36,890 nucleotides of DNA from Chthoniobacteraceae bacterium (GTDB taxonomy: Bacteria > Verrucomicrobiota > Verrucomicrobiia > Chthoniobacterales > Chthoniobacteraceae). The stretch is taken from positions 1 through 36,890 of the forward strand of contig JANNXQ010000276.1 in NCBI GenBank assembly GCA_031409655.1, given 5' to 3'. Shown piece by piece: positions 1-36,890 of this stretch (position 1 is its first letter; the number at the start of each line of letters is the position of its first letter). A program made the translations under genes and the position numbers. Below the pieces are notes generated by a model. The model was not told the DNA's origin and ran no database searches. It was given only the letters and a program-made list of their open reading frames with translations.

Positions 1-136
1 GAGCTTTGGGAACTCAGCCGCGCCGCGCCCAAGGCTCTGACCCGAGTCCGGAAGGTGAAGCGTTGTCTGCGCGCCTTCTGGATCCAATCGACTCTTAACC
101 TCGATGGACTATGAACCTTTTTTGGAATGCTCAGTA
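1..136 (+). mobile_element. 3' end of a probable IS630-family transposase (CDS fragment 1..114) and possible right end of the element
   Basis: Frame 1 reads ELWELSRAAPKALTRVRKVKRCLRAFWIQSTLNLDGL* (TGA 112-114). This resembles IS630-type C-termini (LW.LS..A..AL.R......AFW). It is followed by ...GGAATGCTCAGTA ending in TA, the IS630 target dinucleotide. Partial, at the window edge. Confidence 0.5.
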
Positions 137-357
137 GTGTGCTGGATTTTCTGTTGTCGAAAGAGACAACCTTGAGTGGACTCTTCCGAATGACCGGTCG
201 TAAGAGCGGGACTGGGCCAGATATGCCGCCCACGCAAACCACAGAGCCGTCCAACGCAGAAACGGGTGGCAATACCTTCCGGCACGCTTAACCGAAAGAC
301 CCAAGCCGGCGAACGAACCACGCCGACTGGGTATTGCGGATTGCCCAATGCCCGCGG

Positions 358-596
358 TTACCGATTGCGATGCCGGGCGCGATGCTCACGGACGGCTTCG
401 GCGATCTTTTCCTCGGTGATCTTGCCGGTGCGCCAGTCTTCCGCCATCTCGCGGCCAACTCGTCGGCCAAGCGCCGGGCTTCGAGCATCAGCAAGGTCTT
501 GCGCACTGCTTCCAGTTCCTCTGGGTTGCATTTGTCGATGCGTTCGTGCAAGAGCGGGCGCAGTTCCTTCGGGTCGGTCGTGGCGAGCTTGATCAT
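358..596 (-). pseudogene. Small helical hypothetical protein (antitoxin-like), broken by a 1-nt frameshift near 455
   Basis: MIKLATTDPKELRPLLHERIDKC...RRLADEL (ORF 288..614) continues naturally as GREMAEDWRTGKITEEKIAEAVREHRARHRNR* in the frame of ORF 358..900 if one G is restored (TTG GC CGC to TTG GGC CGC). Confidence 0.55.
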
Positions 597-649
597 GATT
601 CGACGGTGCCACAATCGGGCGACTTCGCCAAGGTGGGAGTGACCGTCGT

Positions 650-829
650 CTATTTCCGAAGCTGCCCCTCCAGCTCCGCAATCCGCGCCTTCCGCGGCGC
701 GACGGCGTGTTCCACCTCCGCCTCGGTGAAGCGCGGGGTGATGGATTGCGGGCAGTTCCAGTCGAAGTCCGCGAAGCCGAGCTGACGTGGGCCGAGCACG
801 CGGAGGAAACCGGCGGGGCCGCCACGATG
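650..829 (-). pseudogene. Internally deleted partial duplicate of the PNPOx-like gene at 1422..2060
   Basis: HRGGPAGFLRVLGPRQLGFADF|DWNCPQSITPRFTEAEVEHAVAP matches two separate blocks of 1422..2060. 710..767 is identical to 1527..1584 (58 nt). Confidence 0.85.
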
Positions 830-836
830 GCCCGAT

Positions 837-1115
837 TCAAACGCAGCGCAGAAACTTTTGCACTTCGTCGTGGTCCCCAGCCATGACAAACATCAGGCAA
901 TCGGCGCGGTTTTGGAAAACCAATCGGATGTCCAGTCCCACGCGGATTTCAAAAAAACTTCCCGTCAGCTTGCGGATACCCAGACCGCGATGCCTGTGCG
1001 GGTGACCGAAATCCTTTTCCAACTGTCGCAATGCCAGTCCGATTTTATGGCGAGTCGCTTTGGGATAAGCCCGGACCCGCCCGCGAAACACCCCGCTTAA
1101 ATCCAGCGGTTTCAA
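837..1115 (-). CDS. RelE/ParE-superfamily toxin
   Basis: 92 aa, basic, with GIRKL..FFEIRVGLDIRLVF...GDHDEV pattern. The TTG start overlaps the antitoxin stop. Confidence 0.75.
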   Translation of the reverse strand: MKPLDLSGVFRGRVRAYPKATRHKIGLALRQLEKDFGHPHRHRGLGIRKLTGSFFEIRVGLDIRLVFQNRADCLMFVMAGDHDEVQKFLRCV

Positions 1116-1390
1116 TCCGTCAGATCCTTTTCCAGATTGCCGGAAAAGCGTTTGACCTTTCCGCGTTTCCTCTCGGAGGAAATCTGCTTTTCCATCCGTT
1201 TCTCAAAGCGCGCCAGTTCCTCCGGCGTCGCGCCATACTCGCGCCATGCGTAATCATCGGACGAGACGGTCACGGGGCGCAACGCCACGATCTGGTCGCC
1301 GGACACGATGCCGATGTCCTCGCCCCGCTTGGCTTTTTCGAGCAATGCGGAAAGATTGGCCCGGGCCTTGGTGATTGTGAGCGTCGTCAT
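1112..1390 (-). CDS. Phd/YefM-family antitoxin
   Basis: N-terminus MTTLTITKARANLSALLEKAKRGEDIGI is the Phd/YefM signature. Translationally coupled to the downstream toxin. Confidence 0.8.
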   Translation of the reverse strand: MTTLTITKARANLSALLEKAKRGEDIGIVSGDQIVALRPVTVSSDDYAWREYGATPEELARFEKRMEKQISSERKRGKVKRFSGNLEKDLTD

Positions 1391-1396
1391 ATCGTC

Positions 1397-1425
1397 TATT
1401 TAGAGACCTTTATGTATCCTGTCAA
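1397..1425 (-). promoter_or_regulatory. Sigma70-type promoter of the TA pair, possibly leaderless
   Basis: TTGACA (1425-1420), 17-nt spacer, TAAATA (1402-1397), then 6 nt to the ATG at 1390. Confidence 0.5.
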
Positions 1426-2060
1426 ACGGTGTCGGGCCGGCTGCCTGCGCTGGCCGCATCAGGCGCGGTGCTGCGAAGCTGCGCCTCCAGCTCCGAAACC
1501 CGCGCCTTCAGCGGAGCGACGGCGTTTTCCACCTCCGCCTCGGTGAAGCGCGGGGTGATGGATTGCGGGCAGTTCCAGTCGAAGCTCACGACTTCAATGA
1601 GGAAGAGACGCTCGATTTTGCTGCGCAGTTCGGGTGTGGGGGTGAGTTGGTCGGCGAGGGCGGAGTGTTCGCGGGCGTCGAGGACTTGGGCGTCGCCGAG
1701 GATTTTCAGGCGCTCGCGATTCGGGTAGTCCATGAGGAAGAGCGCGACGCGATCGTCGCCGTCGAGGTTGCCGGTGGTGAGCATCTGGCAGTTGCCTTTG
1801 AAATTCGCGCAGCCGAGCTGGTGCGGGCCGAGCACGCGCAGGAAACCGGCGGGGCCGCCGCGGTGCTGGAGGTAAGGCCAGCCGTCGCTGTTCGTCGTGG
1901 CCATGTAGAAGCTGTCGCGGCGCGCGATGAAGGCGGCTTCGTCGTCGGTGAATGGGTCGCGCTCGGGCGCGCTGGCGACGGCCTGATGTTTGCCAAAATA
2001 ACGCTCTTGCGCGGCCTGGACGGCGGGCGTGAGCACGAGTTGCATGAATTTCTCGGCCAT
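1422..2060 (-). CDS. Pyridoxamine 5'-phosphate oxidase-like FMN-binding protein
   Basis: FIARRDSFYMAT...GWPYLQHRGGPAGFLRVL...VALFLMDYPNRERLKILG...FDWNCPQSITPRF family motifs. Confidence 0.9.
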   Translation of the reverse strand: MAEKFMQLVLTPAVQAAQERYFGKHQAVASAPERDPFTDDEAAFIARRDSFYMATTNSDGWPYLQHRGGPAGFLRVLGPHQLGCANFKGNCQMLTTGNLDGDDRVALFLMDYPNRERLKILGDAQVLDAREHSALADQLTPTPELRSKIERLFLIEVVSFDWNCPQSITPRFTEAEVENAVAPLKARVSELEAQLRSTAPDAASAGSRPDTV

Positions 2061-2074
2061 GGCGTGGGAGAAAA

Positions 2075-2506
2075 TTACGCCGTGCGCTCCCAGCGGAATT
2101 TCCGCTCCGTCTCGGCGATGGGCTGGTCGTTGATGCTCGCGTAACGCTTCGCCATGGTGCCGTCGGCGTCGAACTCCCAGTTCTCATTTCCGTGGGCGCG
2201 CCACCATTGGCCGGCGTCGTCGTGCCACTCGTATTCGAAGCGCACGGCGATGCGATTGCCGGTGAACGCCCACAGCGTTTTGCGCAGGCGATAGTCGTGT
2301 TCCTTCGCCCATTTGCGGCGGAGAAAAGCGACGACTTCCTCGCGGCCGTGCAGGAATTCGGCGCGATTGCGCCACTCGGTGTCGGGCGTGTAGGCGAGCG
2401 AGACGCGCTCGGGGTCGCGCGAATCCCAGGCGTCCTTGGCGAGCTGCACTTTCTGGCGCGCGGTCTCTTCGGTGAATGGCGGGAGCGGTGGGCGTGGCGT
2501 GATCAT
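2075..2506 (-). CDS. DUF1348 / NTF2-like (SnoaL) protein
   Basis: RPPLPPFT...WRNRAEF...[35 protein letters not shown]...RYASIND. Confidence 0.9.
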
Positions 2507-2518
2507 GGTCTTGAAAAA

Positions 2519-2962
2519 TTACGCTGCGCCTCCGAAGCTCACGTGGTCGTCAGCGTCGAGGTAGTCCATGATGGTCTGCAGGTCGGTGCGTGCGGGATTG
2601 ATGCGCCTCGCCTGCGCGGCGAACCACTCGAGATCCTCGGCCTCGCCCACGGGCATCGTTTCGAGCCAAGCGGACCACCAGCGGATTTCGTGCGGCGCGC
2701 GTTTCGGCGACGCGTTCGCATTCACCCAGAGCAGCAGCACCCAATCGCCCGCGCCCGTCTTCACCTGCTCGAGGAGCGCGTCCTGCGAGATGCCGGTGAA
2801 GGCGAAAAAGTGCTGGTCCATCGGGTTGCCGTATTTGTAATCGTTGGCCTTGCCGGTGAGCGAGGCGCGGGCTTTGTCGAGCACGCGCGGGAGCATGGCG
2901 TAGCCGCCAAGGCGAACGCGCGGGCTGCGGGGCGGACGTTGAGTGAGGTCGAGTGTGTTCAT
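2519..2962 (-). CDS. DUF5069-domain protein
   Basis: DLTQRPPRSPRVRLGGYAMLPRVLDKARA...Y...PMDQHFFAFTGI motif. Confidence 0.8.
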   Translation of the reverse strand: MNTLDLTQRPPRSPRVRLGGYAMLPRVLDKARASLTGKANDYKYGNPMDQHFFAFTGISQDALLEQVKTGAGDWVLLLWVNANASPKRAPHEIRWWSAWLETMPVGEAEDLEWFAAQARRINPARTDLQTIMDYLDADDHVSFGGAA

Positions 2963-2998
2963 GATGTGGTTTCGTTTTTTGGTGAATGGAGTGGTGGA

Positions 2999-3132
2999 TT
3001 AGTGGGCGCAGCCGCAGCCGGCGGTGGTGCAGGTCTCGGCGGCGGCGGGTTCGAGTTCGCCGGGCTTCACCTCGGGGAAGTCGATGACGGTGCGCGCGAC
3101 GTTGTTCGTGTAATTGGTGAGAATGTTCAGCG
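2999..3132 (-). pseudogene. 3' remnant of an AhpD/carboxymuconolactone decarboxylase-family gene (absent from the ORF track)
   Basis: Reads LNILTNYTNNVARTVIDFPEVKPGELEPAAAETCTTAGCGCAH* (TAA 2999-3001), matching the LN..TNY.N.VA.T.IDFP C-terminal motif. Upstream sequence is unrelated and reaches a stop with no ATG. Confidence 0.7.
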
Positions 3133-3296
3133 TCTTCGGCACACGAAGCGTCGTGACATCAACATCGAATGACCAACCGGATTTTGGCGGGTGATGATCG
3201 TCGTGGAAGGCGTGAGCGCGTTCACGAAAAACACAACCTGCCGCTCGCTGATCGCTGCATCGTTAACGCGGAATTCGCGTGGAGGCTTGATCCGCC

Positions 3297-4103
3297 TCAG
3301 TCGCCTTTGGCGAGGAACTCGATGATGTCGCGGATTTCCCGCTTGCTGAGCACCGCTCCGAAATGCGCTGGCATGGGGCTGGGCAAAGGAGTGCGCTCGG
3401 CGATTTCCGCGGTCTTGAGCTTGCGCTTCTTGCCATCGACCACCGACGTGATGGTCAATTCGTCGGGATTCTCCGCGCTGATCACGCCGGATATTTCCTC
3501 GCCGCCCTTCAGCTTCAGCAAGGCGCTTTGATAGCCCACCGCCATGGTCGCAGCGGGTTGGATGAGCGATTCGAGAAGGTGGATCCGGTCGGTCGAATTG
3601 CGGAGCCACGTCAACTCGGGACCGATCTGGCCACCTTTGCCATCCACCGCGTGACAGCGGACACAGCCGGCTTCCGGCTTTTGATTGAAGATCGTGCCGC
3701 CCGCATCGCCGTCACCGCCTTCGAGGCACTCGCGGAAGCGCGCGACGGGATCTTTCGTCTTCGCCAGTTCGCGCTCGCGCTCCGCGAGCAGGGCTTGGAG
3801 CGCGGCATTGTCGCGCTTTGCCGCCGCCTCGAAAAGATCGAGCCACAGGGCGAGCGGAAGCTCCCCGGCGCGATACCGCGCAAATTGCGCGAGTAATACT
3901 TTGTCGGCCTCCGGATCCGTCTGCGCAGCCAGCCGCGCGAACGCGTTTTGTTTCGCCCGGGGCCGCCCGTTCTCGAGCACCGCGATTTCGTCGGCGACGG
4001 TCCGCGAAGGCGGAACCTGGTCCGCATGGGTCGGCGCGCCCGGAACCAGCGCGAGCAAGGCGCAAAGGATAGGCAGCGTGCTTCTCATGAGACTCATGAT
4101 CAT
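3297..4103 (-). CDS. Exported c-type heme-binding protein (Pirellula/Verrucomicrobium-type heme-binding domain)
   Basis: Signal peptide, CVRCH heme motif, GGQIGPELT...LLESLIQP...SPMP (Met ligand). Confidence 0.85.
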   Translation of the reverse strand: MIMSLMRSTLPILCALLALVPGAPTHADQVPPSRTVADEIAVLENGRPRAKQNAFARLAAQTDPEADKVLLAQFARYRAGELPLALWLDLFEAAAKRDNAALQALLAERERELAKTKDPVARFRECLEGGDGDAGGTIFNQKPEAGCVRCHAVDGKGGQIGPELTWLRNSTDRIHLLESLIQPAATMAVGYQSALLKLKGGEEISGVISAENPDELTITSVVDGKKRKLKTAEIAERTPLPSPMPAHFGAVLSKREIRDIIEFLAKGD

Positions 4104-4123
4104 GCGCCCGCCTGCGAGGGAAG

Positions 4124-4408
4124 TCAGCCCACGATCTCCGCGAATTCCTTGTCGGTGAAGGCCTGCAGGGTCTTGGTGCGAACGTTGCCGGCGGCGGCGA
4201 GCAGGGTCAGCAAATGCAGGGCTTTTTTTTCACTATCGGCGCGGATGATGATCACGCCGTCGTAGGCGCCGATGGTCCAGTATTGGGCTTCGACTTTCAC
4301 GCCGGCCTTCTTCGCCATGGCGTTGAAGTGATGTGCGCGTTTGGGGGATTCCTTGATGTGCTCCGCGCCTTTTTGGGTGAAGCGGAGGAGGGCGATGTAG
4401 TGGCTCAT
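4124..4408 (-). CDS. GYD-domain protein
   Basis: MSHYIALLRFTQKG...YWTIGAYDGV...GNVRTKTLQAF. The ATG at 4408 is preferred over the longer ORF start. Confidence 0.85.
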   Translation of the reverse strand: MSHYIALLRFTQKGAEHIKESPKRAHHFNAMAKKAGVKVEAQYWTIGAYDGVIIIRADSEKKALHLLTLLAAAGNVRTKTLQAFTDKEFAEIVG

Positions 4409-4470
4409 AGTGGTGTTCTTTCGGTTGGTGAGTTTCGACCGCATGTTACCCAAAGCTTTTTAGGCGGGCT

Positions 4471-4484
4471 TTGACTTGCGTCAA
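4471..4484. promoter_or_regulatory. FNR/CRP-family-like box upstream of the GYD operon
   Basis: cTTTGAC-TTGC-GTCAAAg perfect inverted repeat. On the minus strand TAACAT (4448-4443) lies 22 nt downstream. Confidence 0.65.
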
Positions 4485-4524
4485 AGTGGCGGCAAGTGCG
4501 GCTCCGCGAAACCCATGGTCATCT

Positions 4525-7500
4525 TCACTGCTGGGTCTGGCGAGCAGGTGAAGTTGCTTCTTTTCCGTCCAGCACTTCCTTCAAGGTCGCGCTCAGGGAC
4601 ACGATGGTGAAGGGCTTTTGCAGGAAGCTCGCGAGACCTTTGCCGGGGAAACGCAGCAGGGCTTCCTGCGCGTTGAAGCCGCTCATGAGCACGACGCGCA
4701 CATCGGGGCGGAGGCGGCGCAGTTCGGTGAAGGTCTGCTCGCCATCCATGTGCGGCATGGTCAGGTCGAGCAGCACGAGAACGAATTTGTCCGGCATCAT
4801 CCCGAAGATCTCGATGGCATCGCGCCCATCACACGCGAGCACTGGTTCCAAGCCGATGATGCGCATCATCCGCGAGATCGTGCTACGCATCGTCTCCTCA
4901 TCATCCACGACGAGCACCATCCCTTTGGCCTGCCAACCCACACTGGCCGCGGGACGCGCCGCGGCGGTCTCACTGGCGCCAGCCGCTGCGGGAAAGAGCA
5001 GCTTGAAGGTGGTGCCGCGACCTACTTCGGAATAGACCTTCATCGCGCCCTTGTGCCCGCGCACGATGCCGAGCACGACGGCGAGCCCGAGACCGCGGCC
5101 GGTGAACTTCGTGGTGAAAAATGGATCGAAAATGCGCGCCTGCGTTTCGGCGCTCATGCCGCAGCCGCTGTCGGAGACTTCGAGGAAAACGAAATCGCCT
5201 TCCGGCAGATCCGGATCCATGAGCGTGCCGCGAAGGTAATGGCGATCCACGCGCGTGAGACCGGTGGAAATGCTGATCACGCCGCTCGCGTCGCCGATCG
5301 CCTCGGAGGCGTTGATCACCAGGTTCATGATGACCTGCCGCATCTGCGTCGCGTCCACCTCGACCGGCGGGAGTCCTTTTTCGAGGCGATAGCGGAGGAC
5401 GGCTTTTTTGCTGATCGAGATCTGCAGCATCTGCGCGGTCTGCTCCACGAGTTCGCCGAGGTTGAGCTTCTGGACGACAAAGCGGCCGCGTCCCGAGTAG
5501 GCGAGCATCTGTTTGCAGAGGTCCGCGGCGCGCAGCGAGGCTTCGTTGATTTGCTCCAGGCAATCCTGCGCGGGCGAGCCCGGCGGCAGTTCGATTTGCG
5601 CGATGCTGGCATTGCCGAGGATGGCGGTAAGCAGGTTGTTGAAATCGTGCGCGATGCCGCCGGCGAGCACGCCGAGGCTTTCGAGCTTTTGCGTCTCCTG
5701 CATTTTCCGATCGATTTGCTCGCGCTCGATTTTCGCCTGCCGGGCGGCGGTGATGTCCTGGATGAAACCATCGATGGCGAGTAGCGCGCCGTCCTCCGTA
5801 TAGACCCCGGAGGCGCGCTCGACGACCCAGCGCTCACGGCCGTTCCGATCGAGGATGCGATATTCATTCTGGCACGGCGTGCGGGCGTCGAGTGAGGCCT
5901 GGCACTTGGCCCAGAGCCAGTCGCGGTCATCCGCATGGACGAGATCTCCGTAGGCAACGCTGCGATTGTTTTCCAGCTCGTCGCGCCGGTAGCTGGTGAC
6001 GGCCTCGCAGCCCTCGCTCACGTAAGACATCGTCCAGTTCGGATCATTGAGGCAGCGGTAGGCCATGCCGGGAAGGTTGCTGACCAGCGTTTGCAACCGA
6101 ACCTGACTTTCCTGCAAAGAGTGCAGCAAACGAGCGCGCTCCTCCTCGGCCCGCTTGCGCTCGGTGACGTCCACATTCGTGCCGACATATCCAATCACCT
6201 TGCCATCCGGGGCGAGAATGGGCGCGGCCGTTCCATAAACCCAAGTCACGCGGCCCGCTCGATCGTCGAAACGATATTCAAATCCCCAAGTCCCACCGCT
6301 CTCGACAGACCGCTTCCATAGCTCACCGATCGACGTCCGGTCTTCCGCGTGCAGTGCGTTCAGCCAGCCGTGGCCCGCCGCTTCCGCGGGCGTCATGCCT
6401 GCCGCCTCGCACCACCTGCGGTTCACATAGATGCACTCGCCATTTTCATCGGTGAGGTAGATCAGGATCGGGGCACTCTCAGTCAGCGTGCGGAATTGCG
6501 CCTCGCTCTTTCGCAGCGCCGCCTCGGCTTTCTTGCTCTCCGAGATGTCGAAGACGAGCACGAAGAAACCGGTGACCGCGCCGCCTTCGCCCCGGCGCGG
6601 CACATACTGCACGTCGAGCCAGTAGCTCTTCCCGTCGGGACCGGTCGGATGGGATTGGTAGCGGACGGTCTGCCCGCCGAGCGCGGTGCGGACGTGAGGC
6701 TGCATCTCCGCGTAGGCCGCAGCTGGCTGCACGTCGCAGAGGCGCTCGCCGATGACCTGCGCGGCGGACCGGCCGAAGTATTCCTCGTAGCGCTTGTTCA
6801 CCAGCCGGTAGCGCTCCTCCGCATCGACGTAGGAAATGTAAGCCGGGACCGTGTTGATGAAGAGGTCCAGCGTGGAAAAGCTGCGCTCGAGTTCGGCTTC
6901 TGCCGCCTTCCGCTGGGTAATGTCGCGCGTGATTCCCAGGACACCGATGATTTCGCGCCGGGCGTTGCGATACGGCACCGCGTGCGTCTCCAGCCAGCGC
7001 CGCGTGCCTTTGAGCCCGACCACGGCAAACTCGCAGCGCCCGGTGCCACCCTCCAGCGCCTGCCGGTGCGCCGCGGCAAAGGCGGCGCGATCCTCTGGCA
7101 CGACGAGATCACTCACCGGCAAGCCGCGCACTTCGTCCAGCGAGCAGGCCTCGATCATCGCGAGCCCCGCCGGGTTCATCTCGAGCAGCTTGCCGTCGGG
7201 CGAGAGTAATTTCACGCACTCCGGTTCCAGCTCGATGATCGTGCGCAGATGCTCCTCGCTCTGGGAAAGTGCGAACTCCGCCTGTTTGCGTTTGGTGATA
7301 TCGCGCTGGATGGCGAGGAAGCCGGTCATCACGCCGCTCTCGTCGCGCACTGGCGAGATGAGCAGCGCATTCCAGAAGGTCGTGCCGTCTTTGCGATAGT
7401 TCACGATCTCGCCGTCGAAGAAGCCGTCGGCATGCACCGCAGCCTTCAGCTTTTCCACCGTCGCCGGATCGGTCTCGGGTCCTTGGAGAAGCGCGCAGCT

Positions 7501-8520
7501 TTTTCCCTGCAACTCCGCTTCGGTGTAGCCCGTGAGCTTGGTGAAGCCGTGATTCGCGTAAGTGATCCGCCGATCGAGCCCGGCGAGGAGCACGCCGAGC
7601 GAGACGTCGCTGAGCGCCTGCTCGAAGAGCCGCTGAATGCCAACACTCTGCCGGCGCCTCGTATTCAGCGCGGAGATCAACCAGCCGAGCACCGCGCTGG
7701 TCGCCATGAAGAGCCAGAGCAGCACCACGTCTTGAACCGCATCCGCGCGGTAGAAAGGGCCGCTCTGGGTCGCCGTGCCATAGGCCGCGATCGCCGAGAG
7801 GAGGATGAGCCCGAGTGACGTGCCGACCGGACCGAAACGCAGCGCGGCCCACGCCACATAGGGCAGCGGGATAAAGGCGAGCGCGAGCGCCTGACCCGGC
7901 GCCGCGCCGCGGTTCGCGACGAAGACGGCCCACGTCGTCAGGCCAGTGGCCGTGATCCAAATCAGGAACTCTCCCCGGCGGCGCAGGATCGCCCGCACTT
8001 CCGCCAGGGTGAAGGTGAGGACGAGTGGCGCGGCGGCGATCACTCCGAGCGCATCGCCACCCCACCAAGTGAGCCACGCATGCGCGAACGTCCCCGGCTT
8101 CAGCGGGCCAACGACGGCGAGGGTCGCCGCTCCGAGACCGGAAGACACCAGCATCCCGAGAGCCGCGGCCGCCGCGAGCAGGAGGATGTCGCGCGAGCGA
8201 TCGAAGGCCGGATGAAACTTGAGCCGCCGCAAGACCCACGCGGCGAGCAAAGGCCCCAGCGTATTTCCCACCGCGATCCCCAGCGCCACCGGCCACGACG
8301 TGCCGACCGCCAGATTCACCGCGACCGCCCCGAGCGCGATGCCCGGCCAGCAGCCAAATCCCCACCGCAGCAGCGCGGCCACCGCGATCCCCGTGGGCAG
8401 CCAGATGAGCGTGACATTCGAACCGAAGGCGGGAAGCATCAACCCGAGCCGCCCGGTCGCGAAGTAGGCGAGAGCGAGGAGAAGGGTAACGGCCGGGGGA
8501 ATCCGGATGGGTTGACTCAT
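4525..8520 (-). CDS. Hybrid sensor histidine kinase: MASE1, LOV-like PAS, 4 further PAS, HisKA, HATPase, REC
   Basis: MASE1 membrane region (IWLPTG...WWGGDALG), repeated PAS/PAC units ending in DIT/DVT/DIS, H-box GGIAHDFNNLL, FDPFFTTKFTGRGLGL, REC motifs VVDDE / LLDLTMP / QKPF. Confidence 0.92.
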   Translation of the reverse strand: MSQPIRIPPAVTLLLALAYFATGRLGLMLPAFGSNVTLIWLPTGIAVAALLRWGFGCWPGIALGAVAVNLAVGTSWPVALGIAVGNTLGPLLAAWVLRRLKFHPAFDRSRDILLLAAAAALGMLVSSGLGAATLAVVGPLKPGTFAHAWLTWWGGDALGVIAAAPLVLTFTLAEVRAILRRRGEFLIWITATGLTTWAVFVANRGAAPGQALALAFIPLPYVAWAALRFGPVGTSLGLILLSAIAAYGTATQSGPFYRADAVQDVVLLWLFMATSAVLGWLISALNTRRRQSVGIQRLFEQALSDVSLGVLLAGLDRRITYANHGFTKLTGYTEAELQGKSCALLQGPETDPATVEKLKAAVHADGFFDGEIVNYRKDGTTFWNALLISPVRDESGVMTGFLAIQRDITKRKQAEFALSQSEEHLRTIIELEPECVKLLSPDGKLLEMNPAGLAMIEACSLDEVRGLPVSDLVVPEDRAAFAAAHRQALEGGTGRCEFAVVGLKGTRRWLETHAVPYRNARREIIGVLGITRDITQRKAAEAELERSFSTLDLFINTVPAYISYVDAEERYRLVNKRYEEYFGRSAAQVIGERLCDVQPAAAYAEMQPHVRTALGGQTVRYQSHPTGPDGKSYWLDVQYVPRRGEGGAVTGFFVLVFDISESKKAEAALRKSEAQFRTLTESAPILIYLTDENGECIYVNRRWCEAAGMTPAEAAGHGWLNALHAEDRTSIGELWKRSVESGGTWGFEYRFDDRAGRVTWVYGTAAPILAPDGKVIGYVGTNVDVTERKRAEEERARLLHSLQESQVRLQTLVSNLPGMAYRCLNDPNWTMSYVSEGCEAVTSYRRDELENNRSVAYGDLVHADDRDWLWAKCQASLDARTPCQNEYRILDRNGRERWVVERASGVYTEDGALLAIDGFIQDITAARQAKIEREQIDRKMQETQKLESLGVLAGGIAHDFNNLLTAILGNASIAQIELPPGSPAQDCLEQINEASLRAADLCKQMLAYSGRGRFVVQKLNLGELVEQTAQMLQISISKKAVLRYRLEKGLPPVEVDATQMRQVIMNLVINASEAIGDASGVISISTGLTRVDRHYLRGTLMDPDLPEGDFVFLEVSDSGCGMSAETQARIFDPFFTTKFTGRGLGLAVVLGIVRGHKGAMKVYSEVGRGTTFKLLFPAAAGASETAAARPAASVGWQAKGMVLVVDDEETMRSTISRMMRIIGLEPVLACDGRDAIEIFGMMPDKFVLVLLDLTMPHMDGEQTFTELRRLRPDVRVVLMSGFNAQEALLRFPGKGLASFLQKPFTIVSLSATLKEVLDGKEATSPARQTQQ

Positions 8521-8617
8521 GAAGTGTTCGGGAGAAAAGCGAGCGACCTCAAGGGTCTAACAGCGCGCTCTCCGGCTTCACAAGAAGCGATCCCGCCGCC
8601 CGCGGCGTCGCTGCACG

Positions 8618-11545
8618 CTAGACCGGCGGCGTGCCGTTTCCTTCGAGCACCGCGCGCATCAGGGTGCGCAGTTCTTCGAGCGTGAAAGGCTTCTGCAGAA
8701 AGCTGGCGAGGCCTTTGCCGCTGAAGCGCACGAGCACTTCGTGCGCATTGAAGCCGCTCATCAGCACCACGCGCACATCGGGGCGGATGCGGCGGAGTTC
8801 GGTGAAAGTCTGCTCGCCGTCGAGGTGCGGCATGGTGAGGTCGAGCAGGACGAGCGTGAAGCGATCGGGGTCCGCGCGGAAGAGTTCGATCGCCTCGCGA
8901 CCGTCGCTGGCCAGGGTCGGCTCGAGCCCCATCGTCCCCATCATCCGCGCGATGGTGATGCGCATCCCTTCCTCGTCATCGACGACGAGCACGCGGCCTT
9001 CGCCGCGCCACTTCGCGGTGTTTGCCGCAGGCGTCTTGGTCGTCTCGCTGGTGCCGCGGGAGGCGGGGAAGAGCAGCTTGAAAGTCGTGCCCCGGCCCGG
9101 TTCGGAGTAGACCTTCAGTGCGCCCTTGTGGCCGCGCACGATCCCGAGCACCGCGGCGAGTCCGAGGCCGCGACCGGTGAATTTTGTGGTGAAGAAAGGA
9201 TCGAAGATTTTCGCCTGCGTCTCGGGGCTCATGCCGCAGCCGCTGTCCGAGATTTCGAGAGCCACGTAGTCCCCCTCCGGCAGATCGGCATCCATGAGCG
9301 TGCCATGAAGATAGGCGCGATCGACGTGCAGCAGGCCGGTGGCAATGCGGATCACGCCGCTCTTGTCGCCGATGGCTTCGGAGGCATTGATGACCAGATT
9401 CATGATGACCTGCCGGATCTGCGTGGCATCCACCTCCACGGGCGGCAGTCCCTTTTCGAGATGAAAGCGGAGCACAGCCTTCTTGCTGATCGAGATTTGC
9501 AGCATCTGCGCGGTCTGCTCGACGACTTCCCCCAGATCGAGTCGGCGCACCACGAAGCGCCCGCGGCCGGAATAGGCGAGCATCTGTTTGCAGAGTTCCG
9601 CTGCGCGCATCGAGGCCTCGTTGATTTGCCCGAGGCAATCCTGCACGGAAGAGCCGGGCGGCAGCTCCATGGCGGCGATGCTGGCATTGCCGAGAATGCT
9701 GGTCAGGAGGTTATTGAAATCGTGCGCGATGCCGCCGGCGAGCACGCCGAGGCTTTCGAGCTTCTGGGTCTCCTGCACTTTCCTTTCGAGCTGTTCGCGC
9801 TCGAGCTTGGCCTGCCGCGTGGCGGTCACGTCCAGACAGGCTCCGGTCATGTAAAGGGGTTCACCCGCGGCGTTGGCGACGATCTTGCCCTTGTCGTGGA
9901 GCCAGCGGATGCGGCCGTCGGGCCAAACGACGCGGAACTCCATGTCGAAGTCCGCGCCCTCACGCACGCTCCGCTCACAGCGTTCGATCACGCCGGGACG
10001 TTCGTCGGGATGCACCAGCGCGAGGAAGTTTTCCAAAGTGCGGACGGTCTGCCCGGGCGGCAGACCAAAGAGCCCGTTCAGCGCCTCATCCCAGCTCAAT
10101 TCATTGGTGCGGATATCCCAGCGAAAGGTGCCCGTGCCGGACGCGGACAAGGCCGCGCGCAGACGTTCTTCGCGCTCGCGGAGCGACTCCTCGGCCAGCT
10201 TCCGTTCGGTGATGTCGGTATGCGTGCCGAGCATCCGCAGCGGACGTCCATCGGCACTGCGCGCGACGATCTTTCCGAGCGAGAGGATCCATTTCCACGC
10301 GCCATCCTTCGTGCGCTGGCGAAACTCGACGCGGTATTCTGGGCGCCGGCCCGCGACGTACTTTGCGTAAGCTTCGTAAGTCGCTTCGCGATCGTCCGGA
10401 TGTAATCGCTCGAGCCACGCCGCGTTCGATTCGCGAAACTCCGCGGGATCGTAACCGAGCATGAGCGCATACTCCGGAGTGACGATGCACTCGCCGGTCT
10501 GGACGTTGAGATCATAGAGGCCCTGGTTCGCGGCGGACATCGCCAGCCGCAGCCGCTCCTCGCTGTCCCGGAGTTGTTGCCCGACCTTCTTGCGCTCGTG
10601 ATTCCGCGCAAAAAGTATGGCGCCCAGGAGGGCGAGGCCGAGGGCGAAGAGACCGAGGTATTTTTTAACCTGAGGGAGGTCGATTTCCGAACTCTCAAAG
10701 ACGCCGAACCATTTCTCGTACAAAGCGTCGTAAGTGCCGGAAGCTTTGGCGACGGCGAGTCCTTCGTTCACTTTCGCGAGCAGCTCCGCATTTCCCTTTC
10801 GCACGGCGAAGGAAAACTTCTGCGAGAAGCCCGCCTTCGCCGCGAGCGCGGTGACGTTGCGAATCTTCTCTTCCTGCAGCGTCTGCGTGCCGGCGAGTTT
10901 GCTCAGCAGCATCGCGTCGTGCTTGCCCGAGGCGAGCAGCTTCAGACCTTCAGCCGCATTATCGACCAGCATGAGCTGCTGCCCCCAGCCATTACTAACG
11001 GCATAGTCCTGAGCGAGGTCCGCGTGGATCACGATGATCGACTTCCCGGCAAAGTCCGCCTCCGACTGGATGCGCGAGTCGCCCTTCCGCACAAAGATCG
11101 CGCCGTGGACGATGACGTGCGGGACAGAGAAATCCGCGAAGGCACGCCGCTCGTCGGACTGCGCGAGGTTGATCATCACGTCGATCTTTCCCGCCTTGAA
11201 TTCCTCGAGGATCTGCCGGAACGGCCGGACCTTGATCGTGTAACTCAGCGCGTGTTCCGCGGCCACGGCCTTCCACAGATCCACGGTGAAACCGCCCGCG
11301 GTTTCATCCGTCTTGCCGGTGGCGAATGGCGGATAGTCCTCCTCGCTGCCGACGACGAGCGGCGTATCTGCACGTTGCTGCTGATCTTGCGCGATTCCCG
11401 AGGTCACCAGCACGAGAGCCATGGCCAGCCCGCAGCCCGCTCCGATCCATCGGTACAGCCTTGGCCGTTTTCCTTTGGAAATGCGTGGGGAGTTGTTCGG
11501 CAGGTCTATCACGTGACACGGGCGTCCATCTGCAAAGCTGACCAC
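8618..11545 (-). CDS. Hybrid sensor histidine kinase: periplasmic amino-acid-binding (SBP family 3) domain, TM, 2 PAS, HisKA, HATPase, REC; true start probably downstream of 11545
   Basis: VVGSEEDYPPF...GFTVDLW...YDALYEKWFG binding domain. The kinase/REC tail closely resembles that of 4525..8520. Confidence 0.9.
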   Translation of the reverse strand: MVSFADGRPCHVIDLPNNSPRISKGKRPRLYRWIGAGCGLAMALVLVTSGIAQDQQQRADTPLVVGSEEDYPPFATGKTDETAGGFTVDLWKAVAAEHALSYTIKVRPFRQILEEFKAGKIDVMINLAQSDERRAFADFSVPHVIVHGAIFVRKGDSRIQSEADFAGKSIIVIHADLAQDYAVSNGWGQQLMLVDNAAEGLKLLASGKHDAMLLSKLAGTQTLQEEKIRNVTALAAKAGFSQKFSFAVRKGNAELLAKVNEGLAVAKASGTYDALYEKWFGVFESSEIDLPQVKKYLGLFALGLALLGAILFARNHERKKVGQQLRDSEERLRLAMSAANQGLYDLNVQTGECIVTPEYALMLGYDPAEFRESNAAWLERLHPDDREATYEAYAKYVAGRRPEYRVEFRQRTKDGAWKWILSLGKIVARSADGRPLRMLGTHTDITERKLAEESLREREERLRAALSASGTGTFRWDIRTNELSWDEALNGLFGLPPGQTVRTLENFLALVHPDERPGVIERCERSVREGADFDMEFRVVWPDGRIRWLHDKGKIVANAAGEPLYMTGACLDVTATRQAKLEREQLERKVQETQKLESLGVLAGGIAHDFNNLLTSILGNASIAAMELPPGSSVQDCLGQINEASMRAAELCKQMLAYSGRGRFVVRRLDLGEVVEQTAQMLQISISKKAVLRFHLEKGLPPVEVDATQIRQVIMNLVINASEAIGDKSGVIRIATGLLHVDRAYLHGTLMDADLPEGDYVALEISDSGCGMSPETQAKIFDPFFTTKFTGRGLGLAAVLGIVRGHKGALKVYSEPGRGTTFKLLFPASRGTSETTKTPAANTAKWRGEGRVLVVDDEEGMRITIARMMGTMGLEPTLASDGREAIELFRADPDRFTLVLLDLTMPHLDGEQTFTELRRIRPDVRVVLMSGFNAHEVLVRFSGKGLASFLQKPFTLEELRTLMRAVLEGNGTPPV

Positions 11546-11637
11546 GACGCTACGGGACCGGTATCTAGCGAGTTGCGCGCGGTGACAAGCGGGAACTCGG
11601 AGCGCGGCATCCCGAGCGGCGGAATTCGCCCGGAAAC

Positions 11638-11651
11638 TTGACGCGTGTCAA
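11638..11651. promoter_or_regulatory. FNR/DNR/NnrR-like box of nirK
   Basis: TTGAC-GCGT-GTCAA, centred 41.5 nt before the ATG at 11686. TAGTTT at 11673-11678. Confidence 0.8.
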
Positions 11652-11685
11652 AGCGGAGGAGCAGCCCGACGTTAGTTTCACCCCC

Positions 11686-13209
11686 ATGAAGCGCCCAACC
11701 CTCTCCTCCACCCTCCTCGCCACGACGCTCTGTTTTGCCGCGGTGTCGTCCCTTTATCCCGCCGAACCTCCACCTGCTACGTCCGCGGCGTTGCCCGGGC
11801 CCGAGGCCAAAGGCACCGACCCGGAAGTCGTCGGCGAGGAAAAGGCCGTGCTCACCGCTGCGCCAAATGTGCCGCCACCGATCCAGCGCCGGCATCCGAC
11901 GAAGGTCATCGTGAATCTCGAAGTGAGGGAGATCGTGAAGCGCATGGCGGATGGCGTGGACTATTTGTTTTGGACGTTCGGCGGCGAGGTGCCGGGGCTT
12001 TTCATCCGCGTCCGCGAGGGCGACCAGGTCGAGTTTCACCTCGCCAATCATCCGACCTCGAAGATGCCGCACAACATCGACCTGCACGCGGTGACGGGGC
12101 CGGGCGGCGGTGCCGCATCAAGCTTCACCGCGCCGGGGCACAAGTCCCAGTTCTCCTTCAAGGCGATCAATCCCGGGCTCTACGTCTATCACTGCGCGAC
12201 CGCACCGGTCGGGATGCACGTGGCGAACGGGATGTATGGGCTGATTCTCGTGGAGCCGAAGGAAGGGCTACCGCCGGTGGACAAGGAGTTCTACGTGATG
12301 CAGGGCGATTTTTATACGAAGGGGAAATTCGGCGAGGAAGGGCTGCAACCGTTCGATCAGGAGAAGGCAGTCGATGAACGGCCGAGCTACGTCGTCTTCA
12401 ACGGTTCGGTCGGGTCCCTGGTCGGCGACAAGGCGCTGAAGGCGAAAGTCGGCGAGAAGGTGCGGCTCTTCGTCGGTAATGGCGGACCGAACCTCATCTC
12501 GTCCTTCCATGTGATCGGCGAGATTTTCGATCACGTTTATCAGGAAGGCGGCATGAAGATCTCCCAGGAGCAGGTGCAGACCACGCTCGTGCCCGCGGGC
12601 GGTTCGGCGATCGTGGATTTCAAGGTCGAGGTCCCCGGCACCTTCATCCTCGTGGATCACGCGCTCTTCCGGGCCTTCAACAAGGGTGCGCTCGGCATGA
12701 TGAAAGTCGAGGGGCCGCCGAACCTGCTCGTCTATTCCGGCAAGGAAGTGGACGCGACTTATCTCGGTGATAGCTCGCTGCCGGGTGGTTCGGATGTGCG
12801 GGTGGCCGCGCTGGAATCGGAGATGAAAAAGGTGATCGCGGGGGAGCCGAAGATCGCGGCGATGGGGAAGGAGATCTTCATCGAGAAAGGCAAACGCATC
12901 TACGCGCAGGCGTGCTTCGCGTGTCATCAGGCGGAAGGCCAGGGCTTGGTGGGCGTCTTCCCGCCGCTCGCGAAATCCGACTATCTTATGGCGGACAAAG
13001 AGCGCGCGATCCGGGGCATCATCAAAGGGCAGACCGGCGAGATGACGGTGAATGGCGTGAAATACAACGGGGTGATGCCGCCGGTGATGCTCAACGATGA
13101 GCAAATCGCGCACGTCCTGACCTTCGTCCGCAACTCGTGGGGGAACACCGGCGACATCGTGACCGTGGAGGAAGTGCAGAAAGTCCACGCGGAATCCGTG
13201 AACCAATAG
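11686..13209 (+). CDS. nirK: Copper-containing nitrite reductase with a C-terminal cytochrome c domain
   Basis: Cu-ligand motifs [32 protein letters not shown] and VDHA. C-terminal CFACH plus MPP. Signal peptide starts at ATG 11686. Confidence 0.95.
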
Positions 13210-13270
13210 CCATGCGCCTGGGGACCGAGTGTGACGGAGGTCACTCGCTCCCGCGAACTCCGGCTCCACG

Positions 13271-13600
13271 TCACCGCAATTCCACCACGCGCTGTCCGCC
13301 CGCGAACGCCTGCTGAATCGCCTCCCACTCCACCGCGAACCGTGCGAGCAGTGCCGTCGTCCGGCAATTGCCCACACGCACCCACAGCAGTCGGCCCGTA
13401 TCGCCCACACGATTGGCGAGGTGCAGAAAATCCTCGTCCTTCGACACGACGATCCTTTCTTCGCCGAACGCCCACTCCCAGATCTCTGTGTCCGGCCTAG
13501 CATCGAAACCAATGTCCAGCACATGCACCGCATCCGCCCCGCGCGCTGACAGCCAGCGCGCGAGCGCGGCGGGGAGCTGATTGTCCACGATGAACTTCAC
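13271..13600 (-). CDS. DUF5615 PIN-like (Mut7-C-like) putative toxin
   Basis: MKFIVDNQLP...DAVHV...DTEIW...IVVSKDEDF...RVGN. ATGA overlap with the DUF433 gene. Confidence 0.85.
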   Translation of the reverse strand: MKFIVDNQLPAALARWLSARGADAVHVLDIGFDARPDTEIWEWAFGEERIVVSKDEDFLHLANRVGDTGRLLWVRVGNCRTTALLARFAVEWEAIQQAFAGGQRVVELR

Positions 13601-13821
13601 GCCGCGGCGAGAACCGTGTGATCCGCCAGCCGTGCCGCGTAGAGCAGCGCCGCTTGGATGTCCGCCGGTTCAAGGAAAGCGTAGTCCGCAAGAATCTCCT
13701 CATGCGACGCCCCCGCCGCGAGTAGTTCCAGCAAGTCCACCACACGAAAGCGCGTCCCGCGAATGCAAGGACGCCCGCCGCATTTCCCGGCCTCAATGGT
13801 GATTCGTTCGAGCAATTCCAT
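13597..13821 (-). CDS. DUF433-domain putative antitoxin
   Basis: MELLERITIEAGKCGGRPCIRGTRFRVVDLLELLAAG...ILADYAFLEPADIQAALLYA. Start at ATG 13821. Confidence 0.88.
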   Translation of the reverse strand: MELLERITIEAGKCGGRPCIRGTRFRVVDLLELLAAGASHEEILADYAFLEPADIQAALLYAARLADHTVLAAA

Positions 13822-13926
13822 GACGCGAGTATGCCGCCCGCCGCGCGAATCGCCAGACGAAGTTTGACGCTTCGAGGGTTCGCAATGCTTGACCCGCAAT
13901 CAAGAACGGCGGCTGATTAGCAGGAC

Positions 13927-14979
13927 ATGACTTCGCTCCAATTCTCCGTTGCCGTCGCCGTGTGTGCGCTCACTCCCATCACCGGCCATGCGTGCTGCGC
14001 CCTTGGGCGGGCCGGCGAGCCAGTAGTGAATGCCGATCAGACAGTGCTGTTGATTTGGGATCCCGCGACAAAGACCGAGCATTTCATCCGCAAGGCTTCG
14101 TTCAAGGCGAAGGGTGACGACTTCGGATTTCTCGTGCCGACGCCGTCGAGACCGGACCTCGCGGAATCAGGCAACGCGGCGTTCCCATACCTCGCGAACA
14201 TGACGACGCCGCGCATCACCTCGGGCGGCGGTTTCGGCTGCTCGGCAGCGTCGCCGGGATACGCGCCCGCGCGAAACGCAGTGACGGTCATCGAGCGAAA
14301 GGAAGTGGCCGGTTTCGACGCTGCGGTGCTCTCCGCGAGTTCCGCGACGGCGCTCACTGGTTGGCTGAAGACGAACGGCTATCATTTCTCACCGCAAGTC
14401 GAGACGTGGGCGGCGCCATACATCCGCGATGGCTGGATGCTCACGGCGTTGCGCATTGTGAAACATTCCGAGTCGCGAAGTGCCGCAGCCGTCCATTCGA
14501 GCGCGCTGCGGATCACGTTTCGCACCGAGCGCCCGCTTTTCCCGTACCGCGAACCGGAGAGCGATGAGGCGTCAAAGAAAGTCGGCGCAGCGTCGCGGTT
14601 GCTGCGGCTCTATTTCATCAGCGATGCGCGCTACGATGGCGGGCTGGATGGTGCGAATTCGTGGAGCGGAAAGGCGGTGTGGAGCAATGCGGTCGCGCCA
14701 GTGGACAAAGAGGCATTGCTCCGTCATTTGAAACTCCCCGCAACATCGGGACCGGCGAAGTGGTGGCTCACGGAGTTTGAAGACCGCTGGCCGTATCGTG
14801 TCGCGCCCGGTGATCTATATTTCGCGCGATCGGGCTTGCAGAAGCCGATCGCTCGCGGGGCATTCGCAGCGCAGGGCCCGGGAATGGACCTATCGCTGCC
14901 TCTCGGTTTCGCTGCGGCGGGGCTGGTCTTGCTTCGGCGGCCTGGCCGCGCATTTCATCGCAACAGTATTTCGGCTTGA
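13927..14979 (+). CDS. DUF2330-domain exported protein
   Basis: Signal peptide then ACC, EHFIRKASF...DFGFLVPTPS, WLKTNGY, F.TERPLFPYREP, and a C-terminal hydrophobic anchor. Confidence 0.75.
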   Translation: MTSLQFSVAVAVCALTPITGHACCALGRAGEPVVNADQTVLLIWDPATKTEHFIRKASFKAKGDDFGFLVPTPSRPDLAESGNAAFPYLANMTTPRITSGGGFGCSAASPGYAPARNAVTVIERKEVAGFDAAVLSASSATALTGWLKTNGYHFSPQVETWAAPYIRDGWMLTALRIVKHSESRSAAAVHSSALRITFRTERPLFPYREPESDEASKKVGAASRLLRLYFISDARYDGGLDGANSWSGKAVWSNAVAPVDKEALLRHLKLPATSGPAKWWLTEFEDRWPYRVAPGDLYFARSGLQKPIARGAFAAQGPGMDLSLPLGFAAAGLVLLRRPGRAFHRNSISA

Positions 14980-15029
14980 GCCAGGCGCGGAAGTTTGTCC
15001 AAGACGCAGTTGCGCATTCGTGCGCGGAT

Positions 15030-15043
15030 TTGACCGGCGTCAA
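15030..15043. promoter_or_regulatory. FNR/DNR/NnrR-like box upstream of the NirV-like/SCO/DUF2249/nnrS operon
   Basis: TTGAC-CGGC-GTCAA, centred 42.5 nt before ATG 15079. CAAAGT lies 22 nt downstream. Confidence 0.75.
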
Positions 15044-15078
15044 TGCAGCGGAGGTGATCAGCGTCCAAAGTGAAAACT

Positions 15079-15867
15079 ATGAATCGCGCACGCATTTCGA
15101 TTTTGCCCGCCGCGCTGCACATCGCGGCTTCGCTCCTCGCGCTCTGCGTCGTGCGCGGGGCCGAGCCGGAGATGGCGGCGATTCCCGATTCGGTTTACCG
15201 CCCGCTTTTTCGTGGGGAAAAGGACGCGAAGGAAGTGCCCGTCGCGGCGTTCCAACTCGACGTGCGGCCGGTGACGAACGGGGAGTTCCTCCGCTTCGTG
15301 CGCGAGCATCCGAAGTGGCAGCGCGCGCAGGTCAAGCGGCTCTTTGCGGATGAACGTTATCTCGCGCACTGGGCCGGCGACCTGGAACTCGGCAAGGCTC
15401 GCGAGGAGCAACCGGTCACCAATGTCTCGTGGTTTGCGGCGAAAGCGTTCGCGGCGGCGCAGGGGAAGCGGCTGCCGACGACGGTCGAGTGGGAGGTCGT
15501 GGCGGGCGCGGGCTTCACGATTCTGGATGGAGCGAAGGACGCGATTTTTCAAGCCGAGTTGGCGCGCTGGTATGCCACGCCCACGCCCGTCGCGCTGCCG
15601 GATGCGGGGGGGCGCGCGAACGTGCTCGGCGTGCGCGATCTGCACGGGCTGGTGTGGGAGTGGACCAGCGATTTCAACAGCGCAATGGTCACCGGCGATG
15701 CGCGCGGCGACAGTGGACTGGAGCGTCAGCTTTTCTGCGGAGCCGGCTCGGTCGGTGCGAAGGACACCGGCAATTTCCCCGCCTTCATGCGCTTCGGTTT
15801 TCGGAGCAGCCTGCGCGCGGGTTACACCGTCCACAATCTCGGCTTCCGCTGCGCGAAGACTCCATGA
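15079..15867 (+). CDS. FGE/SUMF1-fold protein, NirV-like accessory of nirK
   Basis: PVTNGEFLRFV, PVTNVSWFAAKAF, RLPTTVEWE, DLHGLVWEW and NLGFRCA motifs. Lies in nirK-SCO context. Confidence 0.82.
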   Translation: MNRARISILPAALHIAASLLALCVVRGAEPEMAAIPDSVYRPLFRGEKDAKEVPVAAFQLDVRPVTNGEFLRFVREHPKWQRAQVKRLFADERYLAHWAGDLELGKAREEQPVTNVSWFAAKAFAAAQGKRLPTTVEWEVVAGAGFTILDGAKDAIFQAELARWYATPTPVALPDAGGRANVLGVRDLHGLVWEWTSDFNSAMVTGDARGDSGLERQLFCGAGSVGAKDTGNFPAFMRFGFRSSLRAGYTVHNLGFRCAKTP

Positions 15868-16463
15868 AAACACTCCTCGCCCTCCTGCTGCCGTGCGCGC
15901 TCCTCGCCGCCGAACCACTCCCGCCCTGCTGCCGCCCGGCACTTCCCGCGGGGCAGCCGACGGACCAATCGCTCTACCTGCTCGACTCGAAATGGACCTC
16001 CGATGTCGGGCGGCAAATCAAACTCGGCGTGCTGCGCGGCCGCCCGCAGATCGTGGCGATGTTCTTTACCCACTGCGAATACGCCTGCCCGATCCTGGTC
16101 AGCGAACTCACGACCATCGAACAGAAGCTGCCGCCGGAAGTGCGTGGCAAAGTGGATTTCCTCCTCGTGAGCATCGACTCGAAACGCGACACGCCCGCCG
16201 TGCTCGCCTCCTTCCGCGCCAAGCGCCAGTTCGCCCGCGAACGCTGGACGCTGCTGCGCGGCGAAGCCGACGATGTGCGCGAACTCGCCGCACTGCTCGG
16301 CGTGAATTACACGGAGGACGCCCGCGGGCAATTCGCGCATTCCAACCTCATCACCCTCCTGAATACCGACGGCGAGATCGCCTTCCAGCACACCGGCTTG
16401 AAGCAGGAACCCGCGCCGCTCATCGCCGCGATTGAAAAAGCGGCCCGCGGCGCGCAACGCTGA
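15864..16463 (+). CDS. SCO1/SenC-family copper chaperone
   Basis: Start MKTLLALL overlaps the upstream stop (ATGA). FFTHCEYACP (CxxxC), VSIDSKRDTP, and the FAHS histidine. Confidence 0.9.
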   Translation: MKTLLALLLPCALLAAEPLPPCCRPALPAGQPTDQSLYLLDSKWTSDVGRQIKLGVLRGRPQIVAMFFTHCEYACPILVSELTTIEQKLPPEVRGKVDFLLVSIDSKRDTPAVLASFRAKRQFARERWTLLRGEADDVRELAALLGVNYTEDARGQFAHSNLITLLNTDGEIAFQHTGLKQEPAPLIAAIEKAARGAQR

Positions 16464-16471
16464 CCACCGCC

Positions 16472-16735
16472 ATGCCACAAACCACTATCACTCTCGACGT
16501 GCGCGAAGACCTCCGCGCGGGGCGCGAGCCTTTCCCGCGCATCATGGAAGCCGTGGGCCGGCTGCGCGACGGCGAGCAACTCCGCATCCTCGCGCCGTTC
16601 GAGCCGCGTCCGCTCATCGGGGTGCTCGCCGCACAGGGCTTCACTGCGAAGATCACACCGATTGAGGGCGAAGATTTTGAGATCATCTTCTCCGCGCCGA
16701 CACCGGCGGCAGGCGATGAGGAGCCGTTGTTGTGA
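16472..16735 (+). CDS. DUF2249-domain protein
   Basis: LDVREDLRAGREPFPRIM...APFEPRPL motif. Confidence 0.85.
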   Translation: MPQTTITLDVREDLRAGREPFPRIMEAVGRLRDGEQLRILAPFEPRPLIGVLAAQGFTAKITPIEGEDFEIIFSAPTPAAGDEEPLL

Positions 16736-17976
16736 GCGAAGCGAAGCCGCGCTATTTCGATCTCTGCCCCGCCGAGCCGTTTCGCATTTTTTTCCCGCTC
16801 GCGACGCTGCTCGGCATCTCCGGCGTGTCGCTCTGGCCGCTCTTCTTTTCGGGGCTGCACCCGTTCTACCCCGGCCCGATGCACGCGCGGCTGATGATCG
16901 AGGGTTTCCTCGCGGGCTTCGTCATCGGCTTTCTCGGCACCGCGCTCCCGCGACTGCTCTCCGCGCCGCCGCTGCGTCGCGGGGAATTGTGGACGCTCGT
17001 CGCGCTCTATCTGCTCAGCGCCGGGCTGCACATCGGCCAGCAGCCGCGCACGGGCGATCTCGCGTTCATCGCGCTGCTGCTGTGCTTTGGCGCGTGCATG
17101 ATCGTGCGCGCCCGCCGACGCGCAGAGTTGCCGCCGCCGGGTTTCGTGCTCGTGGCCTTTGGTTTCCTCAGCGGACTGATCGGGCCGGTGCTGTGGCTGT
17201 GCGGCCTGCAGGGCTGGGTGTCGGGCAGCGTCACAATCTTCGGCGCGCTGCTGCTCAATCAGGCGTTCGTGCTTTTCCCCCTGCTCGGTATCGGCACGTT
17301 TTTGCTGCCGCGTTTTCTGCGCCTGCGCAACGTGCGCCCGAGGGCCGAGGAGCGCACCGCCTCGCCGGGTTGGTGGGTGCGCGCGGCGTTTTCGGGCGCC
17401 ACCGGCCTCGCGCTGCTCGTTAGTTTCTGGATCGAGGCGAAGAACCCGGCAACGCCCGCTGCGGCCTGGCTGCGCGCCATCGCGGCGATCGTCTATCTGG
17501 CCACGATGGTTCCTTTTCACCGCCAGTCTCTGCCGCTCCGCACCGCATCCGTCACCGCGCAACTGGCGCTGCTCGCCCTGGTCGCCGGGCTGATCTTCCC
17601 GCTCTTCTGGCCGGCACAGCGCGTCGCCGGGCTGCACGTCGTCTTCCTCGGCGGTTTCAGCCTCATCACCTTCACCGTGGCCACGCGCGTGATGCTCGGC
17701 CATTCGGGAAATGAAGCAATGTTCGAGACCCGATTGCCTTCTCTGCAATGCGCCGCGCTCCTCCTGCTCGCTGGCACCGTGCTGCGCTCCGTCGGCGATT
17801 TTTCACCCGCCCGCCCAGACTGGCTGAACGGCGCAAGCTATCTCTGGATGCTGGCCGCAGGCGCGTGGGGTTTCAGTGTTCTGCCGAAGGTGCGCATCGC
17901 CGATCCCGACGGGGACGTTTCCTGCTCGGCCCGCCGCGCCCGCACGGCGCCGCGTCTGCGGCCACGGGGGGAGTAG
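16732..17976 (+). CDS. nnrS: NnrS-family membrane protein (NO response)
   Basis: EPFRIFFP, HARLMIEGF...GFLGTALPR, LHVVFLGG, ATRVMLGHSG, and about 12 hydrophobic segments. Confidence 0.85.
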   Translation: MSEAKPRYFDLCPAEPFRIFFPLATLLGISGVSLWPLFFSGLHPFYPGPMHARLMIEGFLAGFVIGFLGTALPRLLSAPPLRRGELWTLVALYLLSAGLHIGQQPRTGDLAFIALLLCFGACMIVRARRRAELPPPGFVLVAFGFLSGLIGPVLWLCGLQGWVSGSVTIFGALLLNQAFVLFPLLGIGTFLLPRFLRLRNVRPRAEERTASPGWWVRAAFSGATGLALLVSFWIEAKNPATPAAAWLRAIAAIVYLATMVPFHRQSLPLRTASVTAQLALLALVAGLIFPLFWPAQRVAGLHVVFLGGFSLITFTVATRVMLGHSGNEAMFETRLPSLQCAALLLLAGTVLRSVGDFSPARPDWLNGASYLWMLAAGAWGFSVLPKVRIADPDGDVSCSARRARTAPRLRPRGE

Positions 17977-18091
17977 CCAGGCCGGACCGCAGCGAAAATT
18001 TTTTCGATGGAGTCTGGAAAGTGGACGCTCGGACGCTGCATGATGCACGACTTTCATTTCACCCAAACACCCACCCACCCCACGCACCCAC

Positions 18092-19408
18092 ATGAGCCAG
18101 GAACATTTTCCAAAGATCGGCAACATCCCATTTGAAGGACCGAAGACGAAGAACCGTCTCGCCTTCCGCCACTACAATCCCGACGAGATCGTGGGGAAAA
18201 AGAAGATGAAGGATCATCTGCGCTTCTCGATGGCCTACTGGCACGCGATGAAGAACACCTCGAGCGATCCCTTTGGCGGCGCGACGCGGTTGCGGTCCTG
18301 GGATGACGGCGGGACGAGTGTCGAGAACGCAAAGCGCGTGGCGGACGCGGGCTTTGAATTCATGCAGAAGCTCGGGCTCGAGTACTATTGCTTCCACGAT
18401 CGTGACGTGGCACCGGAGCTGAACGATCTTCAGGCGAGCAATGACGCGCTCGATGCCGTGGCCGATCATCTGCGCAAGCTCCAGCGCCAGACTGGCATCA
18501 AGCTGCTCTGGGGCACCAGCTGCCTCTTTGCGCATCCGCGCTACATGCAGGGAGCGGCCACCAGCCCGAGCGCCGATGTCTATGCCCTCGCCGCCGCGCA
18601 GGTGAAAAAAGCAATGGACGTCACCCATCGTCTCGGCGGACTCGGCTACACCTTCTGGGGCGGCCGCGAAGGTTACGCGACGTTGCTGAATACCGACATC
18701 ACCCGTGAAGTTTCGAACCTTGCGCACTTCCTCCACATGGCGGTGGATTACAAAAAGAAGATCGGCTTCAAGGGGCAGTTCTACATCGAGCCAAAGCCGC
18801 GCGAACCCTCCACGCACCAGTACGACAGCGATGCCGCGGCGTGCCTGAACTTCCTCCGCGAATATGACCTGCTCGCACACTTCAAACTGAACATCGAGAC
18901 GAACCACGCGACCCTCGCGCTGCATCGCGTGGAGCATGAACTCGCCGTCTCCGCCGCGGCGGGCGCGCTGGGCAGCATCGATGCGAACACGGGTGACGAA
19001 CTGATCGGCTGGGACACGGATCAGTTCCCGACCAACGTGTACATGACGACCCAGATGATGCTGCAACTCCTGAAGATGGGTGGCTTCAAGACGGGCGGAC
19101 TGAACTTTGACGCGAAAGTGCGGCGGGAGAGTTACGAGCCCGTGGACCTTTTCCACGCGCACATCGGCGGCATGGATGCCTTTGCCCGCGGCCTGAAGAT
19201 CGCGCACCGCATCCTCGAAGACGGAGATCTCGAGCAGCTCGTGAAGACCCGCTACGCGAGCTACAGCACGGGCATCGGCAAGACCATTGCGAGCGGCAAG
19301 GCGACCTTCGAGAGCCTCGAGAAACATGCGTTGACGCTGAAGAACGTGCTCCCGGCGAGTGGGCGGCAGGAGATGTTTGAGAACCTGATCAACGATTACA
19401 TGGATTAG
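18092..19408 (+). CDS. xylA: Xylose isomerase (class II)
   Basis: [55 protein letters not shown]. Confidence 0.97.
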
Positions 19409-19458
19409 CCTAAGGGGCGGTCCGTCGGTCCTGCTAACGTTGGCTGCAAGCCGCATTC

Positions 19459-19491
19459 CGGTGGATGGCGCGCTCCGCGCGCCATCCACCG
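19459..19491. repeat. Perfect 15-bp hairpin (REP-like or RNA stem) between xylA and the sulfatase
   Basis: CGGTGGATGGCGCGC-TCC-GCGCGCCATCCACCG. No U-tract follows. Confidence 0.6.
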
Positions 19492-19571
19492 TGGCAGCGC
19501 GAGGATTGTGAAAAGTATGAGACCGAACCCAAAGAATGGTGTTCGCCGTTTGCTCATTTAGTCTATCTGCC

Positions 19572-21377
<1,806 letters not shown>

Positions 21378-21403
21378 CCGAAACCCCCGGACGCACGCCC
21401 ACT

Positions 21404-22621
21404 ATGGACTCAGAATCTTTCTCCCGACGGGCAGCGGTGAAACTAGGGCTCGCCAGCGTCGCCGCCGTGAGCGCGCCCCGCTGGCTGGCCAGCGCTGCCG
21501 CCGCGGCCGATGCGCCGCTGCGTCCGTTTCTCACTCCGGCGGGTGAATTTCGCGACGTGTCGCGCGGCGATCCGAAACCGCACACCCTTGTCGGCGATGC
21601 TCTGGCGCGGGCGCGGCTCACGCCAGAAACGTGGCGACTGGAAGTAACCACGGACCCGGCGCCGAAAGATGGCATCAAGGAGATCGCCAAGATCGGGAAG
21701 CCGCTCTCTCTGGATTTCAATGCGCTGCGTGAACTCGGGCAGAAACACGGCGTCAAATTTCTCAAGGCAATGCAGTGCCTGAATATCGCGACCCCGCTCG
21801 GACAGGGCTTATGGGAAGGTGTGCCGCTGCGGGAAGTGCTGCGGCTCTGCGGGCCTATGAGTAATGTGCGCCGGGTGTATTACTGGGGCTTTCATAACGA
21901 CGACCCGAAGCAGCTCTTTCAGTCGTCGCTCAGTTACTCACAGGTCATGGAGACACCGCCGGGGGAGCTGCCCGTCTTCCTCGCCTACCGGCTCAATGGC
22001 GAGCCGCTGCCGCTGGAACGTGGCGGGCCGGTGCGGGTGGTGGTCCCGTGGGCGCATGGCTTTAAGTCGATCAAGTGGCTCCAGCACATCGTCCTGACGA
22101 ACGACTACCGCGCGAATGACACTTACGCGGAGAAAAATAACGACCCGGAATCGCATCTCAAAACGGCTGCTTATCCCGATGAGCTGCCGCCGAAATTTGC
22201 CGTCGGCCAGTCCGTGGCCCTGAGCGGACTGGCCGTCGTGGGTTGGTCCGGGCTGGAGCGCGTCGAGTATTGGCTGCGCGAAGCGGCGGCCGACATCGCG
22301 GATGACGATCCGGCGTGGGCCGCGGCAAAGTGGATCCCCTGCCAGACTGCCGAGCCCCCTGCGGACTGGAGCAGCGTGCTGCCAGCGGGCATTTCCTCGC
22401 GCGACATTCTCGGCTTCGACCGCGCGACTGGCCGGCCGCTGACCTGGCCACTGCGCTACAGCATGGTCGCGTGGTCTGCGAGATTGCGCGACCTTGCGCC
22501 CGGCAAATACGAAGTCCGCGCGCGTTCCGTGGACCTCAATGGCGAAGCGCAACCCGAGCCGCGGCCGATCGCCAAGACCGGTCGCAACGGCATCCAGGTG
22601 CGGCGCTTCGAAGTGGCGTAA
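21404..22621 (+). CDS. Tat-exported molybdopterin oxidoreductase (sulfite oxidase family)
   Basis: SRRAAVK twin-arginine leader, MQC (Mo ligand), WEGVPLREVL, LNGEPLPLERGGPVRVVVPWAHGFKSIKWL. Confidence 0.88.
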   Translation: MDSESFSRRAAVKLGLASVAAVSAPRWLASAAAAADAPLRPFLTPAGEFRDVSRGDPKPHTLVGDALARARLTPETWRLEVTTDPAPKDGIKEIAKIGKPLSLDFNALRELGQKHGVKFLKAMQCLNIATPLGQGLWEGVPLREVLRLCGPMSNVRRVYYWGFHNDDPKQLFQSSLSYSQVMETPPGELPVFLAYRLNGEPLPLERGGPVRVVVPWAHGFKSIKWLQHIVLTNDYRANDTYAEKNNDPESHLKTAAYPDELPPKFAVGQSVALSGLAVVGWSGLERVEYWLREAAADIADDDPAWAAAKWIPCQTAEPPADWSSVLPAGISSRDILGFDRATGRPLTWPLRYSMVAWSARLRDLAPGKYEVRARSVDLNGEAQPEPRPIAKTGRNGIQVRRFEVA

Positions 22622-22649
22622 CGGCGCGACGTTTTTCGCGCTGGGAATC

Positions 22650-23855
22650 TTACTTCGCTTCCACGGTCGCGGGTTCGGCGTAGTCCAGCCAAAGACGTTC
22701 GAACTGCGCCGCTTCCGCTTTTCCGTCCAGGGCCACGATGCGATAGCGCGACACGTAAGGCTGGCCGGGCTCGATGATCCAAGCGCCGCCCTGCGAAGGG
22801 GCGATGCAGAGTTGCGGATTCTTGGGGTTCAGACGGAGCGGCTGCGGAAAGCGGAAGTTCGTCGGGTGCATCAGCACGACGAGGCCGGTCGGAGCGCCAT
22901 CCACGTCACCACCGAGATGCACCCACTTGCTTTTGGTCGAGTCGCCCTTCGTGCGGTCGTCGCCATTGGAAGTCAGCATCGTCACGGCCTCCACCGGATT
23001 CCAAAGTTCATTCCCGCGCACGCCGAGGCCACCGTAGTGATACTTAGGGAGCTTGAGCGGCGAAGCACTCGCGCAAGTCTGCGTCGAGATGAGATCGATC
23101 ACATGCACCGCGCCCGCTCGATATGCGGCCACCTCCCAAGTCTCCAGCAGCACGTCTTTCGATGCGGAATCGCTGTGATCGATGAATCGATGCGTGCTCA
23201 CAAATCCGCCCTGCACGGGCCCGCTCCAACTCTTCTCCAGCGACGCAAAGCGCACCTCCGCGAGGAGCTTCCCGCCGGACTTATCCGCGCCCGCGCCCTT
23301 GCCCTGATTCCAAAAATCCGGATGCCGCCCCTCGAATTCCGTCTGCGTCCACGCCAGCCAGATTCCGCGATGCCAGCGATGATCCGACGGATGATTCCCG
23401 GTGACCAACTTCCCACTCGGGCTGAAGACCGGATGCAAATGCGCGCCGTGCGAAAAGATCGGCAACACCCCCTCGGGCACGGGACCGGCAGCCATTTGAT
23501 ACGAGAAAAGCGGCTACCTCTCGCCGCCCCGGAACTGCAACTTGTCACCCTCCTTCTCCACGATGACGCCAGCCGGGCAATCGCCTTTCGTGAGCGTGTA
23601 AGTCTTCATTGAGCGGCGCGCGAGTTGCGGCTCGATGAAGACCCCGTGTCCCGCGTCGTCGATCTGCGCCGGGACCGTGATGCCATCTGCCTTGAGCAAA
23701 GCGGTGCCGCGCAGACCAGCCGGTGCCGTGAAGCTGACGATGCTGGTGACGCGGTCATGCTCGCCCGCTTGAACCGTAAGCGTCCAATCGGTCGCGGATG
23801 CACCAAGTGCGAAAAACAGCAGGGCGAGAGTGTGCACGAAGAGGTGTTTGTTCAT
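22650..23855 (-). pseudogene. DUF6807/PmoA-like exported protein interrupted by an in-frame TAG at 23514-23516
   Basis: ORFs 23514..23855 and 22650..23495 are in the same frame: LQFRGGER*PLFSYQMAAG. Motifs HLHPVFSPSG...DHRWHRGIW, YGGLGVRG, HPTNFRFP. Confidence 0.75.
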
Positions 23856-24002
23856 GACGGGGAATCGCTGACGGAAGGTTGAAAGCAGATGTTCGCTCGT
23901 GCAACCGTGGGGGAGAACGCAAATATTCCGCGCATCATGCCCGAAGCGAGTGGCTCCGCGTAGTCGGCAATCACGGCGCGTCTGTTTTACGAACGCAATG
24001 AC

Positions 24003-27000
24003 TCAAGCGATGGCCCGATTCCGCACATCTTCGAGGATGGAGATCAACGTGTCCACCTGCTGCGAGTTGAACACTCCCTCGACGCCTTGCGTGTGGAAGT
24101 TCGTGTAGGGCGTTTCGTAGCGGCGTTCGGCTGCCATGCAGCCGTGTTCCGTCAGGTGATTGACGATCTCTTCGAGGAATTGCAGTTGGTTCGCGCGCAA
24201 GGTTCCGCCGGCGAGGAATGAAGCGAGCGCGTTCTTGGCGGCCTGGCGATCCAGGCCGACGAGCGAGCGTACGAAAATGCCCAGGCCGTGGCTCTCCTCC
24301 TTCGCCTTCTCCAGATCCTCGGCGGTGCCGATCCCGCTCTCCCTCAGCATCCGTTCCAGTTCGGTCAGATCGGTGCGCGTGAGCGGTTCGTTGGCGCGCA
24401 GCTTGTGGATGGCGAGGTGATCCTCGTGCGCCTTCAAAAACTGGCGGGCCTTGGCGCGAAAACGTTCGTAGCGGTCGGGTGCTGAGAAGCCCGGCAAGTC
24501 GAAGCCCTTCTCCTCGCCCATCAGATCCGCGAAGTCCGTGTAGATCGGCTTCCGCTTCTGTTTCTCGATCAGCTTCACGAGCAGACGGAGCCGCTTCCGC
24601 ACTTCCTCCAGCATGGGCAAGGTCACGTCCTGCCACCATTCATCCGTCTGGAGGTCGTGAATGAGCGGGAGTTGTTGCTGCACCATCGGGATGCCCGCCT
24701 GTTCTTCGAGCAGTCCCGCGATCGCCCTGACCTGATCCCGCAGTCGCGCGAATCCCGGCTCGGAACGGAGCTGCGCGAGCTGAAGGTTCAGCAGGAGCAG
24801 ATCGAACCGCTTCGCTTCCTCGTCGTCGGTTTCGATTTGCGAGGGCAGACCCGCGACGTGTGCCGCGAGTTCGCCCAGCGCGTCGGGGTTCAGCTTCGTC
24901 CACGCCTCGGCGACGGCATACTTTTCCAACAGCCGCCGCTGCGGTCGCACGATGAAGTTCTCGAGATTCATCCCGGCCACTTCGTCCCGCAGGAGCATGG
25001 CCGCTTCCTGGCGCAACGCGTCCAGACTGCCCGGCCCTTCGCGCAAGACGAGCTCCTCGCCGAGTCGCTGGTCGAGGGCCGCGATCAAGTCTAGCCGGCC
25101 AACGAAGAGCCGCTTGCCAAGCGAGGCCCCGAGCGAGCCGTCCGTGGTCTCGGGATTCTGGCTGAAAAACTCCAAGTTCTGGCAGTAGTCGAAAATGGTG
25201 AAGAACTCCTTGTCCTTTCCTGGCGCAAAAAGTCCGGGGCACAACCGCGTCCCGCGACCGATCATCTGCCAGAATTTCGTCTTCGAGCGCACCAGCTTGA
25301 AGAAGACGAGATTCACGACTTCCGGCACGTCGATGCCGGTGTCGAGCATGTCCACCGAGATGGCGATGTGCGGCGCCTTCGTGGAGATCGAGAAGTCGTC
25401 GATCAAACTCTGCGCGTAAGGCAGCCCGCAGTGGATCGCCCGCGCGAACTCGCCCTTCAGGTATGGATAGTTCGCATCAAAGCGCTCCGCGATGAACTCC
25501 GCGTGCTGCTGGTTCTTCGCGAAGATGATCGTCTTCCCCAGCCGGTCGCCGCCGGCCACCTTCTGTCCGCGCGTCATCAGGTGCTCCAGCACCTTGTCCA
25601 CGGTGTCCTGGTTAAAGAGCCACTTGTTCACCGCCTCGGCTTCCACGCGATCCGGCACTTCGCCGTCCTCGCTCCATTCCGCTGCATCCCACTGCTCTTT
25701 CTCCGCCTCGGAGAGATCGTCATATTTGATCCCTTCGCGCTGAAACTTCAGCGGCACGGACACCGCCCGCGGCGGCACGAGATAGCCATCCCGCACCGCT
25801 TCCTCGAGCGTGTAGGCATCCGTCGGCACGCCGCGTTCGAGATCGAAGAGCCCGTAGGTATTGAAGTCGATCTCGTCCTTCGGCGTCGCGGTGAGTCCGA
25901 CCAGCAGCGCGTCGTAGTAGTCAAAGATCGCCCGGTACTTTTGATAAACGGAGCGATGCGCCTCGTCGATGATCACGAGATCAAAGTGCCCGATGCCAAA
26001 GCGCCGCTGCCCATCCTGCGCCTCGTCGATCAGCCGCAGCATCGTCGGATACGTGCTCATGAAGACGCGGCCCTCCTTGTCCTTGTCCGTCACCAGATTC
26101 ACCGGCGCGGAATCAGGCAGATGCTTGAGAAACTCCCGCGCCGCCTGTTTCACGAGGGCCACGCGATCCGCAAGAAAAAGCACCCGCTTCGCCCAGTTGC
26201 AGCGCATCAGCAGATCGCAGAGCGCGATTACCGTCCGCGTCTTGCCCGCGCCCGTCGCCATCACCACCAGCGCCTTCCGGTCGTGGTCGCGCTCGAAGGC
26301 TTCGCCGATCCGCCGCAGGCCGCGGTGCTGATAAGGGCGCTCCACGATCGCTGTGTTGATCTCCGCATCCGCGAGCTTCCTCCGCGTCGTGCGCCGTTGG
26401 ATCATCAGCTCCAGCTCCGCCTTCTTGTGAAAGCCCTGCACCGCGCGCGGCGGAGCGTTCACGTCGTCCCAGAGCCAGTGCTCGTAGCCGTTGCTGTAGT
26501 AGATCACCGGGCGCCGGCCAAACTGCCGCTCCAGACAGTCTGCATAAAGCTTCGCCTGCTGCTGGCCGATCTGCGCGCTCTTCTTGGTCCGCTTCGCTTC
26601 GTTGAGCGCCAGGGGCAATCCATCATCTCCCCAGAGCACGTAATCCACGAACCCTTCGCCACTCTCGTTCGGCATCCCGGTGACGGGATACTCGCGATCT
26701 CTCGCTTGATCCAAGGGCCATCCCGCTTCCCGAAGGAGCAGGTCGATGAAGTAGTCGCGAGTCTCCGCCTCCGAGTAGTCGTGCGTATCCGGCTCCACCG
26801 CGTTCGCCTTCTTCGCCGACGCCACCTCGGCCCGCAGCCGGACCAGTTCGGCATCCAGCGCTGCCTTGTCGGTCAGGACGGCGGAAAGCTTTTCGTCCTT
26901 CTCGCGCAGTCGCGTTTCGAGCTGCTGGAGCTGCGCGAGCGATTGCGCAGGCCCCGCCGTCGTCGGCAGCAGCTCCTGCCGGAAAGCCAGCACGTCCGCA

Positions 27001-27392
27001 GGCTTCGCCCCGCGCGCATACGTCCGCGCCAGCCAAAAGGTGAAGTGGAACAGTTCCCGCACCGCCGTGAGCGCATCGAACTGCCGCACCGGCGCGTGGC
27101 TATGCACCGCCTGATTCCCCAGCTCCTTGATCACCCGCGTCTTCGCCCAGACCGCCGGCCCGAGTGCCGCGCGGAAGCCCGGCTCATGCAGCAGCGCGCT
27201 CAGATGCTCCTGATACGGCAGCCGCAGCGCCCGGTCGTTTTTGTAGAGCCACGCCACCGCCAGCTCCAGCGTCCGCCGGGCGTAGAAGCACGCCGCCCGC
27301 GGATCGCTCATCACGAGCGCCTCCGCCTTCATTCCGGAATCTGATAGCCCCGGCCACTCTGCGCCCAGGAACTGAAAATTCGACGCGCTCAC
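24003..27392 (-). CDS. hsdR: Type I restriction enzyme R subunit (EcoEI-like, with N-terminal DUF4145-like region)
   Basis: Nuclease motif VDYVL...EAKR, Walker A MATGAGKT, DEAH, GLTATP, MLDTGIDVP, QMIGRGTR, and an EcoEI-type C-terminus. Confidence 0.95.
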   Translation of the reverse strand: MSASNFQFLGAEWPGLSDSGMKAEALVMSDPRAACFYARRTLELAVAWLYKNDRALRLPYQEHLSALLHEPGFRAALGPAVWAKTRVIKELGNQAVHSHAPVRQFDALTAVRELFHFTFWLARTYARGAKPADVLAFRQELLPTTAGPAQSLAQLQQLETRLREKDEKLSAVLTDKAALDAELVRLRAEVASAKKANAVEPDTHDYSEAETRDYFIDLLLREAGWPLDQARDREYPVTGMPNESGEGFVDYVLWGDDGLPLALNEAKRTKKSAQIGQQQAKLYADCLERQFGRRPVIYYSNGYEHWLWDDVNAPPRAVQGFHKKAELELMIQRRTTRRKLADAEINTAIVERPYQHRGLRRIGEAFERDHDRKALVVMATGAGKTRTVIALCDLLMRCNWAKRVLFLADRVALVKQAAREFLKHLPDSAPVNLVTDKDKEGRVFMSTYPTMLRLIDEAQDGQRRFGIGHFDLVIIDEAHRSVYQKYRAIFDYYDALLVGLTATPKDEIDFNTYGLFDLERGVPTDAYTLEEAVRDGYLVPPRAVSVPLKFQREGIKYDDLSEAEKEQWDAAEWSEDGEVPDRVEAEAVNKWLFNQDTVDKVLEHLMTRGQKVAGGDRLGKTIIFAKNQQHAEFIAERFDANYPYLKGEFARAIHCGLPYAQSLIDDFSISTKAPHIAISVDMLDTGIDVPEVVNLVFFKLVRSKTKFWQMIGRGTRLCPGLFAPGKDKEFFTIFDYCQNLEFFSQNPETTDGSLGASLGKRLFVGRLDLIAALDQRLGEELVLREGPGSLDALRQEAAMLLRDEVAGMNLENFIVRPQRRLLEKYAVAEAWTKLNPDALGELAAHVAGLPSQIETDDEEAKRFDLLLLNLQLAQLRSEPGFARLRDQVRAIAGLLEEQAGIPMVQQQLPLIHDLQTDEWWQDVTLPMLEEVRKRLRLLVKLIEKQKRKPIYTDFADLMGEEKGFDLPGFSAPDRYERFRAKARQFLKAHEDHLAIHKLRANEPLTRTDLTELERMLRESGIGTAEDLEKAKEESHGLGIFVRSLVGLDRQAAKNALASFLAGGTLRANQLQFLEEIVNHLTEHGCMAAERRYETPYTNFHTQGVEGVFNSQQVDTLISILEDVRNRAIA

Positions 27393-27417
27393 CCGCGCAG
27401 CAGAAGGGATCGCGCCG

Positions 27418-28218
27418 CTACTTGGCGAGTACGAATGGTTCCTCCACGGGAGCGGCTTCTGTGTCGTTCGCCAGCGGCAGGAACGCTTCGCCGCTCATTG
27501 GCTCATAGCCTTCCGGCCAGCAGCCGCGAAAGCACACCACGACTCGCTGTCCAGGAGGAGCCGGGGGGGGATTCAGTCGTGCTACCTGCGCCTCTACCCG
27601 GCAGTTGGCAAAGAGCACCTGCACGAGATCATGGAAGAGATAGCGCGGCGCCCAGCCAATGATCACGTTGTCCTGCGTTTGAATCTGGAGCGCATGGCCA
27701 GTGACGGGATTCGTCGCTTCGAGGCAGACTCCTAGTTCTTCTTGCTCCGCGAGTTTGCTGATCCGCTCCTCGGCATACGGGTGAATGTGCCGCCAGCCGT
27801 GGAGGAAAAATTTGATCGCAAACGTTCCATCCGGCCCACGCTCCACCTTTGGAAAGACTTCGAGGTTGTCCGTCGCGCGTCGCCCCTCGCTCACGGCCAG
27901 CACCTCGATCGGATCGAAGGCCTCCGGGGGTTCGTAGGAGACATCGAGCCGTTGCAGGTATTCCCGGAAGCTCGGGCGAGTGGAATTTTGCAGCCGGTTC
28001 GCGAAGAGCGGGAAGAGCTCGACTGCGCGGTAGTCGGCGCGCAGGTCCGGGAAGCTGTCGAGCGCAGAAAAACCGAACTCCTTCGCCTGTTCGGCACCGC
28101 GCACATAGCGAAAGCGATATTGCTGCGCCTGCACGTCTGCGTCCAGCCGCCCCACGGGGAACCAGGCCCGCGTTTTGGCGGTGTCTTTCCAGGCGATGAA
28201 GAGCGTTTTTAGGGACAT
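27418..28218 (-). CDS. Protein with a HipA N-terminal (HipS-like) region and a HIRAN-like domain
   Basis: LFIAW...WFPVGRL...YRFRY...FPDL..Y...LFPLFANR...RP (HipA N-subdomain-like), G.RATD.LEVFP linker, FFLHGWRH...E..NP....A....IIGWAPRY (HIRAN-like). ATG 28218 overlaps the kinase 3' end. Confidence 0.75.
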   Translation of the reverse strand: MSLKTLFIAWKDTAKTRAWFPVGRLDADVQAQQYRFRYVRGAEQAKEFGFSALDSFPDLRADYRAVELFPLFANRLQNSTRPSFREYLQRLDVSYEPPEAFDPIEVLAVSEGRRATDNLEVFPKVERGPDGTFAIKFFLHGWRHIHPYAEERISKLAEQEELGVCLEATNPVTGHALQIQTQDNVIIGWAPRYLFHDLVQVLFANCRVEAQVARLNPPPAPPGQRVVVCFRGCWPEGYEPMSGEAFLPLANDTEAAPVEEPFVLAK

Positions 28219-29105
28219 GGAATTCGGAGGAGCACTTCGCGTGACACTTTGACGAGCGAGGCTGCGAACGCGGCTTGCGGCTGGGTCATCCAACCGTCGG
28301 GCGTACTCTGGAGTATGGCATGGATGGCGTCGTCAGTCACGCGCGAGACCTCTCGCAGCCACGGCGAAAAATGTCGAGGCAACTGTGGCGCCACCGTCTC
28401 GACGAGCACCAGTGGCGGTACGGGCGCTTCGCCGCGCTCCGCGAGATAGATCCCTCCCGGTCCGCGGCGCAGGTAGCGTTCCTCCAGCCGACTCTCCGCC
28501 AACAGGCGCTCCCGTCGTACATCCCGCATCTCCCGCCCCAGCGAGGAAGCGTGATCGAAGGACGGGGCCAGTCGGTGCTCCGGCCCACCCCGCGAGCGAC
28601 GCAGCAGACCCCAGTTCTCATGGTGCCGGTCCGTGTTCCCGATCAAGGCGTCGAAAACCAGATAACCAGCGAGTTGCCGCAAGTCTTCCTCGCAGTGTCC
28701 ACCGCACACGGCGCGGATCGCTTCGAGCACGCGCTCCCAAGTGTGATCGCTGGTCCGCCGTTTTCGCATCGGGTCGTAACCCCGCACCCGACCGGCGATG
28801 ACTTCATTGCCATGCACGAGCACTTCGTCCGGCTGCTCGATCTTCTGCGCGACGGTGCCGCGCCGTCCCTCGAATTCCGCCAACTCCACCCGCGCCACCG
28901 GCAATGCGAGCACCCCGGCGATTTCAGCGGCGATCTTCTCCGCGAGGTGCTCCATCTTGCCCGGTTCCTGCCGCGGCTCTTTGAAGAGCCAAAGCCCGCC
29001 GCCCGCTTCCGGTGGGAGTTCGCACCAAAACTTGTCCTTCGAGCCCATTGGCTCATCCTGCCGCACCATCGCCGCCGTCACCGGGATGATCGGGAACGCC
29101 GCCAT
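28209..29105 (-). CDS. HipA-like (PI3/4-kinase superfamily) Ser/Thr kinase
   Basis: EPMGSKDKFW loop, LFK, EH.AEKIA, catalytic loop FDALIGNTDRHHENWG, Mg motif LAPSFDHASSLG. Confidence 0.88.
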   Translation of the reverse strand: MAAFPIIPVTAAMVRQDEPMGSKDKFWCELPPEAGGGLWLFKEPRQEPGKMEHLAEKIAAEIAGVLALPVARVELAEFEGRRGTVAQKIEQPDEVLVHGNEVIAGRVRGYDPMRKRRTSDHTWERVLEAIRAVCGGHCEEDLRQLAGYLVFDALIGNTDRHHENWGLLRRSRGGPEHRLAPSFDHASSLGREMRDVRRERLLAESRLEERYLRRGPGGIYLAERGEAPVPPLVLVETVAPQLPRHFSPWLREVSRVTDDAIHAILQSTPDGWMTQPQAAFAASLVKVSREVLLRIPCP

Positions 29106-29107
29106 GC

Positions 29108-30322
29108 CTAAAGTTCTCCGCGGAAGGCGCGGTGCTGGAGGGTGGCGAAGAGCGCGTCCAGCTCCGCCAGCGACGCGCCCTGCGCCGTCTTCAGCGCCTC
29201 CACCGCCGTCACTCGCCGGGCGAATTCGCGCTGCAATGGAATGGGGGGAAGCGCGACGACGGCCGACTCAAGTTGCCATCCGCTGACGTTCGGTTGCGCG
29301 ACACCTGCGGCGAGTTGCCAGAGGAAGCGTTGGTAGAACGGGGAGCGCAGAAGGCCGATGAGGAACTCCCGCTGAATCCGAGCTGCATCGCGGATGCGGT
29401 AATTGCCGACGCGCTGATTCAGGTAGAGGTCTTCGCTGAGTTCCAGCGGGACGACGCCGAGTTTTCCGGTGGTTGCGCCAGACATGGCGATGAGAATGTC
29501 TCCGCGATGGATTTTGTAGCCGACACCTTTGCCGAGCTTCTCGTCTGGAATGCGGGCGATGCCGTCGAGGTCTATTCCGTCTCCAGTTAGATTCGAGATT
29601 CGGACGACGGCGTTGCCTTCTGCCGCGAAGTCTTCGGATTTGAAGGCGTAGCCGCCGACCAATTTCACGACCTGACCAAGTTCGACTTTCGGGAATCCTT
29701 TCGGGTTGGTGGCGGGGTCGCCGAAGAGGTCGAGGAAGAGGGATTGGGTGAGGGAGTCGAGTTGGGCGAGGGCGGCGCGGCGCTTGGCCCGCAACGCCTC
29801 CGCCCGGTCCAGAACCTCCGCTATCCGCCGCTGCTCCGCCAGCGGCGGCAGGGGGATTTCAAGCCGTTCGAGAAAGTATTTCGGCACACGCCGCTGTCCC
29901 GCGCTGCCGGTCATCTTTCGCGCACCGTCAATGCGAACGTGACCCTGCCGCAGGAAATGCAGGAGGTATCGAGCGTCGAGATTTTCGCCCGGCGAGAGGA
30001 CGTGAAATTCCGTGGAGCCAAAGCCGTAACGCTGGGTGATCCGCGCCTGCACGATCTTCCCGTTCTCAAAGCAAGGCGTGATCTTGGCCACAAGCACGTC
30101 GCCATCCATGAACCACGGGAAGCCCTGCAAAACGTCGCCGAGTTTGCGAACCTCCAGCCGCTCAATATTCGCAGTCTCCGCAGAGACCGCAGCCATCGGA
30201 ACGAACGCGACTTCTTCATCGCTGTCGATGCAGTCGTCGAACCACGCGGGGTTCACCTCCGCGACTTCACCGAGCGCGACGCTTTTCCTATCCGCAATCC
30301 GCAATCCGCGATCCGCCCTCAC
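29108..30322 (-). CDS. hsdS: Type I R-M specificity subunit
   Basis: Two TRDs (KITPCFENGK...GSTEF; GYAFKS...SGATTGK...NQRV) separated by PLPPLAEQRRI...LFLDLFGDP. C-terminal PPIPLQREF...AFRGEL. Confidence 0.93.
   Translation of the reverse strand: MRADRGLRIADRKSVALGEVAEVNPAWFDDCIDSDEEVAFVPMAAVSAETANIERLEVRKLGDVLQGFPWFMDGDVLVAKITPCFENGKIVQARITQRYGFGSTEFHVLSPGENLDARYLLHFLRQGHVRIDGARKMTGSAGQRRVPKYFLERLEIPLPPLAEQRRIAEVLDRAEALRAKRRAALAQLDSLTQSLFLDLFGDPATNPKGFPKVELGQVVKLVGGYAFKSEDFAAEGNAVVRISNLTGDGIDLDGIARIPDEKLGKGVGYKIHRGDILIAMSGATTGKLGVVPLELSEDLYLNQRVGNYRIRDAARIQREFLIGLLRSPFYQRFLWQLAAGVAQPNVSGWQLESAVVALPPIPLQREFARRVTAVEALKTAQGASLAELDALFATLQHRAFRGEL
30290..30317. repeat. Four tandem ATCCGCN heptamers just inside the hsdS start
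   Basis: ATCCGCA ATCCGCA ATCCGCG ATCCGCC. Encodes RADRGLRIAD on the minus strand. Confidence 0.8.
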
Positions 30323-31956
30323 TTCAGCATCCCCTCCAGTTCCTTCATGCCCTGCTGGATCTCCGCCTCCAGTTGGCCGAGGGCTTTCAGGATTTCGCCC
30401 GGCGGGCGGTGCGCGACGTCGGCGTGGACGACTTCCTTGTAGCGGTTGAGCGAGAGGTCGTAGCCCTGCGCGGCGAGGTCGGCCCGGGGCACGCAGAAGC
30501 TTTGCGCGGTGCGCGGGTTCTGGCGCTCGTGGTAGGGCTGGCGCGCCGCGCCGGCCGCGTAGAGGGCGGGAGCTTCGCGGACAACCACCTCGCTGTGCTC
30601 GCCCGGCGGCCGGCTCGGCGAGCCAGCCCTACCAAGGGAACGCCAGCGGGCGAGGATGTCGGGCAGGTTGTTCTTCGCGTGGTCGGCGGCGGTGAGGGCG
30701 ACTTTCGGCACGGGGCCAAGCTTTTCCGGCGGCAGGAGTTCGGTGCGTTTGTCGTCGAGCGACATGCCGTCGGCGTCCACGTCGTAGAACCACACATGGT
30801 CCGTGCCGCCGGAGTTGGTCTTGGTGAAGAGGAGGATGGCGGTGGAGACGCCGGCGTAGGGCTTGAACACGCCGCCGGGCAGCGAGATGACGGCGTCGAG
30901 TTTCTGTTCCTCGACGAGGAGCTGGCGCATCGTCTTGTGCGCGTTGGACGAGCCGAAGAGGACGTCGTCGGGCACGATGACGGCGGCGCGTCCGCCGGGC
31001 TTGAGCAGGCGCAGGAAGAGGGCGAGGAAGAGCAGCTCGGTCTTCTTGGTCTTGACGATTTGCTGGAGGTCCTTGGCGCAGTTCTCGTAGTCGAGCGAGC
31101 CGGCGAAGGGCGGATTGGCGAGGACGAGGGTGTATTTTTCCTCCTCGCCCGCGTGGTCCTGCGCGAGGGAGTCACGGTAGCGGATGTCGGGATTTTCCAC
31201 GCCGTGCAGGAGCATGTTCATGCTGCCGATGCGGAGCATGGTGTTGTCGAAGTCGAACCCGTGAAAGAGGTGGTGGTGGAAGTGTTCCTTGAGCTTCGTG
31301 TCGCGGAGGATTTCCGGGTGATGGTCGCGGAGGTATTCGCCCGCCGCCACGAGGAAGCCGCCCGTGCCGCACGCGGGGTCACAGATGACGTCCTTGGCCA
31401 CGGGCGCGGTGAGTTCGACCATGAGCTGGATGATGTGGCGCGGGGTGCGGAACTGGCCGTTCTGCCCGGCGCTGGCGATCTTCCCGAGCATGTATTCATA
31501 GAGGTCGCCCTTGGTATCGCGGTCCTCCATCGGCACGCCGTCAATCATGTCCACGACCTTGGCGAGCAACGCGGGCGTGGGGATGGTGAAACGCGCATCC
31601 TTCATGTGGTGCGCGTAGGTGGAATCGTCGCCGCCGAGGGTGCGGAGGAAGGGGAAGACGTGGTCGTTGACGACCTCGAACATTTCGGCGGGCGCGACGT
31701 TTTTAAACTTCGACCAGCGGAGATCGTCGTACGCGCGGCCCTTGGGGTCCTTGCCCTCGGGGAAGACGCGGCGCTCGAGTTTCTTGAGTTTCAGGCGCGC
31801 GGCTTTGTTTTCCTCCAGCGTGTGCAAATCATCGAGGCGCTTCAGGAAAAGCAGGTAGGTGATCTGCTCGATGACTTCGAGCGGATTGGAGATGCCGCCG
31901 GTCCAGAAGGCATTCCAGAGGGCGTCGATTTTACTGCGGATTTCGCCGTTGAGCAT
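30319..31956 (-). CDS. hsdM: Type I R-M N6-adenine methyltransferase M subunit
   Basis: GQFRTPRHII, DPACGTGGFL (motif I), LANPPF (motif IV), YDLSLNRY. Confidence 0.96.
   Translation of the reverse strand: MLNGEIRSKIDALWNAFWTGGISNPLEVIEQITYLLFLKRLDDLHTLEENKAARLKLKKLERRVFPEGKDPKGRAYDDLRWSKFKNVAPAEMFEVVNDHVFPFLRTLGGDDSTYAHHMKDARFTIPTPALLAKVVDMIDGVPMEDRDTKGDLYEYMLGKIASAGQNGQFRTPRHIIQLMVELTAPVAKDVICDPACGTGGFLVAAGEYLRDHHPEILRDTKLKEHFHHHLFHGFDFDNTMLRIGSMNMLLHGVENPDIRYRDSLAQDHAGEEEKYTLVLANPPFAGSLDYENCAKDLQQIVKTKKTELLFLALFLRLLKPGGRAAVIVPDDVLFGSSNAHKTMRQLLVEEQKLDAVISLPGGVFKPYAGVSTAILLFTKTNSGGTDHVWFYDVDADGMSLDDKRTELLPPEKLGPVPKVALTAADHAKNNLPDILARWRSLGRAGSPSRPPGEHSEVVVREAPALYAAGAARQPYHERQNPRTAQSFCVPRADLAAQGYDLSLNRYKEVVHADVAHRPPGEILKALGQLEAEIQQGMKELEGMLK
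30530..30634. repeat. GTAG-type REP dyad (REPIN-like) inserted in frame within hsdM
   Basis: Arms TGGTAGGGCTGGCGCGCCGCGCCGGCCGC (30530-30558) and GCGGCCGGCTCGGCGAGCCAGCCCTACCA (30606-30634) are inverted repeats matching at 27/29. Each arm has its own internal hairpin after GTAG. Confidence 0.8.
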
Positions 31957-32050
31957 GGGACGCGGAGCATTGTGCGCCCCGCCACAACCGGGCGAGGGAA
32001 AAAGGCGGACCTGCTGGCCGTCACCGCGACCCCCGAAGAATCAGGAGAAA

Positions 32051-32081
32051 GTGCTCACGAGAGGATTCGAACCTCCACGCC
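32051..32081 (-). other. 3' fragment of a tRNA gene (probably Leu); candidate att site of an integrated element
   Basis: Minus strand reads GGCGTGGAGG-TTCGAAT-CCTCT-CGTGAGC-AC: T-arm, acceptor 3' strand and discriminator A. No D or anticodon arm upstream. Confidence 0.75.
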
Positions 32082-32200
32082 TGCACTTCTGGCCCGCTGC
32101 CGACCTCACCCTTTCTGAAAAACCCAACCGACAAGGAGGTGCGGCGCGATTCCGTCGGTGAAACATCAATCCAACCTCCAAACCGAAAGCACTCACCCTC

Positions 32201-32368
32201 ATGATCTCCTGGGCCATCACCTTCCTTATCATCGCACTGATCGCCGGCGTCCTCGGCTTTACCTCCCTGGCCGGAACCGCCATCGGATTCGCCAAGATTA
32301 TCTTTGTCGTTTTCCTCGTGCTCTTCGTCCTCTCATTCGTCATGGGGCGCAGAGCTCCGCGGGCGTAG
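32201..32368 (+). CDS. DUF1328 (UPF0391) small membrane protein (absent from the ORF track)
   Basis: [55 protein letters not shown]. Confidence 0.92.
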
Positions 32369-33046
32369 TTACTGCCAGTCGGGGCTCACGGCGGGAAAGG
32401 TTAGCGTCGTGATGAGTTCCCGTGTGTCCGGTGCGAAGCGGTGCTGCATCTCGCCTCCGTTTGCGGTGATGGTGCGGTGTGCTGACCACAGGCCGAGGCC
32501 GGAGTGGCCGGGGCGCGTGGAGGCAAAGGGCGCACGGCCCCAGCTTGCGGTCTCGATGGGTGTGGCCTCGGGTTCACGCAACTCGAAGACGACCGCTCGA
32601 TCCTGCACGTGTGCGGTTGCGTGCAGGGGCGCGCCGGTGGCGAACGCCTGGGCATTCGCGAGGAGTTCGCGGAACACCTCGGCCAGCGCGGCGGCGTCCA
32701 CGTTCACCTGCTCCACACCGAGAGTGTCGCTCCACTCCACGAGCGGCGCGGGATCGAGTGCGGTGAGTTGATCCTGCCAGATGAGGAAAAGCTCACGTGC
32801 TTCGTAGATTGCGCGCGACGGGTGCGGCTCGGCGAATTTCCCGGCCAGCATGCGCAAATCCGCCGCGAGCCGGTGAATCTGCGCGCGGATGCGGGCGACA
32901 CCTTCCGCGGGCTCGCCGTCCGGGACGAGTTCGGCGAGCAGGGCGGCTTCGAGGTCGAGGCCGTTCAGCTCGTTGCGCACATCGTGGGTGTGCTGGCGGA
33001 TAAAGTGCGCGAGCTGCGGCAAACTCCAGTCGGGTGAGGAAGACAT
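32369..33046 (-). CDS. Sensor-less histidine kinase-like protein (degenerate HisKA plus HATPase)
   Basis: HDVRNELNG H-box, ELLANA N-box, PFASTRPGHSGLGL F/G2 box. The G1 box is not recognisable. Confidence 0.75.
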   Translation of the reverse strand: MSSSPDWSLPQLAHFIRQHTHDVRNELNGLDLEAALLAELVPDGEPAEGVARIRAQIHRLAADLRMLAGKFAEPHPSRAIYEARELFLIWQDQLTALDPAPLVEWSDTLGVEQVNVDAAALAEVFRELLANAQAFATGAPLHATAHVQDRAVVFELREPEATPIETASWGRAPFASTRPGHSGLGLWSAHRTITANGGEMQHRFAPDTRELITTLTFPAVSPDWQ

Positions 33047-33096
33047 GCCTCGATCATACGTGCATCCACGGCGCGTGGCTCTGCCGATTCTTTGGT

Positions 33097-33249
33097 ATGA
33101 CCACCATCCTCTTTGTCATCCTGATCCTCCTGCTCATCGGCGCGTTGCCGACCTGGCCCCATAGTTCGAAGTGGGGTTACGGCCCGAGCGGCGGCCTCGG
33201 CACGATCCTCGTCATCCTGCTCATTCTGTACCTACTCAAGGTGATCTAA
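33097..33249 (+). CDS. DUF3309 small membrane protein
   Basis: MTTILFVILILLLIGALPTWPHSSKWGYGPSGGLGTILVILLILYLLKVI. Confidence 0.92.
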   Translation: MTTILFVILILLLIGALPTWPHSSKWGYGPSGGLGTILVILLILYLLKVI

Positions 33250-33250
33250 C

Positions 33251-33292
33251 GTCGCGGGTCGTGACACAAGTGTCGCGCATCGTGACACAAAT
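33251..33292. promoter_or_regulatory. Tandem 21-nt repeat with internal dyad; candidate regulator binding sites upstream of the ECF sigma gene
   Basis: GTCGCGGGTCGTGACACAAGT / GTCGCGCATCGTGACACAAAT (18/21 identical). Contains TGTCGCG-N3-CGTGACA. Confidence 0.5.
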
Positions 33293-33357
33293 TCGGGCCC
33301 TGCGAGTCGGGCTACGGGGTAATTTGCGGGTGGCACGGCCAAGGAAAGAGGGAGGGA

Positions 33358-33990
33358 ATGAACTATTCCTCCGACCAACAAACCCTCGAAACTCAGACCC
33401 CTCATCATGCCTCCGAGCCGACCGATGAAGAACTCATGGCTCGCGTTCAGGAGTTCGACGATGACGCCATCGCGATCCTCTACCGGCGGCACAGCGCGCT
33501 GCTGCGCACCGTCGTCGGTCGCATCCTGAACAACGACGCCGATGTGGACGACCAGCTTCAGGAAATCTTCCTCCAAGTATGGTGCCAGGCTGGGCGCTAT
33601 GACGCGACGAAGGGGAAGGCACCGGGCTGGATCGTGACGGTGGCCCGCCGCCGCGCGATCGATAAGCTGCGGCGGAAGCAGGCGAGCTTCCGCGCCGAGG
33701 AGCGTCTCCGCGCGGAGCCCGAGCCAGCGCCGCATCGGGGAGCGGATGAGGAGGTCGCGGCGTCAGATGTCGCCAGCACCTTGACTCGCGTGATCGCCAC
33801 GCTGCCCAGCGCCCAGCGGGATGCCGTGAACTACGTTTACTATCGCGGCCTCAGCCAGCGTCAGATCGCCGCGGAAACGGGCATCCCGCTCGGAACAATC
33901 AAGACGCGGATCGAACTCGCACTCCGCAAAGTGCGCACGGCGATCCTTGCACTCGGCGGTGCGGGCGAGTGGACCTACGCCAGTGCATGA
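33358..33990 (+). CDS. ECF sigma-70 factor (SigK-like)
   Basis: TDEELM, region 2 QEIFLQVW...WIVTVARRRAIDKLR, region 4 LPSAQR...YYRGLSQRQIA..TGIPLGTIKTR. AGGGAGGG SD. Confidence 0.92.
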   Translation: MNYSSDQQTLETQTPHHASEPTDEELMARVQEFDDDAIAILYRRHSALLRTVVGRILNNDADVDDQLQEIFLQVWCQAGRYDATKGKAPGWIVTVARRRAIDKLRRKQASFRAEERLRAEPEPAPHRGADEEVAASDVASTLTRVIATLPSAQRDAVNYVYYRGLSQRQIAAETGIPLGTIKTRIELALRKVRTAILALGGAGEWTYASA

Positions 33991-33993
33991 TTT

Positions 33994-36675
33994 TCAAAGC
34001 GCGATCCCGAAGCGCTTGAGCTTCGCGTAGAGCGTTGGGTGGTGAATGCCGAGCAGTTCGGCGTCGCGCTTTTTGTTGCCGCCGGAACGCCGCAGCGCGT
34101 CGATCAAGGCTTCGCGCTCGATGCCGCCGAGCGTGTGCGGCCCGCCGCCGACCGCGGCGGGCGCGGGGGCGCGATCGGGACGCTGGATTTCGCTCGGGAG
34201 AAAGTGCGGACCGAGGATCGCGCCATCGCAAAGCACGAGCGCGTGCTCGACGGCGTTTTGCAATTCACGCACGTTGCCAGGCCATGAGTAGCCGCGCAGA
34301 AGCTCGAGTGCTTCGGGTGCAAGTTGCGGCACGGGCTTGCCGAGCTGCTGGGCAAAGCGGCGCAGAAAGGTGTCGATCAACTTGGGCAGATCTTCGCGGC
34401 GCTCGCGCAGCGGCGGGACTTCGATCTCAAAGGTCTTCAGCCGGAAATAAATATCCTGCCGCAGCCGTCCTTCCTGGATGGCCTGGGCCGGCGAGCGATT
34501 GCAGGCGGCGATCAGGCGAAAATTCGCGGGAAGGTTTTTCGTGGAGCCGAGCGGGCGAAATTCGCGGTCCTGCAACACGCGGAGAAAACGCGTCTGCAAC
34601 TCCGCCGGAAGTTCGGTGATCTCATCGAGAAAGAGCGTGCCGCCGTGTGCTTCCGAAAGCATCCCAGGGAACGCCGCGACCGCGCCGGTGAACGCGCCCT
34701 TCACGTAACCGAACAGCTCCGACTCGATCATGTTCACGGGGAAGGCTCCGCAATTCAGTTTCACCATCGGCCCCGCGGCGCGCGCGCTCTGGCGATGCAC
34801 GGCGGTGGCGAAGACCTCCTTGCCCACGCCGCTTTCACCGGTGAGCTGCACATTCGCCTCGCTCGGCGCAACGCGCGCGATGAGTTGCTCGACTTCGCGC
34901 ATCCGTCGGCTGATGGCCACCGGCCCGAGTTGTTCCTCCGCGGCTTGCAGGCGTTTTTGCAGCACCGCCTTTTCCTCGCGCAGCTTCGCCGTTTCTCGCG
35001 CCAGCGTCTGGTGGTCGAGCGCCCGCGTGCAGAGACTCTGCAGCTCCTCCACGGCGTAGACCTTCGAGAAGAAATGAAACGCGCCTTGCTTGATCGACTT
35101 GATCGCATTGGCCAGTGAGTCGTTCGCCGTCAGCACGATCACCGGCAGTTCGGGATGCGCCGCCTTCAGCTCCCGCAGGCCGTCCAGCCGCACGCTGGGG
35201 GCGATCCCATCTGGCTGGACGGGCTGCGGGGGATGATCGTGGCCGCGGGCGGTGAGTTGTTCCTTGAGCTCGCGCACGGCGATCATCGGGATCTCGACGT
35301 GGAAGGTCGCGCCCTGGCCTTCGCCCGCGCTGCGTACGGTGATGGTGCCGCCGTGGAGTTCGACCAGATGTCGGGTGATGGAAAGTCCGAGCCCGAGCCC
35401 GCTCTGCGCACGCGCGATACTCGCGTCCTGCTGCGAAAAGCGGTCGAAGATGCGCGGGAGAAAATCGGCGCGCACGCCCTGCCCGGTGTCGCGGACTTCC
35501 AGGGCCACCGCCGAACCGGTGCGCGCCACCGAGAGCGCGACCTCGCCGCCGCGCGGGGTGAATTTGATGGCGTTGCTCACGAGATTCCAAACGACCTGCT
35601 GGAGCCGGTCGGGATCACCCAGCACTTCGGCGGCTTCCCCGCTCGCGCCGAGGGCGATTTTCACCCCGCGGGCCTCCGCCGCGGGCCGCAAGCCTTCCAC
35701 CACACCGGTGACCAGCGCGCGGAGATCGACCTCGCTGATCCGCAGCCGCACCTTGCCGGAGATGATCCGCGAGACATCGAGCAGATCGTCGATCAGCCGG
35801 GCCTGCGCGTGGGCGTTGCGGTCGATGGTGTCGAGACCCTCCTGCAATTCCTGCGCATCGGTCGCGCCCTCGCGGAGCGGGCTGGTCCAGCCGACGATCG
35901 CGTTCAGCGGAGTGCGCAGCTCGTGCGAGACGACGGCGAGAAACTCATCCTTGAGCTTGTTCGCATGGGTGGCCTCGCTGTGCGCGGAGCGCTCCGAGGC
36001 GAGCAGCGATTCCACGCGCGCGCGGGCCTCCCGTTCGGCCACCGCCAGGGTTTCCCTTTCGGAAAAGTGCAGGCGGGCGAGAAAAAAGAGCGCGATCAAG
36101 GCGCCCGCGACGACGACGGTCGCGAGCAGATTGAGCGTCGCCGTGAAGGCAAGCTGTCTCTCGGCGGCCGCGAGCAGGCCGGCCATCGTGGCTTCGAGTT
36201 CGCCATCGAGCTTCGCCGCGAGCAGACGGATCTGATCCATCAAGTCCTTGCCGTGCCCCTGCCGCAACATCGCCAACGCGGCCTCCGGGCCGTGCTCCCG
36301 GCGCTCGGCGATCGCGGCCTCCAGCGCCGTCATTTTTTGAGATCCCAGCGCCTCGATCCGGTCGCGCAGCCCCGCCAGTTCGAGCTCCGGCGTGAGCAGC
36401 GTTTTCATACGGAGGTCCGAGCGGGCGATGGCGGCGTGGGCCGCGAGAAACGGCTCCAGATACGGCTCCTCCCCGGTCAGCAGAAATCCGCGTTGTCCCG
36501 TCTCCGCGTTCACGTAGGCGGCGAGCAGTTCCCGCAGTTCGATGCGGATGCCCGCCACCTCCGCGATCCGGCGCTGGCTGACGCGCAGGCGCGCCGCCGT
36601 GCGCACATTCATCGCCGTATCGAAGCCGAGGAGCAGGAGCAGCGCGATGAAACCGAAGAGGAGGGATTTTTTCAT
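33994..36675 (-). CDS. CHASE3 histidine kinase fused in frame to a half receiver domain and a sigma54-dependent AAA+/Fis-HTH activator (probable deletion fusion of two genes)
   Basis: AETGQRGFLLTG (CHASE3), SHELRTPLN, NLVSNAIKFT, GLGLGL. Then RLDGL|RELKAAHPELPVIVLT, GESGVGKE, GAFTGA, LFLDEI, WPGNVRELQN, HTH. Start MKKSLL at 36675 is preferred. Confidence 0.85.
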   Translation of the reverse strand: MKKSLLFGFIALLLLLGFDTAMNVRTAARLRVSQRRIAEVAGIRIELRELLAAYVNAETGQRGFLLTGEEPYLEPFLAAHAAIARSDLRMKTLLTPELELAGLRDRIEALGSQKMTALEAAIAERREHGPEAALAMLRQGHGKDLMDQIRLLAAKLDGELEATMAGLLAAAERQLAFTATLNLLATVVVAGALIALFFLARLHFSERETLAVAEREARARVESLLASERSAHSEATHANKLKDEFLAVVSHELRTPLNAIVGWTSPLREGATDAQELQEGLDTIDRNAHAQARLIDDLLDVSRIISGKVRLRISEVDLRALVTGVVEGLRPAAEARGVKIALGASGEAAEVLGDPDRLQQVVWNLVSNAIKFTPRGGEVALSVARTGSAVALEVRDTGQGVRADFLPRIFDRFSQQDASIARAQSGLGLGLSITRHLVELHGGTITVRSAGEGQGATFHVEIPMIAVRELKEQLTARGHDHPPQPVQPDGIAPSVRLDGLRELKAAHPELPVIVLTANDSLANAIKSIKQGAFHFFSKVYAVEELQSLCTRALDHQTLARETAKLREEKAVLQKRLQAAEEQLGPVAISRRMREVEQLIARVAPSEANVQLTGESGVGKEVFATAVHRQSARAAGPMVKLNCGAFPVNMIESELFGYVKGAFTGAVAAFPGMLSEAHGGTLFLDEITELPAELQTRFLRVLQDREFRPLGSTKNLPANFRLIAACNRSPAQAIQEGRLRQDIYFRLKTFEIEVPPLRERREDLPKLIDTFLRRFAQQLGKPVPQLAPEALELLRGYSWPGNVRELQNAVEHALVLCDGAILGPHFLPSEIQRPDRAPAPAAVGGGPHTLGGIEREALIDALRRSGGNKKRDAELLGIHHPTLYAKLKRFGIAL

Positions 36676-36779
36676 GGGACGGGAATTTCCCGCCATGAGG
36701 AAGGGAGGCGCTACCACGCGAGCAAGCCGAGCGGGGAAAATATTCACCCACTCGGCTGGCTGCTGGACAAGCCCGGGAA

Positions 36780-36890
36780 TCAGAGCGCGGCGATCTCCGC
36801 GCGCACTTCTTCCTTGGTGCGTCCGAGCGACTTTTGCAGCCGCCCGACGAGTTCGTCGTCCTTGCCCTCGACGAAGAGGAGATCGTCGTC
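36780..36890 (-). CDS. CsbD-family general stress protein, 3' part (runs off the window)
   Basis: DDDLLFVEGKDDELVGRLQKSLGRTKEEVRAEIAAL*. Confidence 0.88.
   Translation of the reverse strand, partial: DDDLLFVEGKDDELVGRLQKSLGRTKEEVRAEIAAL

Follow-up and report, generated by a model that had tools for sequence, protein, structure and literature searches.

A hipIN/PDC-M03-type kinase–HIRAN pair between hsdS and hsdR of a Chthoniobacteraceae type I restriction-modification operon: a candidate anti-phage module, probably carried as exchangeable cargo

The DNA analysed here, hereafter the window, comprises 36,890 nucleotides of contig JANNXQ010000276.1 (assembly GCA_031409655.1) from a Chthoniobacteraceae bacterium of the phylum Verrucomicrobiota. 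It carries a complete type I restriction-modification (R-M) operon of five genes, all on the minus strand, in the order hsdM–hsdS–kinase–partner–hsdR. The methyltransferase gene hsdM (30319-31956) encodes 545 aa with an intact NPPF motif (PADLOC MTase_I, E 1e-186; Pfam N6_Mtase and HsdM_N), hsdS (29108-30322) a 404-aa specificity subunit (PADLOC Specificity_I, E 2e-69), and hsdR (24003-27392) a 1129-aa restriction subunit of the EcoEI_R_C type (PADLOC REase_I, E 3e-165; Pfam HSDR_N, ResIII and EcoEI_R_C). Between hsdS and hsdR lie the genes of a small HipA-like kinase of the HipI type (28209-29105, 298 aa), reduced to the core domain, and of a HipN-type partner (27418-28218, 266 aa), a putative antitoxin and sensor. 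The kinase gene follows hsdS after 2 nt and overlaps the partner gene by 10 nt, and 25 nt separate the latter from hsdR. The ATG at position 28218 was preferred as the partner start because homologue matches begin at residues 1-4; the longer TTG start at 28293 returned by the ORF finder was unsupported. An earlier note on this DNA had given this gene order, strand and spacing together with the kinase motifs, all of which were confirmed on the sequence. It had also stated that no HipB-like HTH gene is present, and indeed the operon has no room for a HipB-type gene, so that a hidden one was rejected.

Contigs of the DNA runs X1 and X2, which belong to one study, probably the source study, and are therefore not independent, ran from the end of hsdS through kinase and partner into hsdR with 0 differences. 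Since they cross the junctions, an assembly artefact was rejected. No terminator-like site was seen between the operon genes, and their spacing suggests co-transcription. The promoter scan was uninformative (1 site against 0.8 expected, on the opposite strand). In the RNA check, from which small-share runs were left out, run X20 (share 0.05) covered conserved hsd pieces only and gave no support for expression of the pair. GC3 values of kinase, partner and hsdS (0.73-0.76) were lower than those of hsdM (0.89) and hsdR (0.83), which may be a weak sign of separate origin. The HsdM protein, at 545 aa, exceeds its best model (491 positions) and contains a low-complexity stretch near residues 440-480 that resembles an insertion. 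Elsewhere in the window (33994-36747, minus strand), a CHASE3-HisKA-HATPase protein is continuous, in a single 917-aa ORF, with a truncated receiver and an HTH-bearing sigma-54 activator; the ORF lies close to the end of the contig and could be either a true gene fusion or a product of the assembly.

The identification of the first embedded gene product as a HipA-like kinase was borne out by Pfam HipA_C (E 2e-14), by the PADLOC model PDC-M03A (E 4.6e-77) and by its fold. The motifs L40-F41-K42, D159-R-H-H-E-N164 and F183-D184-H185 are all present, and K42, D159, N164 and D184 were invariant in 102/102 aligned homologues. The motifs of hipIN kinases, whose labels were set here by analogy, were likewise found (G21/K23/K25, H98-G99-N100, D159-R-H-H-E-N164 and D184), with 98-100% conservation of the named catalytic positions over the 102 rows. 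The N-subdomain-1 of about 100 aa is missing: the HipA_C match starts at residue 21 of the 298 and the alignment with HipA only at residue 125. The structure model (pLDDT 92.7) was closest to CtkA (Z 26.0, rmsd 2.6, 263 aligned residues), followed by HipT and HipA with Z 16-18 (HipA, Z 16.4), and CtkA (PDB 3akj) was also the nearest solved kinase by sequence (E 3e-12). CtkA of Helicobacter pylori is a single protein described as a proinflammatory kinase and is 20% identical to the window kinase; all that the comparison establishes is that a structure other than HipA is nearest. For this reason a tRNA-synthetase target cannot be assumed: of the translation-blocking kinase proposed earlier, the HipA-like fold stands and the assumed target in translation is weakened. 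NCBIfam returned only a weak YjjJ match for the kinase and no model at all for the partner.

The partner matched PDC-M03B (E 2.3e-75), and its domains were resolved by fold searches only, as a profile comparison with sequences of solved structures gave nothing relevant and Pfam HIRAN scored E 0.027, under the cut-off. In the structure model (pLDDT 91.2), residues 3-125 (27844-28212, minus strand) matched the HipS fold (7vkb_B, Z 9.9, rmsd 2.2, 101 aligned; E. coli HipS 7ab3_B, Z 9.4), and residues 128-237 (27508-27837, minus strand) matched the HIRAN fold (3k2y, Z 12.3; HLTF HIRAN 4xzg, Z 9.9, rmsd 3.2, 106 aligned). HIRAN was also the top ESM Atlas match for the latter region (0.91). The HIRAN domain expected from the earlier reading was thus found, together with the HipS-like domain.

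The putative ligand pocket of this HIRAN domain is altered. In HLTF, D94 is described as recognising the 3'-OH, Y72 and Y93 as pinching the last bases, and N90 and N91 as being needed as well (PMC5773155, PMC4666394). In the partner, N170-P-V-T173 (27700-27711, minus strand) takes the aligned place of N-Q-Y-D and N-H-Y-D in two canonical homologues and is a variant of the N-x-Y-D end-binding motif, its correspondence to HLTF numbering being inferred from the motif rather than from residue-level superposition. N170, G141-x-R143 and G188-x-x-P are retained, and Tyr-Asp is replaced by Val-Thr. Position 173 is Thr in 91/99 aligned homologues and Asp in 1/99, and it is Thr in 60 of the best 80 of at least 533 genome loci; the motif of the subfamily reads N-P-[AV]-T, with Ala/Val-Thr in place of the canonical Tyr-Asp. 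Among the 41 hipIN rows in Table S1 of Gerdes et al., compared by eye, about 31 have Asp at this position and 0 have Thr. Because the surrounding pocket is strongly conserved, the alignment suggests a changed ligand more than decay. HIRAN DNA-binding motifs were reported to be kept in most HipN proteins and not in actinobacterial ones (PMC8262856), exceptions which indicate that they are not defining. The earlier proposal that the domain senses DNA ends, a hypothesis already in print (PMC8262856), retains its fold; canonical 3'-OH sensing is weakened by the Tyr-Asp replacement, and this subfamily would be predicted not to bind 3'-OH ends as HLTF does.

Association of the two proteins, also claimed previously, is supported at the level of prediction. 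The modelled complex scored 0.91, the best control 0.00, with a contact agreement between runs of at least 89% and a partner pLDDT of at least 86. The mark for this score was reached by 116/157 solved pairs and 2/215 mismatched ones, counts that are only roughly applicable with own alignments, and complexes of HipST have already been solved, so that the pass may reflect likeness. The predicted interface involves kinase residues 11-27 and 88-116 and partner residues 48-87 and 110-118, as well as the HIRAN loop 218-224. The HipS-like domain, which forms the main predicted kinase-binding surface, would sit over the Gly-rich loop and the activation segment of the kinase, as HipS does on HipT, where it acts at the Gly-rich loop (PMC10627512). 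Interface conservation gave no support (0.68 at the interface, 0.65 elsewhere).

A scan of GTDB genomes confirmed at least 533 relatives among at least 599 stretches, the best 80 of which were used. The partner lay directly downstream of the kinase, on the same strand, in 80/80 kinase loci among these best 80 of at least 533; the partner match fell in a second frame in two of the 80, and one kinase contained a stop. In partner-first searches restricted to loci with upstream room, the kinase was broken in L134 and L139 and missing in L137, L130 and L107, numbers that are small and to which assembly errors may contribute. Loss of the kinase with retention of the partner fits the polarity expected of a toxic kinase and a protective partner. 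It is worth noting that in L137 (2123-9363) an hsdM-hsdS-GmrSD/Schlafen fusion is followed by the partner gene without kinase and then by a transposase. Homologues were detected by tblastn in 5 phage records and in 8 from plasmids; scanning viral contigs with the partner, an approach limited to close relatives, gave no match. A Vibrio prophage whose capsid gene is of the PM2 type carries one intact pair (L129:10953-12646) as cargo beside its integrase.

Two independent samples were also examined. Of 60 relatives searched, 3 carried the partner (0/3 genomes of the same genus): in two of them it occupies the hsdS-hsdR slot with a different HsdR type, and the third has neither kinase nor R-M genes on a short contig. 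A phylum sample of 400 genomes yielded the partner in 5, once before hsdR, once alone behind hsdM-hsdS-GmrSD, twice without an hsd gene and once on a 2.8-kb contig.

Analysis of the flanks (up to 8 kb, tblastn with 13 Hsd queries) revealed a type I gene in 20 of the best 80 of at least 533 loci, or in 15/64 when only loci flanked on each side by 5 kb or more are counted; the other 60 of these best 80 had none. Six of the 20 R-M loci have the pair between hsdS and hsdR, 5 (one clade) after an hsdS that ends an R-M-S operon, 2 after hsdR, 1 after a short hsdM fragment, and 6 nearby but outside the operon. Copies within an hsd operon at all were found in 13 of the best 80 of at least 533 loci. 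Random 17-kb windows contained hsd genes in 314/20000 cases (1.6%), a background taken from the genome of the window alone and compared with relatives that are not independent. Proximity to R-M genes was enriched relative to this background. The defence context suggested in the earlier note was supported. In 4 more of the best 80 (L002, L027, L064 and L039), the pair comes directly after a type IIG or type III gene; the host R-M systems include three kinds of type I as well as types IIG and III. No extra domain was seen that distinguishes the hsd-embedded copies.

Other neighbours included SoFic, IetAS, pAgo-SIR2, AbiTii and GmrSD, and many loci lay among housekeeping genes without a defence neighbour. 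This survey is based on 276/322 picked neighbours run through PADLOC, and defence neighbours are undercounted since some scanned ORFs may be wrong frames. Contexts could differ between very close copies: near-identical L043 and L051 are found in an hsd operon and beside pAgo-SIR2, respectively. Genes for pAgo and its SIR2 partner precede the pair in L073 (3914-6998) and L051 (4456-7633), in L073 within the hsdS-hsdR slot. In L097 (3273-5069), the pair shares its hsd slot with a second PADLOC candidate, PDC-M19A/B, which comes after it. Hsd slots also hold ORFs without a Pfam or PADLOC match, namely two of 158 aa behind the pair in L003 (2675-3621) and one of 1484 aa ahead of it in L044 (2842-7293).

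The slot itself appeared to be a site for varied cargo. A close HsdR was detected in 11/300 genomes of the class, and the pair was present in 0/9 of those examined. The four closest HsdR relatives (53-68% identical) hold other genes between hsdS and hsdR, namely a DrmD-like helicase with VapBC, an ABC ATPase with AbiE, a Schlafen ATPase, and STAS-like genes. Blastn likeness to three of these relatives (L120-L122) ends at window positions 29110-29114, coinciding with the stop codon of hsdS and the onset of the cargo, and in L120 (6251-6335) the 3' end of hsdS occurs a second time (88% identical to that of the window), between two cargo blocks. This end point and this duplicate would be consistent with cassette exchange by recombination. 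As the slot is also used by many unrelated defence genes, a special link of the pair to the restriction enzyme is unlikely. The PrrC-like coupling to R-M put forward in the earlier note was accordingly not upheld, most homologues being without type I genes nearby and the slot of close HsdR relatives carrying unrelated cargo.

A quick IQ-TREE tree of 90 kinases, built without five near-duplicates and without loci whose kinase match did not exceed 200 residues, showed the R-M-linked copies to be scattered. The label 'no R-M operon' required 13 changes on this tree, at least 6 of these changes being forced by well-supported branches. The clade of the window kinase (10 rows, support 99) contained six type I rows, three of them near-identical, and two type IIG rows; of the remaining two, the sister of the window kinase (L085), also its nearest kinase, has no type I gene in its flanks and no R-M linkage, and one was too short to judge. 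R-M linkage was thus observed in 5/6 informative lineages of this clade.

Taken together, these data are best explained by a self-contained toxin-antitoxin module of the hipIN kind with an anti-phage role, carried as exchangeable cargo in the hsdS-hsdR slot, a reading to which we assign a probability of about 0.6. The HipS-like domain, with a predicted contribution of the HIRAN loop, would cover the Gly-rich loop and activation segment and keep the kinase off until HIRAN meets an infection cue. This cue would most likely be a nucleic-acid end or a fork structure, and probably not a plain 3'-OH read in the way of HLTF. Once freed, the kinase would arrest growth by phosphorylating an essential protein of the host. 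The hsd slot would supply expression and co-transfer with the R-M genes rather than the trigger. Autonomy is favoured because 60 of the best 80 relatives lack type I genes and because solitary copies, the prophage copy and the L043/L051 pair show that contexts vary. Several observations count against it: the 3'-OH pocket residues are changed, a fused HipL-type relative was not validated, many homologues have no defence neighbour, and R-M linkage in 5/6 informative lineages of the window clade is more than a random hotspot model needs. Part of this evidence would also suit a module without anti-phage function, that is, a selfish addiction system or a stress or dormancy toxin-antitoxin system that stabilises its locus or answers DNA damage. 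The HipA family offers precedents, many copies sit among housekeeping genes, the distribution is patchy (0/3 and 5/400 genomes, as above), and the fused HipL relative was non-validated (PMC9122126). Such a role is nevertheless improbable, if worth keeping in mind, given recurrent defence neighbours, presence in prophage hotspots, the kinase activity needed for defence by another HipA-like pair, HipAD/DS-6 (PMC13092281), and the prediction of a defence role for a 246-aa HIRAN protein in the DefensePredictor supplement.

The proximity to R-M genes can be read in three further ways. The module could bind or monitor the Hsd complex and fire when a phage anti-restriction protein inhibits it, as in the PrrC and Ronin type of guard. 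The tight operon, hsd genes near 20 of the best 80 loci compared with 314/20000 random windows, recurrence in several kinds of type I operon, the slot position in 2 of the 3 partner-carrying relatives (60 searched) and existing precedents (Silas et al.) would all suit such a guard. It is however very doubtful: PrrC has been reported as embedded in nearly every case and RonA as hsdMS-linked in all, whereas only 6 of the best 80 copies are embedded here and 13 are in an hsd operon; moreover, prophage and solitary copies exist, embedded copies have no extra domain, and the host systems are unrelated, which makes a shared protein interface unlikely. A looser relation, in which an autonomous module is triggered by DNA ends from restricted phage DNA so that proximity to any R-M nuclease is selected, would account for the enrichment beside several R-M classes, often directly behind a gene with a recognition domain (type IIG in L002, L027, L064 and L091; type III in L039), and for the HIRAN fold. 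The mostly R-M-linked window clade keeps this possibility open, but it is a poor candidate: all kinds of cargo are enriched in such slots, which makes the enrichment non-specific, being encoded beside the nuclease is no requirement for a diffusible protein, and the end-binding Asp is replaced. In a more speculative combination, judged unlikely as well, the re-tooled pocket (N-P-[AV]-T, with conserved W142, R143 and R192) would recognise something different from a free 3'-OH, for instance restriction ends that are blocked or phosphorylated, or a phage or Hsd protein, and the pair would have been repeatedly recruited behind type I, IIG and III systems as a kinase second line firing on R-M activity or failure.

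Whatever its trigger, the pair is a new copy of a described module, real and intact. PADLOC matched 9 A models to the kinase and 7 B models to the partner, the best being full-length matches to PDC-M03A/B in adjacent genes; the assignment is made from model matches and adjacency, independently of PADLOC's own rule file. PDC-M03 is described as HipA plus HIRAN proteins (PMC13245101), and the PDC set goes back to cassettes lying inside BREX, DISARM and type I R-M systems, only Hma-embedded candidates being reported as tested in the preprint (Payne et al. 2024, 10.1101/2024.01.29.577857). R-M embedding is the kind of observation that defines PDC candidates, and no difference from PDC-M03 was found in the available description. 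The same organisation had been named hipIN (HipI kinase and HipN) by Gerdes et al. in 2021, with no experiments listed for the clade in the article, together with the proposal of abortive infection by a kinase that is switched on when HIRAN detects the ends of phage DNA; the word 'restriction' is absent from its main text (PMC8262856). HipA-HIRAN clusters have moreover been predicted as defence genes (PMC11706625) and a 'HIRAN-kinase' pair was listed in prophage hotspots by Rousset et al. A fused relative (exonuclease and HipL-type kinase, pFR108) was among the non-validated systems tested against eight coliphages (PMC9122126), and the literature and supplements searched, which leave most subscription papers outside, contained no experimental test of hipIN or PDC-M03. 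The novelty presumed in the earlier note therefore does not hold; family, defence candidacy and end-sensing hypothesis were all previously published, and the locus adds little as a discovery. Its value is that of a test case: the copy is intact, its complex is predicted with confidence, and the surrounding type I operon is complete.

When set by eye against the 41 hipIN rows in Table S1 of Gerdes et al., the window pair has the same architecture and shares motifs: a small kinase without N-subdomain-1, an abutting downstream HipS-like plus HIRAN gene of about 250 aa, and the same proposed mechanism. It differs by N-P-[AV]-T in HIRAN, where those rows have mostly Asp. A Vibrio homologue is 31-34% identical, and comparison by eye with the reference rows makes the kinase a candidate member of the HipI subclade of clade XI. 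HipBST is likewise similar through the HipS fold (Z 9.4-9.9), the predicted Gly-rich-loop contact and a kinase without N-subdomain-1 (PMC10627512), but the window pair has no HipB, its HipS-like domain is encoded downstream and fused to HIRAN, and the kinases are 14-15% identical in structural alignment. HipAD/DS-6 also combines a HipA-like kinase with a non-HipB partner (PMC13092281); identity with it was rejected, as that partner is a DUF3037-DUF1829 protein and not HipS-HIRAN. PrrC in EcoprrI and Ronin (10.1101/2023.04.06.535777) likewise reside inside type I hsd operons and are reported as always or nearly always hsd-linked, whereas the family of the window pair mostly is not, and its effector is a kinase. 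If the pair did answer restriction products or anti-restriction proteins, it would represent a kinase counterpart of PrrC and a new use of HIRAN.
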